From the NCBI GenBank assembly GCA_963666835.2, contig CAXXGO010000006.1:2048001-2112000 (forward strand): a DNA stretch of 64,000 nucleotides, given 5' to 3'. Position 1 is the first letter of the stretch; the number at the start of each line of letters is the position of its first letter. Origin of the DNA: Phycisphaerae bacterium. Lineage in GTDB: Bacteria > Planctomycetota > Phycisphaerae > UBA1845. Below the pieces are notes generated by a model. That model had not been told where the DNA came from. It worked only from the letters and a program-made list of their open reading frames with translations, and did no database searches. Shown in pieces: positions 1 to 64,000 of the stretch. Made by a program: the position numbers and the translations under genes.

Positions 1-470
1 TCCGCTTCGTCCATGTCAAACCAGTAGACGTCTAACGCTGAATCCGGGTCAGTTGTGTGCGAGTACCGCCCGAAGGTCAGCCCCACCACGTTCAGTTTCA
101 AGAAGAAGTCCGCACGCCCGTTGATCTTCAGATGCAGCGTGTCCGGACCGAAGTTGGACACCGTTGGCAACGGCTCCCAGCCGGCCAAGTCCAGAGCCGG
201 GAGTCGGACGTCGGTGCGCGCAACGCCGGGTTTGGTTGCCGGTGCTCCGGGGTTGTACATCGGCTCGTTCGCGGCGTTTCGGACCTCCCCAACGTAGCCG
301 TAGGCGACCTCGGACACGTCGAGAAGGGGTTGTTTTCCCGTTAGGGTGGTGATGGCGAACAGTCCGATGATCGCCATCAGCAAGCTGAGTATCGCTGCTC
401 CGACGATCTTCTCGGTTCTGCTGATTGTCTTCGCACTACGGGCATATCGCCGGCCGAGGAATCTGGCCAT
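1..470 (-). CDS. Membrane-anchored hypothetical protein, DUF6599-like (3' end outside window)
   Basis: Manual translation from ATG at 470: MARFLGRR..IVGAAILSLLMAIIGLFAIT (TM)...FGPDTLHLKINGRADFFLKLNVVGLTFGRY...LDVYWFDM. Frame is open to position 1 and resembles the DUF6599 'LYxxING.A..Y...V.IYDM' pattern. Confidence 0.55.
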   Translation of the reverse strand, partial: MARFLGRRYARSAKTISRTEKIVGAAILSLLMAIIGLFAITTLTGKQPLLDVSEVAYGYVGEVRNAANEPMYNPGAPATKPGVARTDVRLPALDLAGWEPLPTVSNFGPDTLHLKINGRADFFLKLNVVGLTFGRYSHTTDPDSALDVYWFDMDEA

Positions 471-655
471 CCGAAGTCTCCACGGTTGATCTTACCAGTA
501 TATCGATCGCACCGGGCGAAAACACGCGGGCCCGTTATGAAAACAGCCCCGGTTTCAAATAGGCACGTCTCTTATAACCATGTAGACTTTACTGGAGAAG
601 AACACCTCTCCGCCGCGGAGATGCGGATGTCTGGGAACGAATCGGAGGTATTGCC

Positions 656-1354
656 GTGTTTGAGTGCGTTCTGATGAGCTTGGCCGTGGCCGTTCCGGAT
701 CTGACGATCCTGTATTGGGTCTGCGCGATCGTCGGCGGCAGTCTTTTGGCAATGTCGATGCTGGGGGCCGCCGATGGCCATGCGGATGTCGAGTTCGATG
801 CGGATGTTTCGTTTGACGCGGATGCCGATCTCGCGGTGGATGGCTCCGTCGAGGCCGGAGATGTCGGCGATGGGGACACCTTGTCCGAAGTCGAGGGCGC
901 CAGTCTGCTGGCGACTTGGCTGTCGATCCGATTCCTCGTGTACTTCGTGGCCGTGTTCGGGTTGGTGGGGTTGGTGTTCACCTATCTCAGTGACCTGGGA
1001 CGGGCGGTCACGTTTGGCGCGGCGGCGGGCGGTGGGCTGGTGATCGGCCAAGCGGTTCATCAGCTCTTTCGCAAGTTGAAGCAGGCTTCCGGCAATAGTG
1101 CGACCACGGTGGCGGATTATGTCGACAAAGCCGGACGCGTGTCGGTTGCCATTGTCCATCCCAACAAAGGAGAGGTTTCGATTCGGATCCGGTCCGGGAC
1201 GCGGTACATCCCGGCCGTAGCGAAGAACCCGGACACGAGTTTCCCCATCGGTGCGGAGGTTGTGGTAGTGGGGTATCTCGGCGGGGTCGCCGAGGTTGTG
1301 TCTCGGGAGGAGTTTGAGTTTATCAACGACAAGAGAATAGGAGGCGAGCTGTGA
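656..1354 (+). CDS. NfeD/YqiJ-like membrane protein (flotillin partner)
   Basis: GGAGG precedes GTG 656. N-terminal TM, acidic DAD-rich loop, further TMs, and a C-terminal OB-fold-like 'GRVSVAI..GEV...A.....G.EV.VV'. Overlaps the flotillin start. Confidence 0.8.
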   Translation: MFECVLMSLAVAVPDLTILYWVCAIVGGSLLAMSMLGAADGHADVEFDADVSFDADADLAVDGSVEAGDVGDGDTLSEVEGASLLATWLSIRFLVYFVAVFGLVGLVFTYLSDLGRAVTFGAAAGGGLVIGQAVHQLFRKLKQASGNSATTVADYVDKAGRVSVAIVHPNKGEVSIRIRSGTRYIPAVAKNPDTSFPIGAEVVVVGYLGGVAEVVSREEFEFINDKRIGGEL

Positions 1355-2694
1355 GTAGTGTTTTGTTAGCCCAAGGTGAAGCGGGTGTGGTCATAGGAAT
1401 AATCCTGGCGATGGTGGTGATTTCCGTCATCATCGCGATGTTGAAGCTGGTGGTGGTCGGCAATCCGAGTGAGATGCTGATTATCAGCGGGAAGCGCCAA
1501 AGAGACGGGCAAGGCTATCGAACTCTGATCGGCGGACGAACTCTGGTGATTCCTATTCTGGAGAAAGTGTCTCGAATCAGCCTGCGGAACATGCAGGTGT
1601 CGCTGGAGGTCGGAGCGCAATCCGGCGGCGGGACCATGATGCCGATCATCGTGACCGGAGTGGCCAACGTCAAAGTGTCGTCCGATCCCACGGAACGCGC
1701 CAACGCCATCGAACGATTCCTCGGACAGCCGGCTCAGGAACTGCAGCGCGTTGCCCGTGAGACCTTGGAGGGCGGGCTCCGGGCCGTGGTTGGCAAGATG
1801 ACCCCAGAGGAGATTGTCGAGGACCGCGACAAGTTCGTAGCCACAGTCATGCACGAGGTGACCGATGATTTCCGCAAGCTCGGTCTGCTGATCGACAGCG
1901 TCAACATCCAGAACGTCAAGGACGATCAACAGTACCTCGAGTCGATCGCCCGAAAAGCCCGGGCGGAAGTCATCGCCGCGGCGCGGAAGGCAGAGGCGGC
2001 AAGGGCGTCCGAGGCGGCGATCCGAGAGGCGGAAGCCAGTGCGGCCGCCCGGACTGCGAAGGCCGAACGGGATGCCGAGGCGAAAACCAGCGAGGCCATG
2101 GCTCGCCAGAAGGCCGAAGAGGCCCGCTATGTGGCGGACAAGGCTATCGCGGAGGCGGAGAATGCCTTGCGAATCCGGAAAGCGGAGCTGGCCCGTGAAG
2201 CCGCGCTGAAGGAAGCGGAGCAGCAGGAGGCGGCCGCCGCTGCCGAACGCGAGAGGCTCAATGCCACTGAAGTTGCCGCCGCCGGAGCGGCCCGCGACGT
2301 GGCCCGGGCGAGGGCCGAAGGAGATGCCGCGTCGGTGTTCGAAGAGGGCAAAGCCCGGGCTTCGGCGATCGAGGCGATCGGCAAGGCCATCCGCGAGAAC
2401 CCGGACGCGCTGAAGGTCATGCTGGTCGAAATGATGCCGGGAATCACGGCCGAGTTCGCCAAGACGGTCGACAACGTGAATCTCGGAGATGTTACGGTGT
2501 TCGATGGCGGCAACGGCCGGGCCATCGCGGGGGCGGCGATGGGACGGGCTCAGGTCCTGTCCGAGTCGCTCGGGATGTTGGGCAGCGTAATGGGCGTGGA
2601 TTTACGCGAGCTGAGTCGCAACATCGCCGGTGCGATAGCGGCGAAAGCCGGCCCCGCCGAACCCGATGACACAACGCTGTCAACTACATCGTAA
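1351..2694 (+). CDS. Flotillin / SPFH (band 7) domain protein
   Basis: N-terminal TM, SPFH core (VTGVANVKV..AIERFLG..ETLEGGLRAVVGKMTPEEIVEDRDKF..LGLLIDSVNIQ) and an Ala/Glu-rich coiled coil. Confidence 0.92.
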   Translation: MSSVLLAQGEAGVVIGIILAMVVISVIIAMLKLVVVGNPSEMLIISGKRQRDGQGYRTLIGGRTLVIPILEKVSRISLRNMQVSLEVGAQSGGGTMMPIIVTGVANVKVSSDPTERANAIERFLGQPAQELQRVARETLEGGLRAVVGKMTPEEIVEDRDKFVATVMHEVTDDFRKLGLLIDSVNIQNVKDDQQYLESIARKARAEVIAAARKAEAARASEAAIREAEASAAARTAKAERDAEAKTSEAMARQKAEEARYVADKAIAEAENALRIRKAELAREAALKEAEQQEAAAAAERERLNATEVAAAGAARDVARARAEGDAASVFEEGKARASAIEAIGKAIRENPDALKVMLVEMMPGITAEFAKTVDNVNLGDVTVFDGGNGRAIAGAAMGRAQVLSESLGMLGSVMGVDLRELSRNIAGAIAAKAGPAEPDDTTLSTTS

Positions 2695-2702
2695 ACGGCC
2701 AT

Positions 2703-2740
2703 TGAGGGGATAGTGGCATAACCCTGTCACTATCCCCTCA
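2703..2740 (+). terminator. Stem-loop directly after the flotillin stop
   Basis: TGAGGGGATAGTGGCA / TGTCACTATCCCCTCA forms a 16-bp stem (one G.U) with a 6-nt loop; no U-tract. Confidence 0.55.
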
Positions 2741-2804
2741 CCCCGGCTGGGTGCCCCCCCCAGGGCCAGCGCACATTAAATCCCTTGTGCCATAAGGACT
2801 TCCA

Positions 2805-3350
2805 TTAGGAGTTATTAGGGAGTTATTAGGGACAGTCACCTATTTTCGTTATGGAGTTATCGTTATTACGTTATTAGGGACAGTCACCTATTTCCTGAAG
2901 GGGCGTATCAAGCGAAAACCAACGGCAGGTCTCGTGCCTCGACCGTGCCCTACGCGCGCCGACGCAGTTATTAGGGACAGTCACCTATTTCCTGAAGGGG
3001 CGTATCGCGCGAAAACCAACGGCAGGTCTCGTGCCTCGACCGTGCCCTACGCGCGCCGACGCTGCCTGACCCGTGCCGCCGGCGTTGTCCGGCATTGTGC
3101 AGGCAGGTTGCCTACGCTACATGAGGGGTGCCTGCACTACGAAGGGCCGGCGGATCGTTATTAGGATGTTATTAGGGACAGTCACCGATTTCCTGAAGGG
3201 TCGTATCGCGCGAAAACCAACGGCAGGTCTCGTGCCTCGACCGTGCCCTACGCGCGCCGACGCTGCCTAACCCGTGCCGCCGGCGTTGTCCGGCATTGTG
3301 CAGGCAGGTTGCCTACGCTACATGAGGGGTGCCTGCACTACGAAGGGCCG
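2805..3350. repeat. Mosaic of tandemly duplicated REP-like elements (BIME-like)
   Basis: TTATTAGGGACAGTCACC at 2823, 2871, 2968 and 3169. REP CGGCAGGTCTCGTGCCTCGACCGTGCCCTACG at 2923, 3020 and 3221. A duplicated ~85-bp block contains GCAGGTTGCCTACGCTAC. Confidence 0.9.
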
Positions 3351-3422
3351 GGGGACGGGCATCGCAATCGTACGAAGACCGCCGGCCGACAGCGGTGAAA
3401 CCGGCGAGCGTCCCGTGCGCAC

Positions 3423-3464
3423 AAAAAAAGGCCCGCCTCGACCGAAAAATCGGTGAGACGGGCC
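3423..3464 (-). terminator. Rho-independent terminator
   Basis: Minus strand reads GGCCCGTCTC-ACCGA-TTTT-TCGGT-C-GAGGCGGGCC followed by T7. The stem mismatch is a G.U pair only on the minus strand. Confidence 0.85.
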
Positions 3465-3503
3465 CGAACTCTGTTCGCTGCCGCAGGCAGCATCGTCTGC
3501 CAC

Positions 3504-3533
3504 CTACGGCAGCCAACCTATGCTATAGCCCAT
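3504..3533 (-). CDS. 9-aa mini-ORF MGYSIGWLP
   Basis: ATG GGC TAT AGC ATA GGT TGG CTG CCG TAG, preceded by the extended SD GGAGGTGATCC. Confidence 0.4.
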   Translation of the reverse strand: MGYSIGWLP

Positions 3534-3733
3534 GGATCACCTCCACTTCAAAAACGGGACCGTTCGACCAACGGGGAGGCTAGTCCCCGAACCATCGATC
3601 TAGCCCATCCTGCGAATCGTCATTCGCAGGCCCGAGCAACGTCCGGTTCTGCCGGACGCCCAGCCGTGATTCGAACCCGTATCGGCATGCCCAATTTCAC
3701 GCCGGGAACGGATCCCACCCTCACAGCCACCTT

Positions 3734-3763
3734 ACTGTATCGGGTTGCTCACTGCGAAGTCAA
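3734..3763 (-). promoter_or_regulatory. Sigma70-type promoter
   Basis: -35 TTGACT (3763-3758), 18-nt spacer, -10 TACAGT (3739-3734). Confidence 0.6.
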
Positions 3764-3995
3764 GAAAGAAATGGTCCGCTAGAATGTCAGAAACGATGTG
3801 CTGGTCCGGGTACTGCGGGCTTTCCCGATTGGGCGGAACAGTTACGCCGACCCTGCCGTCTGGGTGCTCAGAAGCAGACGCTGAGGCCGAAACGAACAAC
3901 TCGCGGTACCGATAATTGACGCCGCCGACGTCCAATCTAGAATCGCGGGCGATGTCAGGGGATCCCTCATTAGCGCTCACCGTCCGCATAACCGC

Positions 3996-5543
3996 ATGAA
4001 CTACCTTACTTTCTCGGGAAACAACATCGTTAACGCGCGTCTTCCGGACAGCGCCGAGGTCTTCTACGCCCGTCCCCCCATCCCGGGGATCAAGAAGCGC
4101 GACATCCCCCAGGCCGTGGTGAAAGCGTTCGAGAACCCGCTGGGTATGCCGCCCTTGAAGGATCTGGTCGGCGCCAACTCGCGGATTCTGATCGCCTTTG
4201 ATGATAACTGCCAGCCCTTCCCCGAGACGTCACTGCCGGACATCCGTCAGCAGGCTCTCGAGGCGCTGATTCCGCTGCTGTACTCATACGGAGTCCAGAA
4301 GGAGAACCTCCGGCTGGTGTGTGCGGTCGCTCTGCACCGCAAAATGAAGAAGCACGAACTCGCCCGGATGGTCGGCCCGCGGATCATGGGCGAGTTCTAT
4401 CCCCAGCAGCTTGATAACTCCGATGCCGAGGACCCGGATGACGTCGTCGACCTTGGTGAAACGGAGCTGGGCGAGCCGGTCCGCGTTACCCGCGGAGTGG
4501 TCGAGAGCGATCTGGTTATCTACGTCGATTCGGTCCAGATTCCGCTCAACGGCGGGCACAAGTCCGTAGCCGTTGGTCTGGGAGCGTACGACTCCATCGC
4601 CAACCACCACCATCCGGAGATGACTGCCGAGAGCCCGCACGTCATGCAGCCGGAGGGGTCCCGCATGCATGACTGCATTGAACGCCTCAGTCATGTCATT
4701 CAAAAGCACGCGAGGATCATGGTCATGGAGGCGGCCATGAACAACGCGACGTACCCGTTCCACGTGCGCTACTTGGGGAAACCGCCCGCCCGGTGCAACT
4801 TCGCCGAGAAGATCGTGCGCGCCGCGACCCCCACGGCGCTGGCTTTGCTCCCTGAATCTGCCAGAAGGATGGCACTTAGAGGAGTTCGGGCGGACTACGA
4901 CGCGATCGAGATCAACGCCGGTGCCATCGACCCGGTCCACGTACGGACTCTGCAGGCGATGAAGGACCAGATGACGATCCCGGCGCCGAAGCAGTACGAT
5001 ACCGTGGTCTTCGGGCTGCCGGATTTGAGCCCCTACGCCGTGGATGCGCGGATCAACCCGGTACTGGTGGTCAGCGATGTGTTGGGTTACGTGTTCAACT
5101 GGTTCTACAACAAGCCGGTGGTCAAGAAGGGCGGGACCGTCATCATCCTCAACCCGTGCTTCGAGGTGTTCCACGACGAATACCACGTAGCCTACCGGAA
5201 GTTCTATGAAGAAGTGCTCCCGGTTACGACCGACCCGTTCGAAATGAAGGAGATGTTCCAGGAGAAGTACGCCCGCGACCCGTACCTGATAGACTGTTAT
5301 CGCCATCGCTTCGCCCACCACGGTTTCCACCCCTTCACCGTGTGGTACTGGGCGACGTATGCCCTTAAGTATTTGTCAAAGGTGATTCTGGTCGGCCCCG
5401 CAGACGACACCGGGGCCAAGCGTCTGGGTGTTTCGTGGTCCCCGAACATGGATCACGCCCTCGGGCAAGCCCGCGAGGCGTCCGGCGGAAACGAAGTGGC
5501 CGGCCTGACCATCCCGCCGTTCTTTTACTTTGAAGTGGCGTAA
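3996..5543 (+). CDS. Lactate racemase (LarA/DUF2088) family protein
   Basis: AFENPLGMPPLKDLV, IAFDD, ALHRKM, NGGHKS and ANHHH motifs typical of the LarA N-terminal domain; 515 aa. Confidence 0.8.
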   Translation: MNYLTFSGNNIVNARLPDSAEVFYARPPIPGIKKRDIPQAVVKAFENPLGMPPLKDLVGANSRILIAFDDNCQPFPETSLPDIRQQALEALIPLLYSYGVQKENLRLVCAVALHRKMKKHELARMVGPRIMGEFYPQQLDNSDAEDPDDVVDLGETELGEPVRVTRGVVESDLVIYVDSVQIPLNGGHKSVAVGLGAYDSIANHHHPEMTAESPHVMQPEGSRMHDCIERLSHVIQKHARIMVMEAAMNNATYPFHVRYLGKPPARCNFAEKIVRAATPTALALLPESARRMALRGVRADYDAIEINAGAIDPVHVRTLQAMKDQMTIPAPKQYDTVVFGLPDLSPYAVDARINPVLVVSDVLGYVFNWFYNKPVVKKGGTVIILNPCFEVFHDEYHVAYRKFYEEVLPVTTDPFEMKEMFQEKYARDPYLIDCYRHRFAHHGFHPFTVWYWATYALKYLSKVILVGPADDTGAKRLGVSWSPNMDHALGQAREASGGNEVAGLTIPPFFYFEVA

Positions 5544-5749
5544 GAACAGGCCGACGATATTGATGTACAATCCGCCCGCGGATCTGTCGATCAACCGGCA
5601 GAGGCCGGCGGTGCTGTTGGGGATGAACAAACGATGAGCTGGCATTGGCTGGGGATCTTGATTCTCGTGGCCGCGGCCGCGTTCTTCGCAGCGAGGGGCG
5701 GCGGCGGGTGAGGCCCGAACAAACGCTGCTAGGCGGTGCCTGGCCTCGT

Positions 5750-6832
5750 TTATTCCGGTCGCTTCATATCCGGGGGGCGTTCAAACAGATGAGCGGCTTC
5801 CTCGAGTCGGTTCTGCCCATCGGCGCACACGGCGAACTGCGAGTCTGACCAGATGGCCGCGGAGCCGAACCGGCCGTCCTTAGCTACCGCATAGAATTTC
5901 ACGTCGAATCGGGGCCTTCCGTCCGGACGTTTCAGACACGGTTCCTTGGTGGTCTCGACGATCCGCCGCAGCGCGTGTAGGCAGGCGTCGGTGGGGGACA
6001 TGCCGTGCCGCATCGCCTCGACCACGGTGTGGGCCCCGCAGATCTTGATGACCGCTTCACCGCGCCCGGTGCTACCGGCCGCACCGACCTCGTTGTCTAC
6101 GAACAGCCCCGCGCCGATGATTGGCGAATCGCCCACGCGCCCGGGGATCTTATAACTCAGCCCGCTGGTAGTGGTGACTCCGCTAAGGTCGCCGGCCGCG
6201 TCGAGCGCACAGCAGTTAATGGTCCCGTACGTGAAGGGGACGCCGGCCGCGGAAAGCGCGTCGGACTCGTCTTCGATCTCCCCGGCGGGGGTGACCCAAT
6301 CGTCCTGGTCGCTGTGGCGTTCTTTCCATTTGAGCCAGATTCGTCGGGCCTCGTCGGTCAAGAGGTTCACTTCTTCGAAACCATGAGCTCGGGCGAAGCG
6401 CAGGGCGCCCTCGCCGACGAGCAGGACGTGGTCAGTGCGCTGCATGACCAACCGGGCGACGCAGGAGGGGGTCTTGATATTGCGCAAGGCCGCCACCGCT
6501 CCGGCCTCACAAGAGGGCCCGTGCATGACGCAGGAGTCCAACTCGACTACTCCGTCTTCGTTGGGTATCCCGCCGTACCCGACGCTCATATCGGCCGGGT
6601 CTTCTTCGACAATGTTCACGCCGGAGATAACGGCATCGAGCGTGTCGACCCCGTTTATGATGGAGTCCGCCGCCTTCCGGGTTGCCCGCAGACCGTTGGC
6701 ACTCGAGATAACCACCGGGGCGGATCGAGGTTTCGACCCCGCCTGCCCGGCGCCCGCCCGCTTTGGCAACATCGCCCCCGCGGCAACCGCCGCCGCCGAC
6801 TGCAGAAAACACCGTCGCGATAGATCCGTCAT
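5750..6832 (-). CDS. N(4)-(beta-N-acetylglucosaminyl)-L-asparaginase family Ntn-hydrolase with Tat signal
   Basis: MTDLSRRCFLQ twin-arginine signal; SVGYGG, ELDSCVM, GTIN nucleophile, TTTSG, GRVGDSPIIGAG and STGRGE motifs. Confidence 0.92.
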   Translation of the reverse strand: MTDLSRRCFLQSAAAVAAGAMLPKRAGAGQAGSKPRSAPVVISSANGLRATRKAADSIINGVDTLDAVISGVNIVEEDPADMSVGYGGIPNEDGVVELDSCVMHGPSCEAGAVAALRNIKTPSCVARLVMQRTDHVLLVGEGALRFARAHGFEEVNLLTDEARRIWLKWKERHSDQDDWVTPAGEIEDESDALSAAGVPFTYGTINCCALDAAGDLSGVTTTSGLSYKIPGRVGDSPIIGAGLFVDNEVGAAGSTGRGEAVIKICGAHTVVEAMRHGMSPTDACLHALRRIVETTKEPCLKRPDGRPRFDVKFYAVAKDGRFGSAAIWSDSQFAVCADGQNRLEEAAHLFERPPDMKRPE

Positions 6833-7046
6833 GGTAATCTCCGAACCAGAGTTCGCTCCGGAATTCCCGAAGGACACCGAAACAAGGGCGGCCGACCGCC
6901 GATCCTCATCGATAGCTGGTCAGCCGAACACTGGTCATCCTATCCGAATGACTCACTCGATCCAAACGGACACGAGTATGGAGGCCGTGAACGCGGAAGT
7001 TCGTGGGGGGCGCTATGCGTAATCTGACTGATAGCGTGTCAGGCAC

Positions 7047-7068
7047 GGTAGGGTCTGCTGTGCGGACC
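7047..7068 (+). repeat. GTAG-footed REP-like palindrome
   Basis: GTAG-GGTCTGC-TGT-GCGGACC hairpin in intergenic DNA. Confidence 0.45.
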
Positions 7069-7169
7069 GTAGGCGTTCCCAGCGCCGAGAGCCAAACGGG
7101 CGGCATTTCACCAATAACCGTGATTGTCCGGTCCGCTTTCCTTCACCCGACGAACCAAAGGACGAACAC

Positions 7170-7439
7170 ATGGATGTAGCAACACCTGGCACTCTTTGTT
7201 ATACTCTCTGTATTCTGCCTGGCGGCGTCTGCAGGGTCCCTTTCCTTGTCAGGGTGGCCGACGAAGCAGAGCCCCACAATCTGGGTGCTCTTCGGCATCG
7301 ACAAGCTCGACGGTGCCTGAGGTGTTTCGACGGGATAGGAGCAGCAATCGTGCCGATTATCTTCACCACGGTGGGCGGGTTATGGGGTCTCCTGTTTTCT
7401 TGTGTCTTCGTGGGATCGATGTACAAAGCCCTGGCGTGA
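7170..7439 (+). pseudogene. Possible decayed small membrane-protein gene
   Basis: Hydrophobic segments are split over two frames (HLALFVILSVFCLAASAG.. bounded by stops; GIGAAIVPIIFTTVGGLWGLLFSCVFVG in the listed ORF). Confidence 0.3.
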
Positions 7440-7476
7440 GTCGCAGCCGATGCTGCCGCGGGGGAACGGTGAACTG

Positions 7477-8622
7477 ATGAAGCACACGACGCCGATGTGC
7501 GCAGCGTTGCTCGTCCTGATCCTGGCCCCGGTGGCGCAGGCCAATGTGGGGACGCCGTTGATGTGGGCGGGGATGCTGCACCTCATCCTGGGCAACCTGC
7601 TCATCGGTGTGCTTGAGGGTATTCTGCTCGCCAAGTTCTTCAAGGCCCCCACGAGTCGGGCGATCGGACTTCTCATCTTGGCCAATTACTTCTCCGCGTG
7701 GGTTGGAGCCAGTTTGGTGATCGGCGGGGTTGCGGGCTCAATCCCAATCGATCTGAACAACGCGTGGATGGTGTTCTGGCTGGCAGTCGCCGCAACCTAC
7801 GTCGCCACCTTGGTTCTGGAGTGGCCGTTTGTGGCTTTGATCTTCCGTGGCGATGCGCGTTGGTTGCGCAAATCGGTATGTGGCTCGTTCGTGGTCCAAA
7901 CCGTATCCTACTTACTCCTGTTCGGATGGTACTGGTGGGCAAGCGGAACGTCCTTGTATACCAGGACTGATGTCGTGGAGCTGTCGGCCATGTCCCTTCC
8001 GAAAGACGTTGTGGTTCACTACATTGATGCGGCGGACGGCGACGTGTACTCACTGCCATTGGGGGGTGAACAGGCGCGGAAGATCTTCGATCTGAACTCG
8101 AGCCACTGGAGTGATCGTCTGCTTATGCGTCCTCATCCGACTGTGGAGGGCAACTGGGATTTGGTGGCGCGGTTGAACAGCGAGAGAGGGGATGATCCGA
8201 CGTTCGTGACGATTCAGCAGTCTCTCGCGGGCGATACGATACCACGGTGGCGGGAGACCAATCCGGGTTCTCCGGAATACGGCAGAGAATTGCATGTGGC
8301 CGGCCCAGTTCCGAAGCTCGGTGATGCGCGCGGCAGCGCGTGGGCGTTCGACGTGGGGTTCTGGCCTATAGAGGGTCTCACCGGCTCCCATGCCCAGACG
8401 GGAGATTCGGTCTGGCTGACGTTCGACACTGTGGTTGTCGCGTGGACAATCCGCAACGCCACGCACCTCCCGGGTGACAAAGTCCTTCTGCAACTGGGAG
8501 GGGACCAGATCTGCATCTACGATCCGGAGGAGCGTCAGATTGCGCTTGTCGCAAGAGCCCGTGGGCCGATTGCAGTGATCGCCGAGGCTCGGTCGGACGA
8601 GCTTATCGACGGGGATGAGTAG
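7477..8622 (+). CDS. Hypothetical membrane protein (signal peptide, ~4 TM, soluble C-terminal domain)
   Basis: Signal AQA|NVGTPLMWAGMLHL, hydrophobic N-terminal half and beta-rich C-terminal half. Confidence 0.75.
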   Translation: MKHTTPMCAALLVLILAPVAQANVGTPLMWAGMLHLILGNLLIGVLEGILLAKFFKAPTSRAIGLLILANYFSAWVGASLVIGGVAGSIPIDLNNAWMVFWLAVAATYVATLVLEWPFVALIFRGDARWLRKSVCGSFVVQTVSYLLLFGWYWWASGTSLYTRTDVVELSAMSLPKDVVVHYIDAADGDVYSLPLGGEQARKIFDLNSSHWSDRLLMRPHPTVEGNWDLVARLNSERGDDPTFVTIQQSLAGDTIPRWRETNPGSPEYGRELHVAGPVPKLGDARGSAWAFDVGFWPIEGLTGSHAQTGDSVWLTFDTVVVAWTIRNATHLPGDKVLLQLGGDQICIYDPEERQIALVARARGPIAVIAEARSDELIDGDE

Positions 8623-8718
8623 AGGGGCTGGGTCGCTCCTGGCGCCGCAGGGTGTATTGCACTCCGTGGGCCAACGATCCCGTTAGAATCGGATACGGGT
8701 TTCATGCCGGCATGGGCG

Positions 8719-9231
8719 TTACGTGCTCGCCCCACCCCCCAGCGCACCCTCCAACCTGAGCATCCGGGCCTTCAGCTTCGTTTCGCCCGGGGATGAAAAG
8801 CCGCCGAGCGCGCCGTCGGAGCGGAGGACGCGGTGGCAGGGGATAATCAGCGGGATGGGGTTGTGGGCCATGGCTCCGCCGACGGCGCGCGCGGCGCGCG
8901 GGTTGCCCGCGGCCCGGGCCAGCTCGGCGTAGGTAACCGTCCGGCCATACGGAATCAGCAGGCATTGTTCGAGCACGGCGCGGCGAAACGGGGTGATGCC
9001 CGACAGGTCGAGGTCCACGTCGAAGGCCGCGGGGGTGCCGCGGAAGTAGGCGACAATCTGCTTGCGCAGGCCGGGCAAGAGCCGCTTCGCTTCGGTGGCG
9101 TCGGGCCAATGCTTCCGGATCGACCGGCGCAAACCGGCCGCGGACTGGGGCAGGTATGCGGAGACGAGCCGGGAGCCCTGAGCGACGTAACCGAACGATC
9201 CGAACGCGGTGTCGAACATTGTGTATTGCAT
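8719..9231 (-). CDS. ogt: Methylated-DNA--protein-cysteine methyltransferase
   Basis: IPYGRTVTYAELA, ARAVGGA and active-site PCHRV; SD AGGAGG. Confidence 0.95.
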   Translation of the reverse strand: MQYTMFDTAFGSFGYVAQGSRLVSAYLPQSAAGLRRSIRKHWPDATEAKRLLPGLRKQIVAYFRGTPAAFDVDLDLSGITPFRRAVLEQCLLIPYGRTVTYAELARAAGNPRAARAVGGAMAHNPIPLIIPCHRVLRSDGALGGFSSPGETKLKARMLRLEGALGGGAST

Positions 9232-9407
9232 TGGGCGACCTCCTGATAAGATAGGCTAAGACGTATCGCAAACCGGTATCGACCGCAAGAGGATGGGACC
9301 TCGCCAAGTCGATGTCCGGCATTACGGAGGAGTCCGTGGATAGACTCGCCTGCCCCGTGATGGGTCATGGGCCAACTGTTAGAAGGCTGCGGGGCGGCGC
9401 AGGCGGG

Positions 9408-9497
9408 TGTAGGGCAGCGTTGAGGTACGAGACCTGCCTGGATCTTCGCGCATCGCGCGCTGTTGTGGCAGGTCTCGTTCCTCGACCGTGCCCTACG
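9408..9497. repeat. Inverted REP doublet (REPIN-like)
   Basis: Degenerate GTAGGGCAGCGTTGAGGTACGAGACCTGCC faces GGCAGGTCTCGTTCCTCGACCGTGCCCTACG (9467-9497). Confidence 0.7.
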
Positions 9498-9533
9498 GAT
9501 AGGGCCGTCGTGGGCGGCAAGGGGGAGCAATCA

Positions 9534-9902
9534 GTGGATGAGTTAGCCTGGGTTCTGGTGTATGTTGGTGCCGCCTGGCCGGTTGTTCTGGTGGTGCCGT
9601 CGTTGCTGCCGCGTTGGAAGAGGGGTCGGGTGTCCGAACGGCGCTGGATTCTCTGCTTCTCCGGTTATGCTCTTTTGCTGACCCTGGCGGCGATCCTGCA
9701 CGCGTACGTGTTGACCGACTCGCGTCCCGCACCGACGGCTCTTGCGTATGCGTACGATCTCGGCGTCCGAGCCCAGCCCGGCTGGATGCCCATGGAACGC
9801 TGGCTGATCATCGGGATCTGCGCGACCATCCTCGTCGCGCTGCGGTCCTTCCTGAAGAAAGGGCATTGGTTCAGCATGCCCCCAAGGCGAACACGATTCT
9901 GA
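9534..9902 (+). CDS. Small hypothetical membrane protein (~3 TM)
   Basis: GGGGAG SD before GTG 9534; three hydrophobic stretches. Confidence 0.55.
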   Translation: MDELAWVLVYVGAAWPVVLVVPSLLPRWKRGRVSERRWILCFSGYALLLTLAAILHAYVLTDSRPAPTALAYAYDLGVRAQPGWMPMERWLIIGICATILVALRSFLKKGHWFSMPPRRTRF

Positions 9903-9984
9903 GACCGTTTCGGGATGGTCTGCCGTCTGTTTCCGAGTTCTTCCTCCTTGACGGGTGTTCAGGGCAGGTCTCGTGCCCTACGAA

Positions 9985-12291
9985 CTAGGGACCTTCGAAG
10001 GCCCCTGTGAACTTGCTGATGTCAGCAAGATCCACGCCGTTCTTGCCGTCGAAATCTGCTGGTCTGCACGGATCGGATAGTGTGGGCTCGCCGAGCCCGG
10101 TGAAGCAGTTTTGAAACGAGGCAAAGTCCGCCAGGTCGACGTCATTGTCGGCATCGAGGTCACCGTAAGCCGGCCCCGTGCGTACCCACGCCGGTTGCAG
10201 CCAGCAGGAATAGTCGCCGTAATTGTCAAACAGCGCGTTTGCCGTAAGCGTGACATGGTCGCCCGGTTCCACGGGAAGCTCAACGAAGGCGGGGTACGCT
10301 GAGAATCCGTAAGGTTTGGCAATCCTGGCACTGGTGAACATCACAGCGCCATTGATGTGGCACTCGAATACGACGGATCCGGCATTGTGATCCTCCAGCC
10401 CGTACATTCCCCGGAATGTGTTGATCCCGCCCGGCACTTCGTACTCGACCCAGGAGTCGGCGTGCACGCCAAGTGACTTATCCCAGGCGATTCCGTTCAC
10501 TTCGATCTTCCCGGTCAAGCCGCACCCGTACTCATTATGCCCGATGGTGCCCAGGCCGACTTCGCCGCCGAGTTCCGCTAGATCGCTGGCGAATCGGTCC
10601 GGAAGCGTCGGGTCGGTCATACCGTAATACTCACTGCGATTGCCCGCCAGGTCGCCATCCGGATCACCCGATGCGGTTTGAGCGAGGTTTCTCCAATTGG
10701 AATACTCCCATCCGTCATCGAGCCCGTCCGAGTCGGTATCGTCTCTGATCTCGATGGGGAAAAGGCTGCCGGACAGGTCCGGCTTGTCGGTCCGGAACAG
10801 CCGCAGGTCGAAGTGGGGACCGGTCTGCGACAGGCTCGACAGAGGTATGTCGATCGTCCCTTGTTGCGGGTCCAATCCGTCGGCCACCCAAACCGGCTCG
10901 CCCAAACGACTGAGTTCCATCGTCAACAACGCATCGGGCTCGGTATTCCCAAGTATACTCCACAAGACGGTTGCGTCTTCGTGAGGATCCCACACCTGAG
11001 TTCCGTCCAGCGAATTCAGCATGTAGAAATCGTCGACGTCGGAGTACCACAGGCCATAGCGCTCCCTGGCGGTCGAGCCGCTTCCGCCACCGTAACTCCA
11101 GCGGCGATAGGAATCGTAGCGCAGGCTCAGGTAGGCCGAGGGCCCCGATGACTGCGATGTTACGATATATCGCTCCGCCAGATACCCCCAGGTTCCGCCC
11201 TGCACGTTGCAGTGGACCCATCCAATGTTCGGAAGGTACACCTCGGCCCATCGGTGGTGCGGATCGTCACGATATGGGCCGGGTCCGGCGGCCGCCCCGC
11301 GGCGAACGAGAGAACCGGTCCATCTTGCGGGAATGCCGGCAGAGCGGCACACGGCGATAAACGCGAATGCGTATTCAGAACAACTTCCATTACCCCGCTG
11401 AATGACCGTGACCGCATCGTCCCATCCTCCCGCGGATTCGTAATAGAGGTGTGCTTGGATCCACGCGAAAATCGCTTGGGCCATGAACAGGGGGTGGGCC
11501 TCGCCCTGCAGGGCGTCGTCGCGGGCGCCCGTGATGACCGGACTGGTGATCTGAAACAGGGGGTCATCGGCCAGATACTCCGTGGTGATTTCCGCGGGGA
11601 TATCATCCAGAGCGCCCACGTCCTCCGGGGCGATGTCGTACTGCATCTTCCACGTACGAACCCGAGCTCGCCACCAAGTTTCGTGCTCGGTGCCGGGGGG
11701 GACATCGGCGAAGTAGTAGTACACGATGGGCTGTCCGCGATTATCATAGATGAACTGGCCGCCTTCGGGATGGAACTCGATATCGATGATCTGCTGGCGT
11801 TCGAGGTCGACCGGGTAAAGCGTGTGGAATCTCAGATACGACATCGTGTCCGGTCCGAGGTTCTTTACGGAGCTGATGAGCCGGACGTCACCGACCGCCG
11901 GGTCAAAAAGATACAGAGCCGAACTCGGCCCCAGCTCGATGACGCGCAGCCCCTCCGGTCGAGGATCGCTGTGGAGCACTCCGCTGGGTCCGGCCGCCGT
12001 TGCCGTACGCTCGAGACGCAAACCATCCACGCGGTCGAACGGGATCCTCGCAGACTCAGACGGATCGTCTTCTCGTTGTGGCGGGGAGCAAGGCCGGGTC
12101 TCGTCGAGCGGAGTGGTCTCCTCGTCATGTTCTGAGCCCGGGGAGGCGATCGGCTTACGTGCGGGCGGTTCGTCAAGAGTGTGCGCGGCCCCGCCGTCGG
12201 CCTGTTCAGCGATCGAGGAGGAACCGAAGATCAGCCAGACGGCCACAGTCAGAACGGGAAAGTGAAGCAGCCATCGGTGGATTTCAACCAT
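9985..12291 (-). CDS. Secreted transglutaminase-like protein with Ca-binding repeats, NPCBM/NEW2-like domain and dockerin-like tail
   Basis: Signal peptide; GSCSEYAFAFIAVCRSAGIPAR and HRWAEVYLPNIGWV; DTDSDGLDDGWE; SLGVHADS..Y...GSVVF NPCBM-like pattern; GDLDADNDVDLADF repeats. Alternative start 12363. Confidence 0.85.
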   Translation of the reverse strand: MVEIHRWLLHFPVLTVAVWLIFGSSSIAEQADGGAAHTLDEPPARKPIASPGSEHDEETTPLDETRPCSPPQREDDPSESARIPFDRVDGLRLERTATAAGPSGVLHSDPRPEGLRVIELGPSSALYLFDPAVGDVRLISSVKNLGPDTMSYLRFHTLYPVDLERQQIIDIEFHPEGGQFIYDNRGQPIVYYYFADVPPGTEHETWWRARVRTWKMQYDIAPEDVGALDDIPAEITTEYLADDPLFQITSPVITGARDDALQGEAHPLFMAQAIFAWIQAHLYYESAGGWDDAVTVIQRGNGSCSEYAFAFIAVCRSAGIPARWTGSLVRRGAAAGPGPYRDDPHHRWAEVYLPNIGWVHCNVQGGTWGYLAERYIVTSQSSGPSAYLSLRYDSYRRWSYGGGSGSTARERYGLWYSDVDDFYMLNSLDGTQVWDPHEDATVLWSILGNTEPDALLTMELSRLGEPVWVADGLDPQQGTIDIPLSSLSQTGPHFDLRLFRTDKPDLSGSLFPIEIRDDTDSDGLDDGWEYSNWRNLAQTASGDPDGDLAGNRSEYYGMTDPTLPDRFASDLAELGGEVGLGTIGHNEYGCGLTGKIEVNGIAWDKSLGVHADSWVEYEVPGGINTFRGMYGLEDHNAGSVVFECHINGAVMFTSARIAKPYGFSAYPAFVELPVEPGDHVTLTANALFDNYGDYSCWLQPAWVRTGPAYGDLDADNDVDLADFASFQNCFTGLGEPTLSDPCRPADFDGKNGVDLADISKFTGAFEGP

Positions 12292-12612
12292 TGAGTCTCG
12301 CTCCTGCAACTTGACGCGAATCGCCTGGCTCGCGACGACGATCTTCCGAGATGTCCCTTTCACGGGTCTTCAAACAACCATTCTACCGGGATAGACCTGG
12401 CGATCCAAGCTGGATTGGATCTGAAATTCGGCGATTGGTGTATCCCTCGCCGGATGATGTCGGTATCCGTCGCCTGGTCATGTGCCGGACATTACGTTCG
12501 AGCCCGGCTTTGGATGTCGTCGCAAGGCTGGCGATTACGCGTTGTTGGCCTCAACAATCGCCGCTTGCCCGTGACGGATGGTGCGGGTGTTCCATTACCT
12601 TTCCGAAGCCCG

Positions 12613-12644
12613 CGGCAGGTCTCGTTCCTCGACCGTGCCCTACG
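12613..12644. repeat. REP element
   Basis: CGGCAGGTCTCGTTCCTCGACCGTGCCCTACG, identical to copies at 46907, 47150, 47244, 47388 and 52031. Confidence 0.9.
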
Positions 12645-12803
12645 GATTATGCGAGTGAGGGGACCGTCGTGCCCTTCCCGCCTCGACAATCCTACCGTCA
12701 GCCCGTATAGGTCTTCGCAATGCCGGGCCGCTGTCCGGCAGATCGGTTTCGCGGCAAGACTTGCAGGGGAGTGGGTCGGATGCTGCCGCACGCGGTGGAT
12801 TGA

Positions 12804-13751
12804 GTGACAATCATGGGACCGACCCTGACCTTCATCATGGGGTGCACCGGATCGGGCAAGGGCGGACTCGGTCGCGAGCTGGCCCGGCGGACCGGCGGCG
12901 AGATAATCAGCATTGACTCGATGAAGGTCTACCGCCGTATGGACATCGGCACAGCCAAGCCTCCGCCGGAGGTCCTGCGCGAGATACCGCATCATCTGGT
13001 AGACGTCGTCGAGCCTTCTCAGGATTTCTCGGTGGCTCGATACGTGGAGCTGGCCGAGCAGGCCATTAAGCAGATCCACGAGCGAGGCAAGCCCATCTTC
13101 GTGGTTGGCGGGACCCCGCTATACATCAAGGGTCTGACTGAAGGGCTGTTTGAAGGCCCCGGAGCCGATCCGGGCATTCGCGCCCGTTTGCACGAAGAGG
13201 CTCGCGGTAGCGGGCAGGAGATGCTCTATCGCCGACTTCAGGAAGTCGACCCGGCTTCCGCCGAACGCATTCACCCCAACGACCTGCGGCGGATAGTCCG
13301 GGCCCTGGAGGTGTTCGAGCTGACCGGGCAGACGATCAGCGCGCTGCAAACGCAATGGGATCAACAGCGGACCCGCCATGAATGCGTGTTCATCGGCCTG
13401 CGGCGGGATCGTGAAGACCAGAACCACCGCACCAACGAACGGGTCCGACGAATGATCGAGACCGGGCTGGTCGATGAAGTACGTACCCTGCTGGCCGAGC
13501 CCGAGCCGCTGAGCGAAACTGCCCGAAAGGCCCTGGGGTACGCGGAGGTCATCGAGCATTTAGCCGGGCGGATAACCCTTGCGGATGCGGTGGAAATGAT
13601 CAAAATAAATACTCGGCGGCTGGCCAAGGCTCAGCGGACGTGGTTCAAGCGGTTTCGCGATACCGAGTGGATCGATCTGACTGCCACGAGCACGGCGTCC
13701 GAGGTGGCCGAGCAACTGCTGCACAGTCGAGGGTCGTTATGGAAGCCGTAA
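12804..13751 (+). CDS. miaA: tRNA dimethylallyltransferase
   Basis: GCTGSGKG, IISIDSMKVYRRMDIGTAKP, VGGTPLY, RIVRALEV and TRRLAKAQRTWF. Confidence 0.97.
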   Translation: MTIMGPTLTFIMGCTGSGKGGLGRELARRTGGEIISIDSMKVYRRMDIGTAKPPPEVLREIPHHLVDVVEPSQDFSVARYVELAEQAIKQIHERGKPIFVVGGTPLYIKGLTEGLFEGPGADPGIRARLHEEARGSGQEMLYRRLQEVDPASAERIHPNDLRRIVRALEVFELTGQTISALQTQWDQQRTRHECVFIGLRRDREDQNHRTNERVRRMIETGLVDEVRTLLAEPEPLSETARKALGYAEVIEHLAGRITLADAVEMIKINTRRLAKAQRTWFKRFRDTEWIDLTATSTASEVAEQLLHSRGSLWKP

Positions 13752-14710
13752 CCGAAATGACGAATTGGGCCGTCGATCTGATCGACGTGCACAAGACGTA
13801 CGGCCGGACGATCCGCGCTTTGGGGGGCGTCAATATCCAGGTTCGCCGCGGGGAAATTTTCGGCCTGCTGGGGCCGAACGGGGCGGGCAAGACCACGCTG
13901 GTTAAGATCATGATGACGGCCGTGCGCCCGACTAAGGCTCTGGGCACCATCCTCGGCCGCCCGATCGGGCATCGGGGCAAGCTGGCGCGCATCGGATACC
14001 TGCCGGAACATCAGCGTTTCCCGCCGTATCTGACCGGCATGCAGGCTCTGGATTACTTCGGCGCTCTGGCTAAGGTGCCACGAGTGCGTCGCATGGAGAA
14101 CGCGAACCGTTTGCTCGATCGGCTCTGGCTGGGGCAGTGGCGGAATACGCGGGTCGACAAATACTCGAAGGGAATGGTGCAGCGGTTGGGTATCGCGCAG
14201 GCGCTGGTGAACGACCCGGAGATGGTCGTTCTGGATGAGCCGACGGATGGACTGGACCCGGTGGGGCGGCGCGACGTTCGCGAGTTGTTGATCGAACTGC
14301 GGAACGAGGGGAAGACCGTCTTTCTGAACTCGCATCTTCTCAGCGAACTCGAGCAGGTTTGCGATCGCGTGGCGATTCTGGTCGACGGCCTGGTGGCTCG
14401 GCAGGGTACCCTGCGGGAGCTGACCGAGCATACGGTTGAGTATCGCGTGACGGCGTTGGGAGACCTCAGTCCGTTGCGCGAGAAGCTCGAGAAGTTGGGG
14501 GCTTCCTGTGAGGGCGGGTTGATCTGTGTGCCGGGACATGACGCGGCGACCGCTAACGCCGTGGTCGACCTGCTACGCGGAGCGAACTTGTTGATCGAAT
14601 CGGTAGAACCGCATCGGTTCAGCTTGGAAGATATTCTCGTGGAGGCTCTCGGAGAGTCGCACGGAGCACCGCCGGCGCGCCGCGTCGGACCGGTCGGTTC
14701 GGGCGCTTAA
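13739..14710 (+). CDS. ABC transporter ATP-binding protein
   Basis: GPNGAGKTT, YSKGM signature, LDEP and SH motifs. Confidence 0.95.
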   Translation: MEAVTEMTNWAVDLIDVHKTYGRTIRALGGVNIQVRRGEIFGLLGPNGAGKTTLVKIMMTAVRPTKALGTILGRPIGHRGKLARIGYLPEHQRFPPYLTGMQALDYFGALAKVPRVRRMENANRLLDRLWLGQWRNTRVDKYSKGMVQRLGIAQALVNDPEMVVLDEPTDGLDPVGRRDVRELLIELRNEGKTVFLNSHLLSELEQVCDRVAILVDGLVARQGTLRELTEHTVEYRVTALGDLSPLREKLEKLGASCEGGLICVPGHDAATANAVVDLLRGANLLIESVEPHRFSLEDILVEALGESHGAPPARRVGPVGSGA

Positions 14711-14736
14711 AGACCCCGAGATTGCGCGGCAGAATC

Positions 14737-15669
14737 ATGCAGCAGTTTCTCGCCCTTGCCAAAGACAGCCTGCGGGAGTCCATGGATCGCAAGATCTTCT
14801 GGGTGATGACGGCCCTGTCGGTCCTGGTGGCCGCGGGGATGTTCTGCTTCGCCTTCGAGCCGGGTCGAGTCGTGGTCCTCTTCGGGGCGTGGGAGTTCGA
14901 GACCGCAGAGTTCACGTCCGCCGGATCCGTGCAGTCGAGCCGGATTGCCGGGCTGGCCGTACACATCATCTGGGATCTCATGCTCGGTTTCGTCGGGGTG
15001 ACTTTGGCCCTGGTCGCCACGGCGGGCTTCCTGCCGGCGTTCATGGAGCGCGGGGCGATCGAGGTCGTGCTCTCGAAACCGATGGCGCGATGGAAGGTCT
15101 TTTTGGCGAAGTATCTGGGCAGTATGGTGTTCATCCTCGCTCAGGCAACGTTGTTCGTCGTCCTCACTTACATGGTGATCGGGTTCCGCTGGAGGGTCTG
15201 GCTGCCGGGCTATCTTCTGACGATCCCGCTGTCCGTGATTCTGTTCAGTTACCTCTATTGCGTGTCGGCTCTTGTGGCCGTGTGGTCGCGCAGCACCGTG
15301 GCTGCGGCGCTTATGAGTTTCGGGGCGTGGGTGGGTTTCTTCGGAGTGCAAACCACGGCCGATCTGTTCGACTTGTATCCGTCCTGGCAGGAGCAGACCG
15401 TAGCCTGCAATGCGATTCGGGCCGCCCGTTGGATCGTGCCCAAGACTCAGGATATCACCTATCTGGCGGCCAGATGGGTGGGAGCCGGCGCGTCTTCCGA
15501 AGTCGTACCGGACGGTGAGGGGGAGGATGCCGAGCTTGTTCGTCGCGCCGGTGCGCTGGAAGAAGAGCGGATGGAGATCAACCCGGTTCACACGCTTGGC
15601 TCGTCGTTGCTCTTCGAGGCGGTCATCGTATTGCTGGCGATCTGGAAGTTCTCGCGTACGGATTACTGA
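14737..15669 (+). CDS. ABC-2 type permease
   Basis: Multi-TM; ERGAIEVVLSKP..RWKVFLAKYLG; C-terminal FSRTDY. Confidence 0.9.
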   Translation: MQQFLALAKDSLRESMDRKIFWVMTALSVLVAAGMFCFAFEPGRVVVLFGAWEFETAEFTSAGSVQSSRIAGLAVHIIWDLMLGFVGVTLALVATAGFLPAFMERGAIEVVLSKPMARWKVFLAKYLGSMVFILAQATLFVVLTYMVIGFRWRVWLPGYLLTIPLSVILFSYLYCVSALVAVWSRSTVAAALMSFGAWVGFFGVQTTADLFDLYPSWQEQTVACNAIRAARWIVPKTQDITYLAARWVGAGASSEVVPDGEGEDAELVRRAGALEEERMEINPVHTLGSSLLFEAVIVLLAIWKFSRTDY

Positions 15670-15681
15670 CCGACCGTCCCC

Positions 15682-16845
15682 TTGGGCGCATGCGACAAAG
15701 CTGAGGCACCGCCCGGAAGCCGTGGTGACATTACCTTGAGCGCGTCTGGTGGCGTAATCCTGTATGTGATTACCGATCTCCTTGTCGGTGGAGTCCCGCT
15801 TCACCTGCGCCGCTTGGTCGACAGGATGCGCGCGCGCGGATTTCTGCCGCAGGTTGTCTCTTTGGCTCCGCCCGGCCCGGTTGCGCAGCTTCTTGCGGAT
15901 GATGGGGTTACGGTTCATAGCTGCCACGGCAAAGGCGGGTGGGACTTTCGCGTTATCGGGCGACTCGCCCGGATCATTGAGTCGGTGCGGCCGGACCTTG
16001 CGCATGCGCTTCTGTTTCATGCCAACGTAGCGTCACGATGGGCCGCGCGGTACGCGGGCCTGCCTTCCGAGCGCGTGCTTTGCGAGATCCAAACCGTGGA
16101 GGTCGAGCGGCGCTGGCACTTGTGGGTGGACCGCTGGACTCATCGTGGTTGCCGCGTGACGATCGGCAATTCTCCTTCGGTGATCGAGCACCTGGCCAAG
16201 CGGGCGCGAATCCCGCGAGCGCGTTTACGCCTGGTGCCTGGAGGGATAGATCCGGAGCGTATTCGCCAAGCGGCGCCGATCGAGCGGGCTAAGCTCGGCC
16301 TGGCCGACGATCAGGCGGTGCTCCTTTGGGCGGGGCGGCTGGACCCCGTCAAGGGTCTGGACCATCTGATCGAAGCTGTGGGGCGCGTCGCGGCGAAGCG
16401 TGACGTGCATTTGCTTTTAGCCGGGGACGGACCACAACGGGCGGCGCTTGCGACGCTGGCGGACCGGCGGCAGTTGGCCGCTCGCGTTCACTTCCTCGGT
16501 GCGCGTGACGACATTCCGGCACTGTTGCAGATGGCCGACGTGTTCGTGTTTCCATCGCGCACGGAGGGACTGCCCAATGCCCTGTTGGAGGCGATGGCTG
16601 CGTGCCGGGCAATTGTCACTACGGATGTTCCCGGTTGCCGCGACCTGATTCGCCGCGACGAGACCGGTCTGGTCGTGCCCTTTGGCGATCCGGCGGCACT
16701 GGCCGGTGCTCTTATGCGCTTGTTGGAGGATCCGGACCTTGCCGCTAAGCTCGGATGCGCCGCGGGAGAAGAGGTCGAGCGGCACTGGCACATAGACCAG
16801 ACCTACGCCGCCTACGAATCCCTCTACCGCGAGACCCTATCTTAA
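15682..16845 (+). CDS. Glycosyltransferase family 4
   Basis: ITDLLVGG, GRLDPVKG, VFPSRTEGLPNALLEAMA. True start may be TTG 15736. Confidence 0.92.
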   Translation: MGACDKAEAPPGSRGDITLSASGGVILYVITDLLVGGVPLHLRRLVDRMRARGFLPQVVSLAPPGPVAQLLADDGVTVHSCHGKGGWDFRVIGRLARIIESVRPDLAHALLFHANVASRWAARYAGLPSERVLCEIQTVEVERRWHLWVDRWTHRGCRVTIGNSPSVIEHLAKRARIPRARLRLVPGGIDPERIRQAAPIERAKLGLADDQAVLLWAGRLDPVKGLDHLIEAVGRVAAKRDVHLLLAGDGPQRAALATLADRRQLAARVHFLGARDDIPALLQMADVFVFPSRTEGLPNALLEAMAACRAIVTTDVPGCRDLIRRDETGLVVPFGDPAALAGALMRLLEDPDLAAKLGCAAGEEVERHWHIDQTYAAYESLYRETLS

Positions 16846-17140
16846 CCCCTTGTGGATGAGCCGCCGTTCCGCTCACTGACACGACGTTTTCGGCTGCGAC
16901 CGGCGAAGCTTCCCCTGTTCGGCGGATCGGTCGGTACGATTGGTGGAGCATTGTGGATCAAAAGCCGCTCGGCGCTCGGCATGGCTTGCGCAGGCGAAGC
17001 GCAAACTTTGCGCATGCTGCCGACGCCCATCCATAGGGTACCTCTCCAAGATAACCACCACATATAGGCGATTGTCTCCCAAGTTCTCCGACTTATCCGG
17101 ACTACAGAAAAAACCCCAGCAAGATTTGCCGAATTTAGTG

Positions 17141-17203
17141 TTGACGCGGTGGTGCTCGGTGGTACATTGTCCCTCGTAATCCCACGAAGTGGGGCAGCGT
17201 GCT
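17141..17203 (+). promoter_or_regulatory. dcw (mra) promoter with putative MraZ-binding direct repeats
   Basis: -35 TTGACG at 17141; TGn-extended -10 TACATT at 17163. GTG boxes at 17149, 17159, 17189 and 17199 in 10-bp phase. Confidence 0.7.
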
Positions 17204-17212
17204 GAACGGATC

Positions 17213-17698
17213 ATGCGAATATTCACGGGTCAGTATGATCGCACGATTGACGCGAAGAACCGGGTCCAGTTGCCCTCGCAGTTGCGAGCGGCCATCGATC
17301 GGGATCGCGATGGGGCGGGACTGTACGTCACGCTCGGCGAGCACCGGGGGACCCTGTCCATCTTCACCGAACGGAGTTTTGAAGATCTCGTGGCCAGGAT
17401 GGAAACGGAGTTCATGCCCGGGCCCGAGTCGCGTCGTTTCGAGCTGCAGTTCTATGCCCTCGCCTCGTTCGTGGAGATGGACAAACAGGGACGGATTGTG
17501 TTGCCCGACCGGCTGCGTCGTAAGGCCCGGTTGGGTGAGGAGGTATTCCTAGTCGGGCAGAAGCAGCGCATCGACGTTTGGTCACGGGAGGACCTGGAGC
17601 GTTCGATGGGGGTCGATTGGGATGGTGATGACTGGCCGGACTGGCAGGGCTTCATGCGGATGCGGCCGACGGTTTCGGCGGGCGACCCGCCGACGTAG
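17213..17698 (+). CDS. mraZ: Transcriptional regulator MraZ
   Basis: FTGQYDRTIDAKNRVQLP and MDKQGRIVLP double SpoVT-AbrB motifs; first gene of the dcw cluster. Confidence 0.95.
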   Translation: MRIFTGQYDRTIDAKNRVQLPSQLRAAIDRDRDGAGLYVTLGEHRGTLSIFTERSFEDLVARMETEFMPGPESRRFELQFYALASFVEMDKQGRIVLPDRLRRKARLGEEVFLVGQKQRIDVWSREDLERSMGVDWDGDDWPDWQGFMRMRPTVSAGDPPT

Positions 17699-17966
17699 GC
17701 CGGCGATTACGCTGGATGGATCCGGTTTCGCAGCGAGTGGCATGACGCGAAGAGCGAGGGGATCTGGGCGGGAACGGTCGCCCTGTTGGCGCGGTGGCGA
17801 CCGTTCTCAATCGAGTTGATTCGAAGGGCGGTCGGCGGCGGTCAGATCGCCTTCGGGCAAGTGGCGCGGACCGCAACAAGATTGTTGAGCTGACGACGTT
17901 GTCGCGGAAGAAGCGAAAGGATTCGCCGCGCGGCGGCGTTCGAAGGACACCACCGAGGCTCTGAGC

Positions 17967-18209
17967 ATGATCGACGGTTCTCTACGACTGGTGGAGCGAA
18001 TACATCGTCGGCAGGAGACGGGCAGGTCGCTTGGTCGGTTCCCCGGCGTATCCCTCGCCGAGCTGGCGGAACTGGAAGCTCGTATTCAGAACCTGCGGGC
18101 GACGGGACATGCTGCAACGGGCATCGGTCTCTCTCCGTTCGTCGCGGTGGGCGAGTGGAGCGGTGTCCCCTGCGGCGTCGGGGGTGAGTGTGTCGCCACG
18201 GATGTGTGA
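17967..18209 (+). CDS. Possible 80-aa protein between mraZ and rsmH
   Basis: ATG with GAGG upstream; amphipathic SLAELAELEARIQNLRA; ends 27 nt before rsmH. Confidence 0.35.
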   Translation: MIDGSLRLVERIHRRQETGRSLGRFPGVSLAELAELEARIQNLRATGHAATGIGLSPFVAVGEWSGVPCGVGGECVATDV

Positions 18210-18236
18210 CAACCCCCTGACGTGTTGGCGTAATGG

Positions 18237-19160
18237 ATGGCTCCCGTGACAGACGAGCCGATTGGCCACACACCGGTTTTGCTGGAAGAGGTCGGTCGTC
18301 TGTTGGCGGTTCAACCGGGCGAGACGGTGGTCGATGCCACGGTCGGACTCGGTGGGCATGCCCGGATGTTTGCGGAAGCGATCGGAGCGGGCGGTCTGCT
18401 GATCGCGCTGGACGCCGATCCGGCGAACCTTCAGGCGGCCCGAGATCGGTTGGCGGATTGTGCGTGCCGGATCGAGGCCGTTCATGCCAACTTCGCCGAA
18501 TTGCCGGCGGTGCTGCAGTCGCTCGAAGTTCCGCGCGTGGACGTACTGTTGGCGGACCTGGGAGTCAGCTCGAGCCATTTGGATGTGGCAGAGCGCGGCT
18601 TCTCGTTTCGATTGGACGGCCCGCTCGACATGCGGATGGATCCGCGACTGACCGTGACGGCGAGCGACTTGGTGAATTCGCTGAAAGAGCGGGAGTTGAG
18701 CGATGTGCTCTACTACAACGCTCAAGAGATGGGCAGTCGGCGGATTGCCAAGAAGATTTGTAACGCAAGGCGGGATTCTCGCATAAGGACGACGGCGGAG
18801 CTAGCCGGGATTGTCGCGGCGGCTTTGGGGGTCAATCCCGAGTCCCGCAAGGAAAAAATCCATCCGGCGACCCGGACGTTTCAGGCGCTGCGGATGGCGG
18901 TAAACGACGAGATCCCGAATCTCGAGGCGTTGCTGGAATGTGCTCCGGGAATGTTGAATCCGGGCGGACGGATAGGGGTGATTGCGTTCCACAGTGTGGA
19001 GGATCGGCCGGTCAAACAAGATTTTCGTAGACGCAAGACGGAGGGTGTTTACGAGATTATCACGAAGAAGCCGGTGGTGGCAGGCGCGGACGAACGCCGG
19101 GCCAATCCACGGGCACGCAGTGCGAAACTTCGCGTGGCTATGCGCCGGTGCGAAGAGTGA
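18237..19160 (+). CDS. rsmH: 16S rRNA m4C1402 methyltransferase
   Basis: HTPVLLEE, DATVGLGGHA, DLGVSS, PLDMRMD, HPATRTFQALRMAVN and NPRARSAKLR. Confidence 0.98.
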   Translation: MAPVTDEPIGHTPVLLEEVGRLLAVQPGETVVDATVGLGGHARMFAEAIGAGGLLIALDADPANLQAARDRLADCACRIEAVHANFAELPAVLQSLEVPRVDVLLADLGVSSSHLDVAERGFSFRLDGPLDMRMDPRLTVTASDLVNSLKERELSDVLYYNAQEMGSRRIAKKICNARRDSRIRTTAELAGIVAAALGVNPESRKEKIHPATRTFQALRMAVNDEIPNLEALLECAPGMLNPGGRIGVIAFHSVEDRPVKQDFRRRKTEGVYEIITKKPVVAGADERRANPRARSAKLRVAMRRCEE

Positions 19161-19211
19161 CCTGCGGCATGAGCGACTAAGTTGACCCCATGAAGAGTGG
19201 GAGGTTCCCCG

Positions 19212-20234
19212 ATGGCGCGAGAGACGAAAGTGGGGCTGCTTGCCGGGCTGGCCTTCATCATCTGTTTCGCGGTCATTCTGGCTAACCGCGGGCGGCAGGA
19301 TACTATCGCAGCCTTGACTCCCAGGGGTGAGCACGTACGTTCGCTCCAGTATCCCGGTGTCAACCACGATAGCCGTGGGGACGCCTCGCCCGTTGGTGAG
19401 CCCGTTCCACAGAGCGACCCCGTGGCAACCCTACCGGTCGGCACCTATCGCCCTACACCGGCGCGATTGAGACGTACCGACCCTCAGGAAGAGGGCTGGC
19501 GTGACGCACCGCAGACCGGTAGCTTCGCGCCGACATCTACTCCGACTCCGGATCACACTCGAACGACTCGCGCATCGGTAACCCTCGACTCTCACGCTGA
19601 AGGGGAATCTGAGGCGGTTGCATCAGTCGAACGTAACGAGCTGCTCAAACAACGCCTGCGGGACCGGGTTAGGCAGGAAGGCCGCCTGCAGGGACGTCCG
19701 GCTTCGGAGGAACAGAACGAACCGGCGGCCCCCGAGCCCGTGCCGCCGGTGCGGCCCGCCCGCACCCCACCCGTTCAGGCAAGGTATACCGTAGTACCGG
19801 GGGATACTCTCTCACGGATTGCCATGACGCTTTATGGGAGCCGGTCGGCCCGGTTTGTCAATGCGATCTTTGACGGCAATCGGGCGATTCTGTCGGATCC
19901 GGACAAGCTGCGAGTCGGCATGGAGTTGGTAATCCCGAATGTCACCAGCGATGTGTCCTCGGTGCCGAAGCCGCGCGCCGAAGGAAGCGACCTTCAGGAG
20001 ACTGCTCCGCGTGTTTCTCCCGCTGCTGAGTCGGAATCGAGGACTTGGCGCACGTATCAGATCCGCAAGAACGATCGTTATATGAGTATTGCTCGCGAAC
20101 AGCTTGGCGACGCCGGGCGGTGGCGGGAGATCTATGAGCTGAACAAGGCGATCTTCCCTGACGCGGGGCGGATTCGAGCGGGTGTCAATATCAAGCTCCC
20201 CGTCGGCGGGGCTCGGAAAGGTCCGCGCGGATGA
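19212..20234 (+). CDS. Membrane-anchored protein with two LysM domains
   Basis: MARETKVGLLAGLAFIICFAVILA TM, Pro/Thr-rich linker, YTVVPGDTLSRIA..LVIP and YQIRKND..SIA..IKLP. Confidence 0.9.
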   Translation: MARETKVGLLAGLAFIICFAVILANRGRQDTIAALTPRGEHVRSLQYPGVNHDSRGDASPVGEPVPQSDPVATLPVGTYRPTPARLRRTDPQEEGWRDAPQTGSFAPTSTPTPDHTRTTRASVTLDSHAEGESEAVASVERNELLKQRLRDRVRQEGRLQGRPASEEQNEPAAPEPVPPVRPARTPPVQARYTVVPGDTLSRIAMTLYGSRSARFVNAIFDGNRAILSDPDKLRVGMELVIPNVTSDVSSVPKPRAEGSDLQETAPRVSPAAESESRTWRTYQIRKNDRYMSIAREQLGDAGRWREIYELNKAIFPDAGRIRAGVNIKLPVGGARKGPRG

Positions 20235-20518
20235 CTACGCGGCGTGGGTGCGTGTTGATCGGGGCCTTTACGGCTATTGCGCTTGCGCTCGTTTACCTTC
20301 GCGTTGAGCAGACCCGTTGCGCGGCCCAAACCCTCGCCTTGGAAACGAAGTGGGTGGAGACGCGACGAGAGCTCTGGAGCTTGCAGGCGGCGACCGCACG
20401 TCTGCGGACGCCCGGTCGAGTTCACGATCGCATGGTGTGGCTTGAGACCGATCTGGTTCCCCCGGCCTCCAAGGGTGGAGCGGAGCCGATTGGGAGGTTC
20501 GCCTCGGTTCGTCCATAG
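20231..20518 (+). CDS. ftsL: FtsL-like cell division protein
   Basis: Short N-terminus, TM, coiled coil ending ARLRTPGRV; directly upstream of ftsI. Confidence 0.7.
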   Translation: MTTRRGCVLIGAFTAIALALVYLRVEQTRCAAQTLALETKWVETRRELWSLQAATARLRTPGRVHDRMVWLETDLVPPASKGGAEPIGRFASVRP

Positions 20519-20530
20519 GGGGAGTCGGAC

Positions 20531-22273
20531 ATGCCCGTGGATGCCGCAACGGTCGAGGAGAGACAACGACGGTTCGGCGCGGTGCTGCTGGGCGGTTTGA
20601 TCCTGTTGTTGGTAGGGCTGGGCGGCCGCTTGGTCTATATCGACACCGCACTTCACGACCGCCTCCTCGACATTGCGGAGGTCCAATACCACGGCAAGTC
20701 GGTTATTCCGGCACGACGAGGGACGATCTACGATGCTCGCGGGCGTGTTGTGGCTACCAGTCGCCGAATCCCGGACGTGTTCGTGGATCCGGCCGGCGTT
20801 GATGATCTTCAGGAACTCGCCGGGGCCGTCGCGGCCCGGCTTAATGTTGCCCCGGAGGAGATCCTCGAGAAGATCAATCGACGGCCCGGGTCACGATTTG
20901 TAGTCGTCGCCCGCCAAGTGGACGAAATCACCGCAGAGGCGGTGCGGGAGATGCGTGCCCCCGCTGTCGGCTTGACGGAGGGCGAAATCCGAACGTATCC
21001 GCTTGGTTCATCGATGGCTCACGTGCTCGGTGTCGTGGGCCGGGACGGTCGCGGACTTGAGGGTCTGGAACTTGCCCGCAACCAGCACCTATCCGGCAAG
21101 AGTGGCGTGCGTGCGACCATTCGAGACGCGCGGCGGCGGGCCCTGTGGCGCTGCGATGGGGTGTCCACGCCGCCGGTGGACGGGGGCCATTTGGTCCTGA
21201 CCATCGATGCGGAGACTCAACGGATTGCGGAAGAGACGCTAGCCGAAACGGTGGAGCGGTTCGAGGCTGAGTCGGGTGTGGCCATTGTGCTCTCACCGCG
21301 CGACGGAGACATTCTCGCATTGGCGTGCAATCCCGCTTTCGATCCGAACCACATCGAGCCGAACACGGATGAGCGGCGTCGGAATCGGGCGATTACTGAT
21401 CCCACAGAGCCCGGCAGCACGTTCAAACCCTTCATTGCCAGCGGGGCGCTGGTGGGCGGCTTTGTTTCGCCAACGGAGCAGATCGACTGCAACATGGGGA
21501 CGATGCGGTTCGGACGGCGGTTGGTCCGGGACGTCTCGCCCCATGGGTTGATGGATCTCAAGCAGATCGTCAGCAAGAGCAGCAACATCGGCATGGGGAT
21601 CATTGCCACGAGAATGGGCAACGACCGCCTGTACGAGACCATCACGCGGTTCGGGTTCGGCGAACGGACCGGGGTGGAGATGCCCGGTGAGAGTGCCGGA
21701 GTGGTCCATGCGCGCGATCTGTGGAACAGCTACTCGACTACGTCTGTGTCGTTCGGATACGAGGTCGGCGTGACCCCGCTGCAGCTCATGATGGCCTTCG
21801 GGGCGCTCCTTAATGACGGCGTGTTGCTCAAACCGCGGCTGATCCGACAGGAACTGGACTCCCGCGGGCGGGTGCTGGCCACGCACTCAGGCCCCGAGAT
21901 CGTTCGTCGCGTGGTCCCCTCCGACGTTGCCCGTTTCATGACTGAGGAGGTTCTTACCTCCGTAGTCGAGGACGGCAGCGGCCATCGTGCCAAGCTGGAT
22001 CGGTACAGGGTGCTGGGCAAGACCGGTACGGCCAAGCTGTCCTTCCCCGACCGCGCCGGCTATGAGGATGGGGCTTACCTCGCGACGTTTTTGGGGGCGG
22101 CTCCGGCTGACGATCCGGAGTTGGCCGTTTTGGTGATGATCCGCCGCCCCAACGCGAGCATCGGTTACTACGGCTCCACGGTGGCAGCGCCGGCCGTCGG
22201 GAAGATCCTGTCCGACACCCTGGCGTACCTGGAGGTCCCGCCAGACCGGTCTCTTGGACTGGCCGGGCTGTGA
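20531..22273 (+). CDS. ftsI: Class B penicillin-binding protein FtsI/PBP3
   Basis: RRGTIYDARG, RTYP, GLEGLE, LTID, EPGSTFK (SxxK), SSN and KTGTA. Confidence 0.93.
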   Translation: MPVDAATVEERQRRFGAVLLGGLILLLVGLGGRLVYIDTALHDRLLDIAEVQYHGKSVIPARRGTIYDARGRVVATSRRIPDVFVDPAGVDDLQELAGAVAARLNVAPEEILEKINRRPGSRFVVVARQVDEITAEAVREMRAPAVGLTEGEIRTYPLGSSMAHVLGVVGRDGRGLEGLELARNQHLSGKSGVRATIRDARRRALWRCDGVSTPPVDGGHLVLTIDAETQRIAEETLAETVERFEAESGVAIVLSPRDGDILALACNPAFDPNHIEPNTDERRRNRAITDPTEPGSTFKPFIASGALVGGFVSPTEQIDCNMGTMRFGRRLVRDVSPHGLMDLKQIVSKSSNIGMGIIATRMGNDRLYETITRFGFGERTGVEMPGESAGVVHARDLWNSYSTTSVSFGYEVGVTPLQLMMAFGALLNDGVLLKPRLIRQELDSRGRVLATHSGPEIVRRVVPSDVARFMTEEVLTSVVEDGSGHRAKLDRYRVLGKTGTAKLSFPDRAGYEDGAYLATFLGAAPADDPELAVLVMIRRPNASIGYYGSTVAAPAVGKILSDTLAYLEVPPDRSLGLAGL

Positions 22274-22347
22274 TCTCGCTGTGATTTGCTGTGAGTTACT
22301 CTTGTGATATCACGGTATTCACAATGTGTGACAGCGTGATATCACAG
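22267..22347. promoter_or_regulatory. Array of TGTGA/TCAC repeats including two GTGATATCAC palindromes
   Basis: GCTGTGA at 22267, 22278 and 22288; GTGATATCAC at 22304 and 22336; AT-rich relative to flanks. Confidence 0.55.
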
Positions 22348-22437
22348 TCTTAATCCGAGGGCGTGCTGCGTCGCCGCCGCGGCCGAGATTTCACAGGATG
22401 ACAGTTCGCGTATCATAGATACAATGCTCGCTCAAGG

Positions 22438-23967
22438 ATGAAAACCGCCGATCGACTTGCCGTACCGAATCGGACATTGTCCGAGTTGATGGCTCATGCC
22501 GGCCTGAAGGACGATGGGGTCCGCCCGCCCGGCGATGTCAATATCACGTCACTCACTGCTGACTCACGAAACGTGGAACTGGGCAGTTGTTTCGTGGCTA
22601 TTCAGGGTGTTGGGGGTGACGGGCACGAGTTTGTCGGACAGGCGGTCCGCGATGGGGCGGTTGCGGTGGTTGTCGATCGCGATGTGGACGTCCCCGCTCC
22701 AGCGGTTCGGATCAGCGTCGAGGACAGTCGCGCGGCGCTTGCCGCCTTGGCGGGGGCGTACTACGGGCTACGGGGCGGCGCGGGCTGCCCGCCACTGGTT
22801 GGTGTTACGGGAACAAACGGCAAGACGACCGTCACATGGCTTCTGCGATCCGTTCTGCGGGAGGCCGGGCACAACCCGGCGATGCTGGGGACGATCGAGT
22901 ATGACCTTGTCAGCGCCTCTGAACCGGCGGACCTGACCACTCCCGGGCCGATGGAGCTTTGCCGGCATCTCGCGACCGCACGTGATGCCGGGGCAGACTT
23001 CGCCGTATTGGAAGTCTCATCCCATGCCTTGGATCAATGCCGGACCGACGGTCTGCAGTTTGCTGCGGCGGTGTTCACTAATCTCTCCGGTGACCATTGG
23101 GACTATCATGGCGGGCCTCAGGCCTATTTGGAGGCGAAGCGCCGTCTGTTTGAAGGCCTCGGCGAACATGCCGTTGCGGTGGTCAATGCTGATGATCCGG
23201 TCGGGGCCGCGATGGTCGAACGCACTCGAGCCCGAGTGATTTCCTATGGTATTGATTCTCTGCAAGCTGATTACCAGGGGCGCGTTCTGGCGGAGGACTC
23301 GCACGGGAGCCGGGTGGGAGTGTGTGGTCCGTCGTTTGATCTGGTCATCCACTCGGCGCTGCCCGGCAGATATAGCGTTCTGAACGTCCTGGCCACCGTC
23401 GCGACGGCTGACGCGCTGGGGATATCGCCGATTGCGATTCAATATGGGATCGAGGGTTGTACGATGATCCCCGGTCGGCTGGAACGAGTGGAGCTGCGCG
23501 GATGTCCTTTTTCGGTTTTCGTGGACTATGCCCACACCGACGACGCCCTGCGTAATGTTCTGGGGACTCTCCGTCCGTTGACTAAGGAGCGTCTCCGGTG
23601 TGTGTTCGGGTGCGGGGGTGATCGTGACCGTGTGAAACGCCCCCGAATGGCAGCGGCGGTCGGTTCCCTGGCGGATGTCGCGTATGTCACCAGCGACAAC
23701 CCGCGCAGCGAGGAACCGCAGAAGATCATTGATGAGGTTCTCCCCGGATTCGAGAACACGTCCGCTTGTCGCGTCGTGGTTGAGGTGGATCGACGGCGGG
23801 CGATCGAAACCGCAATCGAAGACGCCCGGCCCGGCGATACTCTGCTGATTGCCGGCAAAGGGCATGAGGACTACCAGTTGGTCGGCGCGGATGTCCTGCA
23901 TTTCGATGACGCCGAGGTCGCCCGGGCGTGTCTCGAAAAGGCCATGACGGCGGGAGGACGACTATGA
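22438..23967 (+). CDS. murE: UDP-MurNAc-tripeptide synthetase
   Basis: GVTGTNGKTT, EVSSHAL, VDYAHT, FGCGGDRD, SDNPR (DAP-type) and AGKGHE. Confidence 0.97.
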   Translation: MKTADRLAVPNRTLSELMAHAGLKDDGVRPPGDVNITSLTADSRNVELGSCFVAIQGVGGDGHEFVGQAVRDGAVAVVVDRDVDVPAPAVRISVEDSRAALAALAGAYYGLRGGAGCPPLVGVTGTNGKTTVTWLLRSVLREAGHNPAMLGTIEYDLVSASEPADLTTPGPMELCRHLATARDAGADFAVLEVSSHALDQCRTDGLQFAAAVFTNLSGDHWDYHGGPQAYLEAKRRLFEGLGEHAVAVVNADDPVGAAMVERTRARVISYGIDSLQADYQGRVLAEDSHGSRVGVCGPSFDLVIHSALPGRYSVLNVLATVATADALGISPIAIQYGIEGCTMIPGRLERVELRGCPFSVFVDYAHTDDALRNVLGTLRPLTKERLRCVFGCGGDRDRVKRPRMAAAVGSLADVAYVTSDNPRSEEPQKIIDEVLPGFENTSACRVVVEVDRRRAIETAIEDARPGDTLLIAGKGHEDYQLVGADVLHFDDAEVARACLEKAMTAGGRL

Positions 23968-25433
23968 TTCCGATGCCGCTCAAGGAGGTGGCCCTGGCGG
24001 TCGGTGTCGTGCCCTCGCCCGGCTGGGAACGGATAGAGGTTCGGCGGGTGACCACCGATTCGAGAGAGGTGGGGGCGGGCGATTTGTTCCTGCCGATTCG
24101 CGGGGCTCGGTTCGATGGGCACGGCTTCGTGGACCAAGCGGTCGCCAAAGGCGCCGTGGCGTGCATCTGCGCGCATGATTGGGTGAAACGAACTAACGAA
24201 GGTTCGTTGGTTCCGCGTTTGCCGGTAGACGACACGGTCGACGCTCTCGGGCGTTTGGCTGCGTACTACCGTCGCAAGGTCATGCCGATTAGCACTGCGG
24301 TCATTGCCGTTACCGGCAGCAACGGCAAGACCACGACCAAGGGGATGATCCACCACGTTCTGGGCACGGCCTTGAAGGGGCGTTGCGCCCCCAAGAGCTT
24401 CAACAACAACATTGGCGTACCGCTCACTCTTCTTTCTGGTGACGCGGACGATCGTTACCTGGTGGTGGAGATTGGGACGAACGCCCCCGGGGAGGTGGGG
24501 GCTTTGGCAGAAGTCGCAGCTCCCGACGTCGCGGTGATAACGTCCATCGGCGAGGCCCACTTGGAAGGACTGGGGGACGTTCGCGCGATTGCGGCGGAGA
24601 AAGCATCGCTGCTGGCGCACGTTCATCCGGAGGGCTTTGCGGTTGTCAACGTAGACCGCCTCGAGATCCTACCGCACTTGTATTCGGATCTTCCCTCTCG
24701 GCTGTGGACGTTCGGGTTCGAGCCGATCGCACGACTGCGGGTTACGGATGTTCGCGGCACGATCCGCGGAACGAGATTCCAGCTTGAGGATCGTTACGAA
24801 GTAGCCTTGCCCTTTCCCGGTCCGCACCACGCCACCAATGCCGTTGCCGCGTTCGCGGTAGCGCGGTGGTTCGGTATTGACCCGCGAGAGATTATCGAAG
24901 ACCTGGCCACCTTTGCGCCCCCGGAGGGGCGGACCCGACTGGTTGAAGTTGCAGGGGTGACGGTGGTCGATGATAGCTACAACGCCAATCCATCCAGCAT
25001 GGCTGCGGCGATAGAAGCCCTGTGCCTGGTCGAGGATTCTCGCCGGGTATTGGTTATGGGCGATATGTTGGAACTCGGCACGCGCAGCGCTGCTTTACAC
25101 CGGCAGATGGTACAGCAGGCGATCGACTCCGGGGTTGATGTGCTGGTGGCCGTGGGTAAGGCGACGGTTTCGGCGGTTTCGGCTTTGGAGTTGTCCCTGA
25201 CCGGCCCGCGCGTGTGTTGTTGCAGCGACGCCGACGCGGCGGGCACGGTGATTTCGGAGTTGTTGGCTCCGGGAGACACGGTGTGGGTGAAGGCCTCACG
25301 GGCGATGGGGCTGGATCGGGTGTTGGGCTACATCGAGGAGGCTCATGCCGCCGCAGTGCCGGACGAGGCTGCTCCCGAGTCCGGTGGACTATGCGTGGTG
25401 GCGGCGCCGGTTGGGCGGCGCGAGGCAGGTTGA
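23964..25433 (+). CDS. murF: UDP-MurNAc-pentapeptide synthetase
   Basis: TDSR, TGSNGKTTTK, NNNIGVP, DSYNANPSSM, GDMLELG and VKASR. Confidence 0.97.
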   Translation: MIPMPLKEVALAVGVVPSPGWERIEVRRVTTDSREVGAGDLFLPIRGARFDGHGFVDQAVAKGAVACICAHDWVKRTNEGSLVPRLPVDDTVDALGRLAAYYRRKVMPISTAVIAVTGSNGKTTTKGMIHHVLGTALKGRCAPKSFNNNIGVPLTLLSGDADDRYLVVEIGTNAPGEVGALAEVAAPDVAVITSIGEAHLEGLGDVRAIAAEKASLLAHVHPEGFAVVNVDRLEILPHLYSDLPSRLWTFGFEPIARLRVTDVRGTIRGTRFQLEDRYEVALPFPGPHHATNAVAAFAVARWFGIDPREIIEDLATFAPPEGRTRLVEVAGVTVVDDSYNANPSSMAAAIEALCLVEDSRRVLVMGDMLELGTRSAALHRQMVQQAIDSGVDVLVAVGKATVSAVSALELSLTGPRVCCCSDADAAGTVISELLAPGDTVWVKASRAMGLDRVLGYIEEAHAAAVPDEAAPESGGLCVVAAPVGRREAG

Positions 25434-25505
25434 CGCGCTGCCCCGGGGCGGCCGGCAGAGGTCGAATACGGTTGGCGGGCGATCTGATACGGGAAGTGGT
25501 ACCGC

Positions 25506-26648
25506 GTGCTCTACTATCTTTTTCGCGAACTACTGCAGGGTCAGCATTACGCTTATGAGAACGCGCTGTTTCGCGGCACGTGTGCGGCGCTGTTCTGCTT
25601 CCTGTTGGTTCTGGTGTTCCTTCCCCGCGTCATTCGGCAGTTGATGAAGTGGAAGCTGGGCGACCGCCCGGAGTTCGACCACGCTTCGTTGAACAAGCTG
25701 ACTCGCGACAAGAGCAACGTCCCGACCATGGGCGGCGTGATGATCCTCGGGGCAATCGCTTTGGCCGTTCTTCTCTTTGCTGATCTTGCGAGTTTTTATG
25801 TCCAGATGGCCCTGGTCTGTCTGGTGTGGCTCGGAGTGCTGGGGGCGGTGGACGACTGGCTCAAGCTAACGGCGAAACGAAGGACGAATTCGCGCGACGG
25901 CCTGAAGATGTACGAGAAGCTCCTATTTCAGATCGGCCTGGGCGTCGTATTGGGGTTCTACATCTACCGGCACGGTCACGGCAATTACGACATGCTCAAC
26001 TCGCTTGCGGATCCGGCCCAGCTTCCGACCTACAAGATCCTCAGTGTTCCGTTTTACAAGGCCGGCCTGCAACTGGGGACATTCACTTTCATGGTGGTTA
26101 CCGTGCTGGTGATGACCGGTACGTCCAACGCGGTGAATCTGACGGATGGTATGGACGGGCTGGCCTCCGGGTGCGTGGCGATGTGCGCGCTGGTCTTTCT
26201 GATTCTGACGTACATTGTGGGTACGGAGGAGTTGGCCCGCAAACTGCTGTTCCCGTACGTCCCCCAGAGCGGCGAGTTAGTGGTGCTCTGCGGGGCGATT
26301 CTGGGCTCGTGCCTGGGCTTTCTCTGGTACAATTGCCACCCGGCGCGCGTGTTCATGGGCGACACCGGCTCGCTGCCGTTGGGCGGGTTGATCGGATTCG
26401 TCGCTGTGGTCACGCGGCAGGAATTGATGTTGCTTATCGCGGGTGGTGTCTTCGTTATCGAAGCGCTCTCGGTGATGGCGCAAGTCGGTTACTTCAAGTG
26501 GACCGGGGGACGGCGTCTGTTCCAGTGCTCCCCGATTCATCACCATTTTCATCTTAGCGGATGGAGCGAGCCGCAGACGGTGATACGTTTCTGGCTGGTC
26601 GCGGCTCTTTTTGCCGGGTTCGCGGTTATGACGATCAAACTCCGGTAG
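25506..26648 (+). CDS. mraY: Phospho-MurNAc-pentapeptide transferase
   Basis: PTMGG, DD, SNAVNLTDGMDGLA, VFMGDTGSL and PIHHHF. Confidence 0.98.
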   Translation: MLYYLFRELLQGQHYAYENALFRGTCAALFCFLLVLVFLPRVIRQLMKWKLGDRPEFDHASLNKLTRDKSNVPTMGGVMILGAIALAVLLFADLASFYVQMALVCLVWLGVLGAVDDWLKLTAKRRTNSRDGLKMYEKLLFQIGLGVVLGFYIYRHGHGNYDMLNSLADPAQLPTYKILSVPFYKAGLQLGTFTFMVVTVLVMTGTSNAVNLTDGMDGLASGCVAMCALVFLILTYIVGTEELARKLLFPYVPQSGELVVLCGAILGSCLGFLWYNCHPARVFMGDTGSLPLGGLIGFVAVVTRQELMLLIAGGVFVIEALSVMAQVGYFKWTGGRRLFQCSPIHHHFHLSGWSEPQTVIRFWLVAALFAGFAVMTIKLR

Positions 26649-26677
26649 ATTGGCGAAGATGTCACGGATGACACGAA

Positions 26678-27856
26678 ATGAGCGAGCTAGAGGCTGATAA
26701 CCCGGTACATCCGGGGGCAATCATCACACTGTCGGCGGCCTTGATGGCCGTTGGTCTGGTGATGGTCACGTCGGCGACGGCCCCGCTTGATCGATCCCTT
26801 GTTGAGGTCAGCTTCTGGCGTACGACGTTTGGGCGGCAGGTGATCTTCGCGCTCGTGGGTCTTCTGCTGATGGTCACCGTATCGCGCGTGGCAGTTCCTT
26901 TCCTGGCCCGCCCGACGACCCAGAAGTGGATTCCCGGCTTGGTCTTTGCCTTGGCGCTGGCGGGATTGGTTGCGGCGTTCATTCCGGGATTGGCGAGTTC
27001 ACGCCATGGGTCGCAGCGATGGTTACAGGTCGCCCCCGCATGGGTTGGGATCGGGTTCCAGCCGTCGGAGTTCGCCAAGCTGGCCTTGGTGGGTTTTCTG
27101 GCGATGTGGTTGGCCCGCCCGAAGATCGAAGTCCGCGATTTCCGCCGGGGGTTCCTGCCGGCGGCGTTGGCTGCGGGGGTCTTCGTTCTGTTGGTTGGAA
27201 AAGCGGATTTCTCAACGGCCGTGCTCCTGGCCGGGGTCGCCTTCATGATGCTCCTGGTGGCCGGATGTCGTGTCCGACACCTGGCGGTACTTGGCGGGCT
27301 TGGTGTAGTGGCGTTCGGCGTGCTTCTCGTTGCGGCTCCATATCGGATGGCGCGACTCACCGCCCATCAGACGTTCTGGGACGATCCTATGGGGGCGGGC
27401 TATCAACCTCTGCAGTCCCTGACGACCATCGCCTCCGGAGGCTGGTTCGGAACGGGACTCGGCGCCGGGGTGCAGAAGTACGGTTACCTGCCGGAAAGCC
27501 ACTCGGATTTCGTATTCGCCATGGTCTGTGAGGAAATGGGCTTGCTGGGGGGAGGGCTCGTCATCGCGCTGTTCTGTGGATTCGTATGGCTCGGGCTAAG
27601 GACGATGTGGTCGGCGCCGACCATGTTCGAGCGATTGCTTGCGTTCGGGCTCACGGCGTGTATCGGCATGCAGGCCGCGATGAACATCGCCGTAGTCACC
27701 GTGGTGACTCCGACGACCGGGATACCTCTTCCACTTATTTCCGCCGGCGGTAGCGGGCTATTGACCTTCTCCCTGGCGATCGGGCTGCTTGCCGCTATCG
27801 CCGCCCGAAGTCGCCCGCCGGCCCGGATCGATGGAGAGGAGGGGCTTGCATGGTAA
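26678..27856 (+). CDS. ftsW: SEDS peptidoglycan polymerase FtsW
   Basis: GSQRW, FQPSEFAK, GYQ, LPESHSDF and PTTGIPLPLISAGGS. Confidence 0.95.
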   Translation: MSELEADNPVHPGAIITLSAALMAVGLVMVTSATAPLDRSLVEVSFWRTTFGRQVIFALVGLLLMVTVSRVAVPFLARPTTQKWIPGLVFALALAGLVAAFIPGLASSRHGSQRWLQVAPAWVGIGFQPSEFAKLALVGFLAMWLARPKIEVRDFRRGFLPAALAAGVFVLLVGKADFSTAVLLAGVAFMMLLVAGCRVRHLAVLGGLGVVAFGVLLVAAPYRMARLTAHQTFWDDPMGAGYQPLQSLTTIASGGWFGTGLGAGVQKYGYLPESHSDFVFAMVCEEMGLLGGGLVIALFCGFVWLGLRTMWSAPTMFERLLAFGLTACIGMQAAMNIAVVTVVTPTTGIPLPLISAGGSGLLTFSLAIGLLAAIAARSRPPARIDGEEGLAW

Positions 27857-29025
27857 GCCAGACTCCGGCGTATGCGGCCCCCCCGGTTGTGGCGTTTGCC
27901 GGGGGAGGTACGGGCGGTCACATGTACCCGGCGTTGGCGGTTGGCGACATCCTGCGTCGCCGCCTTCCCGGAGTTCGCTTTATCTACTTCGGAACCAGCC
28001 GGGCGATCGATCAGCGGGTTCTGGGCGACACGGACTGCGAACTGGTGCGCCAGAATCTCAAGCCGCTGTCGAAAGTGCCGTGGCGATGGCCGGGGTTTGC
28101 ATTCGCCTATTGGCGAACCAGTCGTCTCTGCCGTGCGCAGCTCGAGAGAGTTCGTCCGATGGTTATGATCGGAACGGGAGGGCTCAGCTCGGTGCCTGCG
28201 ATGCGCCAGGCCCGTCGTGCCGGGGTGCCGACGGTCGTGCTGAACCCGGATGCCGTTCCCGGGCGAGCCAACCGCCACTTGGCGACGTTGGCGGACATGG
28301 TCTTTCTGCAATGGGAGGAGACCCGGGAGTTCTTACCCGCTCGGGAGGGCATTCAGGTAAGCGGATGCGCTATCCGGTCAGAGTTCAACCGCGCCGATCG
28401 TGCCGCGGGGGCGGTCCGGTTCGGCCTGGACCCGAAGCGTAAGACGCTTCTGGTGACGGGGGCGTCGCAAGGAGCGCGGACGATCAACGAGGCCGTGTTG
28501 GCGAACATCGAACTTCTGGAGGAGTTCGACGATTGGCAGGTTCTCCACCTGACCGGCGATCTGGATTTCGAGCAGGTCAAAAAGGCGTACCAGAAGTCAC
28601 TCGTCCGGGCTGTCGTGCTGCCGTTCACCGACCGTATGGCCGAGGCCCTTGCTGCGGCCGACTTGGTTCTATCGCGTTCGGGAGCCTCCACTCTTGCGGA
28701 GATCACGGCCGTGGGGCGGGCGAGCGTGCTAATGCCCTACCCTTTCCACAAGGACATGCATCAGCGAGCCAACGCTCGTTGTCTGGTACGGGCTTCGGCC
28801 GCCCGCATGGTGCATGACGCGGCCGATCCCAGGGTCAACGGTCCGGCGCTAAGGTCGGTGTTGCAGTCGTTAATGGGTGATGCCGTGCGGCGCGGGGCTA
28901 TGGCGGATGCGGCTCGGCGGATTGGGCGAGGCAAAGCGGCGCGCGAGATCGCAGACCGGATAATCCAATTGGCGGTGCAGCGGGGCGCGATCACGGAGCA
29001 GGAGACGATGGCGCAATCGTGCTGA
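27850..29025 (+). CDS. murG: Lipid II GlcNAc transferase
   Basis: GGGTGGHMYP, PGRAN, GASQGA, SRSGAST and HQRANA. Confidence 0.96.
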   Translation: MVSQTPAYAAPPVVAFAGGGTGGHMYPALAVGDILRRRLPGVRFIYFGTSRAIDQRVLGDTDCELVRQNLKPLSKVPWRWPGFAFAYWRTSRLCRAQLERVRPMVMIGTGGLSSVPAMRQARRAGVPTVVLNPDAVPGRANRHLATLADMVFLQWEETREFLPAREGIQVSGCAIRSEFNRADRAAGAVRFGLDPKRKTLLVTGASQGARTINEAVLANIELLEEFDDWQVLHLTGDLDFEQVKKAYQKSLVRAVVLPFTDRMAEALAAADLVLSRSGASTLAEITAVGRASVLMPYPFHKDMHQRANARCLVRASAARMVHDAADPRVNGPALRSVLQSLMGDAVRRGAMADAARRIGRGKAAREIADRIIQLAVQRGAITEQETMAQSC

Positions 29026-29128
29026 AGATTCCGATATCTTCTCGGTCCGGGGTACGCCCCGATCAGGCGGAGACGGCGAAAGTCGCGTTGAGGTTGAGAG
29101 GATTCTCTTGAGGTTGGGGCCTACTGGA

Positions 29129-30568
29129 ATGGACAAACGTTCGGAACGAAGCGTCAGTGAGCCGGGCGGGCCGCCCAGCGGGTTTGGAGGCTCTACCGTC
29201 CACATGATTGGGGTCGGCGGGTGCGGCATGAGCGGAGCCGCCCGCATCTTGGCTCGTCTGGGGGCGAAGGTGTCGGGATCCGACCTGACTCCCTTCGATG
29301 GGCTCGGAGCCCTGGTCGCCGACAGTATCAGAGTTTCGATCGGGCATGATGCCGACCACGTCCATGACGATGTGGACCTCGTCGTGACTAGTGCGGCCAT
29401 CCCCGAGTCCAACGTGGAGCTGGCCAAGGCCAGGCACCAGGGTCTGCGCGTGCTCAAGTACGCAGAGCTGCTGGCTGCGTTGATGGAGCGGCGGAGCGGA
29501 GTTGCCATAGCCGGCACGCATGGCAAGAGCACGACGACGGCGATGTGCGCCCACCTTTTCCGAACGGCCGGTTTGTCGCCGTCGTTTCTGGTGGGGGCGA
29601 TCTCCGACCAGTTGGGTGGCAACAGTGCCGCGGGTGCGGGTGACCACTTCATCGCCGAGGCTTGCGAATACGATCGCTCGTTCTTACACCTTCGCCCGGA
29701 GTATGCGGCCATCCTGAATATTGAGCCGGACCACCTCGATTGCTATCGCGATATCGGTGAGATCGTACAGGCGTTCACGGAGTTTGCCGCGAATGTGGAT
29801 CCGGAAGGTCTGGTTCTTTGTAACGCCGAAGATGAGCTGGCCATGCAGGCCGCCGCCGGAGCGACCGCGAAGGTAGAGACCTTTGGCATCGAGTGCGAGG
29901 CGGACTGGCGCGGTGTGAATCTGCGAAGCGAGAACGGTCAGTATGCCTTCGACGTGACGTATCGGGGAGCGCATGTTCTTTCGGCGCGGCTGACCATTGC
30001 GGGGAAGCACAATGTGTACAATGCCCTTCCGGCAGTGGCTTTGGCTCGCCGCGGTGGGGCGGATGCAGAGTCCTTGAGTTCGGCATTGTCTACCTTCGCG
30101 GGTACCCACCGCCGGATGACTTGGCGTGGGCAAGGCCGCGGAGTGCAGATCGTCGACGATTATGCGCACCATCCCACGGAAATTCGGGTCACCATCGAAG
30201 CGGTTCGGAACCGCTACCGCCCGAAGCGGGTGTGGGTGGTGTTCCAACCGCATCAACATGCGCGCACGCGGCATCTTTTCGAGGACTTCGCCGAGTCGTT
30301 TATGGGGGTGGATGAGGTTATCGTGCCGGACATTTACGGTGCTCGAGAGGGTGGTAGCTTCGAACGGCGCGCAGGTGCCGAGGAGTTGGCATCGCGCATC
30401 CGGGAGAAGGGGGGCAGTGCTCGTTATCTGCCGAGTCTCGGGGAGACGGCCGAGCACGTGGCGGTGAATGCCACGGATGGTGATCTTGTGGTGACGATGG
30501 GAGCCGGTGACGTCTGGAAGGTAGCCGATGAGCTGGTGGAACGATTTTGCTCGCGACATGGAGTGTAA
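29129..30568 (+). CDS. murC: UDP-MurNAc--L-alanine ligase
   Basis: HMIGVGGCGMSG, AGTHGKSTTT, EACEYD, DDYAHHPTEI, FQPH and MGAG. Confidence 0.97.
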   Translation: MDKRSERSVSEPGGPPSGFGGSTVHMIGVGGCGMSGAARILARLGAKVSGSDLTPFDGLGALVADSIRVSIGHDADHVHDDVDLVVTSAAIPESNVELAKARHQGLRVLKYAELLAALMERRSGVAIAGTHGKSTTTAMCAHLFRTAGLSPSFLVGAISDQLGGNSAAGAGDHFIAEACEYDRSFLHLRPEYAAILNIEPDHLDCYRDIGEIVQAFTEFAANVDPEGLVLCNAEDELAMQAAAGATAKVETFGIECEADWRGVNLRSENGQYAFDVTYRGAHVLSARLTIAGKHNVYNALPAVALARRGGADAESLSSALSTFAGTHRRMTWRGQGRGVQIVDDYAHHPTEIRVTIEAVRNRYRPKRVWVVFQPHQHARTRHLFEDFAESFMGVDEVIVPDIYGAREGGSFERRAGAEELASRIREKGGSARYLPSLGETAEHVAVNATDGDLVVTMGAGDVWKVADELVERFCSRHGV

Positions 30569-31406
30569 TGCGCCTCTCGGGTGCTTGACCAGCTTCCGGG
30601 TCGGTGGTCGGGCGCGCTACCTGTACCGCCCACGTGATGTCGACCGACTCGCGGCCATGCTCCGGTGCGCCCGCGCGGAGGGGATCGCCATGCGGGTTCT
30701 CGGCGGCGGAGCGAATGTTCTGGTCCCGGACGAGGGGTTTGACGGAGTTGTGGTGCGTCTGGATAGCCCGAGATTCCGCGCGATCGACTGGAACGGGGCG
30801 ACGGTGACTATTGGGGCCGGCGTGGATGTCATGGCATTTGCCCGGCGGTGCAGTTCACGAGGATGGTCGGGGCTCGAGTGCATGGCGGGGATCCCCGCGA
30901 GTGTCGGCGGGGCGGTGCGGATGAACGCCGGAGGGCGCTTCGGTGACTTCGGTACCCTGGTTCGCGAGGCGGATGTTCTGCGGCTCGGCGGTGAGCGGGA
31001 GACGTGGTCTCGTGAGCGGCTCGACTTCGGGTATCGTTCCTCGGCCATCGATGCTGAGATCGTACTGGCGGCGCGGCTTGAGCTGTGTGAGGATGATCCG
31101 CTCCGTGCCCGAGAACGGTTCGATGAATGCCTCAACTATAAGCGTAACACGCAGCCCCTGGGCGACCACAGCGCGGGCTGTATTTTCAAGAACCCCGACG
31201 GACAATCGGCCGGAGCGCTGATTGACCGGGCCGGTGTCAAGGGCGCGCGCCGCGGCAGAGCTTACGTTTCCACGGACCACGCGAATTTCATCGTAGCCCG
31301 AGACGGAGCGAAAGCTGCCGACATTCTGGCACTTATAGATCTTATGCGCGAACGAGTCCGCGATGACTTCGGTGTCGAACTCGAGGTCGAAGTCGATATC
31401 TGGTAG
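30528..31406 (+). CDS. murB: UDP-N-acetylenolpyruvoylglucosamine reductase
   Basis: GGGANVL, GIPASVGGAVRMNAG, YRSS, SAGCIFKNP and HANFI. Confidence 0.97.
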   Translation: MSWWNDFARDMECNAPLGCLTSFRVGGRARYLYRPRDVDRLAAMLRCARAEGIAMRVLGGGANVLVPDEGFDGVVVRLDSPRFRAIDWNGATVTIGAGVDVMAFARRCSSRGWSGLECMAGIPASVGGAVRMNAGGRFGDFGTLVREADVLRLGGERETWSRERLDFGYRSSAIDAEIVLAARLELCEDDPLRARERFDECLNYKRNTQPLGDHSAGCIFKNPDGQSAGALIDRAGVKGARRGRAYVSTDHANFIVARDGAKAADILALIDLMRERVRDDFGVELEVEVDIW

Positions 31407-31432
31407 GCGGGTACGGGAGGGAGGACCGGAGT

Positions 31433-32398
31433 ATGACTCTGGCAGACACGATTCGATTGCCGCAGCGTCCCTTCGAGGCGCCCGTGAAGAAACTCGATAT
31501 AACCGTGCTCGCGGGCGGGCCGGGAACGGAACGCGAGGTCAGCATTGACGGCGGGCGCGCGGTTAGTGACGCGCTGCGGACACTGGGGCACCGGGTGTCG
31601 GTCCGCGATATTGACGCCGATGATCTGTCGGCCATCGATCGTCCGGCAGATTTCGTGTTTATCGTGCTTCACGGCGAGTTCGGCGAGGACGGTACCGTGC
31701 AGGCCGAACTCGATGTCCGAGGAACCCCGTACGCCGGGTCCGGCGCGGAAGCCTCTCGGGTGGCCATGGACAAGGCGGCCGCCAAACAGCGCTTCGAACG
31801 GGCGGGGATCCCGACCCCGGCTTACGAAGTGGTTGATCGGGCCGGACTGGCGGGTTTGGAAGCGCGGTTTCCCGTCCCGGCCGTGGTCAAGCCGGTGGCT
31901 TCCGGGAGCAGCGTTGATACGAAGATCGTTCGCAATTCGACCGATCTTGCCGCCCACGCCGCGAAGCTGACCGGTGATTATGGAACGGCGCTGGTGGAGG
32001 AATACATCGACGGGCGCGAATTGACGGTGGGTATTCTCGATGACCGGGCGCTTCCGGTCTGCGAGATTCGCACCCGCCGCGAGTTCTACGACTATCAGGC
32101 CAAGTACGTGGACGATGACACCGAATATGTCTTTGACCTCGATTTCCCTGCCGCTTTCCTGGAGCGCGTGCAGGCGATGAGCCTGCAAGCCCATCAGGCG
32201 CTGGGGTGTCAGGTTTTTTCACGGGTGGACTGGATGGTCGATGCGGCCACCATGGAGCCGTACGTTTTGGAGATTAATACGATCCCCGGGTTCACGAGCC
32301 ACTCGCTGCTGCCCAAGGCTGCCGCCCGGGTGGGCTTTAGTTTCGACCGGCTCTGCCAACGGATCGTCGAACTCTCTCTGGCGAAGCCCGGCGGCTGA
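31433..32398 (+). CDS. ddl: D-alanine--D-alanine ligase
   Basis: GGPGTEREVS, LHGEFGEDG, GSS, FYDYQAKY and EINTIPGFT. Confidence 0.97.
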   Translation: MTLADTIRLPQRPFEAPVKKLDITVLAGGPGTEREVSIDGGRAVSDALRTLGHRVSVRDIDADDLSAIDRPADFVFIVLHGEFGEDGTVQAELDVRGTPYAGSGAEASRVAMDKAAAKQRFERAGIPTPAYEVVDRAGLAGLEARFPVPAVVKPVASGSSVDTKIVRNSTDLAAHAAKLTGDYGTALVEEYIDGRELTVGILDDRALPVCEIRTRREFYDYQAKYVDDDTEYVFDLDFPAAFLERVQAMSLQAHQALGCQVFSRVDWMVDAATMEPYVLEINTIPGFTSHSLLPKAAARVGFSFDRLCQRIVELSLAKPGG

Positions 32399-32506
32399 AC
32401 CTCCGGGCTGCGACCGCACAACGGTACGTCTGGCGTCGAAGCTCTTGCGGCGCAGCAGGTCGAGCAGGACCGGGCGACAGAGTCAACTGGATAAGGCGAC
32501 GCCCTT

Positions 32507-33391
32507 ATGGGTGCTACCAAGAAGAAACGGCGAAAACGGAAGGCCCAGGGCTCCGGCTGGTGGGGTTCGTTAGATGAGGACCGCCGCCGCCGGGTATGGC
32601 TCGGGGGCGGAGTGTTCCTTCTGGCTCTGGCGGTGATGAGTGTCATGGTAGTGGCCTTCGATCGCGTGGAGGTCTACGTCAATCGATCGCTCCTGGGACG
32701 TAGCGAACCGGTGCTGGTGTTTGCGGATCTGCCGTCTGATCTGGAGAGTCTGGCCGAGGGCGATCTCCGCGAAAGCGTCGCGGATCTTCTGGAACGCCGG
32801 TGGACGGACGATCGTCTGTGCCGGGAGATGGCCGAGCGGCTTTCCACCGTGGGGTGGGTCGCGCGCGTTCATCATGTTCGCCGGACGGGCGACGCGCGCT
32901 TCGAAGTGAGTTGCCGGTATCGTATGCCCTTTGCAATGGTCCAAAGGGACAATCAGTTCTTTTTGGTCGATGCGGAGGCCGAACGCCTGCCCGGCGTGTA
33001 TCGCTATGACCCGTCGTGGCAGCTTGTGCAAGGGGTTGCCGCGCCACCGCCGCCGCCGGGGGCTAAGTGGGTCGGGGACGACCTGGAAGCCAGCTTGAAC
33101 GTAATCGACGAACTGTCGCGCGAGGCGTTCGCCCATCAGATAACTGCGGTGCTGGTGGGGAACTACTCCGGCCGGCACGACCCGCACGCCGCGCATCTGG
33201 AACTGGCGACGGATCAAGCCGGGGGGCGAATCCGCTGGGGCTCGGCTCCGGGAGATGAGGTGGAAGAGAACCTGGTGGGACAGAAGCTGGCAATCCTCAG
33301 AGAGAACTACCGCCGTACCGGGAGAGTTGACGCCAACCACTCGATCATCGACATTTCCGTGTTCCCGGACAGATTCACCATCCCCGGCTGA
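32507..33391 (+). CDS. Divergent FtsQ/DivIB-like protein
   Basis: Basic N-terminus, single TM, POTRA-like 'GWVARV..VRR...V..R.P.A' and LVD; follows ddl. Confidence 0.7.
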   Translation: MGATKKKRRKRKAQGSGWWGSLDEDRRRRVWLGGGVFLLALAVMSVMVVAFDRVEVYVNRSLLGRSEPVLVFADLPSDLESLAEGDLRESVADLLERRWTDDRLCREMAERLSTVGWVARVHHVRRTGDARFEVSCRYRMPFAMVQRDNQFFLVDAEAERLPGVYRYDPSWQLVQGVAAPPPPPGAKWVGDDLEASLNVIDELSREAFAHQITAVLVGNYSGRHDPHAAHLELATDQAGGRIRWGSAPGDEVEENLVGQKLAILRENYRRTGRVDANHSIIDISVFPDRFTIPG

Positions 33392-33555
33392 CGTGGATGG
33401 TTCGCGATTTGTGCTGCGAACACAAGAGTCAGCGTGGCTGAATCTGGGGTCGGTTGCGGACGAGACGTGGGGCGGGCCACACCGGAGCGGACGGAATATT
33501 GCAGTCGGCTCCCCGAATATGTGGTAGAATCAGGAAAACTTAAACAGGTGATGCC

Positions 33556-34386
33556 ATGACTGATCTAAGTCCAATCGTTGAGCACGTGCGTGATTTTGTG
33601 GTCCACAGCGTTCCTCCCGGAATGCAGGAGCGGGCCGTCGTGGTTGCGGCGGTCTTCCTGGCCGTGGGGATTGGCCTCAGTGTTCTCGGAGCGAAGCTGG
33701 CCCGCCCGGTTCTGACGGTCTTTGTCGCGTCGGTGGGTGGCTTAGCCGGCGTGTTCTTCGCGCGGAATGCGGGGTTTCACGAGCCTGTCGGGCAGGTTAT
33801 CGGCGGGGCGGTCGGCATGGCGATGTTTGGAACGGTCGCCCTGTTGACTTTCCGGATCTGGGTGGGAGTGATAACGGCCCTCGTCCTCTCGACAATTGCG
33901 CTGGGGTCGTTCGGCTACGACCGCCTGGCGCCGCATGTGGCCGAATTCGAAGGGGTCGTGAAATCCTCTACGGTTGATGGGGGGCAGAAGTACGTGATCC
34001 CGACGCCAGCCGAGCAGCAGTCTTATCGTGATAGAACGCCGGGCCAGTGGGCTCAGGAGTTCTGGACCTTTGCCACCGGCAAGGATGCTAACCTTGGCGT
34101 CCACAGCAGATTAGTGGGTACCGGCGCGCTGGCTATCGGTCTGTTCCTCGGGGTGGTCGCGATGCGATGGATGTTGATCCTCTCGACGTCCGCCGCGGGA
34201 ACTTTGCTGGTAACGTCGGGGGTGGCCACGCTGGTTGCCCATGCCGTGCCCGGTTCTTATCAGGCGTTCGCCCGCCATCCGGGCATTCTCGGAATGGGGA
34301 TCGGGGCTTTCATGGTGACGTCGCTGATCCTCCAGACGCTGCTGACCCGCAAAGCGCCGGCGGAAAAGGCGGAAGCCGCCGTCTAG
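33556..34386 (+). CDS. Multi-TM protein, DUF4203/TMEM198-like
   Basis: GIGLSVLGAKLARP..GGLAG and ILSTSAAGTLLV pattern; Gly-rich TM helices. Confidence 0.65.
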   Translation: MTDLSPIVEHVRDFVVHSVPPGMQERAVVVAAVFLAVGIGLSVLGAKLARPVLTVFVASVGGLAGVFFARNAGFHEPVGQVIGGAVGMAMFGTVALLTFRIWVGVITALVLSTIALGSFGYDRLAPHVAEFEGVVKSSTVDGGQKYVIPTPAEQQSYRDRTPGQWAQEFWTFATGKDANLGVHSRLVGTGALAIGLFLGVVAMRWMLILSTSAAGTLLVTSGVATLVAHAVPGSYQAFARHPGILGMGIGAFMVTSLILQTLLTRKAPAEKAEAAV

Positions 34387-34449
34387 GTGCCTGGCCGTTC
34401 GGTCCGAGCCATTGCCGTGTCACCTACGGTGTCTCGAGTTGGCTGCTTG

Positions 34450-34875
34450 TCATGTGGTGCGCCCGGAGTTTCGCGTGAGACCGTTGTACCTCACTTCCTC
34501 GCGCATCCAGATTGTCAGATCCTCTTTCGTCATGGTGTGCTCCGCTACCTGAAGAATGTCGCGCTCAAGCCCTTCCGGGGACGGCAGCATCTGAGCCTTG
34601 TTTACGTCCAGAAACACCAACGCCGCGAGGGCGGCGGTTCTCTTGTTACCATCGTAGAACGGTTGGTTCTGTGAGATATGGAACACATAGGCGGTAGCCA
34701 TACCGGGCAGATCTGCGTGAAGATACTCTCCACCGAACTGCTGCCGGGGCATCATCACCGCTGATTCGAGGAGGCCGTGATCGCGGATTCCGCTTGCCCC
34801 CCCTTCATGCTCGATAACATCATCGTGAATAACGAGAACGTCATCGACACTAAGAAACCGGGGCGGCTCCATCAC
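34450..34875 (-). CDS. Doc/Fic family toxin
   Basis: IHDDVI..GG..GIRD.GLLESA..P and the Fic/Doc motif variant NQPFYDGNKRTA. Confidence 0.9.
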   Translation of the reverse strand: MMEPPRFLSVDDVLVIHDDVIEHEGGASGIRDHGLLESAVMMPRQQFGGEYLHADLPGMATAYVFHISQNQPFYDGNKRTAALAALVFLDVNKAQMLPSPEGLERDILQVAEHTMTKEDLTIWMREEVRYNGLTRNSGRTT

Positions 34876-35099
34876 TCGGCCAGCTTCTTGAGCATCTCGC
34901 CGTAGCGTGGTCGCAGCTTCGCGATTGCCTCTTCCACGCGCTGTTGCCCGATGCCGACATCCACCGGAGTGATGATGAGGCTGCCGCCGCTGACAATCAC
35001 CTGGAATTCCGTGTCCTTGTCAGCCCCAAGTGCGTCCAGCAGAGGCTTCTCGATGACCAACGCTTGGCTGTTGCCGTGCTTCTGCAGAGTCTTCACCAT
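34872..35099 (-). CDS. AbrB/MazE/SpoVT family antitoxin
   Basis: KHGNSQALVI..L motif; C-terminal RYGEMLKKLA; 4-nt overlap with the toxin. Confidence 0.92.
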   Translation of the reverse strand: MVKTLQKHGNSQALVIEKPLLDALGADKDTEFQVIVSGGSLIITPVDVGIGQQRVEEAIAKLRPRYGEMLKKLAE

Positions 35100-35110
35100 G
35101 CCGAATCTCC

Positions 35111-35149
35111 TGTTGTAACTATGTTACAACATTCTCGTCGCGGAGGCAA
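35111..35149 (-). promoter_or_regulatory. TA promoter with palindromic operator
   Basis: -35 TTGCCT, 17 nt, -10 TAACAT. Perfect inverted repeat TGTTGTAAC-TAT-GTTACAACA (35111-35131) covers the -10. Confidence 0.8.
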
Positions 35150-35445
35150 ACGGCGTTCGGGTGACACGGTCTCTCCGGGCCGATTGGATTCGCCTTTCTG
35201 TTGATTTCTTGTGGTTATATCGGCCTTGATTGCACTATGAGTGGATTCGCCCCCGGTAGCGTCATGTGGTAAAGAAGGCCAGCACGTACGGCGGCAATGT
35301 CCGAATCGAGTCTGCGTCCGCCAGAGCGATGATCGACGCGTTGTGGGAGTCTGCAAGCTCAGCTTGCTGCTTGTGTTGACTCCATTCCCGGGCATCCCTG
35401 TTTCTCGGACCTCCTCGTGCTACCCGATTGGCGACCCCTGTGATT

Positions 35446-35520
35446 CAGGTCCGGCTTTGCCCGACACCTCGCGGGGTTGGCTTACGTTTGCAGTTCGGCG
35501 TCGGGCGGATCCCGACCCAC
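35446..35520. repeat. REPIN-like inverted REP doublet, copy 1
   Basis: GGTCCGGC-TTT-GCCCGAC...GTCGGGCGGATCCCGACCCAC; homologous to 35734-35810. Confidence 0.65.
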
Positions 35521-35733
35521 CGGCCTGGCATATCGGTCCGAAAGACAGGGCCACCCCCCAGGGCGGGGGTGACTTTGGGGGCGGAGCCTCACCCAGTTTC
35601 GCGTCCGTCACTCCAACCTCAGGAATATTCCGCAAGCGGCGATATCTTAGATTACGGGGGAGCCCGCTAATCGGCGCGCCGCTTCGATCATGACGCGCGG
35701 GGGAGGGGGCGGAAGACAGTGCGCTGAAGCCAA

Positions 35734-35810
35734 GGAGGTCGGGCTATGCCCGACACCTCCCGGGGTTTGTTTGCCCTTTACAGTCTGGCGTCGGGCAGAA
35801 CGCGACCTAC
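35734..35810. repeat. REPIN-like inverted REP doublet, copy 2
   Basis: GGAGGTCGGGC-TAT-GCCCGAC...GTCGGGCAGAACGCGACCTAC, with a CTAC/GTAG foot. Confidence 0.65.
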
Positions 35811-35842
35811 CGAACTGGTTTCGCTGGTATGGAGACTCTGGA

Positions 35843-36454
35843 ATGGCCTTCACCGTGGGGGATTGGATGACGTTTCTTCAGGGGGCGGATACGTTGATCG
35901 GCCTTCCGCTGCTGGTAGCCGGGGCGGCGCTGATGGTAGCCGGATGGCGTTTGTGGAAGGTCTGCGTCGTGCTGTCCTTTGGCTTGATCGGAGCCGGTCT
36001 CGGCCAACGCCTCGCCGGCAGCGCTGATGGAAGTAGTTACTATGCGTTGGTCGCGGGGGTTGTCCTCGGCGTATTGAGCTACTTTCCTGCGCGGCAGAGT
36101 GTTGCGGTCTTGGGTGGGTTGATCGGAACGGCGTTGGCGATGTACGTTCTTGCGGACGCCGGTTTGAATGGTGCTCCGCTATGGCTCGTCGGTGCGGCGG
36201 TGTTCCTGTGCTGTACGGCGATGGCGTACACCAACCGAAAGACGGTCGTGGTGGCGGTGACGGCAGTATTGGGAGCGGCATTGCTGATGTCCGGGATATC
36301 CGTCCTCATCATGATGTCCCCGTCGATGTACGCGCAGCTCAGCTCCATTGCGGCTGCTAGCAGCCTGGTTGGGGCGTTCTTCTTGCTGGTTCCAGCGGTG
36401 GTAAGTTACTTTGTGCAGGCCGGTGAAATGCGGCGGCTGGACGTCGAAATCTAA
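35843..36454 (+). CDS. Multi-TM protein, DUF4203/TMEM198-like
   Basis: GGAG SD; GAALMVAGWRLWK..GLIGA and VAVTAVLGAALLMSG; architecture similar to 33556-34386. Confidence 0.7.
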   Translation: MAFTVGDWMTFLQGADTLIGLPLLVAGAALMVAGWRLWKVCVVLSFGLIGAGLGQRLAGSADGSSYYALVAGVVLGVLSYFPARQSVAVLGGLIGTALAMYVLADAGLNGAPLWLVGAAVFLCCTAMAYTNRKTVVVAVTAVLGAALLMSGISVLIMMSPSMYAQLSSIAAASSLVGAFFLLVPAVVSYFVQAGEMRRLDVEI

Positions 36455-36547
36455 TCACACGGCGAACCGGCGCCGGGCGAGTCCCAAGACCGTGCGTTTC
36501 CTTCGGGGCGGCCGAGCGAGCTTGCGAACCTCGTTATCGCAGGCAAG

Positions 36548-37513
36548 TCACGGCATCAATGCCCGAACATGTCGTCCGGCGCGCTCGAATTCCGAGTCCG
36601 TTTCATCTTCGGGCATCTTGGCGGCTTCACCGCCGCCCATCCACTCCTTAGCGAAAGTACCGTCGCGGACGTCCTCGAGGATCTGCTTCATGGCGCTGCG
36701 GCCGGATTCGCCGACCAGCTTCGGCCCGCGGGTCAAACCGCCGTACTCGGCCGTGTTGGAGATACGCTGTCGCATGCCGGCCAAGCCGTGCTCGTACACC
36801 AAGTCTGCCACTTGCTTGAGTTCGTGGACACATTCTAGGTACGCAAGCTCCGGTTCGTAGCCGGCATCCACGAGCGTTTCGAAGGCCGCCTTCATGAGTG
36901 AGACGACTCCGCCGCACAGAACGGTTTGTTCGCCGAACAGGTCGGTTTCCGTTTCATCTTCGAAAGTAGTCTCGATGACTCCCGCTCGGGCCGATCCAAT
37001 GCCGACGCACCATGCCAGGGCGATTCTCTTAGCGTAACCGGTCGCATCGCGGTGGATGGCAAACAGGGCTGGAATGCCCTTCCCTTCGACAAACGAAGAG
37101 CGCAGCAAGGTCCCCGGGCCCTTCGGGGCGACCAAAACGACGTCGATTTCGTCCGGCGGTTTGATGAAGCCGTACCGGATGTTGAAGCCGTGGAGGAACC
37201 CGACGGCCACACCCGGATTGAGCGCGGGGGCGATTTCTCTCTCGAAGACTGCTGGAGCGGCTTCGTCGGGTAGGGCGATGATGACGACATCGGCGGCACC
37301 GGCCGCCTCCCCAACGGGGAGCGGGTCGAACCCGTCAACCTTAGCGTTGTCGAAACTAGCTCCCGGGCGTTGTCCCACGATGGTCTTGGCGCCGGAATCG
37401 CGCAAGTTGAGTGCGTGGGCTTTCCCCTGATTGCCATAGCCGATCACCGCTACACGCGTGTTCACGAAGGCTTGCAGATTCAGGTCTTTTTCTCGATAGA
37501 CTGTCAACGCCAT
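36548..37513 (-). CDS. ilvC: Ketol-acid reductoisomerase
   Basis: IGYGNQGKAHALNLRDSG, HGFNI, APKGPG, ETETDLFGEQTVLCGG and ISNTAEYG. Confidence 0.98.
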   Translation of the reverse strand: MALTVYREKDLNLQAFVNTRVAVIGYGNQGKAHALNLRDSGAKTIVGQRPGASFDNAKVDGFDPLPVGEAAGAADVVIIALPDEAAPAVFEREIAPALNPGVAVGFLHGFNIRYGFIKPPDEIDVVLVAPKGPGTLLRSSFVEGKGIPALFAIHRDATGYAKRIALAWCVGIGSARAGVIETTFEDETETDLFGEQTVLCGGVVSLMKAAFETLVDAGYEPELAYLECVHELKQVADLVYEHGLAGMRQRISNTAEYGGLTRGPKLVGESGRSAMKQILEDVRDGTFAKEWMGGGEAAKMPEDETDSEFERAGRHVRALMP

Positions 37514-39058
37514 GTTGAGCTACTCCGGTTAAGCCTATGCGTTTGGTGCGAATGGACCATGTCCCACGAGCCCGCGAAACGAGCCGCACGTTGCGTTTGA
37601 GCGCCCGTTGATCATAATACCCGCGTCACAACACTGCTAGTCTACTCCAGAGCGACCAGACGATGAAGCCCAACAGGGACACTTTTCACGAACGCCTCCT
37701 CGCTGCATTGGAGTCCGAGGACGACTCGGCTCTGATCGCCGAACTCGCTGAGGTTCGGGCGGCTGATATCGGTGAGTCGTTTGAGGTGCTCGATGACGAG
37801 GAACGGTCGCGGATCCTGTTCGCTCTTCCTCCGCACACGGCGGCCGAGATGGTCATTATCCTCGATGAGGCCGTCCGGGGCGACGTTTTCGAGGAGATGG
37901 ACACCGAATCTCTCACCGAGATTCTGGTGGAGCTTCCACCGGACGATGCCGTAGATATGCTCGGCGAGCTCTCCGACGAGGCGAGCGAGGAGATCCTCGA
38001 GCAGATGCCGGATGAGGTGGCCGACCGGCTCGAGGAGTTGCTGGGATACGATGAGGAGACCGCCGGCGGGATTATGACGCCGGACATTGTCGCGGTGCCG
38101 GCTTCGGCAAGCGTTGCGGATGCGGTCGAACACGTTCGTCAGGCGAGCCAGCAGGAGGATCTGAACGAGGTTTTCGTTGTCGACGCCGCTCATAAACTGG
38201 TCGGTGTTGTTCCGCTACGCCGTCTGGTGACCAACCCGCCTTCTACCAAGCTCGGTGACATCTGCGATTGTGACCCTGTCACCGTTATGGTTGATGACGA
38301 CCAGGAGACCGTGGTTCAAGCCATCCGGAAGTATGATGTTATGGAGGCCGCGGTGCTAGCTGCTGACGGGCGCTTGGTAGGTCGGATCACGCACGATGAC
38401 CTGCTCGACGTTGCGGAAGAAGAGGCGGCTGAGGACCTTCTGCGAATGGCCGGTACGGATACGTCCGAGCTGGAAACCAGCTCCGTATTTCAGGCGGCTC
38501 GCATTCGCTTAACCTGGCTGCTCCCCTGCATGTTCGGGATGCTGTTGACGGCCGCCGTGCTCCAGATCGCCGAGCCGAAGTTCGACATAGCCCTGTTTGG
38601 CGCCTTGGCTCTGTTCGTACCGATGATCGGAGCCACCGGCGGCAATACCGGCATTCAGATTACCACTGTCATTGTGCGCGGCTTCGCTACGGGAGAGCTT
38701 GCCTCTACCAAGTTGGTCAGGGCTTTGGTTCGTGAGGGACGCATTGCTCTTACCATGGCTCCGGTCTGCGGGTTGTTGGCTTGGGGGCTTGTCACGATGT
38801 TCTTCCCCATCTTCGCCTGGATGGGCGTGGAAGCGGGCGGGCTTGCTGATCCGGCGCGCGTGGCCCAGGCAGTGGGGATCGCCATGACTCTGGCCATCCT
38901 GGTGGCCGGCTTCCTTGGGATTGCTCTGCCGTTCTCGTTCAGACGTCTTGGGGTGGATCCGGCCGTGTCGTCCGGACCGCTCGTTACCACCGTCAACGAT
39001 GTCGTATCTGTTACGATCTACATGACGGTTGCTGCGATGATCGTCGCGCAGAAAGCGG

Positions 39059-41935
<2,877 letters not shown>

Positions 41936-42301
41936 TCAAACACCGTCCTAACCATGGCAGTAGACACCCTTCCGCACTGGCGAGTTTAGCCTGAATGAGC
42001 AGAATTCAGTGCCTGCGCAATCACTCTTCTTGACCCGGTACGTGGCCGGCCGTCAATGCTGTGACGAATACGGATAATGTAACCTGCTAACGTCACCGGT
42101 CCAATCGGCTTTTTGTGTGTCCGACACTCGCGACGCCGCGGACAAGGCAACTTGAGGCACGCGATTCTCCTTCAGTAGGCCTGCTCAGACTGCCGACAGT
42201 GATCGAGTGGGGACGGTGTAGGTTCCGCTTGACAGGCTTGCCCCTGCACAATAGCGTCCCGGTCGACAAGGAATACACTCTCTTTAAGAGAAGGAGCTCT
42301 C

Positions 42302-42889
42302 ATGCGTAAGCTAACTACCCTCTCCGTGATGTTGTGCTGTCTGTTCGCGATTACTACGGGATGCAAGGCCCCCGCTCCGGTGGTACCGGATGAACCGTAC
42401 ACCGCCTCCAACAACCCCACGACGCTCGCCGGTCGTGGCGCGCCGGATCTCGAGGACGACAAGAGGCCGGCCGCGTGGGTGTTCATCGACGGGATCGGCG
42501 GGCACTTCATCGACGTTGAAGGACGTCCTCAGGTGCAGTGGGTAATCGACGGCAAGGTCTGCTCGACCCCGACCTTCCAGGTGGAGGTGTACGAGGACTT
42601 GCTCGGCAAGGCCACCGATTTCAAATGCGTTCTCAAGAGTTTGGACACCGACGACGGTCCCGGCGAGACGTACTTCGGGATTGCCGCCAAGGAAGGACGC
42701 TTCTCGGCCGGCAAGGAATACTCCCTTGTCGCTCCCGGGGAGGATTTCGTCGTTCGAGATGCGACCCATACCGAGATCAACGAGATCGGACCGCTGGCGC
42801 CCGGTGAGTATATGCTGGCTGCAGGGGTCAAGAACGGCGAAACCGGCAAAGAGGCCCTCGCTATAACCTACTTCACTGTAGGAAGATGA
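42302..42889 (+). CDS. Hypothetical lipoprotein
   Basis: AGGAG SD; lipobox-like ITTG|C after a hydrophobic core. Confidence 0.75.
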   Translation: MRKLTTLSVMLCCLFAITTGCKAPAPVVPDEPYTASNNPTTLAGRGAPDLEDDKRPAAWVFIDGIGGHFIDVEGRPQVQWVIDGKVCSTPTFQVEVYEDLLGKATDFKCVLKSLDTDDGPGETYFGIAAKEGRFSAGKEYSLVAPGEDFVVRDATHTEINEIGPLAPGEYMLAAGVKNGETGKEALAITYFTVGR

Positions 42890-42920
42890 CCGTCGGCACC
42901 GGCTGACGGCAATAACGTGA

Positions 42921-42946
42921 CCCCGCCCCCGCTATCGGGGGCGGGG
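42921..42946. terminator. GC-rich hairpin between convergent genes
   Basis: CCCCGCCCCCG-CTAT-CGGGGGCGGGG, a perfect 11-bp stem. Confidence 0.55.
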
Positions 42947-43085
42947 AGACCTGCGCCCAGGGCGTTATCGCACGTAGAGGCTCGGGTCCACTCCACGTCC
43001 TATCTCTACACTGCTCAAGAGCAGTGGCACGCGCGAGGATCTAGGTGTGACGTGGCGAGGTGATGCTACGTTAGCGCGGCGACAA

Positions 43086-43613
43086 TCAGTCGTCGTGCTC
43101 ATCATCATCCGCCTCATCGAAGCCGTCCATCGGCTCGATGGCCGGTCCGAAGGCAATCAAGTAGCCCTCGAGCACGCGGACGACCTTCCCGCGGAATTCG
43201 CTTCGCTCCAGCTCCACACAATCTTCCGTATCCATCGTGGTGGAGAAGACGTGCCCCCCGTCGGCCTCGCGGTCGTGTGTGACAGTCGGATCGGGCCAGT
43301 CCAAGCCGGCTTCGGCGAAGGTTCCGCCTAAGTAGGCTTCGATTGTCGTCTCGGCGTCACTTACGGACTGCACAAACTCCTCCCCGACCTCTGGACTCTG
43401 CGTTCGGAAGGACACGGCCACCTGGGGCACGGTGGGCCGTACGGTGACCTCGAACCAGCAGTTATTACCGGCGTCGAAGCGGAGCGTGGATTCTCCTTCG
43501 GTTTCGCCTTCGCTACGCATTGCCGGTCCGTAACGATCATCGGCCTCGACGATGCCCTCCACGTATTCCAAGAAGGCTGCGACCAACTCGTAATCATCCT
43601 CGGAAAGTGTCAT
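43086..43613 (-). CDS. Highly acidic hypothetical protein
   Basis: 175 aa, Asp/Glu-rich, GGAG SD; overlaps the end of the upstream kinase-like gene. Confidence 0.75.
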   Translation of the reverse strand: MTLSEDDYELVAAFLEYVEGIVEADDRYGPAMRSEGETEGESTLRFDAGNNCWFEVTVRPTVPQVAVSFRTQSPEVGEEFVQSVSDAETTIEAYLGGTFAEAGLDWPDPTVTHDREADGGHVFSTTMDTEDCVELERSEFRGKVVRVLEGYLIAFGPAIEPMDGFDEADDDEHDD

Positions 43614-44409
43614 CTTGTGTCACTCCAGTCGTTTCTTGAGGGTCAACACGTCCTCTTTCACGGCCCTGCCGCCGAGGGTCGATCCGATCGAGAATCAAAC
43701 GGCGCACGCGCGTGAAGGGTAGGGTAACAAACCGGTGCATGCGAACATACCACGGACGGCGATAGGATGCCGCAAGCTGTTCCGCCGTAAGCTGATCCGG
43801 ACGGGTGCGGCGTTGCAGTTTGAGCAGATGGTAGCGGTCGCCCGCCTGAAACCACGCTCGTAAACGCCGCATCGGCCAAAGCTCACCGCCCCATTTCAGC
43901 GGAACGTACCAACAGATCTGAAAGTCGAACAAATGCGGTTGCCCGTCATCTCCGACCAGCACGTTTTCGCATTTTTCCAGGTCGACGTACGCCATGTCCC
44001 GCTGGTGGATTCGGTCGATCAGGGTCCGCAGTTGTTCGTGGAAATCGTCCGGAACCTGCTCGCCCTTGGCCAGCGGGTGCCCCTCCACGAATTCCCGAAC
44101 GATGCCCGTGGAGCCCCAGGGACCGATGAGCTGCGGCACGCCGTCGACGTCGGCCAATCTCTGAAACGCTCCTTCCTCTCGCCGGGCGAGGAACCGCCCG
44201 ACCCAGCCCAAAGGGACCAGCAGGAAGCTCGCTTGGCGGTTGACTTTGAGCAGCACCTTGCCCGGGGCACCCTCGTACAGGGCGGTGATCGCGAAGAAGT
44301 CGTTTTTGAAGACCTCTCGCTGGGTGTAGGACTCTCCGCCCACGTCAATCTCGGCAGGGAGGGGCTTACGCCCGAGGGCTTTCAAGCTGGAGGGGACTTG
44401 CCTCGCCAA
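43594..44409 (-). CDS. Protein-kinase-like (RIO/Kdo-type) kinase
   Basis: VLLK, VPQL, EFVEG, IH..MAYVDLEKCENVLV and LFDFQ. Confidence 0.75.
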   Translation of the reverse strand: MARQVPSSLKALGRKPLPAEIDVGGESYTQREVFKNDFFAITALYEGAPGKVLLKVNRQASFLLVPLGWVGRFLARREEGAFQRLADVDGVPQLIGPWGSTGIVREFVEGHPLAKGEQVPDDFHEQLRTLIDRIHQRDMAYVDLEKCENVLVGDDGQPHLFDFQICWYVPLKWGGELWPMRRLRAWFQAGDRYHLLKLQRRTRPDQLTAEQLAASYRRPWYVRMHRFVTLPFTRVRRLILDRIDPRRQGRERGRVDPQETTGVTQDDTFRG

Positions 44410-44539
44410 AGTCGCGGTCTTTCGCAGGCTCAGAAATCAGCACCGATTACAATTGGCGGGATTGTAGCGGGGAGCCGGAGCGTGTCCAATTAGGCCCACG
44501 CGGTTGACCTGTTGGTGCCGGGGGAGCGTAGTAGTGAAT

Positions 44540-46870
44540 ATGCAGAAGACCGTCGAGAACCTCTCGCTGTTTCTGCTGATCGTGGTGGTGGTAGTTCGCC
44601 CCTTGGTCGCGGAGACGTACGATTCGGCCGGCAGTCCGCTTACTGCCGCGCTGGGCGCCGTCTCCGATCCCACGCCGGTCCGAACGCTGGTGTTTGACCT
44701 GGCAATTCTCATCGGTGCGTGCGGCTGGCTGGCCTCGCGCTTCTTCGGGACGCCCCGGCGGTATCGCTGGACCGGACTCGAGTGGGGCGGCGGGTTGATT
44801 ATCGTGGCGGCCGTGATCTCGTGCGTGTTCGCCGGCAACAAGCGCCTGGCCATTAACGCTTCTGCAGATTGGCTGTGCTTGATTGTTCTGACGATCGGCC
44901 TGGTTCAACTCATGCACCGGCGTTGGCAGCGCCGGTTAGTGCTGGCCGCGGTGATGGCGTCGGCATGTGCTCAGGCGGTTCATTGTGCTGACGAGTACTT
45001 CTGGGGCTTCCCGGATACATGGGCCCATTACGAGAGTATGAAGGCGGAGTTCTGGGCTCAGCAAGGAGTCGAGCTGGACTCGGCCAAGGTTGAGATGTTC
45101 GAGCGGCGGATGAGGGCCCACGAAGCCTCGGGCTATTTCCCGCACAGCAATATCGCCGGGGCTTATCTTATCATGTGCGGGCTGGTAGGGGTTGGAATTA
45201 CCGCGGTGCAATGGCGATGGGCGGCGGACCCGGTCGGGGTCGCTTTGGCGGTATTCTGCACACTGGCTGTCGCGGTGGTCCTGCTGGCCGCGTTTCTGAC
45301 CGGGAGCCTGGGGGCTCTGGTGGCCGGCGGTTTCGGGGTGGTTGTCTGGCTGTTCGTTCGATGGAAGGCCTTGTGGATAGACCGGCATCGCCGCGGAGCC
45401 TTGGTTATCGGGTGGGTGTGTGCGGTGGTGGGGATGTTGGCTTTCGTCGGGCACGGTCTGGTTCACGATCGGTTCCCCCACATGTCGCTGACCTTCCGAT
45501 GGCAATACTGGAAGGCGTCGGCCGGACTGATGGCGGATCATGTTTGGACCGGTGTCGGCCGGGAGAACTTCGGCCGCAAGTACCTGCAATACAAGCCGAT
45601 AGACAGCCCCGAGGAGATTTCCAATCCGCACAATCTGTTTGTACAGGCAATGTCGGAGTGGGGCGTGCTCGGACTGGGTGGCATCGTCGTGATTCTGGTT
45701 GGAGTGTCGCGGGTTGTTGCCCGTCCGGTGCTGCGCCGCGGTTTCCGGGATGACGACGCGGAACCGGAGCCGGGGTTGGTGGCATGGTGGCTCTGGGGCG
45801 GCGCGTTGTTGGTTACTTTGACGGTGGTACGGCTGGCGTTGATCGATACGGATGCAGACAAGTTCTTCGCTTTCGCATACTCCACGAGCGTCGTAACCGG
45901 GATGGCGTGGCTGGCGGGGTTTGCGGCGTTTAGTTTTAACGATCAGGCCGGTATCGGCAGCAGTCCGTTGAAGAAGGGGGGGAAGAAGCGCGACCGGGTT
46001 ACTGGAAGCGACCCCATTGGCTTTCTTGAACGCCCGATTGTGCCAACGGCCCTAGCGGTGGCTCTTCTGGTCTTCCTGTTGCAGGACATGATCAATTTTG
46101 CGTCCTTTGTTCCCGGATCGGCGACGACTTGCTTTACGCTGCTGGCGGTTTGTGTTGCCCAGCGAGTGGGGGTTGAGCCGGTGCCGGCCGGGCGGGGAAA
46201 CCGAGGGCGGATCGCGGCGATTGTCGCGGGATTGTTGGCTACGGTGGGTTTCGTCGTTTTGACGGCCTGGCCGGTTGTGAGCGCCAACCGTAGCCTGGTC
46301 CGCGCTGAGAAGATGGCTCCGCAGATCGCCCCGGCGCCGATCAGCAGTCAGCTTGCCGACCGGTTCTACCGGGAGGCGCTGGCGGCCGATCCGCTGGATC
46401 CGACTCCCGCGGTTGCCCGCGCCGGGTGGCTCTATTCGATCACGAGCATCCCGCAGTTGCGGGAGCCGGCGTTCGCTCTGGCGGTGGAATCCGTCGAGGA
46501 GGCTCGGAAGCGTGATCCGTTCGACGTCAAGCTGCCGCGAATGCTGATGCAGCTTCATCGAGCCGAGGCGGAGTATATGCACGCCCCGGAGGATTATCTC
46601 TCCGCGGTGCGTGCCGCCGAAGAGGCACTGAAGCTGTATCCGCTCGACCCGCCGGGGATCAAGTCGCTGGCCGACTGCCTGACGGAAGCCGGGACGGCGT
46701 CCGGCTCGCAAGACCTGCTGCGTCAGGCGCTTGAGACATATCAGAAGGCGATGGATGTCGACGATTCCCGGCTCGAATGGGAGACCATCCGCCGGTTCCG
46801 TGCGCGGGAGCTGGATGAGATCCGAGAGCAGATGAACGGGATCCGGCAGCGTCTGTCGGCGACCGAATAG
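44540..46870 (+). CDS. O-antigen ligase (Wzy_C) family membrane protein with C-terminal TPR-like helices
   Basis: GYFPHSN, TGSLGAL, FRWQYW, TGVGRENF and NPHNLFVQAMSEWGVLG; YREALAADP and ALKLYP TPR-like motifs. Confidence 0.85.
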   Translation: MQKTVENLSLFLLIVVVVVRPLVAETYDSAGSPLTAALGAVSDPTPVRTLVFDLAILIGACGWLASRFFGTPRRYRWTGLEWGGGLIIVAAVISCVFAGNKRLAINASADWLCLIVLTIGLVQLMHRRWQRRLVLAAVMASACAQAVHCADEYFWGFPDTWAHYESMKAEFWAQQGVELDSAKVEMFERRMRAHEASGYFPHSNIAGAYLIMCGLVGVGITAVQWRWAADPVGVALAVFCTLAVAVVLLAAFLTGSLGALVAGGFGVVVWLFVRWKALWIDRHRRGALVIGWVCAVVGMLAFVGHGLVHDRFPHMSLTFRWQYWKASAGLMADHVWTGVGRENFGRKYLQYKPIDSPEEISNPHNLFVQAMSEWGVLGLGGIVVILVGVSRVVARPVLRRGFRDDDAEPEPGLVAWWLWGGALLVTLTVVRLALIDTDADKFFAFAYSTSVVTGMAWLAGFAAFSFNDQAGIGSSPLKKGGKKRDRVTGSDPIGFLERPIVPTALAVALLVFLLQDMINFASFVPGSATTCFTLLAVCVAQRVGVEPVPAGRGNRGRIAAIVAGLLATVGFVVLTAWPVVSANRSLVRAEKMAPQIAPAPISSQLADRFYREALAADPLDPTPAVARAGWLYSITSIPQLREPAFALAVESVEEARKRDPFDVKLPRMLMQLHRAEAEYMHAPEDYLSAVRAAEEALKLYPLDPPGIKSLADCLTEAGTASGSQDLLRQALETYQKAMDVDDSRLEWETIRRFRARELDEIREQMNGIRQRLSATE

Positions 46871-46906
46871 CCAGGCGCCGAATGCACGCGATCGCCGTTC
46901 CCGTCG

Positions 46907-47513
46907 CGGCAGGTCTCGTTCCTCGACCGTGCCCTACGGAACGGGTGGCCCATGGCTTTAGCCGTGGGGGATGCCCGCAATCCGTACGGCGAGCGTAAGC
47001 GACCCGCTCCGGGCGTGTGGTGCATTGGGCCGGCTCCCTGACGGTTGCGATACTGACATGCTGGAGGCACTCCCCGGCAGTCGCGGGGCTGATGTATCAG
47101 AGGCATTCTCTGGCAGTCTGCAGGCAGGATGCCTACGCTACGGTAGTCGCGGCAGGTCTCGTTCCTCGACCGTGCCCTACGGGTGGCCCATTGCTTCAGC
47201 GGTGGGGGATGCCTAAGGAATGTCAAATATGTGGCAGTAGTCGCGGCAGGTCTCGTTCCTCGACCGTGCCCTACGGAGGTGCCGGCGGGGTGGCATGGGC
47301 CAACTTGTTGGCCCGTGGCGGGTTGTGTTTTACGAGTGGTGCGTTGTGGAGCGTTCTGCAGGCAGGATGCCTACGCTACGGTAGTCGCGGCAGGTCTCGT
47401 TCCTCGACCGTGCCCTACGGAACGGGTGGCCCATGGCTTTAGCCGTGGGGCTGTCGTTCCTCGACCGTGCCCTACGGGTTGCGGCAGCTTCTGTGCCTCG
47501 ACCGTGCCCTACG
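46907..47513. repeat. Dense REP cluster (BIME-like mosaic)
   Basis: Four full copies (46907, 47150, 47244, 47388) and two partial copies of the 32-nt REP. Interleaved with GCAGGCAGGATGCCTACGCTAC (x2) and CCCATGGCTTTAGCCGTGGG-type palindromes (x3). Confidence 0.92.
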
Positions 47514-47527
47514 ATGCGGCGGTTGGG

Positions 47528-48034
47528 CTACTCGCTGATGACCCAAGTCTTGTGTTCGTCAAGGACGAAGTGGTAGGTCGAGTAGTCTCGTTGGACCAGC
47601 TCGCTGTTGCGGCCGTCGATGCGGATAACCACCAGCTTGTCCCAGCGGATCGGGATGCGGCTGACGTTGATGGAGAACTCGGCGACGTCGTGCGTTTCGA
47701 TGGTCAGCTTGTTTCGATCCGCGTCGAACGAGCCGGTGGCCCAAGCCCCTGCGGCTTCGCCGCGCACTTTGTGGATTGCCAGCCACTCGGCGCCGTCGTT
47801 TGCCGTAGCGCCGATCTCCACGCGGGTGGGGATCGGTTCCGGTGGGGGGGCGGGGTTGGTCTCCACCTGGCCGGCGACCGGCACTTCCGACCGGGTCGGG
47901 CAGGCGGCGTCCGGGGTGCAACAGAACAAAAGCAGGCACAGGCTCCCCGAGCCGATACAGCCCGATAACGATAACCGGCGGGCACTTCCCGGCCTTCGGC
48001 CGCGGTTCGGGATTGATGCACGGTTGAGGTTCAT
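47528..48034 (-). CDS. Hypothetical exported/lipo-protein
   Basis: AGGAGG SD before ATG 48034; hydrophobic LCLLLFCC, Pro linker and beta-rich C-terminus. Confidence 0.65.
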   Translation of the reverse strand: MNLNRASIPNRGRRPGSARRLSLSGCIGSGSLCLLLFCCTPDAACPTRSEVPVAGQVETNPAPPPEPIPTRVEIGATANDGAEWLAIHKVRGEAAGAWATGSFDADRNKLTIETHDVAEFSINVSRIPIRWDKLVVIRIDGRNSELVQRDYSTYHFVLDEHKTWVISE

Positions 48035-48219
48035 GGAGACCACCTCCTGAGTCGCGGGCGCGACCCCGTTGAGGTCGAAGAGAATCAACAGGCTCACGTT
48101 CCCAGGGAAGCCGCTCCGCGGCAACCCTGAGCTTGGGGACGGAAGCTAACGTCGCCGAGCCCGGTTGCCAAGGCGACCGCGATCTTGTACCGTCCATCCC
48201 CCCGAAAGGACGCATACTA

Positions 48220-48774
48220 ATGACCCGAAGCAGAAAAGAACCGATCACCCGCTCAACGACGATCCTGGCCGTCCGGCGGGACGACAGTGTCGCAATTGGT
48301 GGCGACGGACAGGTTTCCATCGGCGACACGGCCGTCAAGCACAACGCCCGCAAGATCCGACCTTTGGCCGAAGGGAAGGTTCTATGCGGGTTTGCCGGAT
48401 CAACGGCCGACGCCTTTGCCCTGTTGGAGCGGTTTGAGGTGAAACTCGAACAGCACAAGGCCAACGTGCGGCGGGCCGCGATTGAGCTTGCCAAAGAGTG
48501 GCGTACGGACCGGGTCCTACGGCGTCTTCAGGCAATGCTGGTGGCGGTGGCGAAGGACGCCACGCTCATGCTGAGCGGGTCCGGGGACGTAATCGAACCG
48601 TCCGACGGGGTCGTTGGGATCGGCTCGGGGGGGATGTACGCGTCCGCGGCCGCCAAGGCGCTGATCAGCCATACCGATCTGCCACCCGAGCAGATTGTCA
48701 GGACTTCGCTCGGTATCGCGGCGGACATCTGTGTTTACACGAACCATGATCTGACGATCGAGGTATTGGAATAA
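48220..48774 (+). CDS. hslV: ATP-dependent protease subunit HslV
   Basis: [32 protein letters not shown] and ICVYTN. Confidence 0.98.
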
Positions 48775-48874
48775 GATAAGGGGATGCAACGGTGCGCAGC
48801 GCGGCGATTCGATCCTCTTGCCGGTTCGGTCGTCGCTGCGATCTGATATTCCGTTCAACTTATCCGGGACGACC

Positions 48875-50218
48875 ATGCAGGAATTGACTCCTAAGCAGAC
48901 TGTTGAGGCACTCGATAAGTATATCGTCGGCCAGAACGCGGCGAAGCGGGCGGCGGCCGTGGCTATCCGAAACCGCTGGCGGCGTCGCCAACTTCCGGAC
49001 GAGCTGCGCGACGAAGTCGGCCCGAGCAACATGATTTTGATGGGCCCCACCGGAGTCGGAAAGACTGAGATTGCCCGGAGGCTGGCCAATCTGGTGAACG
49101 CGCCATTCATTAAGGTCGAGGCCACCAAATACACCGAAGTGGGCTACCACGGTCGTGATGTAGAGAGCATGATCCGCGATCTCGTGGAATTAGCCATCCA
49201 CATGGTCAACGCCGAGCAGACTGAGGTCGTGCGGGCGGAGGGGGAGCGGCTTACGGAGGAGCGGTTGATCGATGCCCTCATGCCGCCGACGGACTTCGAC
49301 CGGATGGATGACGCTCCCCAGAGCGAGACGGCCGAACGCCGCCACCGCAGTCGCGAGAAGATGCGGGTCCAACTCCGCGAAGGGGAACTGGACGATCGGG
49401 TAGTAGAGATCAGCGTTGAGTCGCGCGGTACGCCGATCGGGGTCATGGCCACGCTCGGCGGCGACCAGCTCGACAACGACTTCCAGGGCTTGATGGATCG
49501 GCTGATCCCTTCGCAATCGAAATCGCGGTCGGTACCGATCCGCGAAGCTCGCAAGATCATCTTCGACCAGGAGTGCGACAAGCTGATCGACCGTGATAAG
49601 GTCATCGAGCGCGCCGTGCGGCGGACCGAGAACTCCGGAATCGTGTTCCTTGACGAACTGGACAAGCTGACCGCGCCGAGCCAGAGCCACGGGCCGGACA
49701 TCTCGCGGCAGGGGGTGCAGCGCGATTTGCTTCCGGTCATAGAAGGCTGCACGGTCAACACTCGCTACGGTCCGGTGAAGACGGACCACATTCTCTTCAT
49801 CGCGGCCGGGGCGTTCCATGTGTGCAAACCCAGCGATCTCATGCCGGAGCTTCAGGGACGGTTGCCCATTAGGGTGGAGCTGGACGATCTGACCCGTGAC
49901 GATTTCGTGCGGATCCTCACGGAACCGGAGAACGCGCTGACCAAGCAGCAGACCGCATTGCTCGCCACCGAGGGAGTGTTGATCGAGTTCACCGAGGACG
50001 CGATCGCGACCCTGGCCGACACGGCTTACCGCGTTAATGAATCGACGGACAACATCGGAGCCCGGCGGCTGACCACGGTGATGGAGAAGCTCATGGAGGA
50101 GATCAGCTTCACCGCTCCGGACCGGAACGGTGAGACGATCCGGATCGACGCGGCCCACGTCACCGAGCGGCTAGCGAGTATCAGTCAGGACAGCGACCTG
50201 AGCCGGTTCATCCTGTGA
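48875..50218 (+). CDS. hslU: ATP-dependent protease ATPase subunit HslU
   Basis: GPTGVGKTEIARRLA, EATKYTEVGY, GVQRDLLP, ELQGRLPIRV, NIGARRL and DLSRFIL. Confidence 0.98.
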   Translation: MQELTPKQTVEALDKYIVGQNAAKRAAAVAIRNRWRRRQLPDELRDEVGPSNMILMGPTGVGKTEIARRLANLVNAPFIKVEATKYTEVGYHGRDVESMIRDLVELAIHMVNAEQTEVVRAEGERLTEERLIDALMPPTDFDRMDDAPQSETAERRHRSREKMRVQLREGELDDRVVEISVESRGTPIGVMATLGGDQLDNDFQGLMDRLIPSQSKSRSVPIREARKIIFDQECDKLIDRDKVIERAVRRTENSGIVFLDELDKLTAPSQSHGPDISRQGVQRDLLPVIEGCTVNTRYGPVKTDHILFIAAGAFHVCKPSDLMPELQGRLPIRVELDDLTRDDFVRILTEPENALTKQQTALLATEGVLIEFTEDAIATLADTAYRVNESTDNIGARRLTTVMEKLMEEISFTAPDRNGETIRIDAAHVTERLASISQDSDLSRFIL

Positions 50219-50470
50219 CATCCTCCGTCGAAAGGCGGGACCCGCCCCGGGGAGATTTCCGGGCCAGGGTACCCAGAGACGCCCCCGGCGAGGCGGTTGT
50301 GTCCTTCGTTCACGGACCGGAGGGAAGCGTCGGACGCCCTTTGGAACCCGGCGGGGAACGGCGTACCGGGTTGGCAGCGTTTTGTGGCATCAGGAGTGGG
50401 TCTATTATAGGACGTTATGTCCTGCTTTCGGGCGCTGCGAATCTTATCGAAACAAACTCAGATGCGGCCA

Positions 50471-50500
50471 TTGCCACAAGTCGATCTTTTGGCGTAGGAT
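50471..50500 (+). promoter_or_regulatory. Sigma70-like promoter upstream of rpsU
   Basis: TTGCCA-18 nt-TAGGAT. Confidence 0.45.
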
Positions 50501-50576
50501 ACGCCCGTTGTTCACCGGAGTAGTCTTTGGGCATGGTTTGTTCCGTTCGGTTGGTAGTTCCAGGAAGGGAGTTGCG

Positions 50577-50777
50577 TTGATCAAGATCAGGCCTCGCGGC
50601 AATGAGTCTATTCAGCAGATGTTGAAGCGCTTCAAGCGCTTGTGTCAGCGCGAGGGGTTGACGCGCGATATGAAACGCCACAGCTATTACGAGAAGCCGT
50701 CCGAGCGGAAGCGGCGGCAGTCGCGCAAGGCTGCTCGTAAGGTTGAGCGGGACGATCGACCGTCGTTTCGGCGGTAG
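50577..50777 (+). CDS. rpsU: 30S ribosomal protein S21
   Basis: TTG start after GGAG; NESIQQMLKRFKR..EG..DMKRHSYYEKPSERKRR. Confidence 0.95.
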   Translation: MIKIRPRGNESIQQMLKRFKRLCQREGLTRDMKRHSYYEKPSERKRRQSRKAARKVERDDRPSFRR

Positions 50778-51009
50778 AGAGCTTTGGCTTCCGGGGTGTG
50801 CGGCCGTGGGGGTTCTTCTCTACGGCGGCCCCGTGCGTCTTGTGCAGATCGGTTTAGTTCCGGGCTTCACCCAGCGTTACTAATCATCGGTGGTTGAGTT
50901 GTATCAGCTCGGGTCGGCGTCGGTGGTTGTCACCGGGTGACGTCGGCTTGGGCTACCGCTATATTCTGTTTGCGGCGAAGTTAACTCCCGGCAACGGAGG
51001 TAATGAGTT

Positions 51010-51792
51010 ATGGTCGAGCAGAAGGTCGCCCTGGTTACGGGTGGTTCGCGCGGCATCGGTAGGGCGATTTGTCTGGAGCTCGCCCGGGCCGGCTACGCGG
51101 TGCTCGTGAATTTCAACGAGAACGTCGGTGCGGCCGAAGAGGTGCGGGAACTAGTTGAAGAGCAGGGCGCGCCGGCCGAAATCTGCCAGGGGGATATATC
51201 GGCTAAGTCGCACCGCGACCTGCTAGTAGCGTTCACCATGGAGCGTTTCGGGCGGATCGACCTGCTGGTCAACAACGCGGGTATCTCTCCGAAGACACGA
51301 ATGGACATTCTCGAGACCGATGAGAAGAGCTTCGACCGGGTGCTCTCCACCAACCTTCGCGGGCCGTACTTCCTCACGCAGCGCGTCGCCAAGGAGATGA
51401 TCGGTCTGATCGAGGCCGGGGTCATCGAGGGCGGGGCGGTCGTTAATATCGGCTCCATCCGCTCGTTCACCGCCGCGAGCAACTACGGTGAGTATTGTGT
51501 CAGCAAAGCTGGCTTGAGCATGGTCACGCGGTTGTTCGCGGCCCGCCTGGCCGAGCACGGGATTAACGTCTACGAGATCAGCCCGGGGATCATCGAAACG
51601 GACATGACCTCGCGTCCGGAAGTGCGCGAATACTATAACGGCAAACTCAGCGACAAGATGACACCCATCAACCGCTGGGGTAAGCCGGAGGAAGTAGCCC
51701 TCGCCGTAGGCGCAATCGCCCGCGGCCACTTCCCCTTCAGCACCGGAAACGTCCTGAACGTAGACGGTGGCTGGCACCTGCGCGAGCTGTAG
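51010..51792 (+). CDS. SDR oxidoreductase (3-ketoacyl-ACP reductase-like)
   Basis: TGGSRGIG, NNAG, YCVSK, PGIIETDM and VDGG. Confidence 0.93.
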   Translation: MVEQKVALVTGGSRGIGRAICLELARAGYAVLVNFNENVGAAEEVRELVEEQGAPAEICQGDISAKSHRDLLVAFTMERFGRIDLLVNNAGISPKTRMDILETDEKSFDRVLSTNLRGPYFLTQRVAKEMIGLIEAGVIEGGAVVNIGSIRSFTAASNYGEYCVSKAGLSMVTRLFAARLAEHGINVYEISPGIIETDMTSRPEVREYYNGKLSDKMTPINRWGKPEEVALAVGAIARGHFPFSTGNVLNVDGGWHLREL

Positions 51793-51890
51793 CGGTATTG
51801 GGCTGGGTGGCCGCATCTCTTTGGAGTTGGGGGACTGCCCGATTGCCGCAATCGAACTCCGACGGGTTACGCGAGCCGAAGGATGTTGTT

Positions 51891-52080
51891 CAACCCACTT
51901 CGGGGTTGGTGCGTGTGGGGGCTCTGTGCCCCAGGGTGGCACTCCGCGGCTACGCCGCTTCGTTTACCCTGGGCTTTGTTGTAGAACGCCTTCGGCGTAA
52001 CTTCAGAAGGCGCGTGTCATGCGATGACCACGGCAGGTCTCGTTCCTCGACCGTGCCCTACGCGAGCGTTAGCGACCCGC
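51891..52080. repeat. REP/MITE-like palindrome cluster
   Basis: CAACCC-ACTTCG-GGGTTG, CCCAGGGT..ACCCTGGG, ACGCCTTCGGCGT, and the 32-nt REP at 52031. Confidence 0.75.
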
Positions 52081-52686
52081 CCTTGACTGATGCGCGTTGT
52101 CATACGAACCGAACTGTCTGCAGCAGAATGCTTCGCAGGACTCCAGGATGGGGCAGTCCCAGGCTCCTTTGAAGGTGGCGAGTATGTCGGGCCAAGAGAA
52201 GTTGCCGTTGTCGATGACGTCCCGGAGTTCTTTCATAATGGCCAAAGCGGAGGCCGAAAGGGTGCCGACCGGGCACCAGGTGGAGATTTCACAACCAACG
52301 TAGCAGTGTTGCCACTTGTCCAGCTCCGGCGGTCTACACTGGGTGGGGCGAGGGCGATGGCTGTCGTAATGGACTGCCATGACGAATGCGGAGGCAATGC
52401 CGGACAAGACAATGGGCCGTGCCGCCGGCTCATTGAGGTACCGCAGGTCTCGGCCGGCTCTGGTGAGACGAGTTATCCATGTGACCAGATCATGGCCGGG
52501 CGCCGGTGGGGCTTGCGGGGTAGGCGCCGCAGCCATTGGCGCAGTCTTTGAAACACCGCCGCCGATCGAAGGTGTGTTCGCGGCAACTAGCGTGATAACG
52601 GCCAGACTAAGCAACGCCAGGCTCGCGCAAGTGTGGTCGGGAATGCGGGCATCCCGGAATATCAGGTTCGACAGGCGATGTTTCAC
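52069..52686 (-). CDS. Exported Cys-rich hypothetical protein with DKxxHCxxxC motif
   Basis: AAGGAG SD before GTG 52686; hydrophobic N-terminal segment; LDKWQHCYVGC..KELRD..DILAT..C..SCEAFC. Confidence 0.6.
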   Translation of the reverse strand: MKHRLSNLIFRDARIPDHTCASLALLSLAVITLVAANTPSIGGGVSKTAPMAAAPTPQAPPAPGHDLVTWITRLTRAGRDLRYLNEPAARPIVLSGIASAFVMAVHYDSHRPRPTQCRPPELDKWQHCYVGCEISTWCPVGTLSASALAIMKELRDVIDNGNFSWPDILATFKGAWDCPILESCEAFCCRQFGSYDNAHQSRAGR

Positions 52687-52730
52687 AATTGCGCTCCTTG
52701 CATCGTTCGCACAGGGCCCGGTCCGGCGCG

Positions 52731-55700
52731 TTACGGTTCGGCCGACCGGCGGTTCCAAGCCTCCATGGCGCGGAGTTTGGCGGCTCGAATAGCCGGATCC
52801 TGTTCCCGCTCCCATGGGGGAGCGTCCTGTGCCAGGGTCTCGACGAGCCGGTAATCGCATCTCAGTTCATTGGCTGGTGTACGCAGGGCTTCGAGACTGG
52901 CCCACTCCAGAGTCTCTCCACCCAGATTCGTATTGCGGATGTCCGTCAGATCCGTCTGCTGTGGGGAGAACTCTGCCCGGCTGAGGTCTTTGTCAGCAAG
53001 TGCTAAGTGTCGGTCAGGTGCCACGATCACTCCGAGTGATCCTCCCAAGGGGGAGCCGAAGGGTGGAGAACAGGCGTCGGGAACGCTGCCGAGAACGGAC
53101 GTGAAAAGCGTCTCGCCGAGACGCTCGTCTGCGATTAGACCGACGGATGGTCCGATTCGATGGAGAAACGGCCCCTCGACGATCTCGGCGGCTTGCGCAG
53201 ATTGGGCCGCGCTCCAGACTATGGCGTAGGTCGACTCGGGACCGCAGAAGTACTCGACGAAGACCGTTGGGAAGATCAACCCCCGGCCGCGATGCTTGGC
53301 GGAGAATTCCCGCATGGCCTGCAGATCACTGGAGAGTCGAATGAGGCTCTCCGGCTCCTCGGGCGGGGCGGCTTGCTTCGCTTCCCAGATCCGCTGCAGC
53401 AGAGCGAGCGTCTGCGCGGCAGTCAGCTCGGCCTGTTGCGGATCCGAACCGCCGCCGCCGGCCAGCGCTTCGGCCAACTCCCGTTCGACTGCTTCCCGGA
53501 TAGCGTGGCTGCCCAGCAGATCGTCCAGGTACTTAACCTCCGTCAAGACCGTTGCCAGTCCATCAGGCGGGGCGGAATCGGGAGCCCATTCCCATTGGAT
53601 TGCCTCGGTGTTCGGTCGTGACAGGGTCAAGACATACTCCGGGCGCAGTTCTGCGGCGAGTTGATTCAATGCCCCCTCGGCCGACTCCCGTTCGATTCCG
53701 TCGGGAACCTGATCCAACGCCCAGCGGGCTTGGAACGAGATCCGCAGACTGGGCGAACCGGGCGTGGAGTCGAGTTCCGGTCGGTCGATGATCTCCAGGC
53801 GCGGCTGGATATACCGCGTCTCCCATTCGGCGACGTTATCCAATCCGGGCGGAGCGGTTCCATCGATCCACGGGTCCGGCACGCCGGCGGTAAGCGGGGA
53901 ACCCGCGCCCGGCGGGTGCTCGTAGTCGCGCAATTCAGCGTATTTCTCCAACAATGCCCAGTAGGCAGGGGCCTCCCAATCACGGAGCAACCGCTCGGGC
54001 GATCCCAACGGCACCACCAGTTCCACTCGGTCGGCCGGATCCAGCTCCGCCGGGTTGGCGTTGACATCAGCAATCCACGGGGCGGCTGCGGCCACGTGCA
54101 GCCCTTCGGCGGTTGAGCCGTCTATTTCGACGAAGTTCGGCTCCGGGTAGATACGTCTGATCCAGTGGGTCTCTTCGAGTCCGGCGTTGACGTTATCGAT
54201 GATGTCCAGGGACTGCTCCAGACCGTCTAACACTTCTGCCCAGCTCCGCTGGGGTACAAAGCGAAGATCTTCGGAGCTCCATCTTGCTTCCACAACCAGC
54301 GGCCGGAGGTTGGCGGTGTTGAAGGTCACCTGTTCGGCACTCTTGAGCATTACTCCCACATCAGACGGGCGGTCAATCTGCACGGCCTCCCGCACATCAT
54401 AGGGGTCGAGCCGGGCGACCCACTCGCTGGCGGAATCGGCTTGTTTTTCAAGCAGGATGGGCTCCAGGCCGGTGCGGACTCGGTTGCGGAGCTGCGTTTC
54501 ACTTGCGATCGGAATGGTGATATCACCGTCTTGGGCCACGAGAGGTATGTCCTCCAATCCGGTGACCTCCCGATCCCGCATAGTCACCGTCACCGAGGTC
54601 GCGGCCGACCAGAAGGAAAGATCGTCGGAGATTGCCCATGACGGCTCGGTGACACTAACCGTTATCAGGTCCGGTGCCGCGTAGGCCGTGAAATCTTGCC
54701 GGACTACGTCGCGCACTATTTCCGTGAGCCGAGCGGTTGGGCCTTCCCGGAGCAGTCTGTCCAACTCGGCGCAGTCGGCGCGAATTGAGGCGGCGTATTC
54801 CCGGGATAACGTCCATTCGTCGCCCCCGTCGGTAAGGACCAACTCGATCGGACGTTCGGTCGGGTCCAAGCCCGGCAGTCGATAGACTATCGTTGGAGTG
54901 CTGGGGATTCCTGTGGTTTCGGACGCCACCAGCCGGCTCGAAAGCGCGGCTCGGCGGACGAATACCGATCTGTTGAGCAGGTTGCCTATCTGCAGGGTCG
55001 GCAGATCCTCCAGTGACGGACCCATTGAGGAATCTTCTGTGATCAGATCGGTATCGTCGATTTCACTGGCGGGTTCATCGCTCCCCGGTGGTGCAGCCGG
55101 CTCCGAAGTGTCACCCGGCTGCGGTGCGACGACCACATTCTCTGGTTGTCCCAACTGGCTTGGCCATTGCAACCATACCGTCAGCGCAAGTGCCGCAATG
55201 ATGGCTGCTCCGATTCCTCCCCGGAGCTTCCATGACGATCCGGTGACACTTCTGGGTCGCGCGGGGACGACTTCAACTTCGTCCCGGCTCTCCGGGACGC
55301 GGCCGAGTTGCTTGAGGGCCTCTGCCGCGGTGGGCCGGTCCTCGGGGAGCCGGGCCAGCATCCGTCCGACGATGCTCTCCAAGCGCTGAAACTCAGGATC
55401 GGTCGATTCGCGGAGCAACCCCCGACTAGCGCCAGTGAACGGTAGCCATGCCATCGACTCGGCCATCGCCGCGAGGCGGTGGTCGTTGTGCCCCTCAAGA
55501 TACGGATGACGATGGTCGGCCATCAAGCGGAGGAGTATTCCGGCGGCAAAGACGTCAGAACCCGGCTCGAAAGTGCCCAGCGTGGCGGGGTTGCCGTACT
55601 TGTCGGGATCAATGAACCCGCAGATTCGGTTGTCGCTTTCGCTCTCCGGTGCCAGGACCTTCCAGACGGCCGTGCCCTGTTGCTCGGGCGGTCCGTCGCC

Positions 55701-56162
55701 ATGAGGCTCCGCGGAGAGGTTCTTATACTGTTCAACGTCGAGGACAGCGCACAATGCCGGGGCGAAGCCGAAATCGGAGATCTTCTCGACACCGTCTGGT
55801 GAAGTCAGCAGCGTTGCGGCGCAGAGGCTGCCGTGGACCGCGGGAAGGTCTGCGTCGTGGTTGAAGGCGACGCGGAGACCGTCCAACAATGCGGTGGCCC
55901 AGCGGAGTAGCTCTTCTTCGTTTGCAACGGGAGCCTTGCGGTTAAACAGGTTTGCCGCCGGCGGCACGGCGGGTTCGTGCTCAACGAAGAAGGCTTGTTC
56001 GTTTTGTTGGAGCTTTCCGATTAAGCCAAGGACGTTCGGAGAACGCAAGGCCAACTCTTGCTGCACGCGGACGCAGACTGAGAGCCGCCGGGCCAGCTCT
56101 GCCAGCCCCTTCTTGGACAAGCCGGCAGGTTTGAGGATAACACGACGAAACGGAATGCCCAT
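52731..56162 (-). CDS. Membrane-anchored Ser/Thr kinase-like protein (probable pseudokinase) with a large extracytoplasmic region
   Basis: KISDFG, SDVFAAGILL and RLPEDRPTA kinase subdomains; catalytic loop reads VHGSLCAAT; TM GIGAAIIAALALTVWL. Confidence 0.8.
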   Translation of the reverse strand: MGIPFRRVILKPAGLSKKGLAELARRLSVCVRVQQELALRSPNVLGLIGKLQQNEQAFFVEHEPAVPPAANLFNRKAPVANEEELLRWATALLDGLRVAFNHDADLPAVHGSLCAATLLTSPDGVEKISDFGFAPALCAVLDVEQYKNLSAEPHGDGPPEQQGTAVWKVLAPESESDNRICGFIDPDKYGNPATLGTFEPGSDVFAAGILLRLMADHRHPYLEGHNDHRLAAMAESMAWLPFTGASRGLLRESTDPEFQRLESIVGRMLARLPEDRPTAAEALKQLGRVPESRDEVEVVPARPRSVTGSSWKLRGGIGAAIIAALALTVWLQWPSQLGQPENVVVAPQPGDTSEPAAPPGSDEPASEIDDTDLITEDSSMGPSLEDLPTLQIGNLLNRSVFVRRAALSSRLVASETTGIPSTPTIVYRLPGLDPTERPIELVLTDGGDEWTLSREYAASIRADCAELDRLLREGPTARLTEIVRDVVRQDFTAYAAPDLITVSVTEPSWAISDDLSFWSAATSVTVTMRDREVTGLEDIPLVAQDGDITIPIASETQLRNRVRTGLEPILLEKQADSASEWVARLDPYDVREAVQIDRPSDVGVMLKSAEQVTFNTANLRPLVVEARWSSEDLRFVPQRSWAEVLDGLEQSLDIIDNVNAGLEETHWIRRIYPEPNFVEIDGSTAEGLHVAAAAPWIADVNANPAELDPADRVELVVPLGSPERLLRDWEAPAYWALLEKYAELRDYEHPPGAGSPLTAGVPDPWIDGTAPPGLDNVAEWETRYIQPRLEIIDRPELDSTPGSPSLRISFQARWALDQVPDGIERESAEGALNQLAAELRPEYVLTLSRPNTEAIQWEWAPDSAPPDGLATVLTEVKYLDDLLGSHAIREAVERELAEALAGGGGSDPQQAELTAAQTLALLQRIWEAKQAAPPEEPESLIRLSSDLQAMREFSAKHRGRGLIFPTVFVEYFCGPESTYAIVWSAAQSAQAAEIVEGPFLHRIGPSVGLIADERLGETLFTSVLGSVPDACSPPFGSPLGGSLGVIVAPDRHLALADKDLSRAEFSPQQTDLTDIRNTNLGGETLEWASLEALRTPANELRCDYRLVETLAQDAPPWEREQDPAIRAAKLRAMEAWNRRSAEP

Positions 56163-56433
56163 ACGGCCCCAGCCCTCTGTGCGCGTAGCGTTCAACGACG
56201 GGATAGTAACCTATCGGGATGTTCGGTTCGAGGATCGTAGCCGGCGGGGCGGCGTCCTTTACCAAACCGGTTGAAGAGAGTACGGTGGTTCGGGAGGCAA
56301 TGCCGGTGAATCGCAGTGCCGAATCTGCCGTTTTCGGGATTGGGTAGAAACGACCGATGTAACATCCGTGGCAGCGCGAACGAGGCCGCAATGTGCGGTC
56401 GAAGCGGTCATTCTCAAGTTCTGGAAGCTATCC

Positions 56434-57609
56434 ATGGGTAACGAGGGCAAAGAGGGAGCCAACGGGCCGCCGCAGACGCCGTCCGCCGACGCGCTGCTTG
56501 CGGCGTTTGCCGGCGCCGATGAGTCGGAACGCTATCGTCTGCTGTCCAGCGTGCTCTCGGGCATGGCCGACAAGAGCGGTGCCGTCGACAGCGGCAGCGC
56601 GGCAGAGGTCGAAGCCCTGTCAAAGAGGCTGCAGGAGGCCGCGGAGGAGAAGGCCGCCCTCGCCGATCAAATCGCCACTGTCAAGGCTGATCTCGGGCTC
56701 GCGACTTCGAAGCTGGAAGCGGAGCAGACCCGGGGGCACGAACTCCAGTTGATTACGGAAGAGCAGCGCGAGCGCATGGAGTCCTCCCGGAAGAAGCTGC
56801 AGGAGGTCGAAGCGCAACTGCAGGCCCGCAATGCGGAACTGCACAAGACCCAGGTGGAAAATGAAGACCTGCTGCTGAAATTGCAGCGATCAGAGGCCAA
56901 GGTCGGCGACAGCTCCAAGACGGACCGGTTAGAGGAGGGTCGCAAGGTTCTCGCGGCCGAGAACGCGGAGTTAAGCAGGCAGCTCGAGCAGCTTCGGGCG
57001 GACAAGGACGCCGACATCACCCGGTTGACCGAGGAGCTGGCCGCGGCGCGCTCCGGGGCGTCCGGCAAGGGGACTTTCGACTTTCCTGCTTTGTGGGAGC
57101 GGCTCGCCGCGGCAGATTCGGCGCTGGTGGAGGGGCACGTGGCGCCCACGGAACAGGCGGCCGAGCGGTTGTTTGAAAGCTACATAGAGCTGGTGCGGTT
57201 CGTTGACAGTTTCGACCAGTTGCTCCGTCCGTTCCTTACTAAGTACACCCGGGACCATCCACCGGTTCGGGTGCCTTGGGATGTCTATGCCAAGCGGGAC
57301 GGTGCGCGGGACACCGTGAAGCAGGTTCTCGCTCCGATTGGTGGTAAGCCAGTGGGTTTTTTGAGGGTGAAACTGCGTGGTTTGTATCGTTGGGTCGAGG
57401 CGGCCATGATCGGATCCGATGCTGCTCTTGAATCCGTGGCCTCCGAACTTTATACCTTTGCAATGGACAAGGAGCCGTACGGCGCCGGCTCCGATCCCAA
57501 TCGAAAAGTCAAGGAGTTCCTCCGAGAGAACGGCCCCGACCTTTTCCTTCAGCGAATGCGCGAGCTTCGCGGGTCGAAAATCGCGGACGTCTTCGGGCGA
57601 GGCGCTTGA
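56434..57609 (+). CDS. Coiled-coil protein heading the T6SS operon (possible TagH C-terminal-like domain, no FHA)
   Basis: Long heptad-rich E/K/Q/L region followed by a helical C-terminal domain; directly upstream of tssJ-K-L-M. Confidence 0.75.
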   Translation: MGNEGKEGANGPPQTPSADALLAAFAGADESERYRLLSSVLSGMADKSGAVDSGSAAEVEALSKRLQEAAEEKAALADQIATVKADLGLATSKLEAEQTRGHELQLITEEQRERMESSRKKLQEVEAQLQARNAELHKTQVENEDLLLKLQRSEAKVGDSSKTDRLEEGRKVLAAENAELSRQLEQLRADKDADITRLTEELAAARSGASGKGTFDFPALWERLAAADSALVEGHVAPTEQAAERLFESYIELVRFVDSFDQLLRPFLTKYTRDHPPVRVPWDVYAKRDGARDTVKQVLAPIGGKPVGFLRVKLRGLYRWVEAAMIGSDAALESVASELYTFAMDKEPYGAGSDPNRKVKEFLRENGPDLFLQRMRELRGSKIADVFGRGA

Positions 57610-57640
57610 CCGTAAACCACCGTACTGTGGGGATGAACAC

Positions 57641-58297
57641 ATGAGCAGGCTTCGTGAGTTTCATGGAAGAACGAGATACGTTCCGCGTTGGCTGATGGCG
57701 GCGTTGCCGGTGGTGTTGACGGTGCCGCTCGTTGGGTGTCAGTCGCGCACGTTGGTGATTACGCAAGCGGATAGGATCAACACGGCGATGCAGTTGGGTC
57801 GCGCCCTGGAAAACCAAACGGGGGAACCGCTGGAACTGACCGTGGTTTGCGTGAAGCCTGAGGATCTGGAGAAGCAGGAGAATTCGCGGCTTAGCCCGGA
57901 CAGCTTGATCACGTCGAAGGAGTGGTACGAGTTTCGCCCCGAGGGTGGAGTTCCCACCGGAGGGCGCTTCGACATTCCGGACAGCCAGATCTACGTGTTG
58001 ACCAACAAGAACAGAATCTGCGGGCAGGTGCGGGGTCCTGCGTTGCGCGGGGCGATCGAGGACGGAACTGCGGAGCGCTTCATCAAGGGGATCTCGTTCG
58101 GGAGGAAGTCATACAGCAAGAAGTCGGCGATTTACGTCTTCCCCAAGTTCATCGACAGGAATGGTGCGGTGTTGCCGGTCCCGCCGGTGCGTTTCAGCCC
58201 GCCTGCGGCTTACTCCTCCACTTTGCGGGTGGAGATTGGGGTGGAGCCGGGCGGACCCCACGATGGCCAGTACCTGCGGCGGGTGGAAAAACGGTGA
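57641..58297 (+). CDS. Lipoprotein at the TssJ position (TssJ-like)
   Basis: Lipobox LVG|C; 'IN...GEPLELTVV' loosely recalls TssJ 'IN....PL.VR.Y'; precedes tssK. Confidence 0.6.
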   Translation: MSRLREFHGRTRYVPRWLMAALPVVLTVPLVGCQSRTLVITQADRINTAMQLGRALENQTGEPLELTVVCVKPEDLEKQENSRLSPDSLITSKEWYEFRPEGGVPTGGRFDIPDSQIYVLTNKNRICGQVRGPALRGAIEDGTAERFIKGISFGRKSYSKKSAIYVFPKFIDRNGAVLPVPPVRFSPPAAYSSTLRVEIGVEPGGPHDGQYLRRVEKR

Positions 58298-58437
58298 CAG
58301 CGCAGTTGCAGGCCGACGACCTGGTGCGGCCGGCTGACGGTGGATGGAGCCCAGTCATGGAGTTGGTCCAGGCTCGCGGGTTACCCGATATGTGGGTGGA
58401 GGGACGCAGCGTTCGAGTCGGAGATTGGTGCTCATGA
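58294..58437 (+). CDS. 47-aa micro-ORF coupled to both neighbours
   Basis: GTGA overlap with the upstream stop and ATGA overlap with the tssK start. Confidence 0.4.
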   Translation: MTAQLQADDLVRPADGGWSPVMELVQARGLPDMWVEGRSVRVGDWCS

Positions 58438-59852
58438 GTTTCTGGACGGAGATCCACTGGTCGGAGGGGATGTTCCTTCGACCTCATCATCTTCAGGCGG
58501 CACAGCGCCGGGTGGAGACGGTGGTCAACACGGGGTTCGACTCGCTCAGGCCGTTTGCCTGGGGTTTCATGAGCCTGGACGTTGCGCAGGAGCCTCTGGA
58601 GAACTTCACGCTTCGTCTGGATGAATGCGTCGTGCGCATGAAAGACGGAACGTGGGTGCAGATCCCGGAGAACACCCAGGTTGCTCCGCTCGATTTCCAG
58701 GAACAGGTGGACTCGGCGAAAGGCCCGTTGGACATCTACTTGGGCATCCCCCAAATGCAGGAAGTCCGGGCGAATTCCGTGCCCCTCGAACGGCCGGAGC
58801 AGGCGACCGGTACTCCACGTTACGAGCCGCACCCGCTGATGCGCCGGGATGAGAATACCGGCGAGAATCCGCAAATGTTATATGTGCGGAGGATGCGCGG
58901 GCGTCTGTTCGTGGCGGGCGACGATATGACCGGGTATGAGACCTTGCGCATCGGCGCTGTGATGCGCACCGATCGACCGGGTGCCGTGCCCGAGCTGGAC
59001 CCGTCCGGAGCGGGCCCGATGCTGGCGGTTCAGGCCGATGCGGGCTTAAGTTCCTTGCTCACGTCGCTCAGTGATCAGATTGAGGCTAAGGACGAGGTGC
59101 TTGCCAAGGAAGCGCGCGAGCATCGGATGTTGTTCACCGACGGGATTGCCGCGAATACGGAGCACCTGCTCAAGCTGCACGCGCTCAACGAGGTTCGCGG
59201 CCAACTTACGGCGATGATGCAGTGCCCGTTGTTGCACCCGTACGATGTGTTCGTCGTTTTGTCGCGGCTGGTCGGACAGCTTTCGGTTTTTCACGACGAC
59301 CTCGTTCCGGAGACTCTGCCGACCTACGAGCATGATCGCCCCGGCCTGGCGTTTGAGGCGTTGCGCAAGCGAATCGAGATTCTGCTCGACGCGATGCGGC
59401 CGATGGCCTACGTAGAACGCCGCTTCGCGCGGAAGCAAGATGCGCGGGGGCATGACGGCTTGGAAGTCGAGTTGGATCGGTCGTGGATTGACGAGAATCT
59501 GGAGATGTATGTGGCCGTCGTCTCCGAGGAGATGGATGTCGCCGAGGTGGAGCGGTACATCTACACGAAGCTTAACATGAAGCTGGCTTCCCCGACTCGG
59601 GCTCCGCGGATAGCCAACATCGCGGTTCGGGGTTTGCGTTTGGAGATCAAGTCGGTTCCGGCGGGCACGCTGCCGCGGCGACAGGGCCTGCATTACTTCA
59701 AGATCAACAAGACGATGGGCCCGGATCGCACCGACTATTGGCGCGAGTGTGAGCAGGAACGCGGCATTCGGGTGAGTACGCAGGAAGGCCGCCTGGCGGA
59801 CTTCGAGAAGTTCCAGCCCTCCCTTTACGTAATACTGAAGGCTCGTACATGA
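58434..59852 (+). CDS. tssK: Type VI secretion baseplate subunit TssK
   Basis: IHWSEGMFLRPHHLQ, WGF, MKDGT, HPYDVF..L..LVGQLS.F, YEHD and LPRRQGLHYF. Confidence 0.93.
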   Translation: MSFWTEIHWSEGMFLRPHHLQAAQRRVETVVNTGFDSLRPFAWGFMSLDVAQEPLENFTLRLDECVVRMKDGTWVQIPENTQVAPLDFQEQVDSAKGPLDIYLGIPQMQEVRANSVPLERPEQATGTPRYEPHPLMRRDENTGENPQMLYVRRMRGRLFVAGDDMTGYETLRIGAVMRTDRPGAVPELDPSGAGPMLAVQADAGLSSLLTSLSDQIEAKDEVLAKEAREHRMLFTDGIAANTEHLLKLHALNEVRGQLTAMMQCPLLHPYDVFVVLSRLVGQLSVFHDDLVPETLPTYEHDRPGLAFEALRKRIEILLDAMRPMAYVERRFARKQDARGHDGLEVELDRSWIDENLEMYVAVVSEEMDVAEVERYIYTKLNMKLASPTRAPRIANIAVRGLRLEIKSVPAGTLPRRQGLHYFKINKTMGPDRTDYWRECEQERGIRVSTQEGRLADFEKFQPSLYVILKART

Positions 59853-60646
59853 TGGATACTGCCGAGCATGCGTCACTACGGTTGACCGAAGCCTGCTGGC
59901 CGGTCTTTGAATTCGTCACCAATTTCCAGAGGCAGGTCAAGTACGGCACCGTTCCGCCCGCGGATCAGGTTCGTTATGAGGCCCTCTCCGCCCTGCGCGA
60001 TGCGGAAGACCTCGCCCGCAACGACCCCATTACCGAGCGGGCGTGGCACGAGCGGATCAAGGAGATCGTGGTCTACCTGCTTGACTACAAGATGCTTAAT
60101 ACGGAGTGGGGCGGACACAACTACTGGTTCGACAACATGTTCGAGACCGACCCGATGATCCTGGACCACCCGGAAGCCCTCGGCGGAGAGGAGTTCTTCC
60201 GCGTCTGCGACGAGCTGCAGCGGGAATACGAGGCGGCCGAACGGCGGGATCGTCGGGACAAGGACGAACTCGCAGAGCAGCTTGGCCTCTACTTCATCTG
60301 CCTGCGCTTGGGGTTCAAAGGCAAGTTCCACGATCGTCCGCAGGAGCTGGCCGACTATACGAGACGCTTGTTCACGCGTCTGCCGGCGTACGCCACCACG
60401 CGGGCGAAGGAGATGTTCCCGGAGAGCTATAAGCACAACCAGGAGATTAAGGTCAACTACAACCTCGGCATGAGCATGACGATCGTGCTCGTGATGTTGG
60501 TTGTGGTTGTAGTTTTGTGGATGGGCGTATCGCGTTTTGCGTGGCAGCGCGCCACTACGGATCTCGAGCGATATGCCGACGAGTTGAGCACTCCGGTTGC
60601 GGCGACAGCTTTGGAGTCGAAGGCGGTTGCCCCGGCGAACGATTAG
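59849..60646 (+). CDS. tssL: Type VI/IVB secretion DotU/TssL family protein
   Basis: GGEEFF and LYFICLRLGFKGKF; C-terminal TM; no OmpA domain. Confidence 0.9.
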   Translation: MMDTAEHASLRLTEACWPVFEFVTNFQRQVKYGTVPPADQVRYEALSALRDAEDLARNDPITERAWHERIKEIVVYLLDYKMLNTEWGGHNYWFDNMFETDPMILDHPEALGGEEFFRVCDELQREYEAAERRDRRDKDELAEQLGLYFICLRLGFKGKFHDRPQELADYTRRLFTRLPAYATTRAKEMFPESYKHNQEIKVNYNLGMSMTIVLVMLVVVVVLWMGVSRFAWQRATTDLERYADELSTPVAATALESKAVAPAND

Positions 60647-60695
60647 GCAGGCAAATACGTTCTTGCGGTTTCTGACCGGGAACGAGGTGTGAAAC

Positions 60696-63600
60696 ATGAA
60701 GAAGCTGTTGAAGGCGTTCAAGAGCCTCCCGCGGGAAGTTCGTACCATGCTGGCGATGGCCGGACTGGCCTCACCCATCGGGGCGATCTACGCGCTCAAG
60801 CGTTTCTTCTTCCCCGGGGTGAAGTTGTGGGTGTTGATCATCTGCGTCGCCGCGGCGATCGCCGTACTGGCGCTGTTGGGCTATGTCATCTCCAAGATTT
60901 TCAAACGGGGTGGCAAGAAGCGTTCCCAGCGCATGGCGACCGAGCTGGCCAGCGACTCCACCGGCGGGCCCGCGGGGATGGATGTCAGCGCTGCGATCAA
61001 GGCCAACAACGAGAAGTTCTTCACGGCCGTTCGGGAGATGCGCAAGGACGTCGGCATCAGCGTTTACGACTTGCCCTGGTATATCGTGATGGGCGATTCG
61101 GGCTGCGGCAAGACGTACCTGGTCAACAACGGCGGGTTGACGTTTTCACGAGGTAAGCCGGAGGGGTATCAGCTCGGCACGTTGAACTACAACTGGTGGT
61201 TCACCGAGGACGCGGTCTTCATCGATATGGCCGGGCGGCTGTGCAACCCGCAGGATGACAGTGACCGGCGGGAATGGGAGGCGTTTCTCGGAACGGTGGG
61301 ACGCGGGCGCAAGGGTTTCCCCATCAACGGCGCGATCGTCTGCGTATCGGCCGAGCATCTTCTGCAGGATTCTCCGGAGAAGCATGAGTCTGACGCCAAC
61401 ATCGCTCTGGAGCGTTTGCGCGACCTGCAGACGAAGTTGGGCGTCACGTTCGCTACTTATCTGATTGTCACCAAGTGCGACAAGATCCCGGGTTTCATGC
61501 AGTTTTTCGATCGGGCGGATCGCGACATCACGGTTAAAAACCAAGTTTTTGGTTGGTCGAAGCCCGGGGAGTTCAATGATCTGTACGACCCGGAGAAGTT
61601 CAAAGGTGATTTCGATTCAGTGTACGCCCGGCTCAACGAGCTGCGGTTGAGGAGGCTCAACGACGACGCGGACGATATCGAACTGGGGTTGGCCTACAGT
61701 TTTCCAGAGGAATTCAGGGAACTTTCGGCCCCGTTGGAGACTTATGTCCGCACGCTCTTCCCGATGATCAGAAACCCGCGGGCGGTGAAGAACCTGTTGT
61801 TCCGCGGGGTCTACTTCACCAGTGCCACGCAGGAAGGCGAACTGATCCTCAAGCACCTCAAGTCCCGGCTGGGGGAGGATGTCGCGGGGCAGTTTGCGCC
61901 GTTGGAGGCGCTGTATCCAACCAAGCGGCCGCACTTTATCAAGGACGTGCTCTTCAAGAAGGTGTTCCCTGAGCACGGTCTGGTGTTCCGTAACGAGCAA
62001 CAGGTGTTAAGGAACCGCCGGCTCAGCAAGGTGTTGAAGGTCAGTACGGTGGCCCTGGGCATCGTCTTTACGGCCGCTTTTCTGTGGAGTTTCTTCAGGT
62101 TTGAGGATCTGATCATCGAACCTCGGCAGCATGCCCAAGTGGTGGCCGAGGAGCCGGCCGCCCGGAGCGCGGACCAGGTGCTGCGCCACGCCACGACTAT
62201 TGCGGAGGACATATCGTATCTGGAAGCCAACCACATGGTGGCCCGGGTGTTGTCGATCGGAATCGGGCATGATGAACCGGTGAACCACTTGCGCACGATG
62301 CGGGTCCGGCTCATCGAGGCCGGTATCGAGCGGGTCCTGGCCGAGGTTGATGAGGTTCTTCGATCGGGCGGCAACTTCGATTGGCGTCGTCCCGGCAAGG
62401 CGGAGGCGTTTGCGAACGCCTTGGAGCAGTACATACGTTGGTACGGCTGCCGAGGACAAGCCGGTTTGCCCGCGGGTCTGGATGTGGAGGGGTTTGAAGC
62501 GATCAGCGCGCTGGCGCCCTCGGGCTCGATTGCAGGACAAGCGGGCTTTATGGATCAAGCCGGTTGGTATTTCGAGACGCTACGGGAGGGGGACGGAGTT
62601 GAGCAGGTGAACCCCGCCCGGCTGCTGAAGCTCGTAGCGGATGACCCGCGCGACACCATCCTGAAGGCAATCGAATCGGTCTACCGGTTTCATCTTACGC
62701 GTTATGCCACGTTCAACGAGGAGCATCCGAATGTGGTAATCCGAGAGTGGATGCGGCTGCGGCGGCAGTGCATGGAGGTTCAGCAGAGCTATGAACAGAT
62801 GCTCGGTGCGGCGGACCGGGCAGGCGAAATCGAGACTGTGGAGGAGCTTCGCGAGCTTCAGGGTCAGTTCGTCGACCAGTTTGGAATACTCGACGAAGCT
62901 CTGGCGGGACTGCAGTGGCGGGCGGAGCAGTCCGGGTCGTTTCTGCAGGACATTCTGCCTCTGAAAAGGGGAATCCTGCAACAGCGCGACGTCTGGTTGG
63001 ATTACGAGAAGCGCCTACGTGAGGCGGCGACCCACTGCGTGGCGGTGGATCCGAAGATATCCGAGTCGATCGACTCGATCAGCGCGGGGAACCGGACCCT
63101 GCAGCGCGGCGGTTTGGATGAGACTCTCTGGCGCAACCTGGTGGAGCTGGGCATCGCCCAAGTGCCTTATCGGGTCGGGGTCTATGACCAGGAGGATCTG
63201 GGTCAGTTGATCCGAGAGGTCTACGAGTTCTTTGCGGAAATCGTGGAGCTGGTCAAGGGCGACAGCGAGTTCAACCCCGACGAGCTCAAGCTGACGACCG
63301 ACGCCGAGGCGGTGCGGGATCATCTTCGCACGATCAGCGAGAATCTGGCGGGGGCGAACTTCGAGGTTTCGGCGGATCTCCGCGGAGAGACGATGGAGGG
63401 CTGGATCGACACGGCCTACGACCATCTGGAGAAGTTGGATAAAGAGCAGGATTCGGCCGACGTTGCCGGGCTGTCACAGTTCTGGCAGCCGGAGGCCCTC
63501 GAGTTTCTCTATCAAGAGCATCGAACGTTGATTCTGCTGGGGGAAGGGACGCGCCTGCTGAATACGATCATTGACCGATTGTCCGGGCTGGGGCCGTGGG

Positions 63601-64000
63601 GTATCGCTGAGTTGGTGCCTTACGACGAATACGCGGCGGAGATGCAGTCGCCGTATTCGATCCGAACGCCGATGCGTGGTTCCGAGGTGCGCGAGAGCGG
63701 CGATACTTCAACGGCGCGTAAGCCGAAGACGACCAAGAGAACGGGAAGAAGGCGTCGCCGGGGTGGGGACTCGTTCGGTGAAGATGTCCGCGGGGCCGAA
63801 CGTCATACGGTTGCACCCCATGAAGAACGGCGATCAGGCGGAGGGAACGGGCGGATTCCGGCTTGCGTTTCGCACGATTTCCTGAATGAACGAGCGGAAG
63901 AGGTGGTGTCTTTGCTGATGGTGCTGGGCGACATGAGAGGCGCTTTTCTGGGAGAGACCCGGGGGAACACGTCGCTGGATCAGCGGTGTATCAGCAAGTT
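60696..64000 (+). CDS. tssM: Type VI secretion membrane subunit TssM/IcmF (runs off window end)
   Basis: Manual translation from ATG 60696: N-terminal TMs, YDLPWYIVMGDSGCGKT, NWWFTEDAVFIDMAG, PINGAIV, TKCD, LFRGVYFTS, then a TM. No stop in the stretches read, and the same frame is open at the window end. Confidence 0.92.
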   Translation, partial: MKKLLKAFKSLPREVRTMLAMAGLASPIGAIYALKRFFFPGVKLWVLIICVAAAIAVLALLGYVISKIFKRGGKKRSQRMATELASDSTGGPAGMDVSAAIKANNEKFFTAVREMRKDVGISVYDLPWYIVMGDSGCGKTYLVNNGGLTFSRGKPEGYQLGTLNYNWWFTEDAVFIDMAGRLCNPQDDSDRREWEAFLGTVGRGRKGFPINGAIVCVSAEHLLQDSPEKHESDANIALERLRDLQTKLGVTFATYLIVTKCDKIPGFMQFFDRADRDITVKNQVFGWSKPGEFNDLYDPEKFKGDFDSVYARLNELRLRRLNDDADDIELGLAYSFPEEFRELSAPLETYVRTLFPMIRNPRAVKNLLFRGVYFTSATQEGELILKHLKSRLGEDVAGQFAPLEALYPTKRPHFIKDVLFKKVFPEHGLVFRNEQQVLRNRRLSKVLKVSTVALGIVFTAAFLWSFFRFEDLIIEPRQHAQVVAEEPAARSADQVLRHATTIAEDISYLEANHMVARVLSIGIGHDEPVNHLRTMRVRLIEAGIERVLAEVDEVLRSGGNFDWRRPGKAEAFANALEQYIRWYGCRGQAGLPAGLDVEGFEAISALAPSGSIAGQAGFMDQAGWYFETLREGDGVEQVNPARLLKLVADDPRDTILKAIESVYRFHLTRYATFNEEHPNVVIREWMRLRRQCMEVQQSYEQMLGAADRAGEIETVEELRELQGQFVDQFGILDEALAGLQWRAEQSGSFLQDILPLKRGILQQRDVWLDYEKRLREAATHCVAVDPKISESIDSISAGNRTLQRGGLDETLWRNLVELGIAQVPYRVGVYDQEDLGQLIREVYEFFAEIVELVKGDSEFNPDELKLTTDAEAVRDHLRTISENLAGANFEVSADLRGETMEGWIDTAYDHLEKLDKEQDSADVAGLSQFWQPEALEFLYQEHRTLILLGEGTRLLNTIIDRLSGLGPWGIAELVPYDEYAAEMQSPYSIRTPMRGSEVRESGDTSTARKPKTTKRTGRRRRRGGDSFGEDVRGAERHTVAPHEERRSGGGNGRIPACVSHDFLNERAEEVVSLLMVLGDMRGAFLGETRGNTSLDQRCISK

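Follow-up and report, generated by a model that had tools for sequence, protein, structure and literature searches.

Introduction

Among described systems, the rre small mRNAs come closest to the RNA analysed here. As reported by Hahn et al. (RNA Biol 2016/17, PMC5711450), rreB of the Bradyrhizobiaceae is a stand-alone transcript of 165 nt in which 17 nt, including the first base of the GUG start codon, are complementary to the 3′ end of 16S rRNA; its small open reading frame (sORF) has 14 codons, and that of rreR of the Rhodobacterales has 18. In the same report, rreB co-sediments with 30S subunits and is weakly translated, removal of its start codon makes it more stable, and its overexpression does not slow growth. 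The search for further rre RNAs used complementarity of at least 16 nt as its criterion, with 16–17 nt as the hallmark. The report describes analogues in the Alphaproteobacteria only, gives their function as unknown, and takes RreB and RreR to be small proteins that are conserved.

Two further systems bear on the locus. CreT, as described in PMC8501985, depends critically on strong translation signals (a Shine-Dalgarno, or SD, sequence and a start codon), a mini-ORF and a stable stem-loop; the mini-ORF has 4–6 codons, among them a pair of identical rare codons in succession, and the RNA lies beside CRISPR-Cas, is repressed by CreA and is toxic. The yfr6 / Downstream-peptide (glutamine-II) motif is described by Weinberg et al. 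(2010, PMC2864571) as a ~250-nt transcript in which a short ORF comes after a conserved, structured 5′ part.

Here we analyse an RNA gene in a 64,000-nt stretch of a Phycisphaerae genome (the window; GCA_963666835.2, contig CAXXGO010000006.1, positions 2,048,001–2,112,000), which had been predicted from the sequence alone. The RNA is real, conserved and absent from Rfam. Its kind has already been published, as the rre RNAs; what is new is the planctomycete family with its architecture.

Results

A small RNA gene with its own promoter and terminator

The gene occupies positions 3763–3423 of the minus strand and consists of its own promoter, a transcript of ~305 nt and its own terminator. The sigma-70-type promoter of the original prediction, TTGACT-18-TACAGT, was read at 3763–3734 (TTGACT at 3763–3758, TACAGT at 3739–3734), with transcription predicted to start at ~3728, and was also recovered by a consensus scan, in which 9 of 12 positions matched and the region held two promoter-like sites against 0.7 expected. 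A TTGMM-16..19-TAnnnT motif stood at the corresponding place in 34/56 homologous loci and in 0/56 control windows, with its –10 end mostly 189–201 nt upstream of GGAGG. At the other end of the gene, the predicted intrinsic terminator (3465–3423) was read as a stem, GGGCCCGUCUC...GAGGCGGGCC (3465–3430), followed by U7 (3429–3423). This stem is conserved as helix 7 of the family alignment, where 94% of cells were paired and 4 pairs showed compensatory changes. The terminator scan omitted it, as the loop exceeds the length that the scan permits, and gave instead an internal hairpin with a U-run at 3574–3550, just upstream of the SD.

A single-copy family in Planctomycetota

The original prediction had named homologues and covariation among the checks on its reading, and both were found. 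A blastn search of 41 relatives returned homologues in eight other genomes, where similarity was highest across the SD, ORF and next hairpin. A covariance model built on the core of the RNA, R1, matched a single copy in 86/101 genomes of the family, and in 53 of the 58 that are at least 90% complete. Each genome had one true copy, and second matches fell on the opposite strand of a hairpin that is nearly palindromic. In wider samples, R1 matched 42/151 genomes of the class and, outside the class and with weak scores, 12/151 genomes of a phylum sample; these weak alignments still contained the hairpin with the GACG loop, AAAGGAGGUGAUCC and a start codon.

A pattern scan over one genome per species gave at least 120 stretches, 80 of them listed, and R1 confirmed 72 of these 80 loci. 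Planctomycete-lineage labels were carried by 69 of the 72 confirmed loci among the matches listed (Phycisphaerae, Phycisphaerales, Phycisphaeraceae, Tepidisphaeraceae, Gemmataceae (5), Planctomycetaceae/Planctomycetales (9) and Planctomycetota); the others were one ‘uncultured bacterium’ and two short contigs of metagenome-assembled genomes (MAGs) labelled Bacillota and Acidobacteriota. R1 did not confirm the other eight listed matches, which came from outside Planctomycetota (Collimonas, Thioclava, Bradyrhizobium, Erwinia and four MAGs) and were discarded as chance matches in coding DNA. The best-scoring named homologues are in keeping with a Phycisphaerae genome. A second covariance model, R2, made from a MAFFT alignment of 124 diverse sequences, retained only 8 base pairs and matched 4/151 genomes of the phylum sample, compared with 12/151 for R1. 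A strict pattern, GGAGGTGRTYN{15,31}GCTGCNNTARN{0,4}GCAGC, matched 0/401 sampled phylum genomes, but the window’s own RNA fails it too, so this result says nothing about absence. Taken together, the phylum-level counts fall short of a phylum-wide distribution.

The 5′ domain covaries

The 5′ end of the RNA forms a long interrupted hairpin (3728–3662) with the apical loop AAAUUGGG (3697–3690), as read from the sequence and from the homologues. The pairing of this hairpin was verified as predicted, including five non-Watson-Crick pairs that are G·U only on the minus strand (G3728–U3662, U3725–G3665, G3714–U3674, U3712–G3676 and G3700–U3687). The 5′ domain aligns poorly in sequence among homologues, yet its fold is similar: in 26/30 family homologues RAAnnnGGG lay in a hairpin’s apical loop, enclosed by 12 or more pairs, and the apical helix (helix 1) had compensatory changes at 5/5 pairs.

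Three structured elements follow. Hairpin P4 (helix 2, 3658–3640; CGUCCGG/CCGGACG) varies in length among homologues and had both-sided changes at 6/6 pairs. Hairpin P5 (helix 3, 3630–3609; CCUGCGAAU/AUUCGCAGG) had 97.5% of cells paired and compensatory changes at 7/8 pairs, and the GACG of its tetraloop (3621–3618) is retained in other orders and classes. In the P6/P7 domain (helices 4 and 5, 3606–3556), GGGC...GUCC encloses UCGA...UCGA and a variable hairpin. Both P4 and P5 had been foreseen in the original prediction, and both are present and covary; two smaller hairpins that it listed after them, GCUAG/CUAGC and CCGUU/AACGG, proved peculiar to this sequence and are not conserved. The conserved covarying pairs of this part are instead GGGC/GUCC (3606–3603 with 3560–3557) and UCGA/UCGA (3598–3595 with 3567–3564), and helix 5 had compensatory changes at 4/4 pairs.

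Covariation was tested with an RNAalifold structure on 30 family sequences aligned with MAFFT, using 500 shuffles and slid partners as controls. In the consensus structure 92.4% of cells were paired, compared with 81.9% in the shuffles (0/500 as high) and 34–45% with slid partners, and compensatory, both-sided changes were seen at 31 of the 51 pairs. Two candidate pairings were dropped: that of GCC (5′ of P4) with GGU of the SD, which RNAalifold proposed and which showed no covariation, and that of the P5 loop with helix 44 of 16S rRNA, whose flanking base is not conserved beyond the family.

These results also bear on the strand of the gene. A 109-codon ORF on the plus strand (3453–3782) runs antisense to the RNA, and could be taken for the real gene on the ground that a stop-free frame crosses the whole 314-nt region in 12/30 homologues and reaches at least 83 codons in 24/30. 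The plus strand is T-poor here, however, with a positive AT skew, and composition alone therefore removes stop codons. The ORF had no Pfam match, three-base periodicity of variation was at most weak (1.07/1.01/0.95), and 196/259 pairwise indel runs were not multiples of three. Covariation and the G·U pairs confined to the minus strand explain the conservation, and the promoter and terminator face the opposite way. We find it hardly credible that the antisense ORF is the real gene.

An extended Shine-Dalgarno sequence matches the 16S tail

The structured domain gives way to a U-rich linker (3554–3550) and an extended SD, GGAGGUGAUCCA (3544–3533), which together span 3554–3533. The 16S rRNA of this genome ends in ...CUGCGGCUGGAUCACCUCCUUUCU, and GGAGGUGAUCCA is its exact complement over 12 nt, as the original prediction had stated for the conserved 16S tail. 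In the whole 6.0-Mb genome there are two sites for the 12-mer, the SD itself and, in reverse complement, the end of the 16S gene. Chance alone would give 0.83, so that a single genome proves nothing, and the evidence is the conservation.

GGAGGUGRU was present in 61/64 model-found loci, and the 3 exceptions were weak or partial matches. Position 10 of the SD was C (52), U (7) or A (1) among 60 sequences, and position 11 was C (50), U (4) or A (6). The changes seen at positions 8 and 10 were mostly wobble-preserving (A>G, C>U), and most SD changes in relatives appear to keep wobble pairing with the 16S tail. Many relatives also have AAA upstream of GGAGG. Computed against this genome’s 16S tail, which was taken as identical everywhere, the contiguous Watson-Crick run in relatives was 7–18 nt, most commonly 11–15; the commonest complementary length with G·U pairs allowed was 15, and only 10/154 relatives had at least 16 nt. 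Use of SD sequences in this genome is moderate, with a 4-mer SD-like motif upstream of 30% of first starts and of 13% of control windows. In single-sequence folding the SD had a mean unpaired probability of 0.38, against 0.33 for the whole RNA, and was the more open of the two in 40/60 sequences; a markedly exposed SD was not seen by this method.

The mini-ORF is conserved as a frame

The SD runs directly into a mini-ORF of 9 codons and a stop, AUG GGC UAU AGC AUA GGU UGG CUG CCG UAG (3533–3504), with AUG at 3533–3531 and UAG at 3506–3504. Both the peptide, MGYSIGWLP, and the position of the start, whose A is the twelfth and last base complementary to the 16S tail, agree with the original prediction.

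Several comparisons address the reading frame. First, the start, stop and length of the ORF are conserved. A start codon lay 4–10 nt after GGAGG in 152/154 distinct homologues and 6–8 nt after it in 148/154, with a spacer of 6 nt in 97/154; the 152 starts were GUG (116), UUG (21) and AUG (15). The ORF had 9 codons in 27 of the 29 distinct family sequences and 9–13 in relatives, and across the 154 homologues lengths clustered at 9 (55), 10 (30) and 11 codons (47), with UAG (79), UAA (63) or UGA (9) as the stop. Second, in 132 of the 142 sequences that have the hairpin motif SCUGC, its first base lay 20, 23, 26 or 29 nt from the start, values that are all 2 mod 3, whereas the distance from GGAGG to SCUGC took every value from 31 to 38 and the SD–start spacer varied by 1–2 nt. 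Indels within the ORF thus come in threes and those before it do not, a pattern that clearly points to selection of the mini-ORF as a reading frame. Third, the first in-frame stop fell in the loop of the local hairpin in 29/29 family sequences and in 24/31 other model-found sequences, compared with 7–12 for the other two frames. The model-found loci had been preselected neither for a stop triplet in the hairpin nor for frame, and the pattern-found loci for the former only.

The encoded peptide behaves differently from the frame. Mean entropy at codon positions 1/2/3 was 1.37/1.32/1.31 for ORFs of 9 codons, 1.49/1.42/1.31 for those of 10 and 1.21/1.26/1.14 for those of 11, so that no length class had an excess of variation at the third position. 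AUAGGU is invariant at every nucleotide. The family has a peptide consensus, x-x-Y/S/C-N/D-I-G-W/R/G-L-P/L, and peptides across clades share just L-(L/P/R/H), a pair that follows from the stem sequence GCUGC of the hairpin. By these measures the peptide appears to be free of constraint at the amino-acid level, with conservation residing in the nucleotides. The original prediction had proposed weighing the conservation of the anti-16S segment against that of the peptide, and the outcome is that the SD is conserved and the peptide sequence shows no sign of selection. It had also offered two functions, capture of 30S subunits or the mRNA of a regulatory micropeptide; selection on the frame but apparently not on the peptide favours a role in ribosome engagement over a role of the peptide.

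A micropeptide gene of 9–12 residues, which the long structured 5′ region would regulate as a leader, perhaps in the manner of a riboswitch-like sensor, would account for the conserved frame, start and stop and for the family-level consensus. The view that the rre authors take of RreB and RreR in PMC5711450 lends it precedent, as does yfr6 / Downstream-peptide in PMC2864571, a transcript joining a riboswitch to a short ORF whose indels, like those seen here, come in multiples of three. The yfr6 ORF as described there, however, has a synonymous-substitution pattern and a known aptamer lies 5′ of it; here the third-position signal is lacking even where a consensus exists, AUAGGU is held as nucleotides, the peptides of different clades have only L-(L/P/R/H) in common, and no Rfam aptamer is matched. 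We regard a micropeptide gene as unlikely, and ribosome engagement as the better reading of the ORF.

Codon content raises a second alternative. Rare codons (<5 per thousand in this genome) made up 15.3% of mini-ORF codons and 3.7% of codons genome-wide, an enrichment of ~4-fold that is approximate in that this genome’s codon usage was applied to all genomes; AUA, AGG, UGU and AGU were among the most used. Such enrichment would be expected of a CreT-like RNA, in which a rare-codon mini-ORF and a stable stem-loop tie up scarce tRNA or ribosomes and slow growth. The likeness to CreT as described in PMC8501985 extends to its critical elements, since both are small RNAs with a strong SD and start codon, a mini-ORF and a stem-loop just downstream, and in both the act of translating would matter and not the peptide. 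Unlike CreT, the ORF has no two consecutive identical rare codons after its start (GGC UAU AGC AUA GGU...). No rare codon common to all clades was found, and the NGG codon before CUG may be AGG, UGG, GGG or CGG interchangeably. The CRISPR setting is missing as well, with no cas gene or CRISPR among 67 flanking ORFs within ~1.5 kb, and a near-universal single copy in the family is ill-suited to an addiction toxin. A CreT-like function strikes us as very improbable.

The ORF ends inside a hairpin with two possible folds

The end of the mini-ORF lies within a 15-bp hairpin (3513–3477) with an AGACGAU loop, a feature missed in the original prediction. Its 5′ arm contains the last three codons and the stop. 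In the family alignment this helix (helix 6) was 95% paired, with compensatory changes at 4 pairs. Each arm is also self-complementary, so that the same sequence can form two 6-bp hairpins, one of them with the stop codon in its loop. This two-hairpin form is equally compatible with the alignment (96.7% of cells paired). Only the long form covaries; covariation for the two-hairpin form was not found because its positions never vary. Commitment to two folds would explain the near-invariance of GCUGC/GCAGC. The compatibility with both folds suggests that the hairpin may be a bistable switch, and translation by the ribosome could drive the change between them.

Neighbouring genes, known RNAs and expression

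In the window, the RNA lies between a divergent gene with a Lar_N domain and a convergent Band 7/flotillin gene (Pfam). A Pfam search of 67 ORFs flanking 38 loci showed the neighbours to be unrelated. The gene downstream of the RNA may be on either strand and is often convergent. A leader peptide or attenuator was rejected on these grounds, the downstream genes being unrelated and on either strand.

The same evidence weighs on the broader notion of a regulatory RNA that is not translated, or a cis leader or attenuator, in which the SD-like stretch would pair with 16S or another RNA and the ORF would be incidental. Conservation at the nucleotide level and the large structured 5′ domain are what such an RNA would show, and the internal hairpin with its U-run before the SD, together with a next gene on the RNA’s own strand in 13 of ~34 loci, could be those of a leader. 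Yet start-to-hairpin indels in threes, alongside a variable SD–start spacer, are hard to explain without translation, and the unrelated, often convergent downstream genes and the RNA’s own conserved terminator (helix 7) speak against a leader. We consider a non-translated RNA or cis leader quite unlikely, and prefer an RNA that engages the ribosome.

Rfam 15 gave 0 matches over the whole window at gathering score. At E ≤10 on positions 2600–4100 it gave two matches at chance level (E 3.1 and 8), which were a terminator look-alike and Scr1601. The original prediction that the RNA matches no RNA family therefore holds for Rfam 15, but not beyond it, since the rre small mRNAs are a published class of this kind. 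The RNA is not tmRNA: a canonical copy of tmRNA is present elsewhere in the genome (162.9 bits), and the RNA itself has no RF00023 match and ends in a terminator. The Rhodopirellula-1 motif, the only planctomycete motif of Weinberg 2010 that is without an Rfam entry, is a different, simple hairpin in the supplementary alignment. Our search of the literature on planctomycete noncoding and structured RNA found nothing on this RNA, and the terms sRNA, ncRNA and riboswitch are absent from a 2025 review of the phylum.

Part of the stretch is contained in 20 public sequencing runs, nine of which are recorded as RNA. Four metatranscriptome runs from 3 studies were compared with positions 3300–3900. 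Contigs of 151–190 nt with 98–100% identity cover 3529–3718, and contigs of 218–325 nt from relatives match 3473–3544; 3300–3467 and 3720–3900 are uncovered by contigs from these four RNA runs. Three contigs, one from each study, stop at 3529, 3530 and 3532, at the codon after the AUG. The contigs thus lie on this RNA only. Being assembled, they can establish neither the ends or strand of a transcript nor its level, and they give moderate support to an abundant and discrete RNA.

That the RNA is a dedicated stand-alone gene, neither a leader nor a protein gene, is well supported, as the promoter, the terminator, covariation, the single copy, the variable neighbours and the RNA-only contigs all agree; the original prediction was right in this respect.

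Discussion

In its described features, the RNA comes close to the rre RNAs of PMC5711450. Both are stand-alone small transcripts with an RpoD-like promoter and a terminator; both are complementary to the 16S tail beyond a normal SD, with the last complementary base serving as the first base of the start codon; and both have mostly GUG starts, a very short sORF and a context that is not conserved between clades. The differences from the RNAs described there are also plain. The rre RNAs are alphaproteobacterial and this one is planctomycete; it has ~305 nt, 12 nt of complementarity (7–18 in relatives) and 9–13 codons, compared with 165 nt, 17 nt and 14 codons for rreB; and it adds a covarying 5′ domain of ~190 nt and a stop codon inside a 15-bp hairpin that appears bistable. 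RreB and RreR are reported to be conserved within clades, whereas the peptide here seems to be without constraint at the amino-acid level. Because the 12 nt of this copy fall short of the search criterion of at least 16 nt, we call the RNA an rre-like variant and not a member of the class, a likeness drawn from described features and not from sequence homology.

The RNA most likely functions as a mini-mRNA through ribosome engagement. The binding to 30S subunits reported for rreB would, by analogy, hold here as well. That the RNA is a ribosome-docking mini-mRNA of the rre kind is the reading we think probable, though with some reserve: 12 nt of complementarity is below the rre hallmark, the SD is not markedly open in single-sequence folding, and the start is usually GUG or UUG, which are weaker. 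A simple ribosome sponge or titration is unlikely, given that overexpression of rreB is reported not to slow growth.

We suggest the following model. Transcription from the sigma-70-type promoter would yield a small mRNA of ~305 nt that ends at its own terminator. The 5′ two-thirds, the conserved multi-hairpin domain, might serve as a sensor or a protein-binding platform. The 3′ third would act as a very strong translation start, with its U-rich linker and an SD able to pair over 12 nt with the 16S tail (up to 17–18 nt in relatives). A 30S subunit would dock at the extended SD, and the ribosome would read the 9 codons, as selection on the frame suggests. To do so it would have to open the 15-bp hairpin whose 5′ arm bears the last codons and the stop. 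Opening would free the 3′ arm, which could fold on itself and so act as a bistable element. Engagement of the ribosome would be what counts, and not the peptide made, with the shape, lifetime or partner binding of the RNA reporting on, or making use of, ribosome occupancy.

A wider proposal can be put forward tentatively, and we hold it to be possible but doubtful: extended-SD mini-mRNAs may be a widespread and perhaps ancient class of ribosome-engaging RNAs, of which the planctomycete form would be a ribosome sensor or checkpoint, in which a 9-codon ‘test run’ flips the hairpin. If so, the RNA would be a ribosomal counterpart of 6S RNA, which binds RNA polymerase by imitating an open promoter; a ligand or a protein partner would be linked to the read-out through the covarying 5′ domain; and the contig ends at 3529–3532 would mark a ribosome-dependent cleavage, as proposed for rreB in PMC5711450.

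For planctomycetes, the family is an RNA that is uncatalogued and, on moderate support, abundant, and it should be useful in annotating planctomycete genomes and metatranscriptomes, where the antisense strand of the RNA is prone to spurious calls of protein genes. To the existing rre examples it adds comparative evidence of selection on a frame without selection on the peptide, and a refoldable hairpin that the ribosome would have to open. The rre design, including an SD able to pair with most of the free 16S tail, thus recurs in a phylum distant from the Alphaproteobacteria and is kept there, one copy per genome, by most of a large family, which suggests that engaging ribosomes in this way is a general, selected mode and not the quirk of one lineage.

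Recurrent loops and contig ends

Hairpins of the mini-mRNA, the ~305-nt minus-strand RNA with an extended SD, a 9-codon ORF, and a terminator, repeatedly close on the same loop sequence. In all clades, each mini-mRNA has two to three hairpins capped by GACG (or AACG), and at two homologous loci (L042 and L048) a C-GACG-G loop occurs three times in the RNA. In the window's RNA, this motif lies in the tetraloop of hairpin P5 (3621-3618) and in the AGACGAU loop of the hairpin at the end of the ORF (3498-3492). These recurrent GACG/AACG loops look like a repeated candidate binding site for a protein or RNA.

Contigs assembled from RNA libraries of three different studies (public runs X6, X9, and X11) share a stop at 3529-3532, with ends no more than 4 nt apart, and no loose ends were reported at 3529-3532 for the RNA-library contigs of these runs. 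The shared stop falls within the codon after the AUG, which would correspond to the A-site position of an initiating ribosome. It could reflect an effect of assembly or a real processing site.

Homologues and their neighbors

Two distant mini-mRNA homologues from one genus (L043:1501-1623 and L047:1501-1622) lie directly upstream of a peptide chain release factor gene on the same strand, which encodes PCRF and RF-1 domains; a gene for a class I Glu/Gln tRNA synthetase is oriented divergently to both homologues. At three loci of the bacterial family to which the window's genome belongs, a MiaB/RimO-like gene lies downstream of the mini-mRNA. Clear homologues scoring 26.9 and 66.5 bits against the covariance model of the core (L096 and L097) also occur in MAGs labelled Bacillota and Acidobacteriota, where the contigs that carry them are short (2.6 and 10.8 kb). 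These contigs are probably misbinned planctomycete DNA rather than evidence of transfer.

Flanking sequences and the antisense strand

The gene-free ~700 bp 3' of the mini-mRNA terminator consists of dispersed repeats (2897-3323; parts at about 2897-2959, 2994-3139, and 3196-3323). A search of the genome's contigs with 2700-3420 gave 145 matches at 71-100% identity; the mini-mRNA itself, unlike these repeats beside its terminator, is single-copy. Just 3' of the stop codon of the plus-strand Band 7/flotillin gene (1351-2694), an inverted repeat of 16 nt (2703-2740; 94% complementary, 6-nt gap) is probably the terminator hairpin of that gene.

An antisense ORF overlaps the mini-mRNA on the plus strand (3453-3782), and in 12 of 30 homologues the antisense strand lacks stop codons along the entire length of the RNA, because this strand is T-poor. 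At 3453-3782 (plus strand) and at the homologous loci, gene callers will likely predict a protein of ~100-150 residues that is spurious.
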